A DNA stretch of 64,000 nt from a virus (taxonomy: Duplodnaviria; Caudoviricetes). The position numbers and the translations under genes were made by a program. This document shows, piece by piece, positions 1 through 64,000 of this stretch; the stretch's first letter is position 1; the number at the start of each line of letters is the position of its first letter. The DNA is taken from IMG/VR virus record IMGVR_UViG_2802429733_000002, positions 26,091 through 90,090 of that record. One strand, written 5' to 3'. Below the pieces are notes generated by a model. That model saw only the letters and a program-made list of their open reading frames with translations, did not search any database and was not told where the DNA came from.

Positions 1-703
1 TCGCCGCACGGATGGTGTTCCCAGCGCCGGTCGCGCCGACGTAGATCATGCTGCCTGCGGAGGGCACGGCGGCGATGTCCCACTTCCCACGCTGCGCGAT
101 TCCGAGCGTGCCCTGGACCTCGGCATGAGACAGGACCGTGCGGGGCGTGACCGGGATGCCGTAGCGCGAGCAGAGTCCGGCCAGCACGCCCGGCAGCATG
201 TCCCACTGCTTCGGCGTCATCGGCGCCTTGCCGGGATCGAAGGGACGCTCGATCGCGCCGGCCATGCAGGCGAGCGAAACCCCGATCGAGCCCGTGTTGA
301 GGTTAAGCGTGTGGGCGGCGTAGCCGGACTTGATCCCGGCGCCGTCGTTCAGGGCGATCGACTTGCCGCGGGCCAGCGTGCCGTCACCTTGGATGATGAC
401 GTGGTAGTGCTCGCGATCGAGGTCGGACGCCTTGTGGGCGCCAGCCGTCCAGTGGACGATGACCCGGGCCATCTTCGCCGCGGGCATCCAGGCCGAGGGG
501 ACGACACCCACGGCAGGAGCGACCGGCGGCACCACCGGCAGGACGATCCCCGCCAGCGCCGGCTTCCCGGTCTCCAGCGCCTTCAGGATGGCGGTCTGCG
601 ACAGGTCCCCGAGGTCGCCGTCGATCCCGTCCTTGTTCGGCCCGCTCCTGCCGATGTCATAGCCGAGCGCCTTCAGGCGCCGCTGGATGTCCAGCACGAT
701 CAT
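1..703 (-). CDS. Endolysin: peptidoglycan-binding domain + N-acetylmuramoyl-L-alanine amidase (3' end outside window)
   Basis: Own translation from ATG 703: MIVLDIQRRLKALGYDIG..DGIDGDLG (PG-binding), then RVIVHWTAG..HYHVII..AAHTLNLNTGSIGVSLAC..LSHAEVQ (Zn amidase motifs); absent from ORF track because it runs off the edge. Confidence 0.88.
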   Translation of the reverse strand, partial: MIVLDIQRRLKALGYDIGRSGPNKDGIDGDLGDLSQTAILKALETGKPALAGIVLPVVPPVAPAVGVVPSAWMPAAKMARVIVHWTAGAHKASDLDREHYHVIIQGDGTLARGKSIALNDGAGIKSGYAAHTLNLNTGSIGVSLACMAGAIERPFDPGKAPMTPKQWDMLPGVLAGLCSRYGIPVTPRTVLSHAEVQGTLGIAQRGKWDIAAVPSAGSMIYVGATGAGNTIRAA

Positions 704-722
704 GGGATGTCTCCGAGGCATG

Positions 723-744
723 AAAAAGCCCGCGCGAGGCGGGC
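723..744 (-). terminator. Rho-independent terminator between tail cluster and endolysin
   Basis: Minus strand GCCCGC-CTCGC-GCGGGC followed by TTTTT. Confidence 0.6.
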
Positions 745-922
745 GGGGATCAGCTATCAGCACGGGTCGGCGTGGACCCGTCGGTTTCGGACGTTAGTTC
801 CGAGGGGCCTCGGCAGCATCGGGACGTGGGACACCCGCCGGCACCCGGTTGATCGGAGTAGCGAGTCCGATCCGAAGTCGTGGCGCTCTCTGTCCTGCCG
901 CCATGAGGCCGGGCATTGGCTT

Positions 923-1285
923 CTACGCGGCCGGCTCAGGATCCGGCTCCGGCTCCGCGGGCGGTGCAGGCGTCGCGGCGGCGAGCGCGGCCTTCAGCTC
1001 CTCGACCTCGAGCCTGAGGTCGCCGTTCTCGGATTCGAGCGTCGAGGCACGGGCGGACAGGGCGCCTACCTCTTCGAGGGTGTCGGCATTGATGGTCTCG
1101 ATCACCGTCTCGAGCGGGAAGCCGAGGGCGCCGGCCTGTTCGGGCGTCATCGGGCCGTTGAGCGAGATCGTCTCGCGGCCGAAGGCGTCGGTCTGCGCGT
1201 CGCCGAGGATCACGTGGAAGGCGGGCGGCCCTCCGGAGCCCGGCGGGCGGCCGCGAAACAGGAATTCGTAGACGAAGACGGCCAT
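923..1285 (-). CDS. Hypothetical phage protein (tail-fibre associated, C-terminal coiled coil)
   Basis: 120-aa ORF with SD, co-oriented directly after the tail fibre. Confidence 0.7.
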   Translation of the reverse strand: MAVFVYEFLFRGRPPGSGGPPAFHVILGDAQTDAFGRETISLNGPMTPEQAGALGFPLETVIETINADTLEEVGALSARASTLESENGDLRLEVEELKAALAAATPAPPAEPEPDPEPAA

Positions 1286-1295
1286 GGTCGGCTCC

Positions 1296-2936
1296 TCAGG
1301 CGATGGCGGTGACGTTGGTGCCGGCGATCTTCCAGACCGAGCCGTTCCAGGTGACGACGGCGCCGGTGCCGGCTCCCGCCCCCTCCTGCGTGCCGGCGCC
1401 GTTGAAGGCTCGGCAGTTGCTGGCCCAGGCCGTGTGGCCGACCTGCATGTTGGCGGCAGGAAGGGTTGCGACGGTGAAGGACGGCAGGCTCGCCGCGGCG
1501 ATCGATGCCACGGGCGTCATGGTGCATTCGTCGAAGTCGACCCATGTGACGCTGGACGAGACGCCAAGCGTCACGTTCACGACCATGCGGAACTCGCAAT
1601 AGCCCGCATCGGCCGGGGCCGTGACCTGACCTTCGAGAAGAGCCCAGGCTGTCGTCGAGCCGACACCGATCGTCGAGAAGGCGGTCGTCGAGGCTGTCCC
1701 GTCGCTCTTGAACCACTGCGCACGCAGAGAGATCAGGCCCGCATTCGCGAGCGCGGCGTTGGCGCGAACCCAGGCGCTGATGGCGTAGCGTCCGCCCGGG
1801 ACAACCGGAAACCTCTCCCCAACCGCGTTCAGCGTGCCGGTGGTCTTCGCTCCGAAATTCAGCCGGAGGTAGGAGCCGCCGGACAGGGCGTTGATGGAGG
1901 TGACGACCTGCTGCGCCGCCCCGTCGGAGAAGCCGCTGAAGGTCGGCCAGCCGGACAGGCCCTGCTCGAATCCACCGTTCGGCACGAGGTTCGGGCCGTT
2001 CGCGAGGCCGTTGAGGCGCTTGAGGTTTGCGCCCGTCAGAAGGCCGTCCGCCGTCTCGGTCGCTGCCCCGCCGAACGGCACCTGGCCGCTGCCCCGGGTC
2101 CAGTTGAGAACCCGCCATCCCCCCGTATCGTTGGACGCGACGTGGAGGATGTCTCCCGAGGCGACCGTGATGTTGGCGCCGCCCGGAATGACCAGCGTCG
2201 AGGCGTTGTGGTTGACGGTCGCCGCGCCCGAGAAACGGAGGATCTTCTCGCAGTTCGGGCTCGATCCGAACGAGGTGATCGTCGCTGCGCCGGTGATATT
2301 GATCCTACGCTTGCGGACCGAGCCGAGATTGGTGGTCGCGGCCGAGGCGAGCGTGCCCTCGCCGACGCGGAAATCGACCGTGCCGTCCGAGCCGTCGATG
2401 TCGATGCTCTCGGTCGGCACCACGCCGTCGAGATAGGTGCGGCCGAGGAGCCTCTCGGTGCCGGAGATGGTCCGGTGCTCCCATCCGAACCACTTCCGGG
2501 TCCCGCGGCGGAAGAGCCATTCCGTGAAGGAGCCGTTCCCGTCCGCGCGATCGAGCGGGAAGGACTTCGAGGCCTGATCCAGCGTGAGCGACAGGCCGAA
2601 GGTGTTCTTGAGCGCGTTGATCAGCGTGATCATGCCCAGGTTCGTCTGGGCGATGACGCTGCCGGGGACCGCGAGGTTGTCGATGACGAACGGGGTGCCG
2701 GCGGCGAATGCCGTGTTGTTGGAGAAGGCGCTGTCGATGGTGAAGCTCGCGCCCGTCGTGCCGTTCGGCGTCCAGGTCGTGATGATGCGCGTCGGACCGT
2801 CGATGCCAGCGCGCGAGCCCGGTCCGATGGCCATGCCCGGCGTCACAGGGAAGGCGGACATATCCCCCTGGATCGTGCCAGCGGTCGAGTTGGCGGCGAG
2901 CGTCAGCGTCGCGCCTGCCGGAGCGTAGTAACCCAT
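1296..2936 (-). CDS. Tail fibre / receptor-binding protein with carbohydrate-binding (CBM4/9-like) domain
   Basis: 546 aa, G/T/A-rich beta content, NLVPNGGFEQGLSGW motif typical of CBM-like modules in phage fibres; position. Confidence 0.75.
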   Translation of the reverse strand: MGYYAPAGATLTLAANSTAGTIQGDMSAFPVTPGMAIGPGSRAGIDGPTRIITTWTPNGTTGASFTIDSAFSNNTAFAAGTPFVIDNLAVPGSVIAQTNLGMITLINALKNTFGLSLTLDQASKSFPLDRADGNGSFTEWLFRRGTRKWFGWEHRTISGTERLLGRTYLDGVVPTESIDIDGSDGTVDFRVGEGTLASAATTNLGSVRKRRINITGAATITSFGSSPNCEKILRFSGAATVNHNASTLVIPGGANITVASGDILHVASNDTGGWRVLNWTRGSGQVPFGGAATETADGLLTGANLKRLNGLANGPNLVPNGGFEQGLSGWPTFSGFSDGAAQQVVTSINALSGGSYLRLNFGAKTTGTLNAVGERFPVVPGGRYAISAWVRANAALANAGLISLRAQWFKSDGTASTTAFSTIGVGSTTAWALLEGQVTAPADAGYCEFRMVVNVTLGVSSSVTWVDFDECTMTPVASIAAASLPSFTVATLPAANMQVGHTAWASNCRAFNGAGTQEGAGAGTGAVVTWNGSVWKIAGTNVTAIA

Positions 2937-2947
2937 GATGCTGCCCC

Positions 2948-3778
2948 TCAGAGTCTCGGAAGAATGTCGGCCCGTCCGGCTTCGACGATGACCCGCTCGA
3001 CCTCGGCCTTGCGCACCGGCCTCTCGACCAGCCCGGTGAGCCTCGCCTTCAAGGTCTCGTGCTTGGCGGCCGCGAACCAGTAGGCGTCCGCCGTCTCGAC
3101 GATCGCCTGTGCGACCTCCTCGGCAGAGCGACCGGCCGCAGCGGCCATTGCGGCAATCCCCGACGACTGACGTCCTTCGAGCGCCGCCGCCGCCTCAGGA
3201 CGCTGCGCGACGGCAGCGAGGGCGGCAGCAGTGGCCGGCACGCCTTCCGAGGTCAGGACAGCGAGCGCCTTGGCCGCGACTGCCGCTCCCTGCGGGCCGA
3301 CGAGGTGAGAAGCAACCGCCCGCTTGATCCGCCTCTGCCGGCGGACGGTGGTGGCTTCCGTGACCTCGAGCTCGAACCTGCGCTCGGTGTGCGAGGGGTG
3401 CGTGACGCGGACGACATGGGGACCGGCGACGGAGAAGGTCAGCGAGATCGGCCCCTCCTGCTCCGCCGGGATTGTCGTCAGCCCATCCGCGCCGTGCACC
3501 TCCACGATCGAGCCCGCCGGCACGGCCTGCAGCACGACCTCGTCGTTCTCGTCGGCCTGGACCGAGGTTCTGTCGGCGGTCACGGCGATCTGCTGCTTGG
3601 GCACCGGGACGCCATCAGGGGCATGCCAGTACTCCGGCCCGAGCGGCGGGACGTCCACGACGCGATTGTTGGGATCGAGCCTTTGCCGCAGGCGGTCGAG
3701 CGTTTCCTCCGGCGCGGGGTATGGGACAGCGTCGTACGACGCGACGAACGAGCCGCGCTCGTCGACGATCCACAGCAT
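2948..3778 (-). CDS. Tail-associated hypothetical protein
   Basis: 276-aa ORF in tail operon, abuts neighbours. Confidence 0.65.
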   Translation of the reverse strand: MLWIVDERGSFVASYDAVPYPAPEETLDRLRQRLDPNNRVVDVPPLGPEYWHAPDGVPVPKQQIAVTADRTSVQADENDEVVLQAVPAGSIVEVHGADGLTTIPAEQEGPISLTFSVAGPHVVRVTHPSHTERRFELEVTEATTVRRQRRIKRAVASHLVGPQGAAVAAKALAVLTSEGVPATAAALAAVAQRPEAAAALEGRQSSGIAAMAAAAGRSAEEVAQAIVETADAYWFAAAKHETLKARLTGLVERPVRKAEVERVIVEAGRADILPRL

Positions 3779-3779
3779 G

Positions 3780-4355
3780 CTAAATCTCCAGGGCAGTCCA
3801 GCGGACCCGAAGCCTCAGGTTTATGTTTCCTGAGGTCTTGCTGCACAGGTAGGTGATGGCCTTAATGTCCGTACTGTTCCACGTATAGCGCCAGCCGGCT
3901 CGCACAACTATTCGGGCGCCCTGCGTTTCGTAACGGTATTCAATGTGAAATGCGGAGCATAGCTTCTTCCCGAAAGCCTCGCCGCCATATTCTGTTCTGG
4001 CCAATTGAGCCGGGGTGTGGTCCACTCCCTGCCAGGAGTGCCAAATCTCAGGACTCCCGTCCTCCCGCTCAGGGATGGCAGTGGCGATGACGTGCGTCGG
4101 CGTGACACCTAGCCCGTGCGGGACGGTCTTCTCCCCAAGAACGAGGTAATAATAGACGCTGGTTCCGATAGCATAACCAGCAACATCGGCCCCTCCGCAG
4201 AAGAACTCTCCGGTCCCGAGCACGCGGCCGGGATAGCCCCGGCTGTCGAAGACGATCTGATTGAAGCTCGGGTTGGCGTCGTTCGCGCCTGGCGCGAGCT
4301 GCCGGATGATGAATTCTGAGCCCTTGCGGCCGGCGAAGAACGGGACGTCAGCCAC
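3780..4355 (-). CDS. Minor tail protein (paralog 3 of a triplet)
   Basis: 191 aa, N-terminus resembles the two upstream ORFs. Confidence 0.65.
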   Translation of the reverse strand: MADVPFFAGRKGSEFIIRQLAPGANDANPSFNQIVFDSRGYPGRVLGTGEFFCGGADVAGYAIGTSVYYYLVLGEKTVPHGLGVTPTHVIATAIPEREDGSPEIWHSWQGVDHTPAQLARTEYGGEAFGKKLCSAFHIEYRYETQGARIVVRAGWRYTWNSTDIKAITYLCSKTSGNINLRLRVRWTALEI

Positions 4356-4716
4356 CGGGCATCCCCATCAGCAGAGCGATCCAGTAGATGGGCTTCCCCT
4401 CGGCCGGGTAGGATCCGTCCCAGGCCTGGACCGCCTGGACCGTGAAGCCGGTCAGGTCGGGGTCTGCCCTGACCGGCGCGGATTCCGTGCTCTGTCCTCT
4501 CACGCCGCAGATAACCATCGGCGGCACGGCCAGGGGGATGGTGTTGCTGAAATTGACGCGCGGCGTGCCGCTCAGAGACGCGATGGTCCCGCTGTCGATC
4601 TTCATCAGCTGCTTCGCGGTGCTGAAGATCAGGTTGGCCTCGGACGTCGTGGCGGCGTCGAAGCCGTATTTGGCAATACGCAGCCCGTTGCTCGCGACGT
4701 AGAACTCCCTCGCCAC
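4348..4716 (-). CDS. Minor tail protein (paralog 2)
   Basis: 122 aa, coupled to neighbours; LRIAKYGFDAAT..NLIFST. Confidence 0.7.
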   Translation of the reverse strand: MAREFYVASNGLRIAKYGFDAATTSEANLIFSTAKQLMKIDSGTIASLSGTPRVNFSNTIPLAVPPMVICGVRGQSTESAPVRADPDLTGFTVQAVQAWDGSYPAEGKPIYWIALLMGMPGG

Positions 4717-5141
4717 TACTGCACCACGAAGTACTGGATTTGATCTCCCGGAGCGCCTGTCGAGGCGTAGCGGGTTGGGCGCAACACCCGGAATTGCGTC
4801 GCCTCTACGTGAGCAACGTAGAGCGTGCCGCCGACGTTATAGACCCCTCCAATGCCATCGAACGTCGTCGTGATCTCGGTGTAGCCCCGGATCACATAAT
4901 TGCTCCGTCGCAAGGCCAGCTCGATGTTCGGAGGCGAAGAATAGCTCTGAAGGAACGGTATCCAGGCGCCTATGCTCGATACCGTGCCGATCTCCGCGAT
5001 CCGGCCGATGCTCTGCCATGACGCAGCGAAGGCCATCTTCGTCCGGTCGTTCACGTCGTCGAGCAGGGCGTCGAAGCCCGGCCGCGCGATGCGGGCGTCA
5101 AGGCCGACGCTCGTTGGCCCGAAATACAGCTCCCGTCCCAT
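4716..5141 (-). CDS. Minor tail protein (paralog 1)
   Basis: 141 aa; ARIARPGFDAL..KMAFAAS. Confidence 0.7.
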   Translation of the reverse strand: MGRELYFGPTSVGLDARIARPGFDALLDDVNDRTKMAFAASWQSIGRIAEIGTVSSIGAWIPFLQSYSSPPNIELALRRSNYVIRGYTEITTTFDGIGGVYNVGGTLYVAHVEATQFRVLRPTRYASTGAPGDQIQYFVVQ

Positions 5142-5144
5142 GTC

Positions 5145-8100
5145 CTACCTCCAGAACGACAGGGAGCCGTTGTTGAGGTCGAGCACGACGCGGCGATTGA
5201 CGCCGTCCGAGGCGAGGGCCGCCGAGACGACCTGGCCGGCATCCACGATGACCTGAGATGTTCCGTTGCTCATGGCGAGCACCGTAAAGCCGGCCCGGGC
5301 GTTGCTGGCCTTCACGCTCAGGGCCCATGCGGCCGTAGCCCCCGATGGAGCCGAGACAGCGACGAAGGCGAGCTTACCGCTCGCGGTCATGTCGTTCGCC
5401 TTCGCCTCGATCTCGGTGACCGTGCCAGCGACCGCGGTCACGGCGTTCTGCGCGGCCTCCGCCTTCGTGTCGGCGGCATTCGCCTTGGTCTGTGCCGCCA
5501 CGGCCTTGCCGTCGGCGGTGGAGGCGGCCGTCGCGGCGTTGCTGGCCGCGGTCTGTGCGGCGACCGCTTTCCCATCGGCCGTCGACGCTGCTGAGGCCGC
5601 ATTGGAAGCAGCCGTCTGGGCTGCCACAGCTTTTCCGTCGGCCGTGCTTGCCGCGGACGCCGCATTGCTCGCTGCCGTTTGAGCCGCGACCGCCTTGCCA
5701 TCCGCCGTCGAGGCAGCCGAGGCGGCGTTCGACGCGGCAGTGGCCGCATTCACGGCCTTCCCGTCTGCCGTAGCGGCCGCGGAAGCGGCATTGTTCGCCG
5801 CCGTGATCGCCGCCGCTGCGTTGCCGGCAGCCCCGGCCGCAGCAATTTCGACGGAGCTGACCCGAGAAGAGAGCGACGGGTTCTGCGGCGTCCCGTTGCC
5901 GTTAAGGGTCAGTTCGAGGTTCCCCACGCGGGAAACAAGGCCTGAGGCGGGACCGTCCGGTCCTGCCGCCTTGCCGACGACCTCGGCAAGAGTCGTGAGC
6001 CGCGCGCTGATCGATGTCGGCCCTGTTCCGGAGACGGCCGTCTGCAGGTCCGACAGCTGGCGGACGAGGCCTGTATTTGGATCGGTCGTGACCTCTTCGA
6101 GCGTGGTAATGCGCCCCGTGATCGAACCGGAGCCGGTCCCCGTGCCGATCGTGCCCTCGATCGTGGACAGACGGCTGACGACGGACGAGGGGTTCTGCGC
6201 GTTCGTGGTGACGTTCTCGAGGACGCCGATGCGCCCGGCCGCCGCGCCTGCCGCTGTTTCGAGGGCTCGCTGCGCCGACGCCGTCGCGACAAAGCCGTTC
6301 GACATCACCTGCTCGAAGGACGAGAAGCGCGCAGCCGCGTCCCCCTGGACCGCAAGAATGGTTCGCCCGCTCTCCGCGATGACCTCGCCCATCTCCCCGA
6401 TCCGGGCACCGAGGGTCAGGGTCGCGGTACCGAGCCGCTCGTTGACCCCACCTTCGAGCTCCGCCACCCGCGCGAGCAGAGCGTCGAGCGTCAGGTCCCT
6501 CGCATCGCCGTCGAACTTCACCGCCGCCGTCGACGCGGACGCGACGATCGAGCCGAGCGCGTTGAGCTGCAAGACGGCGTTCGAGACCTGGCCCGTGAGG
6601 GTGTTGACCGAACTCGCCAGCGACGTGATGGTCCCCTCCGGCCCGGTCAGCGTCGTGCTGAGGGTCGTGACCCGGCCGTCCACCTCGTCGAGCTGCGCCG
6701 TCGTCGCCCGGAGCGCGATCTCGCCGGCAACAGCGTCGAGGGAAACGGACAGCGAATTGAGCGTGTCGAGGATGCCGTTCAGGTCCCCATCGACGATCGT
6801 GGAGGCGAGCAGGGAGACCCGGGCATTGAGCGCGTCGAGGTCGATGGCGACGCTATTGATCCGGCTGTCGAGGATGGCCTCGCCAGCGATCCTGTAGGCG
6901 CCCTCCGACTGGACGACACCAATCTGCACCATCATCCCCTCGAAGGAGTTGAGGCGGTTCTGGGCGTCGGCGAACGCGGCCTGGATGAGGTCGAGGTCGT
7001 CTCGGAGCGAGCGCGCAACGAGCTTCGAGCGCGTGCGGTCCGCCGGGTTGGAGGACAGGGCGAGCTTGAGGTCCTCGATGTTCCCGAAGGCCGAATTTGC
7101 CCGCGACTGCGCGCTGTTCGCGACGTTGAGGGCTTCACCGATCGAGCCCGGCCCGGTGCCTTCGAGCAGCCCCCGGAAATAGGCGTCGATCTGGTTCAGG
7201 GTGACGTTGACGATGTCGACGGATCCGCCGTCGACGCGCGGCGGGACCGTGGAGAAGGTCGTATAGGTCCAGTCCCCGGGAACGCCGGTCCGGCCTATCG
7301 CGCGGCCGCGGACGCGCACCGGCAGAGGCGATTGCCGGATGACCACCGATCCCGACGCGCTGGCAAGGGCAGTCTGCACCTCGGTCCAATCGGTCGCGGG
7401 CATATCGACTTCGTCGATCGCGTACTGGACGTCGAAGGCGACCGCGCCGAACGGCTGCGGGACGCTCCAGACCATCTGGATGTCGGTCTCCGTGCGCTCG
7501 CACCAGGCTCGGATCGAGGGCAGGTTCGGGCGAAGGGGCTCGACAGGCCCCTCGGGATCGATCGGTCCGGGAACGACGGTCTCCTCCCCGAGGATCTGCC
7601 AGACCTTCGGGTTGTCGATGACCATCTCGATTTCGATGTGGTCCTCGCTGACGGGCCGCGTCGAGCGGGCGATGTAGGTCTCCTGAAGCTCGACGAGCGG
7701 GCCGATCGTCAGCGTGTTCGGCTCCTGCAGCTCGCCCGTCAGGACGTCCGCGAGGAGAACGCCGGTCGCGGCCTGGATGTTGCTGACGTCCGTCGCGTTG
7801 AGCGTGAGGCGCGTGCCGCCGTCATAGACCGCGCGCAGGATGCCCCACTCGTTTCCCTCCTTGCCGCGCAGCGAGACATAGGTGTTGCCGGCGGCGATCG
7901 GCGGCGGGGCCTCGACCTCGAAGGTCGTGCCGGACACGAGCCGGCCCGGTAGCGCGGCCTTCGCGTCCACGAACCAGAGATCGGACAGGATGTGCGTGGC
8001 GGGGTAGATGAGCCTTCCCTGCCACTCCGTCGTGATCGTGCGCTCGGCGCCGCGGAACTTGTCGATGGCCGACAGCCAGTTCGCGAGCATCACCGCATGC

Positions 8101-9914
8101 GCGCCGGAGGTGACGCCGGGGAACTTGTAGCGCTTGGGCGTGCGGGTCTGAGAGAACTTGGTCTGCCGGGCCTCGTCGGGGCGCTTCTCGTCGCCGTCCC
8201 GGAGGTATTCGACGATGACGTCGCCCTTCGAGGAATCGGACTTCGTGAAGATGAAGCGCTGGGCGGTCGTGTCGGCGAGGATCTGCTGCCGGGTGATGAC
8301 CTGCCGGCCGCCGGCCTCCTCGGCGCTCTCGTCGCGCATGAAGCTGTAGATCTGGCCCAGGCGCTGATGCTGGGCGCGCAGCGGGCCGAGGACGGTGTTC
8401 AAGGCGACGCCGAACGTCGTCACCTCGTCGAGGAAGCCGTTGAACTCGTCGAAGCCGGCGAGGTCCGCCCGGTTCGCATAGGCGAGGCACTTCTCGCCAT
8501 CGACCCCGTCCGGCCGGTTGAGGCCGTAGGGCGAGCGGATCAGGTCCGCGAAGGCCCAGACGGCCTTCCGCGTCGGCTGCTCCACCCACGTCGAGCCATT
8601 GAAGACGGGCACGATCCGCTCCGCCTCGACGCGGACCTCGCCCAAGGAGGAGATGCCCTTGATGCCGGAGACGCGGATGACGACCTCGGTCGTCCCCTCG
8701 CGCACGCGGACGTCCGGCAAGAGTGCGGAAAGCTCGTCCCAGTAGACGGTGTTCGACGCCTCGATGCCGATCATACTCGGGTCGGGCCAGGGATTGCACG
8801 AGCGGACCTGCCACTCCGCCATCTCCGGCAGGGTCTTCTCGCGTCCGAAGTGGCCGCCCTCGGGCAGGCACTGGTAGCCGATGTTTTCTGCGTCCGTGAT
8901 GATGGGGCCAGTGGGGTTGCCCGTGACCGGATCGAGGCGCTGAAATTGGAAGGAGATGCCGAAATTGTTCGGCTTCGCCTCCCCCTTGTCGCCGCGGACC
9001 ATGACGGTGCCGAAGCTCCAGGCGAGATAGAGCTTGTCGGCCTTCACCCCGTGCGGGGTTGCCCGATACCAGGGTGTCCAGTCCGGGTTCCCGTATGAGC
9101 GCGGCAGTTCCTGCCCGATGACGCTCTCGCTCGTCGCGATATCGCCGGGCACGATCTTCGAGGCCTGCTCGTAGAGGACCTCGACCTCGGACGGGATGCC
9201 GAAGAGCGACGAGACGTTGAACGGCGACTGGACGCCGCCCGCCTTCGTCCAGAAGGTGCTCTCGCCGACCTTGACCGCGAGGACGTCCCACTTCCCAAGC
9301 CCGACCAGCAGGCGCTTCACGAGAACGGTTTGCTTGTTCCCGATGTATCGAATGAAGTCTCGCTGGGAGAGCGGAGGCGTCGACCAGCATCGCCCGTAGC
9401 CGAGCGGGCGGCGCGCGCCGCGCTTCGCCACGTTGCCGGACGGCGCGATGTCGTAGAACGAGTTGTCCGTCTTCTTCGCGGCGTTCGACTTCGCCGCTGC
9501 GGCCTGCAGCAGGGCCGCGCCGATGACCATGCCCGTCTGCACCGCGAACCCGATAAGGCCGCCACCGACCGCCGCCGCGGCCCAAGGCGCGAGGAGAAGC
9601 AGGGCCGCAGAGGCGATCATCAGCGCAACCGACAGGCCGCTGCTGCCGCCCAGAGCCGGCCGCACGAACACGACATGGTCGTCCGGACCGACGAGCGTCG
9701 TCGCGTAATCCGCCCGCATCCTCGCGGCCTGGTCGAGATCGGCCCGCGTGAGGGCGGCGAGGTTCACCTTCTTCCGGAAGACGAGCGCGACCGTGGCCCG
9801 GTCCTTCGGGGCATGCTGCTTGACGATGGTCGACAGCCGCCGACGGCGCCGGGGCAGCGCCTTCGCCTCACCGAGAGGCTTGTGCAGGTTGTCGACTTCG
9901 AGGACGAGGGTCAT
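5145..9914 (-). CDS. Tail tip / host-specificity protein J-like (central fibre), ~1589 aa
   Basis: Start reassigned to ATG 9914 (ATGA overlap with NlpC stop); NVAKRGARRPLGYGR, FN3-like segment, long C-terminal coiled coil. Confidence 0.85.
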   Translation of the reverse strand: MTLVLEVDNLHKPLGEAKALPRRRRRLSTIVKQHAPKDRATVALVFRKKVNLAALTRADLDQAARMRADYATTLVGPDDHVVFVRPALGGSSGLSVALMIASAALLLLAPWAAAAVGGGLIGFAVQTGMVIGAALLQAAAAKSNAAKKTDNSFYDIAPSGNVAKRGARRPLGYGRCWSTPPLSQRDFIRYIGNKQTVLVKRLLVGLGKWDVLAVKVGESTFWTKAGGVQSPFNVSSLFGIPSEVEVLYEQASKIVPGDIATSESVIGQELPRSYGNPDWTPWYRATPHGVKADKLYLAWSFGTVMVRGDKGEAKPNNFGISFQFQRLDPVTGNPTGPIITDAENIGYQCLPEGGHFGREKTLPEMAEWQVRSCNPWPDPSMIGIEASNTVYWDELSALLPDVRVREGTTEVVIRVSGIKGISSLGEVRVEAERIVPVFNGSTWVEQPTRKAVWAFADLIRSPYGLNRPDGVDGEKCLAYANRADLAGFDEFNGFLDEVTTFGVALNTVLGPLRAQHQRLGQIYSFMRDESAEEAGGRQVITRQQILADTTAQRFIFTKSDSSKGDVIVEYLRDGDEKRPDEARQTKFSQTRTPKRYKFPGVTSGAHAVMLANWLSAIDKFRGAERTITTEWQGRLIYPATHILSDLWFVDAKAALPGRLVSGTTFEVEAPPPIAAGNTYVSLRGKEGNEWGILRAVYDGGTRLTLNATDVSNIQAATGVLLADVLTGELQEPNTLTIGPLVELQETYIARSTRPVSEDHIEIEMVIDNPKVWQILGEETVVPGPIDPEGPVEPLRPNLPSIRAWCERTETDIQMVWSVPQPFGAVAFDVQYAIDEVDMPATDWTEVQTALASASGSVVIRQSPLPVRVRGRAIGRTGVPGDWTYTTFSTVPPRVDGGSVDIVNVTLNQIDAYFRGLLEGTGPGSIGEALNVANSAQSRANSAFGNIEDLKLALSSNPADRTRSKLVARSLRDDLDLIQAAFADAQNRLNSFEGMMVQIGVVQSEGAYRIAGEAILDSRINSVAIDLDALNARVSLLASTIVDGDLNGILDTLNSLSVSLDAVAGEIALRATTAQLDEVDGRVTTLSTTLTGPEGTITSLASSVNTLTGQVSNAVLQLNALGSIVASASTAAVKFDGDARDLTLDALLARVAELEGGVNERLGTATLTLGARIGEMGEVIAESGRTILAVQGDAAARFSSFEQVMSNGFVATASAQRALETAAGAAAGRIGVLENVTTNAQNPSSVVSRLSTIEGTIGTGTGSGSITGRITTLEEVTTDPNTGLVRQLSDLQTAVSGTGPTSISARLTTLAEVVGKAAGPDGPASGLVSRVGNLELTLNGNGTPQNPSLSSRVSSVEIAAAGAAGNAAAAITAANNAASAAATADGKAVNAATAASNAASAASTADGKAVAAQTAASNAASAASTADGKAVAAQTAASNAASAASTADGKAVAAQTAASNAATAASTADGKAVAAQTKANAADTKAEAAQNAVTAVAGTVTEIEAKANDMTASGKLAFVAVSAPSGATAAWALSVKASNARAGFTVLAMSNGTSQVIVDAGQVVSAALASDGVNRRVVLDLNNGSLSFWR
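5480..5800 (-). repeat. Five tandem ~63-bp (21-aa) repeats ASNAASAASTADGKAVAAQTA within J
   Basis: Read directly in the translation; DNA copies differ mostly at third codon positions. Confidence 0.9.
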
Positions 9915-10384
9915 GCGTCGGGCCGATAGAAGCGCGGGCGCCAGAGGCGGACGTGTCGAAGGGAGGCGAGGTCGTCGCAGACCACGCCGTGCCAGGTGTC
10001 GGTGTGCAGGACGCCCCGGCGATCGGCGAGAAAGGTGCCGACATGATCGTGAGGCCCGCCGGCGAAGCGGCTCATCATGACGACGTCGCCGTCCTGCGGG
10101 GTCGGATGCTCGTGCCAGCCGAGGACCTCGACGCCCTGCTGAAGCGCAGCAGCCCGGTCCTCGGGCAGGGGCTCGTTCCCGCCCGGCAGGATGCGGCCGA
10201 AGAGGTCGCGCTGGACGTCCACGACAAGCTGCCAGCAATTGGCCCGCTGCGCGTCATAGGGCCGGCCGAGGAGGCCCTCGACATAGGCCGAGCGGTCAAG
10301 GGCGATCCTCGAGCGCCAGAACGAGATCGTCCCGGCATCAAGATCGAGCTCGACTCGGCCGCTCCCGCTTCGGATCGTGACCAT
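9911..10384 (-). CDS. Tail assembly protein K-like, NlpC/P60 family
   Basis: GRPY..NCWQLV (catalytic Cys), DGDVVMM..HVG..VLH motifs; position before J. Confidence 0.85.
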   Translation of the reverse strand: MVTIRSGSGRVELDLDAGTISFWRSRIALDRSAYVEGLLGRPYDAQRANCWQLVVDVQRDLFGRILPGGNEPLPEDRAAALQQGVEVLGWHEHPTPQDGDVVMMSRFAGGPHDHVGTFLADRRGVLHTDTWHGVVCDDLASLRHVRLWRPRFYRPDA

Positions 10385-10423
10385 AGCGTCCTCCGATGGT
10401 GACTGGCGGGAGAACGACTGCGC

Positions 10424-10972
10424 TCAGCCGCGGCGGCATTCGCGCCCGGCGTCGCGCACCGATCCAGGGCCGCGCGCCGAAAGCAGCGACTGCACCTTGG
10501 CCTCGAGGAGCGACAACCGAACCCCCGGAGATGCTGACGCGTCCGCGCTCGCGGCTATGCGAGCCTCGATGGTCGAGATGCGCCCCTCCAGCGCCGCCAC
10601 CGCATCGCGGATGCCCGAGGTGTCTCCATCGGCCGAGACCTCGGCGAGGAGGGACACCTTGGCCTCCATGTCCTGGATGCTGGCGAAAGCGGCCTCGAGA
10701 TCGGCACTGATCTGCCGCTCGGCTTCGCCCGCTGCCGCCAGTATCCCGACGCCCTTTTTCCAGAACGCGGATTCGTCGACGCGTACCTCGAAGATGGCTT
10801 TCATCTCCCCGCGATTCCGAGATGCCTCCAGAGCATCCAGCCGCTTCTCGATGCGGTCGAGCCTTTGATCGATCAGGGCGAAGACCGAAGGCCCTTCCGC
10901 TTGGCCGGATTTGCCCGGCCAAAGGTCGCCTAAGGGCGTGATGCGCCCTCCGTCAGGCGTATCGCTGCTCAT
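10424..10972 (-). CDS. Coiled-coil protein resembling an internal segment of J
   Basis: MEAKVSLLAEVSADGDTSGIRDAV vs J LNARVSLLASTIVDGDLNGILDTL. Confidence 0.65.
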   Translation of the reverse strand: MSSDTPDGGRITPLGDLWPGKSGQAEGPSVFALIDQRLDRIEKRLDALEASRNRGEMKAIFEVRVDESAFWKKGVGILAAAGEAERQISADLEAAFASIQDMEAKVSLLAEVSADGDTSGIRDAVAALEGRISTIEARIAASADASASPGVRLSLLEAKVQSLLSARGPGSVRDAGRECRRG

Positions 10973-10981
10973 GGCGCGCTC

Positions 10982-11524
10982 CTACGTGTAGAGGGTCGGG
11001 AAGTTGTCGCGGTCGAAGAAGGCATTCGGCCCCGTCGGGACGTTTAGATTGCTGCCGTCGACGTATTCGAGCTTGCCCTCGGCGGACGCGCCGTCGAGGC
11101 TGGCCTCCTCGAACTCGAGGCCGGGGATCACGGAATTCGGCTTGCCGAGGGCGGCGAGGCCGGCGGAGCCGATCACGTATTCCCGCACGGTCGCTCGGAT
11201 CGGCTCGTCGTAGTCGAGCGCGGATTTCAGCTGCGCGTAGATCTGGCTGGACGCACCATCGATCCGCAGGCGCCCCTCGGTTGGGCCGTCCTTCTCGGCG
11301 CCAGGCCGGATGAACGAGAAGAAGCACAGGGCGTGGTCGACGATGCTGTTGTCCTCGAGGCGGAGCGAGACGACGCTCTCGACCTCCTGCGGCTCGCCGA
11401 TCACCATCGCGAGGCGGACGGGAACGGTGAAGCCGACATGGCTCAACTCGATCGTCTGGACGACGGTCTTGTCGAACCCGCCGGAGGAGTTCGCCTCCCG
11501 CATCGCGGCATCGTAGATGCTCAA
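10982..11524 (-). CDS. Tail tip protein L-like (DUF1833 family)
   Basis: VVQTIELSH..PVRL, F.FIRPG..GRLRIDG pattern; position after distal tail gene. Confidence 0.75.
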   Translation of the reverse strand: MSIYDAAMREANSSGGFDKTVVQTIELSHVGFTVPVRLAMVIGEPQEVESVVSLRLEDNSIVDHALCFFSFIRPGAEKDGPTEGRLRIDGASSQIYAQLKSALDYDEPIRATVREYVIGSAGLAALGKPNSVIPGLEFEEASLDGASAEGKLEYVDGSNLNVPTGPNAFFDRDNFPTLYT

Positions 11525-12648
11525 GACACGGCTCCGACGGCCCGGAGATAGTCGCCGACCTGCCGGTACATGCCGGCAGCCTGCTCAGGCGTCACGGACG
11601 TCCCGATCATGACCGCCGCGATCTGACGGGCGGAGAAGGCGTTCATCGATCGCAGGATCGACATGTTCCCGCTGCCGAACGCCGTCGGGGCCTCGGTCTG
11701 CGTCGCGAGCAATTCGCCGTTCCGGTAGATGTTCACCGCGTTGCCGTTGCGGGAGAAGCCGAAGAGGCCCTGGCCAACGGTGTTCGGCGTGTCGAACTGC
11801 GTCGACGAGTTGGCCCGCACGCGGAAGATCGTCCCGTTCGAGATCTGAAGGCTCGAGAGCGTGCTGCCGATCGTCCCGAACTCGCGGCCGGTATCGGCGC
11901 CGGTCGTCAGGGACCAGACGAAGACCGACATGTTGTCGGGCGTGACGCCGGGTACGCTGGCGAGCGTGCCGCCGAGATCGAGGTGGCCCGAGACGCCGTC
12001 ACCCTTGAAGCCGCGATTGATGCTGAAGGCGGGCACCGTGTCGCCGCCGAGCGCCGCGGTATAGGTGCCAGGCGCCTTCATGTTCGTCCGGCCGATCGAC
12101 GAGAAGCGGTTGGCGAAGAGGTAGGCGATGCGGAGGCTGTCCCACACGCCGTCCTGCTTCATCCCGGCGATGAAGGCGTTGGCCCGGACCCGCCTCTCGT
12201 CGTCCCAGTTCTGCTCGCCGGTCGTCGCGAACAGCGCGCGCGCCTCGTCCTCGTATCCCCGCCAGTTCCAGACCTTCACGACCAAGCTGATGATGGCCGT
12301 GTTCCACGTCATGTAGCTCAAAGGGGCAAAGCCATTCTCGCCGATCGAGAACTGGCACTTCCTCGGCACGATCAGGCCATTCGGGAGAACGACGGGCGCC
12401 GTGAAGGGCGTGACGCCCATGTTGAGACCGAACTCGACGAAGTTGTCGAAGATCGGGAGCTTGTCCAGCGAGAGATGAAGATCGATGCTGAGAGGGGTCG
12501 GAGGGCGGCCGATGTACTTCCGCCGCATCCGCTCGTTCCCGCCCTCGAAGGGCGAGACCACAGCAGCTGGGTAAAGCCCCGGCGATCCACTACCCTGAAC
12601 GCTGCCTCGGAGCGGAGGCAGAGACGCGGGCCAAACCGGGAGCGCCAT
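11521..12648 (-). CDS. Distal tail protein fused to a LamG/concanavalin-A-like domain
   Basis: N-terminal MALPVWPASLP..SPFEGGNERMRRKY (distal-tail-like); C-terminal FKGDGVSGHLD..VNIYRNG..FSARQIA (LamG-like). Confidence 0.65.
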   Translation of the reverse strand: MALPVWPASLPPLRGSVQGSGSPGLYPAAVVSPFEGGNERMRRKYIGRPPTPLSIDLHLSLDKLPIFDNFVEFGLNMGVTPFTAPVVLPNGLIVPRKCQFSIGENGFAPLSYMTWNTAIISLVVKVWNWRGYEDEARALFATTGEQNWDDERRVRANAFIAGMKQDGVWDSLRIAYLFANRFSSIGRTNMKAPGTYTAALGGDTVPAFSINRGFKGDGVSGHLDLGGTLASVPGVTPDNMSVFVWSLTTGADTGREFGTIGSTLSSLQISNGTIFRVRANSSTQFDTPNTVGQGLFGFSRNGNAVNIYRNGELLATQTEAPTAFGSGNMSILRSMNAFSARQIAAVMIGTSVTPEQAAGMYRQVGDYLRAVGAVS

Positions 12649-12649
12649 C

Positions 12650-15600
12650 TCAGCCCCGGTTCATCGCGGCTTGGTTCGTCAGGAAGACGTCCTTCGCCTC
12701 CCCGCGATTCCGGCCCGCTTTCGAGGCCATGCGCCGCTCGGCGGCCCGCACGAAGGTCTCGAGCTGGATCTGTCCGTCCGGCCCGCGCGTCTCACGCTGC
12801 TCGACCTGCGCCCCAGCGTAGTTGTGAACGGTATTGGAGACCTGGATGGGCGCGCCGCCGCCCGCATTGCTCGGCATGACTGGAGCCGCATACGTCGTTG
12901 CCGGCCAGACCTCCCCGCCAACCGCGTACCCGGCCACGCCGCGACGCATGGCGTCGACGACTTGGGGCCCGCCCGCGCGAGCGACGTCGTGCTGCGACCA
13001 GACGACCTCGCCAGCGTGGACGATGCCGCGCGGCTCGTACATGCCGCCGGGGCCGGTATAGCCGCCGCCCGAAAAGCCGGTCGAGGGTCCGGCCGCGCTC
13101 GCACCGCTCGCTCCGAAGAGGCTGAACGCGCCCTTCCCGACGGAGCCGAGCACATCGACGAGGCCCGTCAGCGCCCCGCCGAGGGCCGGTGTCTTCGTCG
13201 CGACCGTGTCCTTGAAGACGTCGATGGCACCGCCGGCCGCATTGGTCGCCGTCTCGATCGGCTGCGTGATCTGGTGCTCAAGGCCATTCCTCATGACCTG
13301 CGCCCTGCGCTCCAAGCCTTCGCGAAGGAAGCCGAGCCCACCGGCTCCAGTCGCGCTCGTCGAGTAGTCGTCGCTCAGCCGCCCTCCGACCTTCGAACCA
13401 GCCTCAGGGAACCTCCATTGCTCCTCCCAGTAGGAAATTGGCCGGTTGAGAGCCGGCATATTCACCCGGCGCTGAAGCTCTGCCGAGCTCGGCGGTATCA
13501 GATCGCGGCTCAGCGAAGGCGGCTGAAGCTGGACCGGTTCACCACGCTGGAAGGGCGAAAGCGGCGAGCTCGTGACACTCGCGACCGGATATGGGGTGAT
13601 TGGCGTCTGTTCCCTGTACGGGAGGATCACACCCGGGTCCGACGTGATCGGCGAACCGGAGCCGCTGCGGGTGAAGCTCAAGACGCGGCCGCCCGACGAA
13701 ACGATCGTCCCGGCCGCCGACATGGGCGCCTGGACGGTTGCTCCGCCACCGATACCCGCCATGCCCGCGGCCCCTCGCCCTCCCAGCCCTGGGATGAGCC
13801 CGCCGATGCCTGCACCGCCGATGTTCACGACACCGGCGGTGACGGACATCGTACCCGTGGCCGTCTGGCCGATGCCAAGTACCTTGGAGGCGACGTCTCC
13901 TAGCGAGCCGGTCTGACCATTCGCACCCATGAGCGCCGGCAAGCCGGTGCCCTGGAGCAACCCGCTGAGCCATCCACCGTTGCCGGTCCCGTCTCGGCCC
14001 ATCAGGCCCTCGATCAGCGGCTTGCTGATCATCCGCTCGAACATCTGATCCTGCATCCGGCCGAGGCCGTTTATAAGCCCGTCGATAGGGCTCTTGCCCT
14101 GCCGCAGGTCGCTGAACATGCCGGTGAGGAGGCCGCGGGAGCCGGACCGCATCTCGTCCATGCCGGCGATCGCGTTCTGCTGCGATAGCGCCAGCTCGTC
14201 CGTCGCGGCCTTGGCGCGACCCATCTGAGCCGCGAGGGCCTCCCAGCCGGCGCCGTATCGGTCGGTCACGGACTGACCGTAGCGAGTTGCCTCATTCAGC
14301 ATATCGAGCCGGGCGCGCATCGTCTCCACCGCCTCAGGCGCCTGCCCGAAGCTGTCGCGCTGGAATTCGAAGCCGCGTCGCATCTCCTCGAGGCGCATGT
14401 TGAAGTCGCGCTGCGGCACGAACGAGTTCTCGATGCTTGCCTCGCGGCGGCGGTTGGCAAACCGCTCCCGAATGTCGGCGATGGTCTTCGCCGAAGCGCC
14501 ACGGTTGCGCAGCAGTTCTTCCGTCTCTTCGTTGGCAATAGCCTGCATCGTCCGCTGCATCGGCAACAGACCTGCGGTCTTGAGAGAGTACTGCGACTGC
14601 CGGAGGGCATCGGCGGCGGCCTTCTCGTAGCGCGCCAGTGCCTCGGTCGTGGCCAAGATCGCGTCGGTTTCGGCGCGATAGGCCTTCGTGATGTCGCCCT
14701 TTGCCTCGAGCCGCTTCTGGTCCGCAGCAATCGCGGCTTCCTCACCGGCCGTCAGCGCCCGGATCGAGCGCAGATTGATCTCGTGCTGCTCGGACGCCCG
14801 CTGGTCGGCCGAGATACTCGTCTCCTTTGCCTTCCCAGCCCTCTCGATGATCTCGCGGTACTTGTCCGCGGAAATGCCCGCCTTCTCAAGATTCTTGATG
14901 ACGTCAGGGTCGTTACGGGACGCAAACAGCTTGTCGAAAGAAATTCCGAGCTCGCGCAACTTGCCAATGTCAGGGTCAATACCCTCGGCAATACCCTGGA
15001 TGTCGCGCGACGCTGCGGCAGCATCCTCCTCCCGCTTACGCCGGTCCGCATCGCGCTGCTGCATAGCCGCGACTGTCGCGTTCATGGCTTGCTGGGCGCC
15101 GATCTGGCCCATCCGTTGGGGGTCAGCTCGGTCGGTGATGCTCACCTCGGGTGGCCGAACGCCCTTGTTCAAAGTTTCGATGAGCGCATCGAGCCCCTTC
15201 TTTGCAGTGTCCCAAAGCAGTGGCAGGCCGGACAGTATCTCGCGGTGATTGGCGAGGCGCTTCGAAAACGCGTCCATAAGGGCGGTGGACGCCGTCAATC
15301 GGTTGCCGGACAGAGCCTGAGTCCGAATGAACGTCGCCGTGCCCGCATCGACCCGACCGAGGCGCTCTTCCAGCATCTCAAGGCCACGAACGGGATCGGC
15401 AATAGCCTGAGCCCATTCCTTGCTGCCTTCTACCGCGTCCTGACCTGTCGTGATTGAGTAATCGCGGGCCGACTGCATCACCCGGTCCATCAGGCCCGAA
15501 TCGCGGATCCCAGAGCGGGCGACCACCCCGGCGAGATCGCGGGCGCCCCCGTATGTCAGATTCCCCGGGCCGGCGTTCCTCTCGGCAAGTTCATTCAGGC

Positions 15601-17017
15601 CCTGCAGCGTCAGTCCCGAACCGTAGCCGCGACCGGTCAGCGAGATCCTGAGTTGCTGCTGAGCAGCCTCAAGCCGATAGACGCTGTAAGCCGCCGCCCC
15701 CGCCAGCGCGACGAGCCCGCCGAACGCGACGCGCGCGGGCGTGACCATGCCCAGCAGGTCATCCTTCAGCGCCTTCAAGCCGCCACGGACGCCGCCCTCG
15801 TGATCGCCGAGGATCTGGGCGATCTGTGGGCCCTGCTGTGCGGCGACCATGAACGGCGATTGCCCCATGATGAGGCCGCCGATCACGTCATTGGCTTGAT
15901 AGGCAAGGTTCGTCCGCTGGTGAGCCCGGAACCCGCCCTTGCCGGCGCCGAAGTCCTGGTTGACCCGGCGGAGGACATCGGCCTCGTGCTCCACGATCGC
16001 GAGGTACTGCGCCTCGCTGATCCGCCGCTGGTCGACCAGTCGCTTCGCGTCGGCGAGGGCTTGATTATGGCGCTCCTGAGCCGCCCCGAGCGGATCGGCG
16101 CGCTGCAGAAGCTCGTTCCGGGTCCGACCGAGGCGGTCGAACTCGACCTGCTGCTCGCGGAGCGCCTCGGTGACGCGATCGGCCTCGGCGCGAAGGGCGC
16201 GCTGCTCCTCGACAGCCCTATCGGCGAGAGCGGAGAAGGATGCGCCTCGGCTTGTGGCGGCCGGGCCGCCGATGCCGAAGCGCTCGTTCAGCGAGCGACC
16301 GAACTCGCCGCGCTCCTGCTGGTATCGAGCCGTGTCGATTGCCGCCCGCCGCTCCTGCTCTTCCTGGCGCCTCTGGGCGATCTGACGCTCGCGCAGGACC
16401 ATGGCCCGATCGATGGCCGCCTGTTCGGCCTGCTCTTGCCGAGCCCGCTCCTCAAGAGCCGAGAACGATGCGCCCTGAGACGTAGCCGCCGGGCGCTCAG
16501 CGCCCACGCGCTCGCGGAAAGAGCGCCCGAACTCCGCGGAGTTCTGAGCGTGGCGCGCGGCCTCGATCCGCTCCCGATACTCCTGCCATGCCCTGGAACT
16601 GTCGGCGATGCGCCGCTGGGTCGTCTGGAGCGCCCGGTCGATCGCAGCGGACTCCGCCGCCACACGGGCCATCTCGGCGCGGACCTCGGGCAGCTTCTTG
16701 CGCGCCAGTTCGAAGTTGCGGCCGAACTGCTGAACGCCGATCCCTTGCCCCAGCGCCTGGTCGAGCGCCTTCACATCGCGCTCGAACTGCTTGAGCTCGC
16801 GGTAGCCGGGGACGGTGCGCTTCAGGAAGCTGTCGTAGGCGCGTTCCGTCGAGATGACGGACTTCTCATTGCGGTCGAGAGCTTGGCCCGCGGACGAGGC
16901 GGCACGCGCCATCTCCTCGAAGCCGCCCTGCATAGCGCGCAGTTTCGCCGCGGCCTCGGATGCGCCCGGCACATCCGCGCGCATCTCCAGGCGCCTGATG
17001 ACGTCTAGATTGGGCAT
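12650..17017 (-). CDS. Tail tape measure protein (1455 aa)
   Basis: Long helical A/R/E/Q-rich protein with lambda-type TMP motif NLAYQANDV..GQSPFMVAAQQGPQIAQI. Confidence 0.93.
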   Translation of the reverse strand: MPNLDVIRRLEMRADVPGASEAAAKLRAMQGGFEEMARAASSAGQALDRNEKSVISTERAYDSFLKRTVPGYRELKQFERDVKALDQALGQGIGVQQFGRNFELARKKLPEVRAEMARVAAESAAIDRALQTTQRRIADSSRAWQEYRERIEAARHAQNSAEFGRSFRERVGAERPAATSQGASFSALEERARQEQAEQAAIDRAMVLRERQIAQRRQEEQERRAAIDTARYQQERGEFGRSLNERFGIGGPAATSRGASFSALADRAVEEQRALRAEADRVTEALREQQVEFDRLGRTRNELLQRADPLGAAQERHNQALADAKRLVDQRRISEAQYLAIVEHEADVLRRVNQDFGAGKGGFRAHQRTNLAYQANDVIGGLIMGQSPFMVAAQQGPQIAQILGDHEGGVRGGLKALKDDLLGMVTPARVAFGGLVALAGAAAYSVYRLEAAQQQLRISLTGRGYGSGLTLQGLNELAERNAGPGNLTYGGARDLAGVVARSGIRDSGLMDRVMQSARDYSITTGQDAVEGSKEWAQAIADPVRGLEMLEERLGRVDAGTATFIRTQALSGNRLTASTALMDAFSKRLANHREILSGLPLLWDTAKKGLDALIETLNKGVRPPEVSITDRADPQRMGQIGAQQAMNATVAAMQQRDADRRKREEDAAAASRDIQGIAEGIDPDIGKLRELGISFDKLFASRNDPDVIKNLEKAGISADKYREIIERAGKAKETSISADQRASEQHEINLRSIRALTAGEEAAIAADQKRLEAKGDITKAYRAETDAILATTEALARYEKAAADALRQSQYSLKTAGLLPMQRTMQAIANEETEELLRNRGASAKTIADIRERFANRRREASIENSFVPQRDFNMRLEEMRRGFEFQRDSFGQAPEAVETMRARLDMLNEATRYGQSVTDRYGAGWEALAAQMGRAKAATDELALSQQNAIAGMDEMRSGSRGLLTGMFSDLRQGKSPIDGLINGLGRMQDQMFERMISKPLIEGLMGRDGTGNGGWLSGLLQGTGLPALMGANGQTGSLGDVASKVLGIGQTATGTMSVTAGVVNIGGAGIGGLIPGLGGRGAAGMAGIGGGATVQAPMSAAGTIVSSGGRVLSFTRSGSGSPITSDPGVILPYREQTPITPYPVASVTSSPLSPFQRGEPVQLQPPSLSRDLIPPSSAELQRRVNMPALNRPISYWEEQWRFPEAGSKVGGRLSDDYSTSATGAGGLGFLREGLERRAQVMRNGLEHQITQPIETATNAAGGAIDVFKDTVATKTPALGGALTGLVDVLGSVGKGAFSLFGASGASAAGPSTGFSGGGYTGPGGMYEPRGIVHAGEVVWSQHDVARAGGPQVVDAMRRGVAGYAVGGEVWPATTYAAPVMPSNAGGGAPIQVSNTVHNYAGAQVEQRETRGPDGQIQLETFVRAAERRMASKAGRNRGEAKDVFLTNQAAMNRG

Positions 17018-17377
17018 CTACGATGGCTTCCGTTGCCGTCTCGCCTCGGCCTCTTGGCGCCGGCGAGCGTCGTCGAGCCAGACCTTGTCCATCGCGCCGA
17101 TAAGGCGATGGAGGCGATCGAACTCGTCGATGTCGATGATCCCGCAGCGGCGGGCATAGGCGTCGAGCGCCTGGAATGGGATCGGCCCGACTGAGCCGAA
17201 CCCAAGATGGCGGTCCCCCTGCAGTGCCCAGAACGATGACCACGCGAAATGCAGGTGGTCAGGGAGTTCCGGCCGCTTCGCGAGGGGCGTGTCGTTGTCG
17301 CCCTCGGCGGCCCAGAGTTCGAAGACCTCGATCTTCGAGCCCCATGCCAATTGCCACTCGAGGGCGGCCGTCAGTCC
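17018..17377 (-). CDS. Tail assembly chaperone, T/GT-like C-terminal part (start uncertain)
   Basis: PELPDHLHFAWSSFWAL..IPFQALDAYARR motif; in the -1 frame relative to the upstream chaperone. Confidence 0.7.
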   Translation of the reverse strand, partial: GLTAALEWQLAWGSKIEVFELWAAEGDNDTPLAKRPELPDHLHFAWSSFWALQGDRHLGFGSVGPIPFQALDAYARRCGIIDIDEFDRLHRLIGAMDKVWLDDARRRQEAEARRQRKPS

Positions 17378-17775
17378 CGGCTGTCGGCCTCGATGTCCTT
17401 GGCGTCGCCGTTGGACACCTCGCTCGCGGCCCATACGACACCCGCCCGAAACAGCGCGTAGTCCTTGTCCGCCAGCCACGTGTCAGCCTGCTCGCGCGAG
17501 TAAGGCACCGCCTTGTCGTTGTCGTCGGTGAAGCCGCCCCAGTCGACGAGGATCGCCTCCCGAAGGCGTTCGGTCATGTTGGCGGCGGCGGCGTCGTTCG
17601 TGATCGTGCCGCGCCGCAGCCGGTTCTGCTTGTCGATGATGCGCTGGTCGTCCTTGTTGCCGAAGGCGCGCACCTTGACCCAGGCATCCTCGAAACGGGG
17701 GTCGAAATCGGCGAGGCGGACGCGGACGCCGGCTTCGGCCTTCGCGCTGTCGATCTTGATGGCGGACATCTTCAC
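17371..17775 (-). CDS. Tail assembly chaperone G-like
   Basis: 134 aa, ILVDWGGF..PYSRE motif, between tail tube and tape measure. Confidence 0.8.
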   Translation of the reverse strand: MKMSAIKIDSAKAEAGVRVRLADFDPRFEDAWVKVRAFGNKDDQRIIDKQNRLRRGTITNDAAAANMTERLREAILVDWGGFTDDNDKAVPYSREQADTWLADKDYALFRAGVVWAASEVSNGDAKDIEADSRD

Positions 17776-17975
17776 GGGCGGACGCTCCTCTTGGCCGGCG
17801 CCGCCTCGGGCGCAGGCCTTTCCTCGACTTTGGGTTCAGGCTCCTTCGCGTGGCCTTTGCCGATAGCGAGATCGGCGAAGTCGTCGGGAACCTCGACTAC
17901 CTGCCCCTTCTCGAACGCGCGCTTTCGGCCGCTCGGATAGCCGGTGAAGTCCTCGGTTATTTTCACGACACGCAT
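17772..17975 (-). CDS. Small virion-associated hypothetical protein
   Basis: MRVVKITEDFTGYP..FEKGQVVEVPDDFA..IGKGHA; ATGA-coupled to chaperone. Confidence 0.6.
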   Translation of the reverse strand: MRVVKITEDFTGYPSGRKRAFEKGQVVEVPDDFADLAIGKGHAKEPEPKVEERPAPEAAPAKRSVRP

Positions 17976-17976
17976 C

Positions 17977-18582
17977 TTAAACCTCTCCAGGCAAGATATG
18001 TTTCCAGTTGTGACCGGCATGTATGCTGTGAATGGTGCGCTGGCTTACGCCATAGAGACGACCAATCTCGCGTTGACTGATCGTCTTTGCCCTTGCCATG
18101 TCTCGTATCTCTAGAACTTGGGCGACAGACAGCTTCGCCTGAGTGTGACGTTCGCCGCAAAGTAACGTTCCGTGCGCCCTTTTCTCGATGTTGTTCTGCT
18201 GCGCGGTCGCCCAACGAAGGTGGAGCGGATTCACGCAGCCATGCTGTCCGCGCCCACAAGAGTGCGCGGCGTGCACCTTGGACCCCTCACCCGGGCACGG
18301 TCCGTGAACCAGGATGCACATCACGCGGCTGGCGTGTTGGATACGCCCTTCGTAGGTCACTTCGCCGTAACCGGCGGTGTTTCGCCCGAACGGCCACGAC
18401 AAGCACTCGTCCGAAGAATGGTCTACGTGAGCGCGGAGCCATTCAAGAAGGTCGCCGTGCAGCTTCCGACGGACGCATGCGGAGCCCGTTCTCATAAGCC
18501 TTCGATAGTGGGTGTTGCAGTACCCGCGAGCGCGCGACGGCTTGTTGCACCCATCCAAAGCGCATAAACGGCCAGAAGCCAT
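17977..18582 (-). CDS. Free-standing HNH endonuclease (homing-type) with C-terminal HTH
   Basis: CALDGC..GYCNTHY Zn motif; HAAHSC..CVNPLHLRWATAQQNN; start moved to ATG 18582 with GGAGG SD; AT-richer than neighbours. Confidence 0.85.
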   Translation of the reverse strand: MASGRLCALDGCNKPSRARGYCNTHYRRLMRTGSACVRRKLHGDLLEWLRAHVDHSSDECLSWPFGRNTAGYGEVTYEGRIQHASRVMCILVHGPCPGEGSKVHAAHSCGRGQHGCVNPLHLRWATAQQNNIEKRAHGTLLCGERHTQAKLSVAQVLEIRDMARAKTISQREIGRLYGVSQRTIHSIHAGHNWKHILPGEV

Positions 18583-18684
18583 GCCGAACCTCCAATGTTC
18601 GTCATCGGTTAGAGCCCGCACATCGTTGACGCGATGTGCGGGCTCGACCCTCTTAACTCATAGGCAAGCCCTATTCCACGGCGC

Positions 18685-19614
18685 TTAGGCGACGGCGCGG
18701 GTCACGACGATCGTCGCCTGAGCGGTCGCGTCGAAGATCGCCGTGAAGGGCACGGTGATCATCACGTCGTCGTCGTTGCCGCCGGCCGGGATGTTCCCGT
18801 CGCCGAAGCGGACCTTCGGGAGATTGAAGGTGTACTTCTTGTTGGCGTCGGCCCCGATCGTGAACGAGAGCGCGCCCGATCCGTGGTCGAGAACGGCCTG
18901 GTAAATCGCCGGATCGGAGAAGTAGAGCTCCATCTGACCCGTTACCCGGCAGCGGCCAAGCCCGAACTCCTCGCTGTAGAGCGAGCCGACGACCGGGCGC
19001 TCACGCATGCCATTGTCGACGTTCAGGCTCAGCGACATCACCTTGGGGGAGGTGACGTTTGGAATTGTCAGGCTCGCGACGTGCGAGCTCGAGTTCATGA
19101 TCTGCTCGGTGCTGGCCGGCGTATAGGTGGCGCCCGTCACGATGGCCGTCGCGAGCGTCTCCTTCTGTGCCATCAGGCCGAAGGAACCCTCCACCTTCGC
19201 TGCCGGGCGCAGATCCAGCGAGAAGGTGTTGAGCATGGCCCCGGTGAAGCGCGAGAAGCTGTCGGTCGCGCCCATCTCGCGGGTCTCTTCGACCGTGAAG
19301 GAGGTCCGCAGGATCCCATTCTTGAGGATGTTGGTCGCCCAGCTGCCGCAAAGCACAGCCGCGAGCCAGTCGTCGAAGGAGCCGTAGCTCATCTCGACCG
19401 GATACTCGCCGGAGGCCCGCTGCGAGACCTGGATGAGATCGGCCACGTTCCGGTCGGCGCGCAGCTCGTCCGACTCGACCGTGGCCTTGTTCGTCCGCAG
19501 GCCCGAGGCGCGCGTGGTGCGCAGCGTCTTGAGCGTCGGCGTGGCCGGCGTGACGCCCCATGCGCTCTCGGCGACGTAGGCGATGCGCGTGAGCGCGTGA
19601 TCCGCGAAGGGCAT
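18685..19614 (-). CDS. Major tail tube protein
   Basis: 309 aa; RIAYVAES.WGVTP, ESDELRADRN, RCRVTGQMELYF patterns; position. Confidence 0.85.
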   Translation of the reverse strand: MPFADHALTRIAYVAESAWGVTPATPTLKTLRTTRASGLRTNKATVESDELRADRNVADLIQVSQRASGEYPVEMSYGSFDDWLAAVLCGSWATNILKNGILRTSFTVEETREMGATDSFSRFTGAMLNTFSLDLRPAAKVEGSFGLMAQKETLATAIVTGATYTPASTEQIMNSSSHVASLTIPNVTSPKVMSLSLNVDNGMRERPVVGSLYSEEFGLGRCRVTGQMELYFSDPAIYQAVLDHGSGALSFTIGADANKKYTFNLPKVRFGDGNIPAGGNDDDVMITVPFTAIFDATAQATIVVTRAVA

Positions 19615-19652
19615 CGGGAACTCCTCAGATTGTCGTGAAGGTGGGCGGCGCG

Positions 19653-20108
19653 TCAGCCGAAGAGCGTGTGCTCGAACCCTATGGCGAGGGGCACTCGGTA
19701 GTACCCGCTCTCCTCATTGCGATCGTCCATCTGAGGGGATGTCACCGCCCAGCACTGGACCCCATCGAAGGACTGGCCGCGGAAGAGAGAGGCGAGTTCA
19801 TCTGCCCAAGCGAGCGCCTGGTTCAACCCGGCGTTTCTCTCGGCGCCGATCACGAGGCGGATCACGCCCTCTTCGACCCACAGGTTGTTGCCCGGGTCTC
19901 CGATCGAACGCATTTCTTCGTTCGCCACGGGGAACTGCACCGTGATGAAGCGGCCGCCGGCAGGGTCGGCATCGCCCGTCTCGTTCGGACCAACCACCAA
20001 GACCGGATCGCCCGACGAAGGCTGCCAGTAGCGCTTGGGATCATCGGCTGGCCCCGTGAGAGGACCGAGCCTGTTCAAGACAGCGTTGACGACAGCGAGG
20101 CGGGCCAT
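19653..20108 (-). CDS. Tail terminator / completion protein
   Basis: Start reassigned to ATG 20108 (TGATG overlap); FITVQFP..SIG..EEGVIRL pattern. Confidence 0.75.
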   Translation of the reverse strand: MARLAVVNAVLNRLGPLTGPADDPKRYWQPSSGDPVLVVGPNETGDADPAGGRFITVQFPVANEEMRSIGDPGNNLWVEEGVIRLVIGAERNAGLNQALAWADELASLFRGQSFDGVQCWAVTSPQMDDRNEESGYYRVPLAIGFEHTLFG

Positions 20109-20806
20109 CAGCGCGGCCTCACGACGACGCTGGGCTGCCTGCGGAGCCAATCCTCAGCTAGGCCAGGGCGCCCACCACGGCGGGCCTTCTGCCTACGACC
20201 ACCGGGCGATCGCGCCCATTCGTCGATCCCGCCGATAAGGAGCGATCGCCAGCTGAAGCCGATCCGAGCGACGTTGCCAAAGCGCCGCTGAGCGAGCATC
20301 GCCACCGCCTCGTAGACGCCGTCCGGGGCCTGGCTGGAGAGCCCGTTCTCGATCTTTCGAGCGTATGGCACCGTCGACGCGAACACGGCTTCCTCGAACA
20401 GCGGAGGCAGTGGCGCGCCGTCTTCTTGGGGGCGGCCGTCGATGATCAGGACGTGTGAGGAGCGATAGAGCCCGGGGTGACCAGGGCGGCGATCCCCGGC
20501 TCTGCCCACGGGCGAGTGCTTGATCAGTTGCTCGCGCACGTACTCGATGGTCGGCGAGATCAGGTCCCATTCCGCCACGATCTGACCGTCTGGGCGGACG
20601 CTGTCGAGCGATCCACCGCGCCTCCCGTCGACGATCGTCGCATAGGGGGCGGGGCGTCCGAGGACCGCCGCGTTCACCTGATTGGCATGCCCGATCTGCT
20701 CGCGGGCGTACTCGGCGAACGCCTTGCTGCGCTCCGCAGCGCTGAAAATCTCCGGGAAGGCGACCTCGAGCGATACGCTCGCGCCCTGGATGCGGGTCCG
20801 GGCCAT
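20108..20806 (-). CDS. Neck / tail-completion protein (HK97 gp10-like)
   Basis: SPVG..YRSSH..VPYARKIE.G.S.QAPDGV motif. Confidence 0.75.
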   Translation of the reverse strand: MARTRIQGASVSLEVAFPEIFSAAERSKAFAEYAREQIGHANQVNAAVLGRPAPYATIVDGRRGGSLDSVRPDGQIVAEWDLISPTIEYVREQLIKHSPVGRAGDRRPGHPGLYRSSHVLIIDGRPQEDGAPLPPLFEEAVFASTVPYARKIENGLSSQAPDGVYEAVAMLAQRRFGNVARIGFSWRSLLIGGIDEWARSPGGRRQKARRGGRPGLAEDWLRRQPSVVVRPR

Positions 20807-21165
20807 CAGACGAGAGCCGCGCCCCCGAGCAGAAGCTCGTAGGCGATGAGTTCCCCGGCGACCCGACGCTTCGTGTCATCGACCTCGTTCACGGTGAGTG
20901 TCGTGTTCCCGATGATGACCTTGTCGGACCCGCGACGGAATGGCAGCGGGAATCCTGACGCATGAAGGGAATCGCGCATGACGATCGCCTTCCGGTCGCT
21001 GAGGTTCACGCCGCCCACCAGCTCGGCTTCGCCGTAGCTCACGAGCCGGATTCGCACGGTCCTTTCGATCGGCGCCGCATTGGGAACGACGCGGCGAAAG
21101 GTGACGTTCTCGCCATGCGCCGCGATCTGGCGCGCATACATGGCGCGGGCGGCCGCGGGGGTCAT
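20806..21165 (-). CDS. Head-closure / head-tail adaptor protein
   Basis: Start ATG 21165, coupled on both sides; HGENVTFRR..DRKAIV..DKVII. Confidence 0.7.
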   Translation of the reverse strand: MTPAAARAMYARQIAAHGENVTFRRVVPNAAPIERTVRIRLVSYGEAELVGGVNLSDRKAIVMRDSLHASGFPLPFRRGSDKVIIGNTTLTVNEVDDTKRRVAGELIAYELLLGGAALV

Positions 21166-21773
21166 GCGAAGACCCTGAGCCCTGAAAGCATCTGATCGAT
21201 AGTCTTCGCGATCACGAGGCCGGCAGATGGCGAGACGACATACCGGGTCGAGCCGACCCCATCGACATCCTCCTCGGCTATGAAGAGATTCTCGGCACCG
21301 ACCGATTTGGCGTTGTTCACGCCCAGCACGATTGCCTGTTTCACCCTCTCGGGGACAGCCCCCGTCGTGTCGCCGTCGTAGCCGGCCCGATAGCGAATTC
21401 TCAGGTGACCGGAATCCGCGATTGTAGGCCACGACGTAGCCGGCATTACTCGCCATGACCGAAGCCGGACATGATCTTCCGGCGCGGAAAGCGTGCGCTC
21501 AGTTCCGTCTGGATCATCGTACTTGACCGAGAGCAGTTCGATCAGCGGCTGGTAGATGAAGCCCGGTGGGCCATAGGCCACGTCACAGGCGGTCAAGTGC
21601 AGTTCCAGGGTTTGCGGCCCAAGCGCCCGACCGAGCCAGCCCGTAGGGCCATCGATCTGCTCCGTCGCCGCCTGGATCAACGCCGCGACCTTGGCATCGT
21701 TCGCGACATGATCGCCGGGCACCGCTTCCGGAGTAATGAGCGGCCCAGGAGGCGTGATGACGATGGTCCTCAT
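21162..21773 (-). CDS. Head-tail connector (gp6-like)
   Basis: Start ATG 21773; [30 protein letters not shown]. Confidence 0.8.
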
Positions 21774-23023
21774 CGGCCAGCAACCTTCGCCAAGAGCGGG
21801 TACAGATCGACCGAAACCGTAGAGCCGTCGGCGTTCGTCAGCGTCAGGATCGCCTCGTCGCTCACGTCCAACCCGATGACAGGCAGGCCAGGTTCGCCCC
21901 GATCCCCTTTCTCGCCGGACTGACCTCTCTCCCCCGGAGCCCCGCGCTTTCCCTGCGAAGCAAGCAGTTGCCATCCATCGCCGGGGCAAGGACCGGGCTC
22001 ATCTTTACGAGCAATGAAAGAACCACCGTTGAGCGCGACAACGTCGAGCGCCGAGTAGGAGGCGTCTGCTGCCCAGGTCCCGCGAATGGCGATGGATCGG
22101 CCAGCCTCGCCATCACGCCCGGACGCCGCGAGGCAAGACCAATCGGCATTTGGCGGCATCCGAGCCGTGTCGCGAAGCGCTTGGTAGGTCGCTCCGGACA
22201 ACGTCACGACGTCGGCCTCGTAATAGACGCGGTCTTCCCATTCGCGGGCGACAGGAAGTTTTCCCGGCGGGCCTTCCTCACCACGAATGCCGGGTTCACC
22301 CTGCGGACCCCGGTCGCCGTCGCGCCCGTCCTTGCCATCAAGCCCAGGCGCACCATCGAGGCCCCTCTCTCCGTCGGTCCCACGATCGCCTTGCGGCCCT
22401 GGGTCACCCTTCTCACCAGCCGGACCATCTCGGCCAGGCGGGCCACGTTCGCCCTGCTCGCCTCGCTCGCCGGGGGCGCCGTCGACACCATCCCGACCGT
22501 CCAGGCCGCGTTCACCTGGCGGGCCCTGACGGCCTTCTGCTCCATCAGCACCGTCCCGACCCACCTTGCCTGGAGGACCGCGCTCCCCTGGCGCCCCATC
22601 TGCGCCGTTCCGGCCGTCTACGCCGTCACGGCCTGGAGGCCCGCGTTCGCCCGTCGCCCCATCGCGTCCCGGAATGCCGGGCTCCCCTGTGTCGCCGCGA
22701 GCGCCAGGCGGGCCCTTTTCCCCAGCGGCGCCGTCCAGCCCATCTCGACCATCGGCTCCGTCGGTCCCTGGCTCGCCCTTCTCCCCGCGGTCACCGTCTC
22801 TCAGCGACGCAAGCCGCTCGTCGACACGACGTAGGATCTTGTCGCTCAACTCGACGTTCGACGCCCGCGACTCGGCGACCGTCGCGCGAAGGTCTGCAAT
22901 CGTCGCGCGTGCTTCAGCCTCGATGCCCTCGCGCTCACGCTGCCATTGTCGGCGCTCGGCCGCGATGACATGCGCAAGCGCCTCCCGTAAGGCCGAACTA
23001 GGCGACGAGGCGGCCGAGTTCAT
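21770..23023 (-). CDS. Collagen-like protein (~60 uninterrupted Gly-X-Y triplets)
   Basis: [15 protein letters not shown] counted by eye; N-terminal coiled coil, C-terminal beta-rich repeats. Confidence 0.88.
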
Positions 23024-24401
23024 CCGCGTCCCGCAAGAGGTCGGCTCCGTTCCAGCCGAGGGCCTGATCTCCATCTTGTCCCTCGGTCTTGTCGTTCGCC
23101 GGAGATGGCAGTTCGGGCCCGCCAGGGGCTTGGGGAGCCGAAGGATCTGGAGGCCGCATTGCTGTGCCGTAGCTCAACGGCACGACCTGCTGCTGCACAC
23201 GAGGCATCGCACCGTGTCCGCCCGGCACTGCGGGAAGGTCTTCCTCGGCGCGACCCTCATCTGGGCTGTAGATGCCGCTGATCACGCCGCGAGCGAGCGC
23301 CTCGATCCGATCCTTGTAGGCGCTACGCAACAGCGCACGGGTATCGAACTCAAGGTACTCGTCGGGCAGTCCGCGGAGCCCGAACAGGAGCCCGAAGGCT
23401 TCCTCGATGTGGTTCAGCGCAAAGCCTAGACCTGACGCGATCCACGACTGCATCAGCAGCTCGGTGGAGGCGAAGGTCGGGCCGCCGAGACCGAGCACCT
23501 GCAACGGCAGACGGAATGCCATCGCGACGCTCTGATCGGTAATCTTGAGGAGGTCTGCGAGTTGGCCGTCTTGTGCGGCAGTCGTGACTGGCTTTGCCTT
23601 AAGACCCCACGAGATGATGGGCGTCTTCCCTACGTTTTCGCCTTGCGTCTGCTCATCCCACCATTCCCGAAGGTCGCGCGACTGCTCGACCGTCAGCTTT
23701 TCGTCCGTCTCAAGGATGAACGAAGGTCGGGCCTGGTTCAGATAAAAGGCGACCTGTTGATTGAGCGCCGCATCCGACATCGCCCGCTCGAGCACGGTCG
23801 CGAGGATCGGGCTTTCACCCTTCAACGGGTGCCTCGGCGTATGAAGGCGGATGTGAAGGACGTCGCGGGCGGGGATAGGAAGTGAAAAGTCGTAGCGCCT
23901 CTCGAGGATTTCGTTTCCCGACAGGCCATAGAAGATCGATCCATCCTGCGCGACCAGCGGCTGGCCGCGGCGCATCAGGTGAAGTTCGCTCGGCTCTCCA
24001 CGGTTGTTCCGGATCACCACGCCGAAGGCCTCGCCCTCGTTGTAAAGGCGGCGCGTCGCGTTCAGCAGCAGGTCCGACATAGACTGATAGTCATTCGGAC
24101 GCTTCAGTATCCGGGTCAGCGCCGACCCGGTGACGCGCTCGCGGCCGCCGTTGTCCAGCTTCCGCCAGTGATCACCGGGGCACATGGCGACGGTTTGCGA
24201 ATATGCGGAGACGCAGGCCTCCACCATTGCACTACCTTGGCCGTAGGGATGCAGACGGGAGCCGCTCTGCCACCAGTTCCAATGCTTGCCAGCGCCCGCA
24301 GACAGGATCCCATCGACCAGCATGTACGGGCCAGGGCGCGAACGTCCCTCGCCCGCACGTGCGGCAGTCGGCCGGAATATGCGGGTCAGCCAGTTGGCCA
24401 T
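22998..24401 (-). CDS. Portal protein, HK97 family
   Basis: [37 protein letters not shown] motifs. Confidence 0.92.
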
Positions 24402-24407
24402 CGGGGG

Positions 24408-24692
24408 TCAGCGAGTCTCGTAGTCGACCGGCTTCGCCGACGTCTTCATATCCCGACGCGTCTGGCCGCCAGCGACCGAACGCTCCCGCATCTCGTCGAG
24501 GTCAGCCTGGGACGGATAGGGTTCGGGGGCGGTTGCGGGAGTTGCCTCGACCTTCGTCGCGGGTTCGGTAGCGTTCCCAGCAGCTTCGTCGATCCGCTTC
24601 TGCAGTTCAGCGGCGTCCCAGCCATTGAAGGCGTTCTTGCCCGTGGCTTCCTTGTAGGCCGCTCGCAGTGTTTCGACGTCAGACATTGGCAT
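24408..24692 (-). CDS. Small head-associated hypothetical protein
   Basis: 94 aa between capsid and portal; LRAAYKEATGKNAFNGWDAAELQKRI helical motif. Confidence 0.65.
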   Translation of the reverse strand: MPMSDVETLRAAYKEATGKNAFNGWDAAELQKRIDEAAGNATEPATKVEATPATAPEPYPSQADLDEMRERSVAGGQTRRDMKTSAKPVDYETR

Positions 24693-24749
24693 CCTCCTTG
24701 GTTAGAGCGGGGCAGCAGCGCCCCGCTCTCAATTCCACGACCGGTCAGG

Positions 24750-26687
24750 TTAGGCCGGCGCCCAATCCACGGCAGCGATGTGCTGGACCATGCCCTGACG
24801 GCGCATCGCCCAGGTCACGTCCATGATCATCCGCAGCGCGAGCTGCGCAGTCTGGAACATGCTCTGGGCCGGCGCGGCCGCCACATTCGGAGTGCCGGCA
24901 ACGCCGATGTGGACCGGAGCGGTGTCCTCCATATGGAGAACCGTCTGCTCGCTGACGTCGAACTCGGGCGCATCCCCGGCCGCCGTCGCGAAATCCGCGG
25001 CGTCGATCAGGTAGACGTGACCGGCCGGGATCGTCGTCGAGCGGATGATCGTGAACTCCTCGAGGAATTGTGCCGCCCATCCGAAGCCGGAGGCATTCGG
25101 GCCGGGGGTCATCTTCAGGAGACGGGCCTCCTTCGGATTGAGCAGCAGGACGAGGCTGCGTCCCGCGTTCGCGGAATCGAACGGCGCGGCCAGCGTGGCG
25201 ATGTCTTCGAGGATCGCCTGATAGCCGCCAGCGGTCGAAGCCGTGAGCGCAGTGACGCCGTTGGTGAGGCCGGCCGGACGCGTCGCCGAGCCCGCCACGG
25301 CGTCGAGCAGGAGCGTATCGATGGTGATCGCGGTGTCGGCCTGGATCTCCTGGCGAAGCAGACCTTCGATCTGCGGGTTGGAGTATCGCGCGATCTCCCG
25401 GCTGAACACGGAGATGACGCCGAGCTTGTTCGGCGTCAGCGTGACGGAGGTCAGGCCCATCCGGCGAACGGGGATCGGCGCACCTTCCGCGACGAACGAG
25501 CCGCTGACGGACGGCGTCGGAGCCCGGGAAGGCAGCTTGATCGCGGCGCGGCCGGGACCGAACGACAGCTTGGTGCCGAGCCCGGCAAGCTGGGGGTAGA
25601 TCGAGATCGGCCGCAAAGACTCCATGAAGGCGCCCATTGCGGTCTCGACGAGCTCGGCTGCCCAGCCCGCAGTCGTGGTCTTGGCACCCTCGACAGCCGC
25701 GCGAACGACGACCTCGGTTGCCTCGTGGCCGCCGTAGCGGTCCTCCATGATGCGGATCGCGTCCTTGCCAGTGGCGAACGCCAGCGCGTTGCAGACCGCG
25801 GCGCGGACGATCAGGTCTTCCGGCTTCGGCTCGCGCAGGTTAACGCCGAGCGGCTTCCGCACGGACGGCAGCTTGGGCTTGTCGCCGCGCTGATCTCCGC
25901 CGCCATCAGAAGTGCGGCTGGCCAGGGCCTGCTCGGCCCGCTTGAGCGAGGCAAGCCGGGTCTCGCGCGTCTCGATCTCGGCCGAGAGCGCCTCCGTCTG
26001 ATCGGTGTCGCCGCTGTCGTTGTCGAGATGGGCGGTGAGGGCGTCACGCGCCGCGTTCAGCTCGCTCTGCGCATTCTCGATGCGCGCGGAAAGGGTCGGG
26101 GACATGGATGGTGCTTCCTTGAGAGGGGGCAGGCCCACGCGGGATCGCTGCTCGTTCGGAGACTGGGCTTGCTCGCCCGTGGGCACGTCCCGTCGCTTCG
26201 TTCCGGCTTGCTCGCCATCGAATGCCAGGGACAGTGTTTCGTCGGAGAGGTTCATGGATCGGGCGACGGCGAGCGCATTCGCGTTGCCGGGCACCGAGAC
26301 CACGCTGATCTCCAGCAGTTCTTGCTGCATGTACTCGTAGGGGTCGCCCTTCTCGCCGAGCTTGACGACGGAGAAGCCAACCGATGACGCCCGCAGGATT
26401 CCTTGCTCCAGCAGGCTCAGAAGCTCGTCGATCCGAGCGCTCGTTCCGCGAGCGGCGGGGACCAGCGTCGCGAGCACCTTCTCGCCCTCGACCCGGATGT
26501 TCTCCCAGCGCCCCATGACGAAGTCCGAGGCGTGGCCGAACAGCGCGATCGGGTTCTTCCGGAAGGAAGTCAGCAGCCAGCCGTTCGGGTTGATGCGGGT
26601 GCCGTAGCGATCCCGGCTGCCATCGGAGACGACAAAGTCGTACCCCCCGCCGGGCGTAACCGCCTCGCGATGATGAACCTTCGTCAT
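24750..26687 (-). CDS. Prohead protease - major capsid protein fusion (HK97 fold)
   Basis: N-terminal DRYG..NPIALFGH..GILRASSVGF..ELLEISVVSVPGN (HK97 protease); C-terminal capsid with FVAEG..P, LTPNKLG. Confidence 0.92.
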   Translation of the reverse strand: MTKVHHREAVTPGGGYDFVVSDGSRDRYGTRINPNGWLLTSFRKNPIALFGHASDFVMGRWENIRVEGEKVLATLVPAARGTSARIDELLSLLEQGILRASSVGFSVVKLGEKGDPYEYMQQELLEISVVSVPGNANALAVARSMNLSDETLSLAFDGEQAGTKRRDVPTGEQAQSPNEQRSRVGLPPLKEAPSMSPTLSARIENAQSELNAARDALTAHLDNDSGDTDQTEALSAEIETRETRLASLKRAEQALASRTSDGGGDQRGDKPKLPSVRKPLGVNLREPKPEDLIVRAAVCNALAFATGKDAIRIMEDRYGGHEATEVVVRAAVEGAKTTTAGWAAELVETAMGAFMESLRPISIYPQLAGLGTKLSFGPGRAAIKLPSRAPTPSVSGSFVAEGAPIPVRRMGLTSVTLTPNKLGVISVFSREIARYSNPQIEGLLRQEIQADTAITIDTLLLDAVAGSATRPAGLTNGVTALTASTAGGYQAILEDIATLAAPFDSANAGRSLVLLLNPKEARLLKMTPGPNASGFGWAAQFLEEFTIIRSTTIPAGHVYLIDAADFATAAGDAPEFDVSEQTVLHMEDTAPVHIGVAGTPNVAAAPAQSMFQTAQLALRMIMDVTWAMRRQGMVQHIAAVDWAPA

Positions 26688-26702
26688 CGGATCGATACTC
26701 CG

Positions 26703-28382
26703 TCAGGCCACCATGGCGCGGACGTTGAGAACAGCGCCCGCCACGGGGTCTCGCGCCATGATGTCGACCGCGTTGAAGGCGGCGATCAGCGGATCGATCT
26801 TGGCCGAGCCGGAAACCGCCTTGGTGATCAGGATGGCGTTGCCGCGGGGTTCGACCTTCGCGTTCCCCACGCACCACGTCATGAGCGCCGATCCGTCGTG
26901 AATGAGGTTCCCGGCCGCCAGTTGGCGCTCGGTACTCTTGATCTTGTCCGACATGGTCCAGCCCTGCCGGACCGGCTCGACGCGCTCGGCGACATCGAAG
27001 CCGCGGCGCCTGATCTCGTCGAGGATCTGCACGATTCCGACAGGGTCGACACCGATCGCCCGGCCTTGCGCCAGAAGCCCGGACTGATGCACCTGCTCGA
27101 TCACGTCCACAACGCCGGTGACGTCCTCGTCGGAATCGTCCGGAAGCACCGTGAGCGTCTCCTCCTTGCGGAAGTCGATGAGCCGCGGCGCGATCTCCTT
27201 CCGTCGCGTCAGGACGCAATCGTGAGCCCAGGCCCGGCACCAGAGAAGCCAGCGCCGCGTCCCGCGCTCCCGGCCAAGCACGGCCAGGCCAAGCAGGTCG
27301 TCCAGCCCGCCACCGTCGATGCCGACTGCGACGACCTCGGATCGCTCGAGGAGCGCGTCGAGCGTAATCGTCCGATCTGCGGCCTTCAGCCAGTGATCGG
27401 CGCCAGCCCAGCGGTCGGTGCGCAGACCGATGCCGACCTCGACGTTGAAGTGCTGCGAGGCCAGCAGCGCGAGAGCCCCGATCCCCTCGCGCTCCGCCGC
27501 CGTGAGCTGGTCGACGAGGTAATCCTCTGAGACCGAGATGCCCAGGTTCGGGTTGACGAGCTTCCAGTTCTCCCGGCGCTTCCAGTTGTCGTGCGCGACG
27601 AGGTCCGCGGGCAGCTCGTACAGGATCGGCAGGAGGGCCATCTCGAGCTTGCCGTCCCGGACGTCGCGCGCCTTGGCGAGTTCGGCCTTGAACACTCCCG
27701 CGGGCGGCTCCTTGGACTGCGTGGTGATCTGCAGCAGGAAGCCATCCGGCCGGGCCGCGAGACCACCGCGGACCTCAATGAAGACCTGGTCCGCCTTCGC
27801 CATCGCCGCGAAGACGTGCGTCTCGTCGATCAGGACGAAGGTCGCCTTCGAGCCCGTGATCGCATCCGTGTCCGCCGCCTTGATCTGGATCTGCGCCAGC
27901 GTCCGACGATGGGTGATCGTCTTGATGTGCTCCTGGATGTGGAAGAGCTTCGTGAGAGCCTGGTCGAGCCGGATGATGCCCTTCGCCTGCTTGAAGGCGA
28001 TGTTGGCGATCATCTTCGTCGGGGCGATGAGCAGCAGCTCTGCCTCCGGCCGCCGGTTCATCAGGGCCGCCGTGACGATGACCGCCGCGGCGATCGAGCT
28101 CTTCCCGTTCTTCTTCGGGATGAGAAGGAAGAACTCCCTGATCATCCGCTGCTTGAGGGCGACGTCGTAGGAGCCGAAGATCACCCTGACGAGATCGAAG
28201 ACCCACGGCTCGCACACCTCGCCGTGCGTAGGGTTGCCCTCGATATCCGGCACCCGAAGACGCTTGAAGATGCGGAGAGCCTTCTCCGCCTCGTCCTCGA
28301 AGATGGGCAGCGGCGGGACCAGCGACGTCCCGTTCCGAATGGCCGACTCCCAATCGGGGTTGGCCGTCCGCCAGAGGCTCAC
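26703..28382 (-). CDS. terL: Terminase large subunit
   Basis: Walker A IPKKNGKSS, Walker B FVLIDETH, nuclease GIDGG..DDL and KIDPL. Confidence 0.95.
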   Translation of the reverse strand: MSLWRTANPDWESAIRNGTSLVPPLPIFEDEAEKALRIFKRLRVPDIEGNPTHGEVCEPWVFDLVRVIFGSYDVALKQRMIREFFLLIPKKNGKSSIAAAVIVTAALMNRRPEAELLLIAPTKMIANIAFKQAKGIIRLDQALTKLFHIQEHIKTITHRRTLAQIQIKAADTDAITGSKATFVLIDETHVFAAMAKADQVFIEVRGGLAARPDGFLLQITTQSKEPPAGVFKAELAKARDVRDGKLEMALLPILYELPADLVAHDNWKRRENWKLVNPNLGISVSEDYLVDQLTAAEREGIGALALLASQHFNVEVGIGLRTDRWAGADHWLKAADRTITLDALLERSEVVAVGIDGGGLDDLLGLAVLGRERGTRRWLLWCRAWAHDCVLTRRKEIAPRLIDFRKEETLTVLPDDSDEDVTGVVDVIEQVHQSGLLAQGRAIGVDPVGIVQILDEIRRRGFDVAERVEPVRQGWTMSDKIKSTERQLAAGNLIHDGSALMTWCVGNAKVEPRGNAILITKAVSGSAKIDPLIAAFNAVDIMARDPVAGAVLNVRAMVA

Positions 28383-28834
28383 TGCATCGTCGCTCCGGGC
28401 ACCTCGAGGTCAGTCCCCCAGTCGGTGCCCTCGGCCGCTGTGACGGCCTCCTGCTGCGCGATCTCCTTCTTGCCGAGCTTCGGTGGCTTCGGCGCGGCCG
28501 GCTGTTCGGCCTTCGCGCCCCCAAGGAAGTCCTCCTCAGCCTCGGCCGCCTCCATGTCAGCCTTCAGCATCTTGACGGCCCAGCTCTTGCCGGCCCGCGC
28601 CTCACGCCAGACGATCTCGTTCAACTCGGCCCGGCGACGATGCCGCCCGACGCGCAGGGCTCGGCCGTAATGCTTGAGCAGCGTCGTCCGCGAGAGGGTC
28701 AGCCGCTCGGCGATCGCCTCATCGGAGATCCCGCAGGCCTTCATCTCCTCGACCCGCTGCACCTTGTCCGGGTCCATCTTGGACGGGCGACCGCCCTTCG
28801 ACCCGGAGCGCCGGGCCCGTGTTCTCATCGGCAT
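28379..28834 (-). CDS. terS: Terminase small subunit
   Basis: GGRP + HTH (GISDEAIAERLTLSRTTLLKHY); ATGA overlap with terL. Confidence 0.85.
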   Translation of the reverse strand: MPMRTRARRSGSKGGRPSKMDPDKVQRVEEMKACGISDEAIAERLTLSRTTLLKHYGRALRVGRHRRRAELNEIVWREARAGKSWAVKMLKADMEAAEAEEDFLGGAKAEQPAAPKPPKLGKKEIAQQEAVTAAEGTDWGTDLEVPGATMQ

Positions 28835-28837
28835 GAT

Positions 28838-29179
28838 CTACGATCTCTGGCGGGCGAGCCGGGCTCGAGCCCCCTTCAGCGTGTTGTGCTGGACGCAAAG
28901 ACATTGCCCATTGGCTGGATCGAACGGGTTGCCGCCGTCCTTCACCTCGACGATGTGGTCGGCCACCATCCGGTCTCGCGGCGCGGCCTTGTCGCAGCCC
29001 TCCGGCCACTGGCACTTGCCGCGCGCTCGCCGGATCACCGCAGCGGACCAGCGCCGATGCTCCGGCGTCCGGTAGATCGCGTCCGCGACCTTCGGTGAGG
29101 CCGCGAGCCGAGGCGTCGACGGCGTCAGGCGCGGCGCCGAGGCGGTCAGCCGCGACCCGCTGGGCCTCAGACGAGCCAT
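28838..29179 (-). CDS. Packaging-associated HNH endonuclease (gp74-like)
   Basis: CQWPEGC..ADHIVEVKDGG..NGQCLCVQHN directly upstream of terS. Confidence 0.9.
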   Translation of the reverse strand: MARLRPSGSRLTASAPRLTPSTPRLAASPKVADAIYRTPEHRRWSAAVIRRARGKCQWPEGCDKAAPRDRMVADHIVEVKDGGNPFDPANGQCLCVQHNTLKGARARLARQRS

Positions 29180-29184
29180 GGGAA

Positions 29185-29915
29185 CCTCACGACGGCTCGA
29201 TGCAGAGCGCCGCTCTACCGATTGCAGCTATGGGTCAGTCGGAACCAACGCCATCGGGGCTCGAACCCGAACGTAGAGGACAGGCCGTCGCCAGCCGTGC
29301 CCCGTCACGCTCCGCATCGAACTGGTGAACTCGTGCAATTTCTGCACGGGTTGGATGAATCGAGCAGGCCGGGCTCTCTCGGCTTGTAGCGCGGGGCCTA
29401 TCGGATGTTCGGCCCAACTTGGAGCGGGTTCACCGCCGTCAATGCGCGCGCCGCGCTTCCATCAGCGCCGCTGCTCGAACTGTTTCTCGCGGGCTGGACC
29501 GCTCGCTTCCCACCCCGGCTTGGATCAGGCTTCGGTGGTTCAGCGTCCAGCACCGAAGTGCTGCCTACCACTCCCAGCCATCACCTCACGGGCCTAAGCC
29601 TCGTCCGTCCGCCGCGAGAACTCGTAAAGCCTGAGCCGCTTTCGTTTAGAAGCGGGGGAGGCTTGGAAAGGATAGATGCGGGCCGGCCTCGACAACCGGC
29701 TCATCCCCGGGGGAAGGATTCGAACCAACGATCCCGGCACGTCGTACAAAGCCGGTGGCATAGCTCACCCAGGAGGGTGGTTTCCGCTTGCCTACCCCGC
29801 AGATGCCGAGGGTGACGAACCTCTCGGGACACGCCCTTCCGTGCTGCCGCATCTCCGATCCGGCTACAGACTAAGGCTCGACCGCGCAACGGTCCGCCAA
29901 CTGCCTGCCGTATCG
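29185..29915 (-). ncRNA. Candidate large structured non-coding RNA downstream of the tRNAs
   Basis: No credible ORF; nested helices (e.g. 29360-29367/29471-29478, 29674-29681/29847-29854, 29530-29537/29551-29558), a GNRA loop, T-loop-like and D-loop-like motifs. Confidence 0.55.
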
Positions 29916-29918
29916 AAC

Positions 29919-29995
29919 TGGTAGCAGGTGCCCGAGTTGAACGGGCTTGGTTCTGGTTATGAGCCAGACGAGATGACCGCCACCTCCCACCTGCG
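29919..29995 (-). tRNA. tRNA with CAT anticodon, initiator-like (fMet)
   Basis: CGCAGGT..ACCTGCT-A-CCA, anticodon arm TCTGG-CTCATAA-CCAGA, C1:T72 mismatch and A11-T24 pair. Confidence 0.85.
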
Positions 29996-30001
29996 ATAAA
30001 C

Positions 30002-30076
30002 TGGATCGGGATGCTGGCTTCGAACCCGCATCTCCGGAGCCAAAATCCGGCGTGCTGCCTATTGCACCAATCCCGA
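30002..30076 (-). tRNA. tRNA-Gln(TTG)
   Basis: TCGGGAT/ATCCCGA acceptor, CCGGA-TTTTGGC-TCCGG anticodon arm, GGTTCGAAG T loop, encoded CCA. Confidence 0.9.
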
Positions 30077-30097
30077 GGGATCAGCGCTGCTGTTGAG

Positions 30098-30176
30098 TGG
30101 TCGGGCCGGCCGGATTCGAACCGGCGGGCTCCTCTGTCCGAGAGAGGCGGGAACGACCTGACTTCCCCACGCCCCG
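30098..30176 (-). tRNA. tRNA-Pro(CGG)
   Basis: CGGGGCG..CGGCCCG-A-CCA, CCTCT-CTCGGAC-AGAGG anticodon arm, GGTTCGAATCC. Confidence 0.9.
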
Positions 30177-30268
30177 AAGGGCTGGGTATGGGAGGCCTTC
30201 ACGTTCCTTCATGCCGGCCTCCTGTCGATTGTCGCGGCGCCCCAAGCGCAGAAATCAGATGTGCGCCT

Positions 30269-30296
30269 TTCATATCCGCTCAATCGCAGGCGTCAA
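30269..30296 (-). promoter_or_regulatory. Candidate sigma70 promoter for the tRNA/ncRNA unit
   Basis: TTGACG-N16-TATGAA about 90 nt upstream of tRNA-Pro. Confidence 0.4.
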
Positions 30297-30383
30297 CGTT
30301 GATAAGCGCTGTTTATCATAGACGGCTACATCGATCATTTCTCATTATCGAGAAGCCGCACGGCAAAATCCGCGACAAAGTGT

Positions 30384-30665
30384 TCAACGCCGGTTTCGAG
30401 CCGCCCTCGCAGTACGTCCGAAGGGCGTGAAGCGGACCTTGCGCTTGCCCGACGCTCGAATGCGTTCGCCGGTGCGAAAGTCCAAAGCATCGCGATCCGG
30501 CATTTCTTTAATCGCGAATTTCCCGAAGCCAAAAATACACACCTCGCCATCGCGACTGATCCCGGCCTGGATCTGTCGGAAGCCGGCCCGCAGCACGCGC
30601 TCGACCTTAGTCCGCGGCCAGCACGTCTCCCGCCGCACCGCCTCAACAAGCTCCGGAAACGTCAT
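30384..30665 (-). CDS. HU/IHF-family DNA-binding protein
   Basis: MTFPELVEAV..GEVCIFGFGKF..RTGERI..RKVRFTP matches the HU/IHF pattern. Confidence 0.88.
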   Translation of the reverse strand: MTFPELVEAVRRETCWPRTKVERVLRAGFRQIQAGISRDGEVCIFGFGKFAIKEMPDRDALDFRTGERIRASGKRKVRFTPFGRTARAARNRR

Positions 30666-30789
30666 CTCGACCTCCAACTGAGCCCTCATTTATCCGGGCC
30701 GAGTATCGCGATTTGACCATCCTGGCGAGCCCCGTCAATCCCTACGCGCTGTTCTTGTACAACAACCTGTCTGATTGAATTTGGTATAG

Positions 30790-30870
30790 GCCGAGAAAAA
30801 TTCTGCAAATGGCCCCCGATGCGGTCGCTAGCCCCCTGATCTCCTAGACTTTTGCCTCCCCCTCCCCCTT
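30790..30870 (-). other. Putative cos / packaging-initiation region
   Basis: Minus strand GGGGGAGGGGGAGGCAAAAGTCT..GACCGCATCGGGGGCC..GCAGAATTTTT resembles the G-run/AAAAGT/GACCG/A-T-tract layout seen before terS in HK97-like phages; pattern recognition only. Confidence 0.45.
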
Positions 30871-30900
30871 TTCTTTTTTGCTTTTGCTTTCGTTTTTCTA

Positions 30901-30930
30901 TTGACGACTCTGCATTGGCGGACACATATA
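30901..30930 (+). promoter_or_regulatory. Candidate promoter for the plus-strand accessory genes
   Basis: TTGACG then CATATA 18 bp later, after a T-rich tract. Confidence 0.35.
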
Positions 30931-31105
30931 GCCGTCATGAGGCGCGGCGATGGGGCGGGCGCCTTGGGGAGGATCGGAGGGGAGAGGACGAAGGGAGGCG
31001 AGCGCAGCGCCTTGATGCTCTGAGGAGCTTCACACGGTGCGCTTGACCAGCGGACCCCGTGACCGCCGTACGCGGTCGGATACGGCCCAACCCGGAGTGA
31101 TGGCC

Positions 31106-31201
31106 ATGGTCATGGTCACGTTGCGGGTCACCAAGAAAGGAAAGGACCGCTGGAGTGTTACGCTCCGAGCGGTCCTGACCTGGCTACCTTGGATGACCTA
31201 G
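31106..31201 (+). CDS. Candidate small toxic peptide MVMVTLRVTKKGKDRWSVTLRAVLTWLPWMT (31 aa)
   Basis: GGAG SD 8 nt upstream; SD region is complementary to 31243-31254. Confidence 0.45.
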   Translation: MVMVTLRVTKKGKDRWSVTLRAVLTWLPWMT

Positions 31202-31250
31202 CCGCTTAGCGCGGCGTGGTGGTCGGGCTGCAACCCCGGCCACCATCACT
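31135..31250 (-). ncRNA. Candidate antisense sRNA to the small peptide gene
   Basis: Own promoter TTGCCG-N17-TATATT (31285-31257); ends in hairpin AGGACCGCT..AGCGGTCCT plus TTCCTTTCTT. Confidence 0.45.
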
Positions 31251-31256
31251 CCGGAG

Positions 31257-31285
31257 AATATAGCGGGCCGCACGCATTGCGGCAA
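31257..31285 (-). promoter_or_regulatory. Sigma70-type promoter
   Basis: TTGCCG-17 bp-TATATT. Confidence 0.6.
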
Positions 31286-31349
31286 GCGGCTCGGGGCGGC
31301 GCGCCAACGCCGATCCCGAGCCTGACCTAGACACGATGGAGCGACCATC

Positions 31350-31946
31350 ATGACCAAGGCTGAGATCACCACTACCACGACGCGTGAGGATGCAGAACGC
31401 AAGATGCAGCGTCAGGCGGACGTGCTCGTCCAACGTGAAGTGCTCGTCTGCATGTCGAGCCTCGTGGCCACGCTTGCGCAGGGCTTCGGCTTCATCAATC
31501 CCGATGGCGGGCCTGTCCGCCGGGAGCTTTCTGCCCTCGCCGAACAGGCAGCGGAACTCGCCTCACCCATCGCTGACTACGAAGAGGCGGCGCGCAACGC
31601 CGGATGGAGCGTCATAGGCGGCGACTTCGAAAACATGTCGCTTGCGAGCACCGTTGACCATCCGGAAGACGCCGTCGCTACGGCCAGCCCGGGCGACGCC
31701 TGCGGATGGGAGGACCTCTGCGAAGAGTTTGGCCTCGATGCCTACGAAAGCGAGGTGTTCGAGCACTGGTCCGTGACCGAATGGCTCGCCGGCAAGCTGG
31801 AGGAGCAAGGCGAGAAAGTCGACCGCGACTTCGCTGGCCTCTGCATTTGGGCTCGCACCACGACCGGGCAGGCGATCGGCATGGACGGGTGCATCCGCGC
31901 TATCGTCCAGGCGACCGACTATGCCTCCGCGGAGGCCGCCGCGTGA
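31350..31946 (+). CDS. Conserved-looking phage hypothetical protein
   Basis: 198 aa with SD; EVFEHWSVTEWLAGKL..IWARTTTGQAI motif. Confidence 0.75.
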   Translation: MTKAEITTTTTREDAERKMQRQADVLVQREVLVCMSSLVATLAQGFGFINPDGGPVRRELSALAEQAAELASPIADYEEAARNAGWSVIGGDFENMSLASTVDHPEDAVATASPGDACGWEDLCEEFGLDAYESEVFEHWSVTEWLAGKLEEQGEKVDRDFAGLCIWARTTTGQAIGMDGCIRAIVQATDYASAEAAA

Positions 31947-32074
31947 TGCCCGCCGCTCTCCATGGGCCGGATTGCGCCGGCCCTCGCTTCCCGCTCGGCG
32001 ACGTGCTCGCCGCTTTCGTCCTCGTCTACGGTGGAGCCTTCATGATCGGCTTCGCCACGCTCATGGGAGGGTGA
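31946..32074 (+). CDS. Small membrane peptide (42 aa)
   Basis: TGATG coupling; hydrophobic VLAAFVLVYGGAFMIGFATLM. Confidence 0.5.
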   Translation: MPAALHGPDCAGPRFPLGDVLAAFVLVYGGAFMIGFATLMGG

Positions 32075-32078
32075 GGCT

Positions 32079-32270
32079 ATGGACCACGATGTTTCGAACT
32101 GGCGTTGGGCACCGTTCCGGATCGCGGGCAAGCGCGTGCGGATCGGGAACGATGCGGATGGCTGGACGCATCTCGCAATCGGCAAGTGGTGCCGGGTCTC
32201 GCATCGGTCGCGCGATGGTGCGATTCGCACTGCTCGGCTGATGCTCGAAGGGGCAACCGCCTCAGCCTGA
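32079..32270 (+). CDS. Hypothetical protein
   Basis: 63 aa, GAGG SD. Confidence 0.55.
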   Translation: MDHDVSNWRWAPFRIAGKRVRIGNDADGWTHLAIGKWCRVSHRSRDGAIRTARLMLEGATASA

Positions 32271-32418
32271 CGCGACCCGAGGGCGCCAGCCCGGCGCCTT
32301 CCAGCCGCTTCATGCGGGCCGGCCGATAGCCGGCTGATTCCGACAATCCCGAGACGATGAAGGCCGCGCGTCCCGCGATGGCCAACGGGCGAGCGCGCCC
32401 GAACGAAGGACCACGACC

Positions 32419-33936
32419 ATGGCCTATGTCGATTCCGTGGAAGCATCTGCGACGGCGCCGCGCGAGCCGGTGGACGCGTTCGGCCCGATCTATCCCGCTC
32501 TCAACGCGACGGTGGCAAAGGGCCGGCGGGTTGCCGATCCGACACGGGAGCAGCGGCGCGCGCATGGCGAGGCCGTCGGCGCGGCGATTCGCGAACTGCA
32601 GCGGCGCGAGCTGCAGCGTGAGGCGCCTCCGCATCGGTGCCCGTGCGCTAGCGGCACCTGGCATTCGGGCGATGACCTGACGAAGGCGATTCGTCGCCAG
32701 CATGACGCGGCGCTGCAAGCCCAGGCGAAGGCGGACCGGGCACGGCGGACCGATGCACAGGTGATGGCGCAGTATGAGGCGGCCATGGCGGAGCGGCGCG
32801 CCCAGGAAGCGGCGCTCGCGGCGGGCGGGGGTCGTATAGCGGAATCGGAGGCCGCCCGTCCTGTGAAGTCGAGCGCCCGCGGGCGGGATCCCATGGAAGC
32901 CGCCGTGATGAAGGCGGATCCCGCATTGCTGCGGGATGTCCTGCGGCGGGAGCCCGCCGGCCGCCTTCGTGATCTCGCCGCGGCGCGCCTGGTCGAACTC
33001 GAGGCGGGGCCCGGTCCTGTAGCGGCATCGGATGAGCCCGCGCCGGCCCTACAGGTTGGGCGGGAGAATCGAAATGGCTCTGTAGCGGCGGGCGATGCCT
33101 CGGATGCGGCTCCTCGCGGAACGATTGAGAAAGCGGAGGACGACGGCTCGCTCGTCTCGGCCCCGATGCTCGTCCGCGACCCCGTATGCCCGCCAGCAAC
33201 GTCCGGAGAGGCATGCGTGGCCGATATGGGGATTCCCATAACGGGCGAAGCCGCAGCGGCCGCGCTCGACGACGCGGAGTGCCGGGAAGGCCCCGATAGC
33301 CCTGTACGGGCGTCTGAAGGCGTCCGGCGCCTTGGCGAGGCCGGAGGGTCCTGTACGGTCGTGTCAGGATCAGGCGGACCAAACGATCGTCGGTCGGGCC
33401 TCGCCGATGCGATCCGAATGCCGAGCGATCCAGTCGCGCGCGGCCTGGCGCGCCTTGGGCTGGGTTTCGCGAGAGACGTGCAGGTTGGGGATGCTCGGGC
33501 AGGTGTAGACGTGCTGGTCGCCTTCCTGGGCGTGGACGAGCCGGACCTTTGGCGCTCCGGGCTGCATACGGCCGCCTCAGGCCTCTCGCTGCCAGCGGGC
33601 ATGCTCTCCGCACCATCCGGAGACCCGCAGGATCGCCGTCATCGCCTTCAGCTTCGCGGACTCCCGACTCCATGCGACCTCGAGCAGCCAATCCGCGTCC
33701 GGGCTCGTCGCGACGGTGCGGCCGTCAGGGAGAGGATTGAAGACCAGCCGGATCGTGCCGCGCTGGCGGATGGCGAGCGCCGCCGCTTCCTGCGCGTCGC
33801 GGACGATGACCGAGGGATCGAGGGCGCTCATGGCCTCGCACTCTATCAGGGCTGGCCGCCTTGGATAGACCGTCCTGTAGGGGCGTGGTGTAGTGGTGAG
33901 ATCGATCGCGGGAGGGCGCAGTGTTCGGAAGACTGA
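32419..33936 (+). CDS. Hypothetical protein; N-terminal ~200 aa plausible, 3' third overlaps antisense genes
   Basis: 505-aa ORF with GAAGGA SD; helical Ala/Arg-rich N-terminus with HRCPC. Confidence 0.45.
   Translation: MAYVDSVEASATAPREPVDAFGPIYPALNATVAKGRRVADPTREQRRAHGEAVGAAIRELQRRELQREAPPHRCPCASGTWHSGDDLTKAIRRQHDAALQAQAKADRARRTDAQVMAQYEAAMAERRAQEAALAAGGGRIAESEAARPVKSSARGRDPMEAAVMKADPALLRDVLRREPAGRLRDLAAARLVELEAGPGPVAASDEPAPALQVGRENRNGSVAAGDASDAAPRGTIEKAEDDGSLVSAPMLVRDPVCPPATSGEACVADMGIPITGEAAAAALDDAECREGPDSPVRASEGVRRLGEAGGSCTVVSGSGGPNDRRSGLADAIRMPSDPVARGLARLGLGFARDVQVGDARAGVDVLVAFLGVDEPDLWRSGLHTAASGLSLPAGMLSAPSGDPQDRRHRLQLRGLPTPCDLEQPIRVRARRDGAAVRERIEDQPDRAALADGERRRFLRVADDDRGIEGAHGLALYQGWPPWIDRPVGAWCSGEIDRGRAQCSED
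33370..33567 (-). CDS. Small protein with HicB-N-like pattern
   Basis: VRLVHAQEGDQHVYTCPSIPNLHVSRET..ARQAARDWI. Confidence 0.5.
   Translation of the reverse strand: MQPGAPKVRLVHAQEGDQHVYTCPSIPNLHVSRETQPKARQAARDWIARHSDRIGEARPTIVWSA
33577..33831 (-). CDS. Small protein with HicB-N-like pattern
   Basis: IRLVFNPLPDGRTVATSPDADWLLEVAWSRESAKLKAMTAI. Confidence 0.5.
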   Translation of the reverse strand: MSALDPSVIVRDAQEAAALAIRQRGTIRLVFNPLPDGRTVATSPDADWLLEVAWSRESAKLKAMTAILRVSGWCGEHARWQREA

Positions 33937-34319
33937 AGCAGCGGTGGGCAGAGGCGAGAGGGGACGTCTTGCTCAAGGAAGTTGACGACGCCATACAGCG
34001 CGTGTCCAGGTTCCCGCCGCCCCTGCGACACTTCGCATCGACTGCTTTCCATGGCGCACTTGGGGATCTCACGAGCGGTAACGGCCCGGTGCGAACCTGG
34101 CATCCGGATATGAGGAAGCAAGCCGCCACGGAACTCAATCGGGCATCGCGACAGCTCTTTCGCAGCGCCACCGACAACGCTATCGGCGAGGCCTCAGTCG
34201 CCAGCTCTTGCGGCGGGGCGATATTGTCTCGCTACTTCGAAGCTCTAGACCTGCCCGGCACCCAGGCAGCAGACGCGGTTAAGATGATTGAATCCTGGGC
34301 CGAGATCGAGGGTTCGTAG
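33921..34319 (+). CDS. Hypothetical protein
   Basis: 132-aa helical ORF (GTG start), AT-richer codon use. Confidence 0.6.
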   Translation: MFGRLKQRWAEARGDVLLKEVDDAIQRVSRFPPPLRHFASTAFHGALGDLTSGNGPVRTWHPDMRKQAATELNRASRQLFRSATDNAIGEASVASSCGGAILSRYFEALDLPGTQAADAVKMIESWAEIEGS

Positions 34320-34488
34320 ATCCCCCGGGCGCTGAGCCTCGCTTGGCCTGCACTGCCCGTGACCCACACACGCTGCACACGAGCCGCTTCGTCAGCCGGA
34401 CGAGCGGCGGATCGTCGGGGTGCACCTCCCGCGTCGCCGTATGGCCACACCGAAGGCAGGTGATAATCGTAACGGGGCGGTCTGCCAT
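34279..34488 (-). CDS. Small Zn-ribbon protein
   Basis: CLRCGH..LVCSVCGSR (two CxxC). Confidence 0.7.
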   Translation of the reverse strand: MADRPVTIITCLRCGHTATREVHPDDPPLVRLTKRLVCSVCGSRAVQAKRGSAPGGSTNPRSRPRIQSS

Positions 34489-34535
34489 AACCGTCCTATA
34501 GTGGTGATTGAAGGTGAAGGGGTCGTGTAGGGGCG

Positions 34536-35216
34536 CTATCTGCGTCCGGCCTGTTGTGCGGCCGCATCAATCCAGCGGCCGATGTTCGCCGCGCCCGCGT
34601 TCCTCCAGTCGTACTCCATTGCGAAGCTGCTAAGCTCCATGATCTGGCCCCGACCCGGCGCCCGGATGTAGCGCGGCACACTGACAGGATCTCGGTGCCG
34701 CGCATATTGAACCCAGTTTCCGGCTACGCCTTCTCTCTCGCAGAGATAGAAGCGACCGCCCGCTTCATAAATACCCATATACCAGAGCGGGTTTGGTCCA
34801 TTTCCGTCGGGGCTCCTGCGAGCGTGGTGATTGATCCCATTGATGTGAACCACGAGCAGCCCCTTATTGTTTATGACGCTGCGCGCGATCTCATATCGCA
34901 CCCATGGCCGCTCCCATGTCATCGATCCTGCCAGTACGCAGACGACCGAGGTGTTCTTCACCCCTTGCCGGATCATTTGGCGAAGGGCCTCCTCGCCTTC
35001 CAGCTTCTTCTTCTCCCACAAGGACGCGTCGTAAAACTCGATCCCCCGGCCTCCGCCGCCTAGTATGGTGCCGCTGAATTCTTGACACATGCGAACATTG
35101 TTGACGCGCATGATGTCGGCGTAATGGAACGAGAAGAACACCCTTCGGTTCTTTAAGATTCCTAGACCACTCATGCCGCCGTAGATCAGCGGATTGCCGC
35201 CGAACGGCCTACCCAC
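34536..35216 (-). CDS. TIR-domain protein, Thoeris ThsB-like (DUF1863/MTH538 type); start may be ATG 35174
   Basis: RVFFSFHY..SVVCVLAG..TWERPWVRYEI (catalytic Glu intact)..KGLLVVHI..IGRWIDAAA. Confidence 0.88.
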   Translation of the reverse strand: MGRPFGGNPLIYGGMSGLGILKNRRVFFSFHYADIMRVNNVRMCQEFSGTILGGGGRGIEFYDASLWEKKKLEGEEALRQMIRQGVKNTSVVCVLAGSMTWERPWVRYEIARSVINNKGLLVVHINGINHHARRSPDGNGPNPLWYMGIYEAGGRFYLCEREGVAGNWVQYARHRDPVSVPRYIRAPGRGQIMELSSFAMEYDWRNAGAANIGRWIDAAAQQAGRR

Positions 35217-35643
35217 AGAACTGCCTCCTCGCCACGATAAAGAACAGCGCCAGCAACAGAGCTATGCAGCCGTAGAAATTCAGAATCGACCAGCTGCAGC
35301 AAGTCCGCCAGAACCCGATAGGCTCGCCCTTCGAAGGGTCGATAGTGAAGTCGGGCACCGCCGACCATGGTTCCGAAGCGGCCGATCGATAGAGGCCGCG
35401 GAAACGCTTCTCCATCCGCAGGTACTGCGCGTCGAGGAGCGCGAACCCCAGGATCGGGAGGAAGCCGACGAGGAGCACCAACGGCGCCTTGAGGGTGAGC
35501 GCGGCGCCAACGACCGCCGTGAGAACGGTCATGCAGAAGGTCTTCAAGCTGGCGCTATACGACGCCATGCGCGCGATGCTTCCGGTAAGCAGTTCGAGCC
35601 GCTTCACGCGCAGATCGGCGATCTTGTCTTCGGAAATGCCCAT
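35209..35643 (-). CDS. Membrane protein (3 hydrophobic segments), putative effector paired with the TIR gene
   Basis: RLELLTGSIARMASYSASLKTFCMTVL..FALLDAQYLRMEKRFRGLY..WSILNFY; overlaps the TIR gene start. Confidence 0.8.
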   Translation of the reverse strand: MGISEDKIADLRVKRLELLTGSIARMASYSASLKTFCMTVLTAVVGAALTLKAPLVLLVGFLPILGFALLDAQYLRMEKRFRGLYRSAASEPWSAVPDFTIDPSKGEPIGFWRTCCSWSILNFYGCIALLLALFFIVARRQFCG

Positions 35644-35714
35644 TGCCCGATGGGACCACCGTCGACCGCCGAACTCAAGAGGCTGTATCGTTGACTCCCA
35701 CATTCATTTCATGA

Positions 35715-35729
35715 GAACAAAATGCGAAC
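35715..35729 (-). promoter_or_regulatory. Alphaproteobacterial LexA (SOS) box
   Basis: Plus strand GAAC-AAAATGC-GAAC (minus strand GTTCGCATTTTGTTC) = GTTC-N7-GTTC consensus, ~70 bp upstream of the membrane gene. Confidence 0.7.
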
Positions 35730-35889
35730 TTAAATCGGGAGAGCCCCTAATGCTGGTCCTGGCCACGGATGGCGGCAAGCGCGTACCCAAGACCGTCGCG
35801 CTCGATGGAATGCCTCGCCCGTCGAGAGATCGTCGCGGGTGCATGGGCGTAGGATCCGAAGGCGACCTATGCTGTGAACTGAGAGGCCT

Positions 35890-37395
35890 TCATAGCGAAT
35901 CGGGAAACTGAGTTGACGCGCTGGCGTCGATCGAAGCCAGCAGAGCACTCCTTCTCGCCTGGGTCTCGCGGTAGTCCTGTGCTTCGACATCTCGATGAAA
36001 AGTGGCGCTGGGCGCTAGGCGCTTGAGAGCAGCCTCGACCTCATCGATGCTGGCGCGGAAGAACTCCTTTCGATAGTTCATCGCATTGATGCGCGTCGCA
36101 TCGAACTCGGCATGGAGCGCCCTCTCGAGGGTTGGCGCGTCGTCGCTATAGATCATAGCGTGGGTGTCGAAAATGAACGGCACGCTCGCATCCCCGAGTT
36201 CTCGCACCCGGTCTAGCGGATCAAGTCGCCGCGTGAGACCAATCTTCACAACGCCGTCGCCGAATGATCCCACGTTGGAAATCACATAGACCCATCCAGA
36301 CCGAGTCTTCTCCGCCATCGCCTGCGCGCGAGCCAGTTTGGAATGCGCGGCGGCAAGGTCTCGTTCCAAGATTGCGATCTGCTCGTTGAACGCCGCAAGG
36401 TGAGGGCCAGCGATGCTGTTCGCTTCCGCCTTGGCCTTGTCGAGAAGGCGCTGGTATCTCGCCTCTTCCTCCTCGGCGGCCTCTAGGTCGCGAAGCAGCT
36501 TCTGCTCTTCACGTGCTAGGCGGGCCTGCTCTGCGCGTTCCTCACGCTCAGCTCTTTGCTTCTCCCGCATTTCGTGCGTCAAGTATAGCTCACGTAGTTT
36601 CAGTTCCGCGTACTCTCGGCTGATCACCACCTGTTGCGACTCGTTCATTATGTCGATCTTGTTCTTGGCGGCCAGAATTCGGCTCTCCATTGCATTCACG
36701 TTGTTCCATCGCACATTTGCCACTGCAGCGTCGGCCTCGCCGTTGAACGCTCGCAGTGTAAGGCGGATCGTCCGGTTTATGAGTGTTTGGCCCTTCGCCA
36801 AGCTGCCGTCGACATAAATCTTCGCTTTGGAAACGACGGCGGTCTTCTCGTTCGCCATCATTTTCTGATGGGCGCGCGCAACGGACACCTCTTTCTTGTA
36901 CGCTTCGCTGTCCTCGAATTCAAAATGCGGCTCGTAGACACCAAGCTCAGCGAACGCGAGTCGCTCGTCATAAATGGCGACCTCGGCAACCAAGCTGTCG
37001 AACGTTGTCTTCTTCTCAGAGTATGCGCTCTTCAGCGATTCGATCTGCTTGAGGCGCGTAATTATCTCTGATCGCAGATTGGCAAGCTCATCCTCAATGG
37101 AATAGATCGGTTCAAGTTTTTCCTCCAATTCGACATTTCTTCGCTCAACCTCTGCAAGTGCCTTCAGCAGATCTGACTTCTGGGTATCCAGATCGGATGC
37201 TGAAGTAGCGCGTTGCTCGTCGAGCTCTCGGCTGTGCAGAGCGGCTTCGAATGCCCTGAGCTGTCGCTCCTCCGCAAGCTTCCGACGGACGTGGATCAGG
37301 AACAGCACGAGCGCCACGCACGCGCAGATCAAAGATGCCGCCCCCGCGATAGCGATTATGACCAGACTCTCCAAGGCACCCTCCCGCACGTGCAC
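35890..37395 (-). CDS. TM + coiled coil + DUF4041 + GIY-YIG (T5orf172-like) protein, SNIPE/PD-lambda-1-like anti-phage nuclease; likely start TTG 37374
   Basis: N-terminal TM; LRAFNGEADAAVANVRWNN (DUF4041); GWVYVISNVGSFG..VKIGLTRRLDPLDRVRELGDASVPFIFDTHA..RKEFF. Confidence 0.88.
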   Translation of the reverse strand: MHVREGALESLVIIAIAGAASLICACVALVLFLIHVRRKLAEERQLRAFEAALHSRELDEQRATSASDLDTQKSDLLKALAEVERRNVELEEKLEPIYSIEDELANLRSEIITRLKQIESLKSAYSEKKTTFDSLVAEVAIYDERLAFAELGVYEPHFEFEDSEAYKKEVSVARAHQKMMANEKTAVVSKAKIYVDGSLAKGQTLINRTIRLTLRAFNGEADAAVANVRWNNVNAMESRILAAKNKIDIMNESQQVVISREYAELKLRELYLTHEMREKQRAEREERAEQARLAREEQKLLRDLEAAEEEEARYQRLLDKAKAEANSIAGPHLAAFNEQIAILERDLAAAHSKLARAQAMAEKTRSGWVYVISNVGSFGDGVVKIGLTRRLDPLDRVRELGDASVPFIFDTHAMIYSDDAPTLERALHAEFDATRINAMNYRKEFFRASIDEVEAALKRLAPSATFHRDVEAQDYRETQARRSALLASIDASASTQFPDSL

Positions 37396-37501
37396 AGTCA
37401 GTTCGGTAAAGCGGAGCTGTCAATCGCAGCCTTGGGTAAATCTGCCGCTATCAGGCGGCCTTCTCCGTTTTCGTGAGTTCGGTGCTGCCGCCGTCGCGCT
37501 T

Positions 37502-38683
37502 TCAGCGAATGGTGGGATAGTGGCCGAGAGCGCGTTCGTCATGCTCGACGTCAGCGATCGACCGGCTGACAAACCGACGCGCGAGCAGGCCGGGAATGCC
37601 TGGGCTCAACTCCACCCCGGCGAGAACTAGACCCTGCACGCAGCCTCCATCTCGGGTCGGCATATCGACCACCTTCACAACCGAGTAGAACGCGCCCTTC
37701 ACTAGCGGGGGGGTGGCTGAGGCAGCTTGGGGATCGACGCATTTCACGCGCTGGCCTTTGTAGAATACCGGCTTGCCCTTCGCCTTCCTGGGCCGCTTGA
37801 TCCCAAGTATGTCGCAGACGTCGTCGAGGGCGGCGGCGAAGTACCGTCCGGCCTGTCCTTCAGTGCAGCCGATCTCCCGTCCGATGAAGTCGAAGCGCTT
37901 GTCCTCGATGATGACCGCCTCGAGGAGCCTGACGACGCAATCGGGGAGCTCGCGCTCCAACTTCGAATACGCCATGCTGCTCACGGCGCGATCGTAGGCG
38001 CGCCCCGTCGAGGCCGAGTGATCGACCTTCATGCCGATGTCCGGGCTCTTCAAGCCGTGCTCGGACCGCGAGGCATGGTATAGATCGTCGAAGGCCTTGG
38101 CCGCCTTCTCGCGCCACAGCGACCGCTGCGACGGGAGATGCGTCATCTCATGGTGCTTCCGCCGGACAGTCGAGATTCCCTTCTGGATCCGAGTGTTGTC
38201 GAGGACATCGAAGGTGCGTGCGCCGCCTGCGGTGCGGAGGTCGGTCTGGATGTAGTCGAGGCCTTTGTAGCGGTTGCGTTGCGCCGTCTGCTCGCGCTCG
38301 GCCCGAACTTGCGCGCGCTTTTCGGCCCGCTTCGCTTCAGCGCTCTGAAACGGCTTCGGCGCCAGCGCGGCGAGGCGGGCGGCCACCTCGGCATCCGCCC
38401 GATCTGCGGGGGCGGAGAGTGCGTTCGCCTGGCCTAGGTACTTCTTCGCGGCCTTCCGGGTCCGTGCCAGTGCCGCGACGACTTTCGCGTTGTCCTGGCC
38501 GGCCTCGGCGAGCGCCCGCGCCTCTACATCGAGATCGGCCGCCATGGCAGTGTAGAGGCCGGCGAGCCGGACGGCCTCGTCATGCTTGCGGCGGGCGGTG
38601 GTTTTCCAGGCCTTCGGCTTGGCGGGGTCGCGCTTCTCCCGCGCGGTCGGACGCACGGCACGTTCGGGGACGGCGGTCTTCAT
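37502..38683 (-). CDS. Late transcription regulator (Q-position, DUF6456-like) with extra C-terminal domain
   Basis: LKSPDIGMKVDHS..LLEAVIIEDKRFDFIGREIG..AALDDV HTH; last gene of the replication operon. Confidence 0.65.
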   Translation of the reverse strand: MKTAVPERAVRPTAREKRDPAKPKAWKTTARRKHDEAVRLAGLYTAMAADLDVEARALAEAGQDNAKVVAALARTRKAAKKYLGQANALSAPADRADAEVAARLAALAPKPFQSAEAKRAEKRAQVRAEREQTAQRNRYKGLDYIQTDLRTAGGARTFDVLDNTRIQKGISTVRRKHHEMTHLPSQRSLWREKAAKAFDDLYHASRSEHGLKSPDIGMKVDHSASTGRAYDRAVSSMAYSKLERELPDCVVRLLEAVIIEDKRFDFIGREIGCTEGQAGRYFAAALDDVCDILGIKRPRKAKGKPVFYKGQRVKCVDPQAASATPPLVKGAFYSVVKVVDMPTRDGGCVQGLVLAGVELSPGIPGLLARRFVSRSIADVEHDERALGHYPTIR

Positions 38684-38973
38684 GCGGCGTCACGCTCCTC
38701 ATCGGGTCGTTGAGCAAGCTCGCGGCGGATCGCGGCGGCTTCCTCCTTCAGGGGGTGGATTCGCGCGTTGCAGTCGTCGAGCTGGGCGTAGAGCGGGATA
38801 CGGGCTGCCTTCGCATCGGCGGTCAGGTTCGGCGCGGGCAAATCCGGATGCGTCTGCCGGATGGCCTCGACGATCTCCTGCTGCTCGCGCCGGAGGGCCG
38901 ACAGAGACCAGCCGATCTCTTCGAGACGCTCCTTCAGCGCCAGCGCGTTGAGGCGTTCGAGAGGGACGATCAT
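38680..38973 (-). CDS. Hypothetical coiled-coil protein
   Basis: ATGA-coupled on both sides. Confidence 0.65.
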   Translation of the reverse strand: MIVPLERLNALALKERLEEIGWSLSALRREQQEIVEAIRQTHPDLPAPNLTADAKAARIPLYAQLDDCNARIHPLKEEAAAIRRELAQRPDEERDAA

Positions 38974-40535
38974 CGTCGCCTCCACAGGTCGTCGCCGTCG
39001 TCTCCGTCGTCTCCGCCGATCTCTGGATCCGGCGAGGTGAAAAGCCTGGTCCTGAGATCGAACTTCAGCGGGATCTCGCCTGGGCGGCCGGTCTCGGGCT
39101 GATAGCGGATTTTCTTGACCAGGATCGTCGAGGTGCCCTCCTCCCGTCCTTTCACGAGGATCAGACCCTGGTCAGCCTTGTTGGCGAAATGCGCGGAATC
39201 GGCGACGTCGTAGAGAGACAGGTCCTTGTCGCTCTTGAAGGTGGCGCCCTTCGAAGGATGGGCGACGATGATGACGAGGACGTCGAACCGGCGGGCGAAG
39301 GTCTTAAGGCGCCGTAGGGCTCGGCCGACGTACTCGGTGTGGGTCTCATCGGCCTTGCGGGCGTGGTCGACCTCGTTCCACGGGTCGAGCAGGAGCACGC
39401 GGGCGCCATGTCGGATGACGGCCGCCTCGGCCTTCTCGATCAACCAGTCGAGGTTCGTGTCATCGTCCGATTCCGGATCGGGCGCGATGAAGGTGAAGTG
39501 CTGCTCGACCCATGCGCGGCCGCGGGCCTTCTCCTCGTTGCTCCACGGCCGCGGGCGCTGGAGGTAGCCGGCGATCAGTGCGTCCCGGATGAATGGATTC
39601 ACGCGCATCTCGAATGAGGCGATGGCGGCGTTCCAGCGATGCTGGCTCGCGAGCTGGGCGACCATCTGCGTCGCGAAGGAAGTCTTCCCCGCGTTGGCGA
39701 AGCCGGTGATCACCATGAGGGACGGGTGATAGACGAGGACGTGAGCGTCGAGCTCGGGCCAGCCGGTAGAGACCGGGCGGAGCTCCGGCTCCGGCGGAAA
39801 CTCCGACAGCGTGTAGAGCCCGCGAACCGGATACGGCCTCGCTTGGCTGATGAGGTTGATCACGTGGCCGGGCCCGTGATGCAGCAGGACGTCGTTCAGG
39901 TCCTTGCAGCCCTCCGGATAGGCGACGAACGAGCACCGGACTCGGCCGAGGCGGCGAACCAGCTCGGCGGCGAGGCGCGTGCCGGGCTCGTCGTTGTCGA
40001 CCGCGATGACGATCCGCTTCACCCGCTGGAGCCTGTCCCAGTTGTTGAACACGAAGGCGAACTTGTCGTCGTTCTCGGGGTCGACGTCGTCGGCGTTCTC
40101 AGGGACCGCGATGAGGCGGCCATTTTTGTCTCGGGCCGGCGGCGCGCCATCGGGAACCGAGACGGCGAAGGGATATCCGGCCTCGATCACGGAGAGCGCG
40201 TCCATCTCGCCTTCGGTGATGACGAGCGCCGCAGTCGATGCCGCGAGCGCCGGGTCGTCGAGGATGTCCGAGTTGTAGAACGTCTTGCGGGGCTTCGGCC
40301 GCTGGTAGAACTTCTTGCCGGGCGCTCGGTACTTTTCGGCGACGACCTCACCTCGTTCGAAGAACGGGAAGGCGATGATGTTGCCATTGGGGTCAGGCTC
40401 GGTTGCGAAGCTCTGATCATCGCCATCGCGACGACGACGAGCGCTGTAGATCCCGGTACGAGTGACTGTCTCGGGTCCGATGCCCCTCTTTTCGAAGAAC
40501 TCGAAGACCTTCGGGTTTACCGCCTCGGTCGTCAT
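38970..40535 (-). CDS. Primase-helicase (TOPRIM + SF4 helicase; T7 gp4/Twinkle-like) lacking its Zn-binding domain
   Basis: LVITEGEMDALS, IAVDNDEPG, GCKDLND; Walker A GFANAGKTS, LLLDPWN, IIVAHP; own ATG 40535 with GGAG SD. Confidence 0.9.
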   Translation of the reverse strand: MTTEAVNPKVFEFFEKRGIGPETVTRTGIYSARRRRDGDDQSFATEPDPNGNIIAFPFFERGEVVAEKYRAPGKKFYQRPKPRKTFYNSDILDDPALAASTAALVITEGEMDALSVIEAGYPFAVSVPDGAPPARDKNGRLIAVPENADDVDPENDDKFAFVFNNWDRLQRVKRIVIAVDNDEPGTRLAAELVRRLGRVRCSFVAYPEGCKDLNDVLLHHGPGHVINLISQARPYPVRGLYTLSEFPPEPELRPVSTGWPELDAHVLVYHPSLMVITGFANAGKTSFATQMVAQLASQHRWNAAIASFEMRVNPFIRDALIAGYLQRPRPWSNEEKARGRAWVEQHFTFIAPDPESDDDTNLDWLIEKAEAAVIRHGARVLLLDPWNEVDHARKADETHTEYVGRALRRLKTFARRFDVLVIIVAHPSKGATFKSDKDLSLYDVADSAHFANKADQGLILVKGREEGTSTILVKKIRYQPETGRPGEIPLKFDLRTRLFTSPDPEIGGDDGDDGDDLWRRR

Positions 40536-40737
40536 AGAATGCTCCGCCTCGCCATTCGCAGTTGTGACAATAAAACTGGATGCCTTCACTATCGATTTTT
40601 ACCGACAGACACTTCTTTTTGCGGTTCGCCGGCTTCCTGCCCGCCGAACATTGCGGGCAGAGAGCCAAGTTGTTGCCGGCCTGCTCTCGCCGGAGATCTA
40701 TCCGGAAGCGATCGAGAAGTTCTCGGGCGGTCGGCAT
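40417..40737 (-). CDS. Stand-alone primase Zn-binding domain
   Basis: LCPQCS..CLSVKID..FYCHNCEWRGG; different frame from the primase-helicase. Confidence 0.8.
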   Translation of the reverse strand: MPTARELLDRFRIDLRREQAGNNLALCPQCSAGRKPANRKKKCLSVKIDSEGIQFYCHNCEWRGGAFYDDRGGKPEGLRVLRKEGHRTRDSHSYRDLQRSSSSRWR

Positions 40738-40740
40738 GGG

Positions 40741-41673
40741 TCACACTCGGAAGGCTTCGCCGGAGGGCGATGACCGTCCAGACGGAATGGGACCCCGCCC
40801 CCAGCCGGCGAGGTAGTTCCGCATCCACCGGCGCCACACCGCGTCGTGATCTGCCCAGACGTTCCCCTTGCTGGCGTGGTGGTCGATCATCGCCTCGGTC
40901 TGGGCCTCGACTTCCAAGCGCTTCAGCGTGACGCCCCTCTTGCGGGCCTCCTCGCGGAGCCAGGCCACGAGCTTCTCGGTCGGCTGCCAGTGCGCAGGGA
41001 TGGCCGATCTCGGCTTCGCCCTGGCTCTCGCCGGTAATCGCGGTTCGATAGCCCCGAGCATGTCCCGGCTTGCCCCCTGGGGGGCTAGGGGGGATTCTCT
41101 TTCTCTCTGTCCCTCTCCCTCTCCCTCTCCCTTGGAAGCCTTGTCCCCGGTACTGTCCTGGGGACGTCTGTTTGTGTCCCCAGGGACAGGGAGCGCTTGT
41201 CCCGAGGGACAACCCGAAGACACCCAATCCTCAAGGCTGGGAATTTCGAGGGACATCGTGTGCCGCTGATTGTGCTTCTTTATCCGCGCGCACTCGGTCA
41301 TCCAGCGCTGGCGGATGCGACCTTCCCAAGCGGCGTTCGCCTTTTCGGCGACTACCGGATGGTAGAGCCGGCCGTCGTCGCACTCGACCCAGTTGCGGAG
41401 CGCGCCCTCGCGAACGGCTTTCCACTCTCTCGCGATTTTGCCACGGTGCGCGTAGCCGGCGGTCTTCGCGATCCAGCGGTCGTCATTCGGGATCGAACCG
41501 GCGGGCACTTGGTGCCATGACGCGGCCCACAACAGAACCGCGGCCCAACAGGCCTCGGGCGTCTCATTCGCCGCGAGATCGCTATCGCGAAGCCGCGCGA
41601 CGTCGAGCGGCATGAACGCGAAGTCGCGAAGGTCGCAGTCGGCCGGAACGAGGGGCGCGGGGCGGGATGTCAT
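40741..41673 (-). CDS. Replication initiator, DUF1376 (YdaU-like) family
   Basis: FAFMPLDVARL..LWAASWHQVPAGSIPNDD..RLYHPVVAEKA; low-complexity linker; C-terminal helical domain. Confidence 0.8.
   Translation of the reverse strand: MTSRPAPLVPADCDLRDFAFMPLDVARLRDSDLAANETPEACWAAVLLWAASWHQVPAGSIPNDDRWIAKTAGYAHRGKIAREWKAVREGALRNWVECDDGRLYHPVVAEKANAAWEGRIRQRWMTECARIKKHNQRHTMSLEIPSLEDWVSSGCPSGQALPVPGDTNRRPQDSTGDKASKGEGEGEGQRERESPLAPQGASRDMLGAIEPRLPARARAKPRSAIPAHWQPTEKLVAWLREEARKRGVTLKRLEVEAQTEAMIDHHASKGNVWADHDAVWRRWMRNYLAGWGRGPIPSGRSSPSGEAFRV
41142..41256. repeat. Palindromic iterons TGTCCC-N2-GGGACA (putative replication origin)
   Basis: Perfect copies at 41175-41188 and 41198-41211, degenerate copies near 41142, 41154 and 41250, inside the initiator gene. 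Confidence 0.65.
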
Positions 41674-41990
41674 GCAAGGTCCCCGATCTGCGCGACCATG
41701 GCGTCGACGACGGCTCCAGCCGGGCTGGCGGGCATGCCGTCAGCTTCCCGAGTGAGGGCCCCGGCGATCGTGCCGATGTCGCAGCCGTGCTGCAGGAGGA
41801 GGCTGACGAGGATCGCGGAGTCGCGGACGCTCGCCATCAATGGGGTGCCGATCTTGCGATGCGCCGAGACGAAGACCTCGGCGGCCTCGCCGGGTTCGGG
41901 CATTCCGATCATCACGTTCAGATCGAAGCCGCCATGCTCGAGGTCGAAGCGAAGGCCGGGACGACGGTCAGGGAGGACGCGCCGGGTCAT
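41670..41990 (-). CDS. TSCPD/NrdJ-C-terminal-like small protein
   Basis: AEVFVS..DSAILVSLLLQHG..IAGAL..SPAGAVVDA. Confidence 0.6.
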   Translation of the reverse strand: MTRRVLPDRRPGLRFDLEHGGFDLNVMIGMPEPGEAAEVFVSAHRKIGTPLMASVRDSAILVSLLLQHGCDIGTIAGALTREADGMPASPAGAVVDAMVAQIGDLA

Positions 41991-42586
41991 GCCGCCACCT
42001 CATCGAGCTTCGTGGCCTCGTCGCCCCAGCCAGCCCATCCGGGTCGGGTCTCGCGGGTGAAGACGTCGGCGCGGCGCCGGAGCCCTGGGCAGCGCGCGTC
42101 GACATGGCGATAGAACTCGTCGGGCTTCCGACTGTGCTCGCGGCGGACGCCGGAGATATCGCCATCGAAGGGCTGATGCCGAGGCTCGCCGATCGTGGCG
42201 ATGATGACGGGCTCGATCTCACCGCGAACCCGATAGCCGGGCCCCACCGCGCGCTTGCCGCTCGGGAAGACCTTTCGCCAGAACGTGAGGGTCTTGAAGA
42301 CGAAGCCCATTCGCCGCACGACGGCGATCTGGCGATCGATTAGAGGCGCGGTCGCGAAGGCAAGGAGCAGCGCCGACGGCTCGGCGAGTTCCTGCACAGG
42401 GAAGCGCCAAGCCATCTCCTCGGGCGGGTAGCACCGGTAATGTGCCTGCGCACTCTTCTTCTCGCCGCGCGGACTCCGGAGATCGAACCGCCACGGGAAG
42501 TCTACGACGATCAGGTTGAAGGCATGCGGCTGCAGGTCTCCGAAAGGCCAGGGCGCGAGCGGCGAGAAGAGGGTCTGAGCGTTCAT
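41987..42586 (-). CDS. MT-A70 family adenine methyltransferase
   Basis: IVVDFPW, AQAHY, GPGYRVRGEIE, RREHSRKPDEF, ADVFTRETRPGW..WGDE. Confidence 0.88.
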   Translation of the reverse strand: MNAQTLFSPLAPWPFGDLQPHAFNLIVVDFPWRFDLRSPRGEKKSAQAHYRCYPPEEMAWRFPVQELAEPSALLLAFATAPLIDRQIAVVRRMGFVFKTLTFWRKVFPSGKRAVGPGYRVRGEIEPVIIATIGEPRHQPFDGDISGVRREHSRKPDEFYRHVDARCPGLRRRADVFTRETRPGWAGWGDEATKLDEVAA

Positions 42587-43071
42587 GACGCCTCCGCCAG
42601 TTCGAAGAAATAAGCCCCGGACCGGCGGCCGAATGAAATGCCGATACAAGCCAGCTGGCGGCGCCATTCAGGCTCGCAAGTCACCAGCCGGTCAGGCGTC
42701 ATCACGCCGACGGTCAGCGCCTGCATATCCGCGCCAGACCCAGATGCGATCCTCTTGAGGACCTGGATCAGGCCGTGCTCTGCAAGCCATGTCCCGCCCG
42801 GCCCGCGGATGTAATTGCGTTCTCCGTCGAGCTCGATCCCAGGTGCAACGACCCGCTGCGGGCGTTTCGCCGGCCGCTCTCGCTCTGGGCGGCCACGGCG
42901 GCGATCTCCTTGAGTGGCGCGAGGATCATTTTCCGCCCGAGCCATCGACAACACAACCTTGACCGAGCCCGGGGAGGCGCTCGTGTACTCGGCTATCCTG
43001 TCATGCGGCATGTCCGTGACCGCGTAGAGGTCCAGGATTCGGTTTCGCCGCGAAACATCCCTGTGTTTCAT
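42583..43071 (-). CDS. HTH-containing hypothetical protein
   Basis: ILDLYA..HDRIAEYTSASPGSVKVVLS; start ATG 43071, coupled. Confidence 0.6.
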   Translation of the reverse strand: MKHRDVSRRNRILDLYAVTDMPHDRIAEYTSASPGSVKVVLSMARAENDPRATQGDRRRGRPERERPAKRPQRVVAPGIELDGERNYIRGPGGTWLAEHGLIQVLKRIASGSGADMQALTVGVMTPDRLVTCEPEWRRQLACIGISFGRRSGAYFFELAEAS

Positions 43072-43349
43072 GCCGCGGCCTTTCGCTTCTGCACGCGGGC
43101 CATGAGCCGCGCGAACTCGTTGTCGGTAAGGGAGCCGACGATGTCGCCGGCGATGCTGTGGCAGGTCGCGTCCATGAGACGGCCGTCGTCGGCACCGTCC
43201 CCCATGCTGCGGCCGCGGCGATCGGCGTCCCGGATTTCCTCGCGAGCAAAGATCCGGGCGGCCCGCGCCTTCAGGACTTTCGCGATGTGATGCTGGTCCG
43301 GTCTCGTGACAGAGGCCCTGCCGCAACCAATGTCGAGGAGGCCCGTCAT
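43068..43349 (-). CDS. Hypothetical protein
   Basis: ATGA-coupled 93-aa ORF. Confidence 0.55.
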   Translation of the reverse strand: MTGLLDIGCGRASVTRPDQHHIAKVLKARAARIFAREEIRDADRRGRSMGDGADDGRLMDATCHSIAGDIVGSLTDNEFARLMARVQKRKAAA

Positions 43350-43960
43350 GCCGCGCCCCGCAGAGCGAGTTCGGGATTCAGCCAGTGCGGACGAACGTCC
43401 TGGGCCACCGCGGGAGCCCATTGCGAGCAGGCGAACCACCACAGCGCGGCCGCGTCGGCGGCATCAAGGTTGGGAGGGTTCCAGCCGAGCGCCTGGCAGA
43501 TGCGCCGCGCCTCGCGCTTCTCGTAATCCTTCGGGCAGTGTTTCGGGGCCCTGCCGAAGCCCATGAATGCCTTGCGGACGGTCGTGACGGCGTGTCGCCG
43601 GACCATCGCTCCCCTGCGGCGGGCGAACCCACCGATGCAGGCCCAAAGCCCCTTGGTGATCAGGAGAGCGTCCGCGTTCGTCGTCTCGCCGGAGAACGAC
43701 ATGATTGGGGCCTCGATCACGACGCGGATCATGCCTTCTTCGATCGCCTCGCCCCGGCCGTAGAACTTGCCGCCGATGAAGCGCTCGGTGACGAGACGTT
43801 CCGCGATCCAGCCGATCGCGCGACCGAACGACTCCTCGTACTCGTCGGTGGGCTTACGGAAGCGCTCTGCGGAGAGCTGAGGGGTTTCCCCCGGCTTGCC
43901 CTCCGCGATGCCGCTCACCGAAGCGAGGTCCAGGGCGATGATGACGCCTTCGTAGGCCAC
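43346..43960 (-). CDS. RuvC-like Holliday junction resolvase
   Basis: IIALDLASVSGIA, VVIEAP, NLDAADAAALW acidic triad. Confidence 0.75.
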   Translation of the reverse strand: MAYEGVIIALDLASVSGIAEGKPGETPQLSAERFRKPTDEYEESFGRAIGWIAERLVTERFIGGKFYGRGEAIEEGMIRVVIEAPIMSFSGETTNADALLITKGLWACIGGFARRRGAMVRRHAVTTVRKAFMGFGRAPKHCPKDYEKREARRICQALGWNPPNLDAADAAALWWFACSQWAPAVAQDVRPHWLNPELALRGAA

Positions 43961-43975
43961 GATCCGCCGCTCCGC

Positions 43976-44674
43976 TCAGTGAATCGCGCCGGCGACCGCG
44001 TCGAGGGCATCGCGGTCCTGATCGGCCTGCCGGAGGTGACGGGGTCGAAGGTCTTCCTCGTCGGCATCGCCGACCGGCGCCGGCGGAGGAGCGGACGCCT
44101 TCTTGCCGGCCCGCTTGGACTCGGCCGTAGCCTTCGCCTCCTCGAGCCGCTTCTGGGCTTCGTCCAGCGGAAGGCCGGCCCTCGGCTCGCTCGGTGCAGC
44201 CGGCGGCTCCTTGGCCTTGGCGGCCTGAGGCTGGACGTCCTTCTGACGCTGGCCGGACGTGGTGTTGTCGAAGACGGCGCCGGGGGCCTCGGTCTCGCCC
44301 TGGCCGGGCTCGCCCGCGAACATTGAGAGCTGGAACGGGCGGTTGATGTCTTCGAGCAGGATCTGCACCTGCTGAACCGTCGCTTCGTAGACGCCGTCGC
44401 GGCACTTCGCGAGGATGCCGCGGATCTTGATGGCCTCCTTCGTCAGGCCGAAGACCTCGTGCATCCGCTTGATCTGGGCGGAATAGCTGCCCGCGGCCGA
44501 CTGCTGCTCGGTCTTGATCCGCGCCGCCTCGTCGAAGAGTTCGATGCGCTTCTCGCGATCGGCCGGCATCTTCGCGAGCGCGTTCTCGGCGACGTAGGCT
44601 GCCTTCTGAGCGGCCTTGTCCTCCTTGCGGCGGGCTTTCTCGTCCTCGGACAGTTTCGGGCGGCCACGGGCCAT
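43976..44674 (-). CDS. DNA-binding protein, GapR/DUF2312-like N-terminus
   Basis: IELFDEAARIKTE..SAQIKRMHEVFGLTKEAIK pattern. Confidence 0.5.
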   Translation of the reverse strand: MARGRPKLSEDEKARRKEDKAAQKAAYVAENALAKMPADREKRIELFDEAARIKTEQQSAAGSYSAQIKRMHEVFGLTKEAIKIRGILAKCRDGVYEATVQQVQILLEDINRPFQLSMFAGEPGQGETEAPGAVFDNTTSGQRQKDVQPQAAKAKEPPAAPSEPRAGLPLDEAQKRLEEAKATAESKRAGKKASAPPPAPVGDADEEDLRPRHLRQADQDRDALDAVAGAIH

Positions 44675-44701
44675 GATGCTCTCCTTCAGTGGTGAGGGTT
44701 G

Positions 44702-45139
44702 TCAGCCGGGTGGTCCGCCGCCAGTTCGGGGGCGATCTCCAAGGCCAAGGCGGCGCACGAGGTCGCGCGCCGCAGCAAGGTCCTCCCGCGCCAGATGCGG
44801 ATGGGGCTGGGCATCGCTCGCCAGAACGCGAGAGAGCACCGCTGCCAGAGCGGCAGCTTCGGCACGTCCGGCCGTGATTGCATGGGAGGGCTCCTGGGCT
44901 GCCGTGGCCCGGAGGCGATCCATCTCCTCAGATCGGATCGCCCGTGCTTCTTCGTTCCAGATGGCGCGGACACGGCGGTCGCCGAGCCCAGTCTTGCGGG
45001 CGACGCGGGCGAGAACCGCCTTCACGCTGTCGCCGAGGTTCAAGGGGCCGGCGATGATCCGGATCAGCTCTCGAGCTTCCTCGGCCGCGCTCGTCCACGC
45101 CTTGGGTGAAAATCCCAAGCTCTCGGGTGACCTTTCCAT
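44702..45139 (-). CDS. CII-position transcriptional regulator
   Basis: GDSVKAVLARVARKTGLGDRRVRAIWNEEA HTH. Confidence 0.6.
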   Translation of the reverse strand: MERSPESLGFSPKAWTSAAEEARELIRIIAGPLNLGDSVKAVLARVARKTGLGDRRVRAIWNEEARAIRSEEMDRLRATAAQEPSHAITAGRAEAAALAAVLSRVLASDAQPHPHLAREDLAAARDLVRRLGLGDRPRTGGGPPG

Positions 45140-45313
45140 GACCTTGGGTCGCTCCTGTGATGTCTTGCGGACATCGACGGAGCCGGCAAGGACCGGTGCT
45201 GACGGAAGGAGGTCAGGAGTGAAGGCGAGCGCGTACATTCAGCACGCCTCGCGCGAGAAGACGACGCGGCCGGTGCCGGGAAGCGAGGGCAACGTCGTCG
45301 GAAGGATGCTCCC

Positions 45314-45378
45314 GAAAAAGCGGCCCACCCCGGAGGGCAGGCCGCAGTCTAGGGAGGAAACGCCCAAGGAGGGCAGCG
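45314..45378 (-). ncRNA. suhB/MmgR (alpha-r8)-like small RNA with terminator
   Basis: GCCCTCCTTGGGCGTTTCCTCCCTAGACT then hairpin GCGGCCTGCCC-TCC-GGGGTGGGCCGC and TTTTT; contains the family core UUUCCUCCCU. Confidence 0.75.
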
Positions 45379-45447
45379 CAACGCCGGGAGGGTCATCCCG
45401 ACGATGCTTCGGTCGGACCTTCGGGTCCGAATGGATTGCGGGGGTGG

Positions 45448-45753
45448 TCATCGCGCCCCCGGAACAGGATGAGGTGAGATCGGGTCGCCGTCGGCCGACT
45501 TCGGCCACGAGCGCGGATCCGAGGGATCGAACAGGCGAGCAGGACGCGGGCCGCATCGCGACGGAACGCGCGGACGCTGCGTCCGGCGGCGGGAAGACCC
45601 TGCATCGGCTTGAACCTGCGGGGCAGCCTTCGCCTCATGCGCTCGGCACCGACCACCCACATACAGCGCGACCGCGGCCATGAGCCCGATCGCCGTGACG
45701 ACCGCGCCCGTCGCGATTTCGTTGCCGTATAACTCGTGGAAGGTCGGCTCCAT
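45448..45753 (-). CDS. Hypothetical membrane protein
   Basis: One TM segment; downstream of cro. Confidence 0.45.
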   Translation of the reverse strand: MEPTFHELYGNEIATGAVVTAIGLMAAVALYVGGRCRAHEAKAAPQVQADAGSSRRRTQRPRVPSRCGPRPARLFDPSDPRSWPKSADGDPISPHPVPGAR

Positions 45754-45801
45754 ATCAGGCCGCCTCGCTCAGAGCAGCGCAGCCGATGGCTTGGCGCCGG
45801 C

Positions 45802-46023
45802 TCACGCCGCTTCCTCCTCAGAGGGAGAGGGCGAGGGCAGAAAGTCGTTGGCGGTAACCGCGCCGTTAGTCAGTTCCGCGATTTGGACGAGATGCTTCAG
45901 CCGAGGCGTCCGTTGACCGAAGCGCCACTTTCTGACCGCCTCGGACGAAAACGCGCCACCGCTCCGAGCCGCGAAGCCTTCCTCGTCGAGACCTTCGGAT
46001 TTGAGATAGTCGCCGATCCTCAT
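45802..46023 (-). CDS. cro: Cro-like HTH repressor
   Basis: MRIGDYLKSEGL..FA..SSEAVRKWRFGQRTPR..TNGAVTANDF; divergent from cI. Confidence 0.85.
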   Translation of the reverse strand: MRIGDYLKSEGLDEEGFAARSGGAFSSEAVRKWRFGQRTPRLKHLVQIAELTNGAVTANDFLPSPSPSEEEAA

Positions 46024-46035
46024 GGGCGCATGATA

Positions 46036-46121
46036 TGCCCATCATGGGCACTATCACAAGCGAAAAGTGTGCCCACCTTGGTGGCTGGCAACGCTGTGCC
46101 CATTCGTGCCCACTTCGGGCA
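46036..46121. promoter_or_regulatory. Right operator region, TGCCCA-N3-TGGGCA sites
   Basis: 46036-46050 perfect; 46070-46084 and 46107-46121 near-matches between cro and cI. Confidence 0.75.
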
Positions 46122-46897
46122 TGGCTAACAATCTCAAGCGCCTGAGGAATTGGCGAGGCTTATCGCAGGAGGCGCTCGCTGAGCGCATGGGCACTAGCCG
46201 CAACCAAATCACCAAGCTGGAGGCTGGGACACGGCGGCTATCTGACGTCTGGATCGACCGGGCGGCGCCAGCGCTCGATGTCGATCCTGGAATGCTCGTG
46301 TCCGAAAAGCTCGACCTTGAACCGCGCGAGTTGACGCGAGTAGCGGTCGAGCACGAGGATGACGACCATGCCCGTTCCGACGAGCCTGGAGCCGAGTCCG
46401 GCGTGTCATCTATCGGCCCGTATCGTGGCACCCTACCGGGCGCGATCCCCGATCTTGACGCCGCCGGCGGGGCCGGCCCCGGCGAGAACAGCCTGATCTA
46501 TAGCACTGTCGGTGGCAACGGGTTGACGTATTCGGCCGATGCGGTCCGGGGCGAGATCGTTCTGCCGTCCTATCTACTCAGCGAGTTCACCCGCTCAAAG
46601 CCCGGCGTCGTCCATGCGGTGCGGGTGCGCGGCGACTCGATGGAGATGACGCTGCTCTCGGGCGACCGAGTCTTTGCTGACACGAACGACCACAATATCG
46701 GCCAAGGCGGTGTCTTTGTAATCGTCGATCACCGCTACGGTGACGAGGTCCTCGTGAAGCGCTTAAGGCGCACCGGGCGCGGCGCCGCTGCCCAGATCGT
46801 CCTCGTCTCAGACAACCCAAAGCAGGGCGACGACGAGAGGCATCCGGACGAAGTCACCATCGTCGGTCGAGCTATCGCTCGGCTAACCCGCCTTTAG
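46121..46897 (+). CDS. cI: CI-like repressor (XRE HTH + S24 autopeptidase)
   Basis: LKRLRNWRGLSQEALAERMGTS..; VRVRGDSME (Ser) and VLVKRL (Lys). Confidence 0.93.
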   Translation: MANNLKRLRNWRGLSQEALAERMGTSRNQITKLEAGTRRLSDVWIDRAAPALDVDPGMLVSEKLDLEPRELTRVAVEHEDDDHARSDEPGAESGVSSIGPYRGTLPGAIPDLDAAGGAGPGENSLIYSTVGGNGLTYSADAVRGEIVLPSYLLSEFTRSKPGVVHAVRVRGDSMEMTLLSGDRVFADTNDHNIGQGGVFVIVDHRYGDEVLVKRLRRTGRGAAAQIVLVSDNPKQGDDERHPDEVTIVGRAIARLTRL

Positions 46898-46951
46898 GCA
46901 AGGCGATCGGAAAAGGACAATGACGGCACTCGTGACTTCGACGGAGCTGAG

Positions 46952-47416
46952 GTGATGAGATTGCTGCTACCTGGATCTGGATGGGTGCTGGTTGAGCAAG
47001 TCTTCCTGTATCCGGAGGAAAAGGTTCAGGAGATCGCCACGCTCCGCGCGCAGGCGGCTCGATCCCTCGGCGGCAGCGGTCTATCTGCCGGCGTGATAGG
47101 TGCTCCTAGCGTGACTCTCGCCGCCGAGGCCGCAGCTCTTTCGATGGTAGCTGGGTTCCTCAAGAATGTTGCGGCCAAGCAGGCGCTCGAAGCCATCAAA
47201 ATGGCGAACGAGAAGCTTTTCGATCTTCTGACCAATGGCGGGGTGCCTCATGCACCGATGCTGATCTCGGGGTCGCATCTACCGGACCCGTCGACTTGGG
47301 TGGCCGAGGCCGGGAAACGACGCTTCGTCCATAGCGGGACCGAATACATCAGAGCGAACTGCGATCTCGGCCTCATGGACATTCGGTGGACGACGGTCTC
47401 AGCTTGGCTTCGATAG
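46952..47416 (+). CDS. Hypothetical protein, cI-downstream accessory
   Basis: 154-aa ORF co-oriented with cI. Confidence 0.6.
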   Translation: MMRLLLPGSGWVLVEQVFLYPEEKVQEIATLRAQAARSLGGSGLSAGVIGAPSVTLAAEAAALSMVAGFLKNVAAKQALEAIKMANEKLFDLLTNGGVPHAPMLISGSHLPDPSTWVAEAGKRRFVHSGTEYIRANCDLGLMDIRWTTVSAWLR

Positions 47417-47452
47417 CTACCAATGTAACCATTTAGAACGGAGCGGCCGGCT

Positions 47453-47821
47453 ATGCTCAAAAACACAGTGGGTATCTTAAGCAGCATCTTCGCACTTGCT
47501 GCGGCTGTATCGATTGCCGTAGCTTGGTCGTATTCCGAAAAATCATCGTTTTCTTTCGCTGAAGCGGCCTATGCTGGCGCGTTGTGGGGCAGAGCCGCTA
47601 CCGCGACGCTTCTTCTAGTCGCGGGCTGCATCATCTATGCAACTATCGTGAGCAGAGAGGACGTGATATCCGTTCGAAACGAGCTGCGTGAACTTCAGAA
47701 CCGGGTTGGCCTTGTGCATGCGGCCGTGATCGCCACTGCCCCATCCGGCGCGCACCCGCAGGTCGGTTACGCCTCGCCATCGCGCTTGGCGCAACAGTCA
47801 TATGGCGACGCCGGTCAATGA
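47453..47821 (+). CDS. Membrane protein (2 TM)
   Basis: Two hydrophobic segments then a coiled coil. Confidence 0.6.
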   Translation: MLKNTVGILSSIFALAAAVSIAVAWSYSEKSSFSFAEAAYAGALWGRAATATLLLVAGCIIYATIVSREDVISVRNELRELQNRVGLVHAAVIATAPSGAHPQVGYASPSRLAQQSYGDAGQ

Positions 47822-47925
47822 CCGCTGAAGTTGCGGTTATGCCGCCCCCCGCCCCGCGGATTCGCCGCTGTCCGCGCTTTGCCAATGCTCGGGCCGTTCA
47901 TCGCCGGCACGTGTAGGAGTTTGCG

Positions 47926-48495
47926 GTGGAGATCGTTGCGATCATGCTGTTGGGTGCCATCTTGAATGGCCTCCTGGCTCAATCCCGAGGCCGGGGAGCC
48001 GCAGGGTGGGCGCTGTTAGGCGCCATCGCGCCGTTGATCAGCCTATTGGTGCTGGTGCTCATGCCCGACCTCAAAGAGCAAGAGCGGGCATCGAGTGTAC
48101 TTGCCGCCTCGGAGGCTCGAGAGATCGAGGCCCGTCGAGCGGCGTCCGAGGCGGACCATCGAAGGCAAATCGCGGAGATCGCGACACACAAAAGCGCGAC
48201 GAACGGAACCCGAGAATGTCCGTTCTGCGCTGAAACGATAAAGGCTGCCGCCGTTGTTTGTAGATTTTGCGGTCGCGATCTACCCGCCACGACGGCTATT
48301 GCGAGTGTCGAACCGAGGTTGAGGCCGGCGCCGGAATCGCATGCGTCGATGTCGAGCTCCCCGCGCCAGTATGAGATGGAGTACCGGGGCACGCCTTACT
48401 GGGTCCATCAGGACTTCACTATTTCGTCGAGCGTCGGCGGAGTGGTCTACGGTTGGCGGTCTCTCGATGAATTTCGGCAGTGGGTAAGTGGGTAG
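47926..48495 (+). CDS. Membrane protein with Zn ribbon
   Basis: 2 TM; RECPFCAETIKAAAVVCRFCGRDL. Confidence 0.75.
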   Translation: MEIVAIMLLGAILNGLLAQSRGRGAAGWALLGAIAPLISLLVLVLMPDLKEQERASSVLAASEAREIEARRAASEADHRRQIAEIATHKSATNGTRECPFCAETIKAAAVVCRFCGRDLPATTAIASVEPRLRPAPESHASMSSSPRQYEMEYRGTPYWVHQDFTISSSVGGVVYGWRSLDEFRQWVSG

Positions 48496-48571
48496 ATGCT
48501 GCCCAACCTGCCTGACGGTCCCGCCCCCAGCCTCGATCCCCGCAGCCGGATCTCAACGTTGGTGAGAAAGC

Positions 48572-48886
48572 ATGAGATCGTTCTTTATCGTGATTGGCGT
48601 TGTTCTGCTTACAGGTCTGATCCTGTACGCCGCCGGCTTCCGGATCTTCGTCGTAAAGCCAATCGGAGCGGTACCAGATGGCCGAACGCTGATTGTTCGC
48701 GGCCTTCCGGGGCTCCGCTTCATCGACAGCCCAGATGCTTTTTGCCTGCGGCAAACCGGGAGTGTCACCTTGATCTGTCGCGGAGCCGGGCTTGCGGCGG
48801 TAGCGAACCAGGGGACGATCGTCGCGCGCCTCCCCTATAGCTCGATCCTGGATGCGCTGGCCGGCACACCACAAACCGACCGCTAA
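48572..48886 (+). CDS. Membrane-anchored hypothetical protein
   Basis: N-terminal TM; FVVKPIGAVPDGRTL..FIDSPDAFC..LICRG. Confidence 0.7.
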   Translation: MRSFFIVIGVVLLTGLILYAAGFRIFVVKPIGAVPDGRTLIVRGLPGLRFIDSPDAFCLRQTGSVTLICRGAGLAAVANQGTIVARLPYSSILDALAGTPQTDR

Positions 48887-49012
48887 CCGGAAACCCAATA
48901 GCCTCCTTGACCGCTGCCTCCGACCCCATCCTCGCATCCCTCCTCGCCTACGAGGCGGACGAAGCGGCCTACAGGTTGCTGGCCGTGACGTATGATGAGG
49001 AGGCGGCGGCTG

Positions 49013-50041
49013 CTATTGCGCGACATCACCTGAGTCCAAGTCGAGATCGCCTTGCGATCCGATCCTCGGGAACGCCACTTCAAGATGTCGCTTGAATGAC
49101 GACCAATCCCTGGAAATCTTCATGATCGGTATAAGCTGCAGAATATGATCCCGTAGGTCCGGTTGCCCGACTGTCTCCGATAGGAATTGGTGGTGCTTGT
49201 ATTTCCTTCTCTTGGTGTCTTCGGCGGTCGGGTTCAACTCGCGCAGCGCCTCCAATACTCCGGGCGGCAGCCTCTCGTAGACAATATCATTGGTAATATG
49301 CCCCAATAGTGGCGTCTTAGCCCGTCCTACCGGCCATCTCCACCCCTTCAGCCGGTAGATCTGCTTATAGAATTCATCAGGGAAGCGTTTCGCCCACGCC
49401 AGTCGCTCTTCGGCTAGGTACACCGACAGCAACTTATACAGCTCGTCCCGTTCACGATCCGCCTGGAAGCCTGTCACTTCGTCGACAAGAGCAACAATTC
49501 CGACCTTGGCGAACGCTCTGATCAAGGCCTCACACTGGTCGGCGATATGCATCTGCTGCTTTAGCAGTGCGCCAGCTTGACGAGCGGCTAAGACGGCCTC
49601 ACAGATTTCTGGAAGAATGTTTGCTTCATAGCCCGTTGCGGCACTCCCTCCGGACGGAGTCCGGAACCTCACCGGCTCGGCGATCCTGCTGATCAAGCTA
49701 CTGGAAACAAATGGAGAAATTGCCTTTCCAGTAGCAAATTTGCCCAGTCGATCACCCTCGCCTGAACCTGCTCCGCCAATCGACATTCCCAGAGCCTTTA
49801 CGATCCCTCCGAGTGAGAGCACGCGACGGCCATCATCGAGGACATAACAGGGAATATCGATGTCTCCGAGACGGAGAGGATGTTCTGCGGATCCGTGGGT
49901 CGCCTTTGGCAATGCGCGATAAGCTTCCCATCTCGCAGTAGCGCCGACCTTTGCTACCGCACGCCGCTCTTCCGAGGATAGAGCGGCCGCTCGCGCTTTA
50001 CCGCCCTTGCTCTGAGGCTCTGCCGATTTGCTGTTCGCCAT
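49013..50041 (-). CDS. P63C domain protein
   Basis: KGGKARAAALS..ARW; IPCYVLDDGRRVLS; GIVALVDEVTGFQ..WAKRFPDEFY. Confidence 0.88.
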   Translation of the reverse strand: MANSKSAEPQSKGGKARAAALSSEERRAVAKVGATARWEAYRALPKATHGSAEHPLRLGDIDIPCYVLDDGRRVLSLGGIVKALGMSIGGAGSGEGDRLGKFATGKAISPFVSSSLISRIAEPVRFRTPSGGSAATGYEANILPEICEAVLAARQAGALLKQQMHIADQCEALIRAFAKVGIVALVDEVTGFQADRERDELYKLLSVYLAEERLAWAKRFPDEFYKQIYRLKGWRWPVGRAKTPLLGHITNDIVYERLPPGVLEALRELNPTAEDTKRRKYKHHQFLSETVGQPDLRDHILQLIPIMKISRDWSSFKRHLEVAFPRIGSQGDLDLDSGDVAQ

Positions 50042-50152
50042 GATCCGTTCTCCGCAAGCATCATCCCGCAGACAAATAACATGCTTGCGCAGTTTAGCAA
50101 GCAGGCCGTCGTTGCGGGCTCGTGGTGCTTGGTGACAACGGGTTGCTTACCC

Positions 50153-50365
50153 CTAACCCTCCGGCAGATCGAGCGCTCGCTTCGGATTGCGGATGACGGC
50201 CTTCTCGCCTTCGTTGTCGCAGATCAGCCAGTCCTGTCCGTCCCAAGCGACCATCGACGGGAAGAGCTGCGGGAGGATGAGGCGATTGCCGCGGACATAG
50301 GTCCCGCCGGCCACCACGAGCCGCCGTCCGTCCTTGTCGTCCTCGGTGATCGCGCGCCACGACAT
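50153..50365 (-). CDS. Hypothetical protein
   Basis: 70-aa ORF divergent from pL. Confidence 0.55.
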   Translation of the reverse strand: MSWRAITEDDKDGRRLVVAGGTYVRGNRLILPQLFPSMVAWDGQDWLICDNEGEKAVIRNPKRALDLPEG

Positions 50366-50499
50366 CGCGAGACCCTACCCCACCTCTCTCCCCCCAGCCA
50401 GGCTTCGGCTAGTCGAAGCCGCCTCCGCATAAGCGCTTCTCATGGGGTCGCGCGCAACGCCGCTAGCAGGCCCAGACCGTGAGATGCCCAGCCAATCCG

Positions 50500-50542
50500 T
50501 GCCCAATATGGGATTGACATATGCCCAGGATGGGCACATTCT
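50500..50542 (+). promoter_or_regulatory. pL-like promoter with two CI operators
   Basis: TGCCCA-ATA-TGGGAT (50500-50514), TTGACA (50514-50519), TGCCCA-GGA-TGGGCA (50522-50536) filling the spacer, then CATTCT. Confidence 0.8.
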
Positions 50543-50563
50543 TCGTCTGTCACCCGGACGGAG

Positions 50564-50935
50564 ATGGCGATGCAGCCCGCGACCGATACCTACTTCGACA
50601 CCGCCGAGTACAAGGCGCTTCAGGCGCAGCGGGACAACCTGTTCTACTCGCCGGGCCGGTTCGCTGCGGTGCGCGCCGACATCCGGCTGATCGACCAGAA
50701 GATCGCCGACGGCCGCTGGCACCACGAGAACCCCGGCAAGACCGGATCGTGGCGGATCGCGACCGGCGGGCAGGTCGAGTTCAGCGCCGGCATCCCGCGC
50801 TTCGAGACCGAGGCTGACGCGCTCGCCTACATCGCGGCGCACCAGACCTATGGGCGCGCGACCGCCGTCTACCTCCGCTCCCGCCAGACGATCGAGGCCG
50901 ACCTCCGCGCGGCCGGCATGAAGGAGGCCGCCTGA
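50564..50935 (+). CDS. Early hypothetical protein
   Basis: First gene after pL, GGAG SD. Confidence 0.7.
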   Translation: MAMQPATDTYFDTAEYKALQAQRDNLFYSPGRFAAVRADIRLIDQKIADGRWHHENPGKTGSWRIATGGQVEFSAGIPRFETEADALAYIAAHQTYGRATAVYLRSRQTIEADLRAAGMKEAA

Positions 50936-50936
50936 C

Positions 50937-51167
50937 ATGGCTCATCCCTGGAAACAGAGGGGCTCCGGCAAGGCTTCGTCCTGCCGGGCCGCGCGGCGGA
51001 ACGCTTCGAAGGCCGAGCGCCGCGAGCAGTCCGGCGATCGCCACCGCGCCGCGAAGGCGGAGCAGACCAGCTACTTCATCCGTGATCGCTTCAAGCACGA
51101 GCAGGCCAATGCGCGCCGGGCTCGGCAGATCGCGGCCGGCCGGCTCCAGCCGACGGGAGGCGTCTGA
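50937..51167 (+). CDS. Basic hypothetical protein
   Basis: GGAGG SD; Arg-rich. Confidence 0.6.
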   Translation: MAHPWKQRGSGKASSCRAARRNASKAERREQSGDRHRAAKAEQTSYFIRDRFKHEQANARRARQIAAGRLQPTGGV

Positions 51168-51784
51168 TGCCTACGGGATACACCGCGGCCGTTCAGGACG
51201 GCTCGATCACCACATTCCCCGACTTCGCGATGCAGTGCGCGCGCGGATTCGGCGCTCTCTACTCGATGCGAGACGAGCCCGGGGATGCGCCGATCCCTGA
51301 TCGCTTCGAGCCTCAGACCGCATACCACGACGAGCGTCTCGCCGCGGCTCGCGTCCGCCTGATCCAACTCCTCGCAATGTCGTCGGAGGAAGTCCGCGCG
51401 GCGGCCGAGGAGTCTCAGCGGGAGAGCGACAAGAGCCTCAACGAGTACAAGGCTCGCCGCCTGCTCCATCGCGAGCGCTACGAAGCCATGCTGGTTCGTG
51501 TGCGCGATTGGGCGCCGCCTTCGAGTGAACATGAGCCGCTGAAGGAGTTCATGATCGAGCAGCTCGAAAGTTCGATCAATTTCGACTGCAGCACGGGACC
51601 GTGGAGCGAACAGCCGGCACCTCTGTCGCCTGAAGATTGGTTCGACGACGAACTCCAAAAGGCAAGTCGGGAAGTCGGCTATCACACCCGGGAGAGGGCG
51701 AAGGAGATCGAGAGGACGGAGAGCCGCAACAAGTGGCTGGCCGATCTTCGCGCCAGCCTCGCTGAGATCGAGGAGGTGTCGTGA
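51167..51784 (+). CDS. Hypothetical phage protein
   Basis: MPTGYTAAVQDG..FAMQCARGFGA; coupled. Confidence 0.75.
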   Translation: MPTGYTAAVQDGSITTFPDFAMQCARGFGALYSMRDEPGDAPIPDRFEPQTAYHDERLAAARVRLIQLLAMSSEEVRAAAEESQRESDKSLNEYKARRLLHRERYEAMLVRVRDWAPPSSEHEPLKEFMIEQLESSINFDCSTGPWSEQPAPLSPEDWFDDELQKASREVGYHTRERAKEIERTESRNKWLADLRASLAEIEEVS

Positions 51785-51939
51785 TGACGACCGCTCCTCA
51801 GCCCGCCGACGAGGCCTCGGAGACGAAGTCCGCGGTCCGCGTCCTGCCGCGCCTCAAGAAGGCTCTCCTCTCCGGCCCCAGCTACGGCACCCTCGCTGCC
51901 CTGTGGGCCTTGAGCGAGAAGCAGAAGGAGGGGCGCTGA
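51784..51939 (+). CDS. Small hypothetical protein
   Basis: 51 aa, GGAGG SD, TGATG overlap; not in ORF track. Confidence 0.5.
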   Translation: MTTAPQPADEASETKSAVRVLPRLKKALLSGPSYGTLAALWALSEKQKEGR

Positions 51940-51940
51940 C

Positions 51941-52447
51941 ATGGACGCCCGCTTCGAAGAGACGCTCGCCTACATCCGGCGGGACGATTCCGGCCTGATC
52001 GCTCGGCACGCGTCGTCCGAAATCCGGCCGATCGACCTCGCATGGGAGGACATCAACGCCCTCAGCCATCCCGACGACAAGACGCTTCGGGGCGAGACCG
52101 TGGACGCGGTGCTGGCGATCCTTGAGGCCTACGGCGCCCGCGATCCGCTCTCGCTCCGGCACGAGCCCAAGCGCGAGCCGGCCGCGACCCCGGTCCTCGA
52201 CGGCATGGCGCATCGCGAGCGTCGGAACGCCATCGTCGCCGCGTCCGTGATCGCGGGATCGACCGTGCTCGCCGGCTGCACGAGCGAACTGGCCAGCGCC
52301 TTCGACCAGTGGCTCGGCGGCGCGATCCTGGCCGGCATCGCGGTGGCTGGTCTCGCTGGCGCCCTCTGGCCTCGTCGGGCTCCGGGCCCGTGCCCGCATC
52401 AGGATGCCGATGGCGAGGCCTCAGCACTTGGCAGGAGCGACCGATGA
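51941..52447 (+). CDS. Hypothetical protein with C-terminal TM segments
   Basis: 168 aa. Confidence 0.6.
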   Translation: MDARFEETLAYIRRDDSGLIARHASSEIRPIDLAWEDINALSHPDDKTLRGETVDAVLAILEAYGARDPLSLRHEPKREPAATPVLDGMAHRERRNAIVAASVIAGSTVLAGCTSELASAFDQWLGGAILAGIAVAGLAGALWPRRAPGPCPHQDADGEASALGRSDR

Positions 52448-52809
52448 CGAGTCTCACGCCGAACCAGGATGCTGGGCGGAACGCGGTCCTTCCGGACCAT
52501 ATCCGTCGGGAGATGGAAAAGTCCGGCGCAGACGGCGCCATTGCGAGGATCATTGTCGAGATCCAGGTAGGTGTCCGTTCCGCATTCCTCGCTGAGTTCG
52601 ACCGGGCGACGCCCATCGACGCGATCATCGAAGGAATGCGGCAGGGGCTCGGCAATGCCCTTGCCTCGGTGGTGAGCAATTCGTTCGAAGGCGACCTTGA
52701 GCAGGCGGCCCAAGATTTCGCAGCCGGGGTCACCCGTCACGCTCTGAGGTCGCTCAACTGCGAGAGCGAGAAGCTGGTGGTGCCCGTGACGCCGGTGGCG
52801 CGCGCATGA
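52444..52809 (+). CDS. Hypothetical protein
   Basis: ATGA-coupled, 121 aa. Confidence 0.6.
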   Translation: MTSLTPNQDAGRNAVLPDHIRREMEKSGADGAIARIIVEIQVGVRSAFLAEFDRATPIDAIIEGMRQGLGNALASVVSNSFEGDLEQAAQDFAAGVTRHALRSLNCESEKLVVPVTPVARA

Positions 52810-53099
52810 CCCGCTTCCCTCTCCTCCCGCCGAACACCTGCCACGGCGGCCCGCTTACGCCTCAGCACGAGCCCTTCGTCGGCATGGTCGGACACATCTC
52901 GCGGATGGAGGGCCTCTACCCGCTGTTGAGCGTCGCCCAGGTCTGCGTGGTCGAAGCCGGCTCTCAGATCATGGCCCAGCAGCGCGGCAGTGCACCTGAC
53001 CGCCTGCAGATGATCAGGTGGTTGCTGTTCCGCGCCAGCGCTCTCGTCGAGCGCGAGCAGCAGCTCGCCGCCGCCTCTCAACGCCAAGCCGCGGAGTAG
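52806..53099 (+). CDS. Hypothetical protein
   Basis: ATGA-coupled, 97 aa. Confidence 0.6.
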   Translation: MTRFPLLPPNTCHGGPLTPQHEPFVGMVGHISRMEGLYPLLSVAQVCVVEAGSQIMAQQRGSAPDRLQMIRWLLFRASALVEREQQLAAASQRQAAE

Positions 53100-53102
53100 A
53101 CG

Positions 53103-54068
53103 ATGAGCGCCCAGATCGCGCCGAACGAGGATGCATGGACGTCCTGGCGGGAGGAACTGTCCGGGCTCCCGCGCGCCCTGCCTCGGGGGAAGGTGGCTCA
53201 GGGGTACTACGAGCTTCGGACAAAGATCGGCCGCCAGGTGCTTGCGGTCTTCTGGGATGAGGACGTCGAGGACTTTGTCGGTCGGCTGGGCGCCGATGGT
53301 GAGGACCAACTTGCCGATGAGGAGTTCTGCGAGAGGGTCTTCAGCCGGTCGAAGGCAATCTCGCACGAGGTCTACGAGGGCGTGATCAACGGCCACGGCT
53401 GGCCGGAAGAGCGTGCTCTGCGCGAGTCCGCCGGCGACGAGGACACGGGCAACCCGCACGAGGACCGCCCGAACACGCCGCCCGAGAAACACGCTGACAT
53501 TGCGGATCGCGGGGCAGAACTCGACCGCAAGATCAGGAAGTGGGTGCAGGGCATCGGCGGCGAGATCAAGTCACAGGCCGACGCCGACACCGCCGGCAAG
53601 TTCAAGGCTGATCTGAAGGCGCTCGAAGACGAGGCGGCCGAAGGCAAGCGCACAGAGAAGGCGCCTGTACTCGCCGAGGCCGACCGCCTCGAGAAGCTCT
53701 GGGCTCCTGTCGTCGCGGATCGGAAGCGCAGCCGCGAGCGCATCACCGATCTTATCGGTGGCTTTCTGAAGGCCGAGACCGCCCGGAAAGCGGCGGAGCG
53801 GAAGGCGGCGCTCGAAGCCGGTCGTCCTGCTCCCGAAGCGAAGGTCACAGCCGGGGGCGCTGGGGGCGGCCGGAAGGTCTCGCTGATGACCGTGACGTCC
53901 GTCGCCTTCGACGATTTCGAGAAAGCGTGGGCTCAGGTCGCGGCGACGAAGGCCTTCAAGGAAAACCGGATCGTCCGACCCGTCTTCGATCAAGTCGTCC
54001 ACCAGCTCCTGCGTTCTGGCGGCGAGGTCGAGGGCGCACGCCTCGTCGAAGAGCAAAGGGCTCGCTGA
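53103..54068 (+). CDS. Recombination-module coiled-coil protein
   Basis: IKSQADADTAGKF..KRTEKAPVLAEADRLEKLWAP; directly upstream of RecT-like gene. Confidence 0.65.
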   Translation: MSAQIAPNEDAWTSWREELSGLPRALPRGKVAQGYYELRTKIGRQVLAVFWDEDVEDFVGRLGADGEDQLADEEFCERVFSRSKAISHEVYEGVINGHGWPEERALRESAGDEDTGNPHEDRPNTPPEKHADIADRGAELDRKIRKWVQGIGGEIKSQADADTAGKFKADLKALEDEAAEGKRTEKAPVLAEADRLEKLWAPVVADRKRSRERITDLIGGFLKAETARKAAERKAALEAGRPAPEAKVTAGGAGGGRKVSLMTVTSVAFDDFEKAWAQVAATKAFKENRIVRPVFDQVVHQLLRSGGEVEGARLVEEQRAR

Positions 54069-54090
54069 GCCGCAAAATCGGGAGAACAAC

Positions 54091-55593
54091 TTGAGCCAGG
54101 AACTCGCTACCGTCGCGCCGCAGCGTACTCCGATTGTCGCCGGCGGGCAGGTCAACGCCATCGTGCCGGCTACCTTCGAGGATGTGCAGCGCCTGTCGGC
54201 GGCCATCTTCGCGAGCGGCCTCGTGCCCTACGGCATGGACCGGCCTGAGAAGGTCATGGTCGCGCTGATGACCGGGCTCGAGCTGGGCATCAAGCCGATG
54301 CAGGCCCTCCAGGGGATCGCGGTCATCAACGGCGCGCCACGGATCTGGGGCGACCTCTCCCTGGCTATGGTGCGGGCGTCCGGTGAACTCGAGGAGTTCG
54401 AGGAGCGATACGAAGGCAAGCCACCCACCAACTGGGCCGACCCGAAGGGAGACGAGCGCCTCTACACTGCCATCTGTCGCGTGAAGCGGGCCGGCGAGAA
54501 GGCGAAGGAGGAGGAGTTCTCCATCGCCGATGCCATCACGGCGAAGCTGTGGGGCAAGTCCGGGTCCAAAGGGCCGACCCCTTGGGTCACTAGCCCGAAG
54601 CGAATGCTGAAGATGCGCGCCCGCGCCTTCGCTTTGCGCGACACCTTCGCGGACATCCTCAAGGGCATGGCGATCGCCGAGGAGATGATCGGCCATGAGG
54701 ATGAGACGGCAGAGGCCCGTCCCGCGAAGGCGCGCCGCGCACCGCCGAGCCCGCCACCGGTCGAGGCGAAGGCGGCAAACGAGCCGGTCCAGCCGCAGAC
54801 CGAACACATCGAGGAAGCGGAGGTCACCGAGGTCGCGACGGATGCCGCATCGGCTGTGGCTCAGACCGAGCTTACCGAGGACGAGAGGCAGACCCCTGAC
54901 GAGATCCTGGTGGAGCTGAAGGAGAAACTCGGCTTCGCGAAGACGGCCGACCAAGTCGAGGAGTTCTACGACGACTTCGATGCGGAGTCGCTCCTCGAGC
55001 AGACGGAGGATGGCGTCGACCGGGCGCGCGCGCTGAAAGCGGAGACGCTGACCCGGATCGGGAAGCCAGCGACCGAGACGACGCCTGCGACGGCGAAACC
55101 GGCCGACCCATTCGATCTGCCCGATATCGAGAGCCCGGCCGACTATATCGCGTGGATTGAGGGCGCCGCCGCGAAGGTCGTCGACACCGACACTGCCAAG
55201 CGCATGTCGGAGGCATGGAACTCGTCGAAGGCGCTTCGCCGCGAGATCGAGATCGATGCGGCCGCGGAGCGAAAGCTGAAGGCCGAAATCACATCTCTGA
55301 TCGCGAGGTTCGCGCCCCCATCCGAAAAGGCCAACGCCGCAGGGAAGGCCGACACGCCACTTGCTGCCTCGGTTGACGTCGATGCCCAGCCCACCTCCGC
55401 GGAGCAGTACGTCGCGCAGCGCGTCGCGATGGCGGAACGAGCCAAGACGTATGACGAGGCCCGGGATCTCAAGCGCCGCTTCCTGCACGAGTCGAAGCTC
55501 CGAGAAGACCTTGGCGTGAAGCAGGCTCTCTACGAGGAGGCCAAGAAGGCCGTCCATGGCCGCGTTGACGCTCTTCGTCCGGCGGACGCCTGA
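54091..55593 (+). CDS. RecT/Red-beta-like single-strand annealing protein with long C-terminal extension
   Basis: GLELGIKPMQALQGIAVINGAPRIWGD..PWVTSPKRMLKMRARAFALRDTFADIL. Confidence 0.82.
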   Translation: MSQELATVAPQRTPIVAGGQVNAIVPATFEDVQRLSAAIFASGLVPYGMDRPEKVMVALMTGLELGIKPMQALQGIAVINGAPRIWGDLSLAMVRASGELEEFEERYEGKPPTNWADPKGDERLYTAICRVKRAGEKAKEEEFSIADAITAKLWGKSGSKGPTPWVTSPKRMLKMRARAFALRDTFADILKGMAIAEEMIGHEDETAEARPAKARRAPPSPPPVEAKAANEPVQPQTEHIEEAEVTEVATDAASAVAQTELTEDERQTPDEILVELKEKLGFAKTADQVEEFYDDFDAESLLEQTEDGVDRARALKAETLTRIGKPATETTPATAKPADPFDLPDIESPADYIAWIEGAAAKVVDTDTAKRMSEAWNSSKALRREIEIDAAAERKLKAEITSLIARFAPPSEKANAAGKADTPLAASVDVDAQPTSAEQYVAQRVAMAERAKTYDEARDLKRRFLHESKLREDLGVKQALYEEAKKAVHGRVDALRPADA

Positions 55594-55595
55594 AC

Positions 55596-56036
55596 ATGGC
55601 CGCTCGCGATCTCCCCAGCGCCATGATGAGGGTCACGGGAACGGGGCTCGCCCCGGCCGATGACCACGCAGGCGACGAGCTCGCGCGCTTCCCTGTGGGC
55701 AGCGATGTCGAAGTCTCGCTCTTCCGCGCGCCGAACCCTGCCTATCGGCGCCTCCTCTACGCCGTGGTTGGAGACGTCTATCCGAACACGGATTGGCCGA
55801 CATCCGACGCGCTGATGACGTTCCTCAAGACCGAGCTTCGGCACGTCGATTCCTGGCTCACTATGGGGGGCGGTGTGACGATCAATCCGCGCTCGCTCTC
55901 CACGTTCGACCACGACGAGATGATCGAGTTCGGGATGGCTTCCATGGGGGTGCTCTCCACCCAGGTCGTCCCGGGGCTCGATGTCGACGGACTCCTCCGC
56001 GCCAAGCAGCGCCGGATCCGCGGGAGCTTCCGATGA
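55596..56036 (+). CDS. DUF1367/NinB-like recombination accessory protein
   Basis: RAPNPAYRRLLYAVV..INPRSLSTF..DEM pattern. Confidence 0.55.
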   Translation: MAARDLPSAMMRVTGTGLAPADDHAGDELARFPVGSDVEVSLFRAPNPAYRRLLYAVVGDVYPNTDWPTSDALMTFLKTELRHVDSWLTMGGGVTINPRSLSTFDHDEMIEFGMASMGVLSTQVVPGLDVDGLLRAKQRRIRGSFR

Positions 56037-57001
56037 ACGCGCTCCGACCGACCGACGATCTCTTCCTCGTGGATGCCTCGTCGTTCATCCACCGGGACTA
56101 CCACAGCTCGAAGCTCCAAGATCAAGCGTACAACGTGAATGATCGCGGCGAGCCCATCGGTGCCGTGAAGCGCTTCGCCGAGAGGCTCTTCTGGTGGCGC
56201 AAGCGGGGCGCGCACAATCGCGTCCCGACGCACATGGGCATGGTGTTCGATGCCGGGCGGAGGAACTGGCGACACGAGATCTACCCGGCATACAAGGCGG
56301 GCCGCCCGCCTCTCGATGACGATCTCCACGTCCAGATGCCGCTCATGCGCGTGGCTGCCGAGGCCATGGGGATCTGCGCAGTCGAGGAGACCGGCTACGA
56401 GGCCGACGATCTCATTGCGACCTACGCGCTCACGGCCGTCGAGCAGGACGCGTCATGCCTGATCATCTCCGGCGACAAGGATCTGCTGCAACTTGTCCGT
56501 CCCGGTGTCCAAGTGTTCGATCCCCAATGCGGGGTCGAGGGTTATCCAGGCTATCGGCCGGCGCGACTCTTCGGGCACGACGAAGTCGTCGAGAAGTTCG
56601 GCGTTCCACCCGATCTCGTGATCGACGTCCAGGGGCTCGCGGGAGATCCTGGCGACGGCGTGCCAGGTGTGCCGGGCATCGGCATCAAGACGGCGGCGAA
56701 GTTGGTGGCCGAGTTCGGCAGCCTTGCAGCAGTGCTCGCGGCTGCACCAGAGAAGGCGGCGGCGAAGAAGCCGGCCGCTATGTGGGTGAAGGTTGCGGCC
56801 AACGCCGACCTTGCGCTGACCTCTCGCTGTCTCGTGAGCCTCGACTGCTGCGTCGACTACTCGACCCCGATCGAGGCGATGCTCCTTGAACCATTCGAGC
56901 ATGATCGAGCCATCGCGTTCGCGGAGGAGATCGGCCTGCCGTCGATTGTCCGGATGCTCGAGAAGGACCGCGACTATGCGGAGCGGAGGGCTGCAGCATG
57001 A
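56033..57001 (+). CDS. 5'-3' exonuclease / flap endonuclease (Pol I N-terminal type)
   Basis: LVDASS, VFDAG, YKAGR, GYEADDLI, ISGDKDLLQL, GDPGDGVPGVPGIGIKTA. Confidence 0.92.
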   Translation: MNALRPTDDLFLVDASSFIHRDYHSSKLQDQAYNVNDRGEPIGAVKRFAERLFWWRKRGAHNRVPTHMGMVFDAGRRNWRHEIYPAYKAGRPPLDDDLHVQMPLMRVAAEAMGICAVEETGYEADDLIATYALTAVEQDASCLIISGDKDLLQLVRPGVQVFDPQCGVEGYPGYRPARLFGHDEVVEKFGVPPDLVIDVQGLAGDPGDGVPGVPGIGIKTAAKLVAEFGSLAAVLAAAPEKAAAKKPAAMWVKVAANADLALTSRCLVSLDCCVDYSTPIEAMLLEPFEHDRAIAFAEEIGLPSIVRMLEKDRDYAERRAAA

Positions 57002-58089
57002 CATGGTCGCCACAACAGGAGGCGGCCGTGAAGGAGGTCCGCCGCTGGCTGAAGGACGAGTCGAGCCAGGTCTTCCGCCTGTTCGGCTACGCCGGCACGG
57101 GCAAGACGACGCTCGCGAAGGATCTCGCGGAGGGCGTGAAGGGCAAGGTGCTGTTCGGTGCCTTCACCGGCAAGGCCGCCCTGATGCTTCACCGGAAGGG
57201 CTGCCGGAACGCCTCGACGATCCACTCGATGATCTACTCGATCGACGAGGCGGCGCAGGGCTGGGAGCCCAAGTTCCGGCTGAACCCCGCGAGCACCGTC
57301 AAGGATGCGAAGCTCGTCGTGATCGACGAGGTGTCGATGGTCGACGAGGCGCTCGCCGCCGACCTCCTCTCGTTCGGCACGAAAGTCCTGGTACTCGGCG
57401 ATCCCGCCCAGCTTCCGCCCGTCAAAGGCACTGGCTACTTCACCGCTGCCGATCCGGACGTCATGCTGACAGAGGTCCATCGTCAGGCGCGGGACAACCC
57501 GATCATCGCAATGTCGATGAGGATACGGGAGGGCGGCCGGCTCGATCTCGGCGACTACGGCGAGAGCCGCGTGATCCGTCGCGAGGACATCGACGCTCAG
57601 CGCATTCTCGCCGCCGATCAGGTGCTCGTAGGCATGAACAAGACGCGGCGAGCCTACAACGATCGCATCCGCTCGCTTCGAGGGATGGACCCGTCCGGGC
57701 CGCAGGTTGGCGATAAGCTGGTCTGCCTGCGCAACGAGCGGGAGAAGAAGCTCCTGAACGGCGGCATCTGGCGCGTCGAATCCATGGGCAGGCCGGGCGA
57801 GCTCGTCGAGATGCTGGTCACGTCGGAGGACCACGTCGAGGTTGAGCCGACCGAGATCCGCGTGTTGCCTGAGTTCTTCGACGGGCGCGAGGATCGCCTC
57901 ACCTGGGAGCAGCGCCGCGGGACCCAGGAGTTCACATACGGCTACGCCCTGACCTGCCACAAGGCGCAGGGCTCGCAATGGGACGATGTCGTCGTCTTCG
58001 ACGAGTCGTCATTCTGCCGAGAGGACGCCTGGCGCTGGAAGTACACGGCGGTCACGCGGGCCGCTCAGCGCGTGACGGTGGTGCAGTGA
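56998..58089 (+). CDS. SF1B (RecD/Dda-like) helicase
   Basis: GYAGTGKTT, VVIDEVSMV, LGDPAQLPPV, LTEVHRQ, YALTCHKAQGSQW, YTAVTRA. Confidence 0.92.
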   Translation: MTWSPQQEAAVKEVRRWLKDESSQVFRLFGYAGTGKTTLAKDLAEGVKGKVLFGAFTGKAALMLHRKGCRNASTIHSMIYSIDEAAQGWEPKFRLNPASTVKDAKLVVIDEVSMVDEALAADLLSFGTKVLVLGDPAQLPPVKGTGYFTAADPDVMLTEVHRQARDNPIIAMSMRIREGGRLDLGDYGESRVIRREDIDAQRILAADQVLVGMNKTRRAYNDRIRSLRGMDPSGPQVGDKLVCLRNEREKKLLNGGIWRVESMGRPGELVEMLVTSEDHVEVEPTEIRVLPEFFDGREDRLTWEQRRGTQEFTYGYALTCHKAQGSQWDDVVVFDESSFCREDAWRWKYTAVTRAAQRVTVVQ

Positions 58090-58541
58090 TGGCCCGCCCT
58101 GCCGAACCCCGCCGCAAGGTCCCGATGAAGATCCAGCTCTGGGCCGCGCTCTATCAGCTCGGGCTTGAGCCGACGGACGCGGAGCTCGATCACTTCCCGG
58201 CGCTGGCGCTTCGCCCGATTGATCCGGTGACAGGCGAGCACCAGCCCCACCAGCACGATCCGCGGGCCCTGATCTGGCGCTCGAAAGCCGATCACCGGGC
58301 GAAGACCTTCGGCACGGGCGCGACCACGCGCGGCGCCGATGCCGGCGAGATCGCGCACACCCGCCGCCTGACGAAGAAGGAAGCTGAGTTCCAGGCCCGC
58401 CTTCTCGCGAAGGACGTCGGCGAAACCCCGGAGCCCCGCCGCGGCCGGCGGCTTCAGGGCGGCCGCAACAGCCACCTCAAGAAGCGGATGGACGGAACAG
58501 TCGTCCAGCGCCGCCAGCCCTCCACAGGAGCCCGGCCATGA
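58089..58541 (+). CDS. HNH-like protein
   Basis: ELDHFPAL..HDPRALIWRSKADHRAKT. Confidence 0.6.
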   Translation: MARPAEPRRKVPMKIQLWAALYQLGLEPTDAELDHFPALALRPIDPVTGEHQPHQHDPRALIWRSKADHRAKTFGTGATTRGADAGEIAHTRRLTKKEAEFQARLLAKDVGETPEPRRGRRLQGGRNSHLKKRMDGTVVQRRQPSTGARP

Positions 58542-59644
58542 TCCCTCCCATTGGATCCATCCCTGAGTCTGGGCCCGAAGCCAAGGACCAGATCATTGCC
58601 GAACTCCTGGATGCGCTGAGAACGATCGGCTCTCCGGACGAAGTTGATTTGGTCAGCGTCTCCGACAGCGCAATTCGAGGGATGCTCTACGCGTCCATCC
58701 GCGTGGCTCGTGATGCCGTCGAGCAGGTGGAAGAACAGTCTCAACTCTCCGCCGGCCAAGGGGCTTCGGAGAAGGAGGCGGGGGAGGTCCATGACCTCTC
58801 GATCGGCGCAATCGCGAGGGGCCAGTACGAGGAGGGCTTGAAGGCCGGTCGTGCTGAAGGTGAAGCCGCCCGCCTCAAGGCAGAAGCCGAGCGGGACAGA
58901 GCACAATCGGAAGCGGATCATTGGGCCTGCATTCAAGGCAGGACGAATGACGCCCGCGTCCGTGTCACAACGGAGCGGGACGACCTCAACGCGAAGCTCG
59001 CCAAGGCAGAAGCCGAACGAGACGATCTCCGGGCCGCGATCTTCGGCGGGACCGACTACGACCGAGACCTCACGAATGGGAACTTCGTCGAGATGGCGAA
59101 CGCCACCGAGGCCGGTGGGCAAGGCGCTGTCGAATGCATGGCCGCCGCCGAATCCGAACTCTCCACCCTCAAGCGTCAGCTAGAGGCCCGTGGTGGGGTG
59201 AGCGAGGAGGCTGTCGAGCGGGAAGCGCGCTTGATCGCGGCGAACAAGATGGGGCTCGTAAAGGACCCAACGGGGTCAAGGCTGCCTGACGACCTGTGGC
59301 GTCAGTGCGAAGAAGAAGCCCGCGCTACCCTCGAAGTCGCCCAGCCGATGCTGATGTCTCAGTTCGCGTCCGACGTGCTCGCCGAGCGCCGCCGTCAGAT
59401 CGAGGTCGAGGGTTGGACGCCTGAGCACGACGACAAGCACGACAAGGGTGAACTTTCCGATGCCGCCGCCTGCTACGCGCTCGGGACAGAAAAGGTATGG
59501 GGCGCCCCTCTTTGGCCTTGGCACTGGTCGTGGTGGAAGCCTGCCGACCGCCGCCGAAACCTCGTCAAGGCCGCCGCTCTCATCTTCGCGGATGGTGAGC
59601 GCCTGGACCGCGCCGCCCCCGCCCCGACCGCGAAGGAGGGGTGA
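58538..59644 (+). CDS. Ead/Ea22-like mosaic early protein
   Basis: C-terminal DVLAERRRQIEVEGWTPEHDD..WPW..WWKP..RRNLVKAAALI. Confidence 0.7.
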   Translation: MIPPIGSIPESGPEAKDQIIAELLDALRTIGSPDEVDLVSVSDSAIRGMLYASIRVARDAVEQVEEQSQLSAGQGASEKEAGEVHDLSIGAIARGQYEEGLKAGRAEGEAARLKAEAERDRAQSEADHWACIQGRTNDARVRVTTERDDLNAKLAKAEAERDDLRAAIFGGTDYDRDLTNGNFVEMANATEAGGQGAVECMAAAESELSTLKRQLEARGGVSEEAVEREARLIAANKMGLVKDPTGSRLPDDLWRQCEEEARATLEVAQPMLMSQFASDVLAERRRQIEVEGWTPEHDDKHDKGELSDAAACYALGTEKVWGAPLWPWHWSWWKPADRRRNLVKAAALIFADGERLDRAAPAPTAKEG

Positions 59645-59645
59645 G

Positions 59646-60152
59646 ATGGCCGAGCACGAGCCCTGCGTCGGCAAGTCCGATGATTGGTATACGCCGCCCG
59701 CGATCTTCGATGCGCTCGGTCTGACGTTCGACCTGGACCCGTGTTCTCCGGGGCCGGGCCATTGGGTGCCGGCCCGGCGTGTCTACACGATCGCGGACGA
59801 TGGACTTTCCCAACTGTGGACGGGGCTCGTCTTCATGAACCCGCCATTCGGCGGTCGTGAGGGGCATATCCCTTGGCTGCGCAGGTTTCTCGCGCACGGC
59901 CAAGGCGTAGCTATCGTCCGCGCGTACACGTCGAGCGGCTGGTTCCATGACGAGTTGGTTCCTCGTGCAGAAGGCCTTCTTTTCCCGCGCGGGAAGACGA
60001 AGTTCATCCGGCCTGATGGGTCGGTTGGCGGCTCTCCTGGCCACGGCATTGTCCTAGTCGGCATGGGCCAACAGGCGCTGGGAGCGATGGAGGCTTCTGG
60101 CCTTGGCCTGTTCGTTACGATCGCACCTCCCGCCTCCGGAGACCCGTCATGA
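59646..60152 (+). CDS. Phage N6-adenine DNA methyltransferase (Dam-like)
   Basis: DDWYTPP..FDLDPCS..VFMNPPF. Confidence 0.85.
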   Translation: MAEHEPCVGKSDDWYTPPAIFDALGLTFDLDPCSPGPGHWVPARRVYTIADDGLSQLWTGLVFMNPPFGGREGHIPWLRRFLAHGQGVAIVRAYTSSGWFHDELVPRAEGLLFPRGKTKFIRPDGSVGGSPGHGIVLVGMGQQALGAMEASGLGLFVTIAPPASGDPS

Positions 60153-60886
60153 CCACCAAACCGAATGAGCTGGTGGACGAGATCGAGCGCATTGCGCAGT
60201 GGCTCCACGATGAAGTCGTCTACCCAGACCCAAGCTTTCCGCACTATTCCTGGCCCGAACACGAAGACGATACGGGCCAGAGGGGCGACGGATGGCTTAG
60301 AATGGTCCCGCGCGACACGCAGGAGCAGTTCCGCGATATCGCCCGTCGCTTCTATCGCGGTTTCGTAGCACCCGCCCGCCTCTCACCGGACGCTCCGGTT
60401 GGTAGCAAGGACGAGCCATCGGTTGCGATGTTGCAGGCCGGCTACACGGCGTATGCTCGTAAAGAAGCGGATGTGTGCAGCGTAACTCCGAGCGAGCGTC
60501 CAGACGAGGGCGGCGGCCCGCTGGGGTACGCATACATGGCGATGCGGAGACTCGATCCCGCGTTCGCCGCTCCGGCCGGAGAGACGGCACCCGATCCTGT
60601 CGCAGCGGATGGGATCGTGGAGAGGCTGCGAGAGGCGGCCAGGGCGTATCGAGATGCCGGCATCGGCATTGAGCCTGACATTGAGGCGGCGGGTAGATGC
60701 GAGGAAGCCGCCGATCTGATCGAGCGCCACCCTGCCGACCTCGCCCGCGCAAGAGCCGAGGGACGCCGGGAGATGGCGGAGGAGGCGGCGAAGGTCGCTG
60801 AGAGCCACTTCTGCTTCGCAGCCCCTAACATCGTCGGTCGAATCGCCGCCGCCATCCGCTCTCTCGCGGAGAAGAACAATGGCTGA
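60149..60886 (+). CDS. Hypothetical mosaic early protein
   Basis: ATGA-coupled, 245 aa. Confidence 0.6.
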   Translation: MTTKPNELVDEIERIAQWLHDEVVYPDPSFPHYSWPEHEDDTGQRGDGWLRMVPRDTQEQFRDIARRFYRGFVAPARLSPDAPVGSKDEPSVAMLQAGYTAYARKEADVCSVTPSERPDEGGGPLGYAYMAMRRLDPAFAAPAGETAPDPVAADGIVERLREAARAYRDAGIGIEPDIEAAGRCEEAADLIERHPADLARARAEGRREMAEEAAKVAESHFCFAAPNIVGRIAAAIRSLAEKNNG

Positions 60887-61136
60887 GAGACCGAAGCTGA
60901 CGGCCCGGCAGGTTCAGGATCTGCGCGCGCTAGCGGAGTGCTCTCCGATATCCTTCACGACCTGGGGAGGCGAGGCGCTGACGAGGCTCCCCAGAGGCCT
61001 GACTACGACCCGACTTTGGCGGCTCGCCGATAAAGGCGTGGCTGGCGTCAAACGCCTTAATCACCTGCGCGAACGGTGGGCTGTGACTGAAGCCGGCCGC
61101 CAGTACCTCGCCAGCCTGGAGAACAGCGATGGCTAA
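60879..61136 (+). CDS. Winged-helix-like small protein
   Basis: KLTARQVQDLRAL..LWRLADKG..WAVTEAGRQYL. Confidence 0.6.
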   Translation: MAERPKLTARQVQDLRALAECSPISFTTWGGEALTRLPRGLTTTRLWRLADKGVAGVKRLNHLRERWAVTEAGRQYLASLENSDG

Positions 61137-61632
61137 TCCAGAAGAACTGCTCCGTCTCGCTGAGAAGGTCGAAGGGGCGAAGGGGGCGGATCGCGATCTC
61201 GACGCGGAGGTGATGTTCGACGTGTTCGCGAGGCCCGTAGGGAAAGCACCGGATGGCGGCCCAACGGGCTACGTCTCCATCGGGTCAGGAAGTGCTTCGT
61301 GGGCCTTCGGGATGCGTTTCCCCGGCAAGGACCGCGCGTGGGTTAAAGCCGCCCGAAAAGAGGCCGGCGGCGAAACGCTCGTGATCGACCGCGATGGCGC
61401 CATCGTGTTGATGAACTCCCTCCGAATCCCACCCCTGACCTCCAGTCTCGACGCCGTGACCGCCCACATACGGGAGAAGCTGCCGGTCCGAGGCGAATAC
61501 CTGCTGCTCGGGGCGATCGAGGGTCGAGACCGTCGCGCGCCGGAGCAGAATATTTGGGACGCCCTGCCGAGGTTTCTCCTCTCGGCTTTCCTCCGCTCAC
61601 TCGCGACCCAGGAGAAGAAGCATGGCGGCTAA
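61129..61632 (+). CDS. Hypothetical phage protein
   Basis: GADRDLDAEV..PPLTSSLDA motif. Confidence 0.65.
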   Translation: MANPEELLRLAEKVEGAKGADRDLDAEVMFDVFARPVGKAPDGGPTGYVSIGSGSASWAFGMRFPGKDRAWVKAARKEAGGETLVIDRDGAIVLMNSLRIPPLTSSLDAVTAHIREKLPVRGEYLLLGAIEGRDRRAPEQNIWDALPRFLLSAFLRSLATQEKKHGG

Positions 61633-61909
61633 GACGACAACATGGCTCATCCGAGTTTCGGGCTACGGCACCTTCGAATTCGAGGGGACGGAGCCAGAAG
61701 CTGAGGAGATGCGCGTCCACAAATGCAGGTGGGAAGGCGGCACCGGGATGAAGTGGCGCAAAGACCTTGCCCGGGAGGAGGATCGGATTCGATCGGAGAT
61801 GGCGTCCCACTTCGATGCAGGCGAGGGCGCGCCATCGTCTCTGTTCGCCAGGCTCCGGCAGACCCTCGCGACCGCCCGCTCCAAACCGGAGGACCCCAGC
61901 CATGGGTGA
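61622..61909 (+). CDS. Hypothetical protein
   Basis: 95 aa, overlapping coupling. Confidence 0.55.
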   Translation: MAAKTTTWLIRVSGYGTFEFEGTEPEAEEMRVHKCRWEGGTGMKWRKDLAREEDRIRSEMASHFDAGEGAPSSLFARLRQTLATARSKPEDPSHG

Positions 61910-62132
61910 CGACTGGAGGCCGATCGAGACGGCGCCGAGGGATGGGACTGTCGTCGAGCTGATGCACGAGGACGTGGGCTCCTACCGGATGCGCTGGAAC
62001 CCGATCGGCGACAACCCTCTCGTCTCGCTGGAGATCGGCCTGTGGAAAGCGCCGGACGAGTCCTTCACGTGGTGCGAGGATAGCGGTCACGGCCCCTCGC
62101 ACTGGCGGCCCGCCCCGCCTGAGGACGAGTAG
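61902..62132 (+). CDS. DUF551-like small protein
   Basis: WRPIETAPRDGT..PSHWRP. Confidence 0.75.
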   Translation: MGDDWRPIETAPRDGTVVELMHEDVGSYRMRWNPIGDNPLVSLEIGLWKAPDESFTWCEDSGHGPSHWRPAPPEDE

Positions 62133-62133
62133 C

Positions 62134-62685
62134 ATGGGGGCGCGGGAACGCATCGGAGCGCGCGAAGTCGCCGAAATCCTGGGCGAAGCGCTGCGGCGCG
62201 TGCAGGCTCCAATCGGCCATCGCCCGAACAAGCCATTTCGAGTTGAAAGGATCCGCGACAAGGAGCTTGCTTCGGTCGTCGGTATCCCGTTGGGCGAACT
62301 TCGCCGGCTCAGCGAGAATGGCGACGTGCCAACGGCGGCCAAGCTCTCTGACTGCTACTCGTACAATGTTCTGGCGATCCGCAAGTGGATCAGGAAGGGC
62401 GGCCCAGATCGGCACCGGCCAAAGCAGCCTGTGCGCCACGGCAAGGTCTATGTCGTGGCCTCCGGCGAGCATATCAAAATCGGGTTCGCTTCTGATCCAG
62501 GGCGGCGCCTCGCATCCCTCCAGACTGCTTCTCCCTTCAAGCTGGTGACGGTGGCCATCTTCGCGGGCAGCACGCTCGACGAGCGTGCGTTGCATCGCCG
62601 GTTCGCCGGGCAGCAGGCAGTGGGGGAATGGTTCCGGCGCGAAGGCGAGTTGGCCGCGTGGATCGAGGAGGGTTGCCCGTTATGA
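62134..62685 (+). CDS. HTH + GIY-YIG (T5orf172/MUG113-like) protein
   Basis: N-terminal excisionase-like HTH; KVYVVAS..IKIGFASDPGRRLASLQT..ERALHRRF..GEWF. Confidence 0.75.
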   Translation: MGARERIGAREVAEILGEALRRVQAPIGHRPNKPFRVERIRDKELASVVGIPLGELRRLSENGDVPTAAKLSDCYSYNVLAIRKWIRKGGPDRHRPKQPVRHGKVYVVASGEHIKIGFASDPGRRLASLQTASPFKLVTVAIFAGSTLDERALHRRFAGQQAVGEWFRREGELAAWIEEGCPL

Positions 62686-63050
62686 CGAAGCTCCTCACCC
62701 CCCAGGAGGTGGCCGATTCCCTAGGGATCACACCTCGGACGCTGCGCGAGCACGTCCGCGACGGACGTCTCCCCTACATTCCCACCGGGCGCGGCTTGCA
62801 GCGCGAGCGCCGGATGTTTCACCCTGACGACGTGGCCAACTTCTTGGCTGAGCAGAGGAAGGCCGGATGTCGACCTACCGGAAAACTGGACGCCGCTTCT
62901 TCCTCTACGACTTCGATATCGGCGGTCATCGATTTTACGGCTCGACGAAGTGCACGTCTAAGCGGGATGCCGACGCCTTCGAGCGCGCCAGGAAGTCGGA
63001 AGCGCGGAAGCAACTTGAAGAGGCTGCCGCTCTCGGGAGGCAGCCCATGA
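62682..63050 (+). CDS. xis: Excisionase-like HTH protein
   Basis: LLTPQEVADSLGITPRTLREHVRDGRLPYI; directly before int. Confidence 0.75.
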   Translation: MTKLLTPQEVADSLGITPRTLREHVRDGRLPYIPTGRGLQRERRMFHPDDVANFLAEQRKAGCRPTGKLDAASSSTTSISAVIDFTARRSARLSGMPTPSSAPGSRKRGSNLKRLPLSGGSP

Positions 63051-64000
63051 CGTTCGGGGTCGCCTCGACGCGCTACTGGGAGGAGGTTGGGCAATTCGCC
63101 TCGACATCCGGTGGCATCGAGTGGTCGCTCGCATGGTTGCAGCGCGAGGTAGGGAAAGGGACGCGGCTTCCCGCCATCACGGGAGCCACGGTCGCCAAGC
63201 TCGTCCAGAAGCGGCGTCGTGATGCCGTCCAGCGCGGCGAGATCAGCGTGCCAGTCTCGAACGCGACCGTGAACCGCACCGTGACCGAAGTGCTGAGGCG
63301 CATCCTGAAACGCGCTGCCGAGGTTTGGCGCGAGCCGGTCGCGCCGATCCGATGGCGAGACCACCTCCTCAAGGAACCCGAGGAGAGGGTCCGAGAACTG
63401 CGCGACGACGAGGAGACGAAGCTCTTCAAGAGCCTGCGGCCGGACTACCACGCGATCGTGCGGTTCGCGCTCCTCTCTGGCTGCCGGCTGAATGAGTGCG
63501 TGAGCCTGCGCTGGCAAGACGTGGACTGGGGCGGCCGTCAGATCTGGATCAAGGGGAAGGGCGACAAGCTGGCCCCGATCCCCATGCCCCCGAGCATCCG
63601 AGAGTTGCTGTGGCCCCTTCAGGGGCAGCATCCGGAATTCGTGTTCACCTACGTCGCCAAGCGCGCGAGCGAGGTCCGGCGCGTCGGGGGGCGATATCCG
63701 ATCACATACGAAGGGCTGAAGACGGCCTTCCGGCGGTTCGCGAAGACCGCCCTTCCCGGTTATCGGTTCCACGACAACCGGCACACCGCCGCGACGCGTG
63801 TGATGCGCGCCTCGGGTAACATCAAGATCGCCCAGACGCTCCTTCGGCACACCAGCATCACGACCACGACGAAGTACGCGCACGTCGTCCATGACGAGGT
63901 TCTGGATGCGATGGAGCGAGCCGCCAAAACGAGATCGGCGACACAATCTCCCGACATTTCTCCCGACATTGAGGATTCAGACAGGAAGAAAGCCAAATGA
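62867..64000 (+). CDS. int: Tyrosine recombinase (phage integrase)
   Basis: SGCRLNE (Arg), KGKGDK, HDNRH, LRH, TTKYAH catalytic residues. Confidence 0.96.
   Translation: MSTYRKTGRRFFLYDFDIGGHRFYGSTKCTSKRDADAFERARKSEARKQLEEAAALGRQPMTFGVASTRYWEEVGQFASTSGGIEWSLAWLQREVGKGTRLPAITGATVAKLVQKRRRDAVQRGEISVPVSNATVNRTVTEVLRRILKRAAEVWREPVAPIRWRDHLLKEPEERVRELRDDEETKLFKSLRPDYHAIVRFALLSGCRLNECVSLRWQDVDWGGRQIWIKGKGDKLAPIPMPPSIRELLWPLQGQHPEFVFTYVAKRASEVRRVGGRYPITYEGLKTAFRRFAKTALPGYRFHDNRHTAATRVMRASGNIKIAQTLLRHTSITTTTKYAHVVHDEVLDAMERAAKTRSATQSPDISPDIEDSDRKKAK
63947..63970 (+). repeat. Tandem 12-bp direct repeat TCTCCCGACATT (candidate integrase arm-type sites)
   Basis: Exact duplication at the 3' end of int. 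Confidence 0.6.

Follow-up and report, generated by a model that had tools for sequence, protein, structure and literature searches.

The window analyzed here, a 64,000-nucleotide stretch of DNA, holds a siphovirus-type prophage of an alphaproteobacterium. The first-pass annotation had proposed a prophage setting, and the expected tail, portal, capsid, terminase and primase-helicase genes are there. Genes for the tape measure, a minor tail protein, a collagen-like fibre, the portal, a head-protease/major-capsid fusion and the large terminase (TerL) lie on the minus strand at 12.6-28.4 kb, followed by three tRNAs at 29.9-30.2 kb. A primase-helicase gene is found at 38970-40589, and together with the gene for a replication protein it spans 39-41.7 kb. 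Between the replication and the tRNA/packaging modules, on the same strand as both, sits a pair of genes whose probable identity, argued below, is thsF-thsB of a Thoeris defense system. The features of the locus are as follows.

35209-35643, minus strand: thsF, for a 144-residue three-helix membrane protein and putative effector (PADLOC PDC-M50A); from PADLOC, BLASTP, hhalign, AF2 and an alignment of homologues.
34536-35216, minus strand: thsB, for a 226-residue TIR protein of the B. cereus MSX-D12 ThsB type; from Pfam, PADLOC, the match to 6LHY/9B7D and the position of the motif.
35209-35230, minus strand: thsF/thsB junction, with the features of translational coupling; from direct reading of the sequence.
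35715-35729, minus strand: GTTC-N7-GTTC word ahead of thsF that could be an alphaproteobacterial LexA box; from a word search.
35890-37395, minus strand: gene of PD-Lambda-1, a defense made up of one gene, which is context and lies outside the system; from PADLOC (1.2e-155) and Pfam (DUF4041, T5orf172).

The two genes are read in the order thsF then thsB, and they overlap, as had been claimed. The open reading frame of the membrane protein gene is 35209-35703, open up to an ATG at 35703, and the second Met codon, at 35643, is where homologues and the PADLOC profiles begin; that start gives 144 residues, the length first proposed. The start codon of thsB is a GTG at 35216 (35216-35214), 7 nt past the sequence GAGGAGG (35230-35224). 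The thsF stop codon, TAG at 35211-35209, overlaps the thsB start in the sequence GTGGGTAG. As read from this junction, the 8-nt overlap is typical of translational coupling. Overlapping open frames are usual in GC-rich DNA, and the other open reading frames listed across the stretch are of this kind. The GC fraction is 0.597 in the pair and 0.583 in the island as a whole (34536-37395), whereas the structural module reaches 0.662 and the replication module 0.653; the pair is indeed AT-richer than the phage backbone. The proposed "late accessory slot" holds in part: the genes do form an accessory low-GC cassette, but the slot is between the replication and the tRNA/packaging modules and is not a late one following tail or lysis genes.

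The thsB product matches Pfam ThsB_TIR at 4.7e-20 (cut-off 21.2 bits). Its best matches of solved structure are to ThsB of B. cereus MSX-D12 (6LHY/9B7D; phmmer E 2.3e-29, residues 24-216), in an alignment that takes in the C-terminal domain as well as the TIR domain. The WVRYEI motif of the window TIR aligns opposite WVRYEI of B. cereus ThsB, and the putative catalytic Glu within it is E109. The conserved Glu of B. cereus ThsB is E85, and an E85Q change abolishes signal production and defense (Ofir et al. preprint). By a count through the TIR string in Table S1 of the type V Thoeris preprint (introduced below) and the chain offsets, we infer that E109 corresponds to E85. The annotated ThsB-like TIR with an intact Glu is thus upheld, and the protein is a ThsB-type TIR with the conserved putative catalytic Glu that type V Thoeris requires.

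The thsF product contains three hydrophobic segments, at about residues 34-52, 56-72 and 117-139, matching the number originally proposed. An AF2 monomer model made with the family alignment (pLDDT 96.6) has three long helices, 5-51, 54-90 and 118-142. The protein belongs to a large family whose members are mostly 130-150 residues long; an exhaustive profile search found 4065 representative clusters with E <= 1e-3, of which 2068 have E <= 1e-10. In an alignment of 69 members, R25 (in IARMA) and E78 are invariant, and K34, D71, Y74, L75, R82, S117 and Y124 are at least 90% conserved. D71, Y74, L75 and R82 fall in the conserved block LDAQYLRxExxFR. A core that merely looked conserved in the single sequence is therefore conserved across the family.

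Does this membrane protein have relatives of known structure? None was found by a search of PDB sequences with the family profile, by Foldseek or by VIA-align. Foldseek of the AF2 model against the PDB gave nothing at E <= 0.001. A wide VIA-align search returned generic long-helix and hairpin proteins (ESCRT-III, coiled coils and designed bundles) at Z <= 9.3, which is below the noise quoted for helical models. The PDB sequences that matched the family profile were an MBP-fusion artefact and GFP, and nothing else. Pfam gave nothing above threshold for the window protein, and no PF10028 (DUF2270; gathering threshold 25 bits) match at E <= 0.1; a sub-threshold match to DUF2244 was taken as noise. 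Weak sub-threshold DUF2270 matches occur in 12 of the 69 family members. A comparison of profiles, in which DUF2270 was represented by canonical alphaproteobacterial DUF2270 proteins, revealed a remote similarity over the N-terminal helix and TM1-TM2 (hhalign 86.5%, E 4.5e-6, 51 columns). Canonical DUF2270 proteins differ in being longer, at about 184 positions, and in being conserved across whole alphaproteobacterial genera.

The identity of the pair emerges from recent work on Thoeris. Type V Thoeris pairs ThsB with ThsF, an effector with three TM segments to which the label DUF2270 was given (Yirmiya, Leavitt ... Sorek, bioRxiv 10.64898/2025.12.03.692087, Dec 2025). The validated type V systems are those of B. 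thuringiensis DAR 81934 and Bacillus sp. 1NLA3E, both of which defend against phages (bioRxiv 10.64898/2025.12.03.692087). A search with a 78-aa stretch from Table S1 of that preprint recovered the B. thuringiensis DAR 81934 ThsB (P0155), which is 100% identical over the stretch. The gene directly after this thsB encodes 141 residues (L025:3773-4198), and its assignment as the effector agrees with Table S2, where the TIR and its effector have consecutive IMG gene numbers. The B. thuringiensis ThsF so obtained is 31% identical to the window membrane protein over 131 aa (BLASTP E 4e-15), and it aligns with the profile of the window family over 130 columns (hhalign 99.9%, E 5e-35). Like the window protein it escapes Pfam, with no match at E <= 0.01, PF10028 included. 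Because both proteins miss the Pfam thresholds, the effector had seemed unassignable from sequence alone. The TIR gives similar testimony. Under "DUF2270 - Type V", Table S1 lists TIRs whose motif strings are near-identical to that of the window TIR (bioRxiv 10.64898/2025.12.03.692087); the window TIR shares 49% identity with a 78-aa stretch of one such entry, and that stretch is 70% identical to a TIR encoded next to a close homologue of ThsF in a MAG from an alphaproteobacterium.

Since the window ThsF is homologous to a validated ThsF, and the TIR is of the listed subfamily, the pair very probably belongs to type V Thoeris, in the order thsF-thsB. The putative effector has the features that type V would call for, namely homology to validated ThsF, a length of about 140 residues and three predicted helices. 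The preprint also has a separate "3TM" class of candidate effectors, and the listed examples of it that we examined all pair with a different TIR cluster (YNLFISHSW-type). Because the window effector is directly homologous to validated ThsF, we set this class aside and assign the pair to type V.

The same pair can also be found in PADLOC-DB v2.0, where the two proteins match models of PDC-M50. The adjacent genes match PDC-M50A (PDLC04686, 6e-19, plus three more A models) for the membrane protein and PDC-M50B (PDLC04688, 2.5e-40) for the TIR, the TIR also matching ThsB1 at 6.2e-40. PDC-M50 is a bioinformatic candidate without a described mechanism, and no paper found in a full-text literature search uses the name. 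Judged by its profile, PDC-M50A is the same family as ThsF, because the validated B. thuringiensis ThsF matches PDC-M50A at 1.8e-48. The first-pass annotation had suggested a PADLOC run, and had stated that a match to an already named system would refute its reading. The pair does match one, as PDC-M50 and as type V Thoeris, and its membrane protein, as a homologue of validated B. thuringiensis ThsF, can no longer be called an uncharacterised effector.

How tightly are the two families associated in nature? We used a profile of a five-member alignment to find close loci in genome contigs; the same profile found nothing in viral contigs. A TIR homologue lies just downstream of ThsF in nine of the eleven close loci, and in the other two the membrane protein gene is present only as fragments. 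Of 401 genomes sampled evenly across the phylum, eight carry the ThsF family, and a gene matching Pfam ThsB_TIR is adjacent, on one side or the other, in all six of the other informative loci with enough flanking sequence. Two further diverse ThsF members also adjoin a TIR, one of them beside a lambda-type terminase, and a temperate phage of the Vinavirales from Vibrio carries ThsB together with PDC-M50A. By contrast, none of 12 canonical DUF2270 loci has a TIR within 1.5 kb. The association on which the first-pass annotation had made its reading depend is thus found in every informative locus sampled: ThsF and ThsB families are near-obligate neighbors, with the conserved operon adjacency seen in type V Thoeris. 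Apart from the present genome, the ThsF family is absent from all 13 sampled genomes of the window's own taxonomic family. A patchy distribution of this kind is as expected for mobile defense genes.

The next gene upstream of the pair is that of PD-Lambda-1, which has a TM segment, a coiled coil, DUF4041 and T5orf172. Because PD-Lambda-1 adjoins the pair, the low-GC block is a small two-system defense island, PD-Lambda-1 plus type V Thoeris. This neighbor and the low-GC prophage cassette support a predicted role for the pair in protection against phages. PD-Lambda-1 was considered as a third component of the system and rejected, as was a Zn-ribbon ORF just downstream (34279-34488); neither is present beside the pair in 11 related loci. 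A flanking gene of 393 codons was used in a search for sister prophages and found no match in 300 sampled genomes of the order.

Comparison with the validated type V systems shows a strong likeness in plan: a two-gene operon, a ThsB TIR with a three-helix membrane protein of about 140 residues, and a defense-island setting. There are also differences. In B. thuringiensis thsB precedes thsF, whereas here thsF comes first and overlaps thsB. The window TIR falls in a cluster with the type I TIR of B. cereus, whereas the two validated type V TIRs fall in other clusters. The validated systems are from Bacillus chromosomes, and the present one, known from sequence, is in an alphaproteobacterial prophage.

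Other types of Thoeris offer partial likenesses. The TIR of type I Thoeris (B. cereus MSX-D12) is a near full-length homologue with WVRYEI in common, and the probable signal, 3'cADPR, would be common also. The type I effector, however, is the SIR2-SLOG NADase ThsA, whereas the window effector is a membrane protein. No SIR2-SLOG ThsA lies beside the window ThsB, whose neighbors are ThsF, PD-Lambda-1 and the Zn-ribbon ORF, and a search of the whole genome (99.2% complete) found no SIR2_2 domain. Type II Thoeris, with its TM-Macro effector, resembles the window system in having a TIR sensor and a membrane-anchored effector. Its signal is His-ADPR, made by a different TIR clade, and the window effector lacks a Macro domain; Pfam and PADLOC give no Macro or ThsA match for it. 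The first-pass annotation was thus correct that the pair has no canonical ThsA partner.

The same genome does, however, carry a complete type II Thoeris on contig C14, where a second ThsB gene accompanies a gene for ThsA TM-Macro. One might ask whether the prophage ThsB is simply an extra sensor for this host ThsA, with the membrane gene as holin-like or superinfection-exclusion cargo. In some known Thoeris loci several ThsB genes serve one effector, and the host effector is at hand. Yet the His-ADPR that the ThsA Macro would read is the product of another TIR clade, thsF and thsB overlap, and the membrane family, homologous to a validated effector, is a near-obligate ThsB neighbor across phyla. 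We regard an extra-sensor role as extremely improbable. Cross-talk between the type V pair and the type II system is possible, but it is unnecessary because thsF is coupled to thsB.

If the pair is type V Thoeris, how might it work? The properties of homologous systems suggest a path. Infection of the lysogen by another phage would be sensed by ThsB, which would then make a cyclic ADP-ribose signal from NAD+, with 3'cADPR as its most probable identity. This molecule would bind positively charged pockets at the protomer interfaces of a ThsF homo-oligomer that forms a ring in the inner membrane; R25, D71, E78 and R82, conserved and predicted to be cytoplasmic, are candidate pocket residues. Among basic residues, which such pockets would need, R25, K34 and R82 are the conserved ones noted. 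The ThsF assembly would open or otherwise disrupt the membrane, and the cell would stop before the invader completes its cycle. Such an abortive infection would protect sister lysogens and, with them, the prophage. The path is modeled on the results for type V systems. The type V TIRs tested make 3'cADPR on infection when expressed alone, adding 3'cADPR poisons cells that carry the B. thuringiensis system, type V defense weakens in the presence of the Tad1 sponge, and an AF3 model of ThsF is a heptameric channel with basic pockets between protomers (bioRxiv 10.64898/2025.12.03.692087). The abortive, TIR-signal-to-membrane scheme put forward in the first-pass annotation as protection for the lysogen is therefore sound in outline, as experiments with homologous systems show, though it is not novel.

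The direction of signaling might instead be reversed, with the TIR itself a toxic, NAD+-depleting NADase and the membrane protein a sensor, anchor or regulator. Many bacterial TIRs are indeed NADase effectors, in CBASS, Pycsar, pAgo and Avs systems, and the limitations section of the preprint allows this for configurations that are unverified. For type V the direction has been tested, however: the TIR alone makes 3'cADPR, and 3'cADPR triggers toxicity in cells that bear the system. The window TIR, moreover, belongs to the ThsB clade. A toxic TIR is very unlikely here, and we continue with ThsB as the producer of a signal and ThsF as its reader.

Is the signal specifically 3'cADPR? We think this likely, on the strength of the homologous systems, though with distinctly less assurance than the assignment to type V. 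Both type V TIRs that were tested produce 3'cADPR, and the closest solved relative of the window TIR is the type I ThsB of B. cereus, the founding 3'cADPR producer. The possible new signal of the first-pass annotation is not favored by these facts, the product of the tested TIRs being a known molecule. Signal identity is nonetheless the weakest step in the proposed path, because the 1NLA3E variant ignored added 3'cADPR and because the window TIR is in a different cluster from those tested. The Bacillus sp. 1NLA3E system is not intoxicated by added 3'cADPR even though its TIR makes 3'cADPR (bioRxiv 10.64898/2025.12.03.692087). This result raises the possibility that ThsF variants differ in the signal that activates them. 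The same TIR-to-ThsF logic might then run on 2'cADPR, canonical cADPR, His-ADPR or an undescribed NAD derivative, or call for a second infection cue. In other Thoeris types the signal is 2'cADPR, cADPR or an unknown molecule, and the window ThsF has only the 31% identity given above to the 3'cADPR-responsive ThsF of B. thuringiensis. We consider such a departure unlikely. A point against the wider type V reading is that the one proteobacterial type V system tested, from Vibrio cholerae ZWU0020, gave no defense in E. coli (bioRxiv 10.64898/2025.12.03.692087).

What, then, does the present locus add? PADLOC has listed the pair as a candidate since 2023, and the work of 2025 described and validated the system type, the effector family and the likely signal. 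The novelty of the present copy is confined to its context: a siphovirus prophage of an alphaproteobacterium, with PD-Lambda-1 next door, in a genome that also has type II Thoeris. The copy is useful as annotation, for it gives a temperate siphovirus in which a two-system defense island separates the replication genes from the packaging genes. With its type-I-like ThsB, this proteobacterial type V system is also a reasonable extra case for the question of which signal ThsF variants read.

How the pair is expressed bears on whether it functions at all. A consensus scan, which leaves phage and alphaproteobacterial promoters out of its scope, found no sigma-70-like promoter before the pair on the minus strand; a consensus scan likewise found no sigma-70-like promoter or terminator between the pair and PD-Lambda-1. 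One would think that genes without a recognizable promoter might be a decayed or silent passenger, and decay does occur in this family, as in genome G341, where a broken thsF lies beside an intact TIR. But in the window both open reading frames are full length, all residues invariant in the family are present, as is the putative catalytic Glu, and the strong Shine-Dalgarno sequence and coupling overlap are retained. Given also the restricted reach of the promoter scan, a dead cassette seems to us improbable in the extreme, and we take the pair to be a probable intact type V system. The GTTC-N7-GTTC word at 35715-35729 is the sole match in the window; chance alone would give 1.81, and the word turns up one or more times in 79 of 100 shuffles. 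It is doubtful, though conceivable, that thsF-thsB is under host SOS (LexA) control through this word, and/or that its ThsF variant reads a signal other than 3'cADPR. SOS control, if true, would mean that Thoeris is switched on mainly at prophage induction or upon cell damage.

The type V Thoeris pair of the prophage and the PD-Lambda-1 homologue directly upstream of it form a defence island, and the GC minimum of the region (0.53-0.57) falls within the PD-Lambda-1 homologue. Three neighbours of the pair are described here:

35890-37395, directly upstream of the pair: PD-Lambda-1 homologue (PADLOC 1.2e-155; DUF4041 + T5orf172/GIY-YIG-like)
34279-34488, same strand as thsB and 48 nt downstream of it: zinc-ribbon ORF, 69 aa, CxxC...CxxC
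32419-33936, plus strand, orientation opposite to the phage modules: candidate gene (ORF), 505 aa

The zinc-ribbon ORF, whose matches to Zn-ribbon Pfam families are sub-threshold only, is absent beside thsF-thsB in 11 related loci, and is therefore probably a phage gene that lies outside the Thoeris system. The 505-aa candidate gene has no Pfam or PHROG match, lies in DNA of very high GC (0.70-0.73), and is overlapped by long opposite-strand ORFs.

Might expression of the pair be tied to the SOS response? The sequence GTTCGCATTTTGTTC at 35715-35729, a GTTC-N7-GTTC word that precedes the ATG at 35703 by 12 nt and the probable start of thsF by 72 nt, has the form of an alphaproteobacterial LexA box. 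Because 1.81 matches to GTTC-N7-GTTC are expected in the window by chance, versus one observed, the word alone is not significant.

The bacterial genome carrying the prophage also encodes a complete type II Thoeris, at about 6740-8118 of another, short contig of about 8.2 kb (C14; L028:440-1818), so that the lysogen has two different Thoeris types:

C14, overlapping the ThsA gene: type II ThsB, 166 aa (PADLOC ThsB1 1.8e-73)
C14: type II ThsA TM-Macro, 292 aa (PADLOC ThsA1 6.4e-141; Pfam ThsA_Macro 5.5e-49)

Related pairs occur elsewhere. In the temperate, 14-kb Vinavirales phage 10N.286.55.A5_PE002 of Vibrio (PQ189363.1; locus L039:1332-2620), a ThsB gene annotated Thoeris__ThsB_Global overlaps an unannotated 147-aa gene, the product of which matches PDC-M50A, the PADLOC model for ThsF, at 1.4e-33. 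The two genes are a phage-borne type V Thoeris, and the same arrangement is found in two sister phages. The effector is still named hypothetical in PQ189363.1. In a sampled genome of the phylum, G341, an intact 212-aa ThsB_TIR gene adjoins a thsF homologue that is in two pieces (contig C6, about 352555-352922; L036/L038), one covering positions 4-46 of the profile and the other, in a different frame, positions 49-125; this is apparently a decayed copy.

Is DUF2270, the label used for ThsF in the type V Thoeris preprint, an apt one? The canonical Pfam DUF2270 proteins, represented by loci L002-L013 (E 1e-56 to 1e-69), are near-universal within a few alphaproteobacterial genera among the sampled genomes (e.g. 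6/7, 3/3), and no TIR lies within 1.5 kb of their genes at these loci. As a family they seem to be housekeeping membrane proteins, with no more than a remote relationship to ThsF; the label is therefore loose for ThsF.
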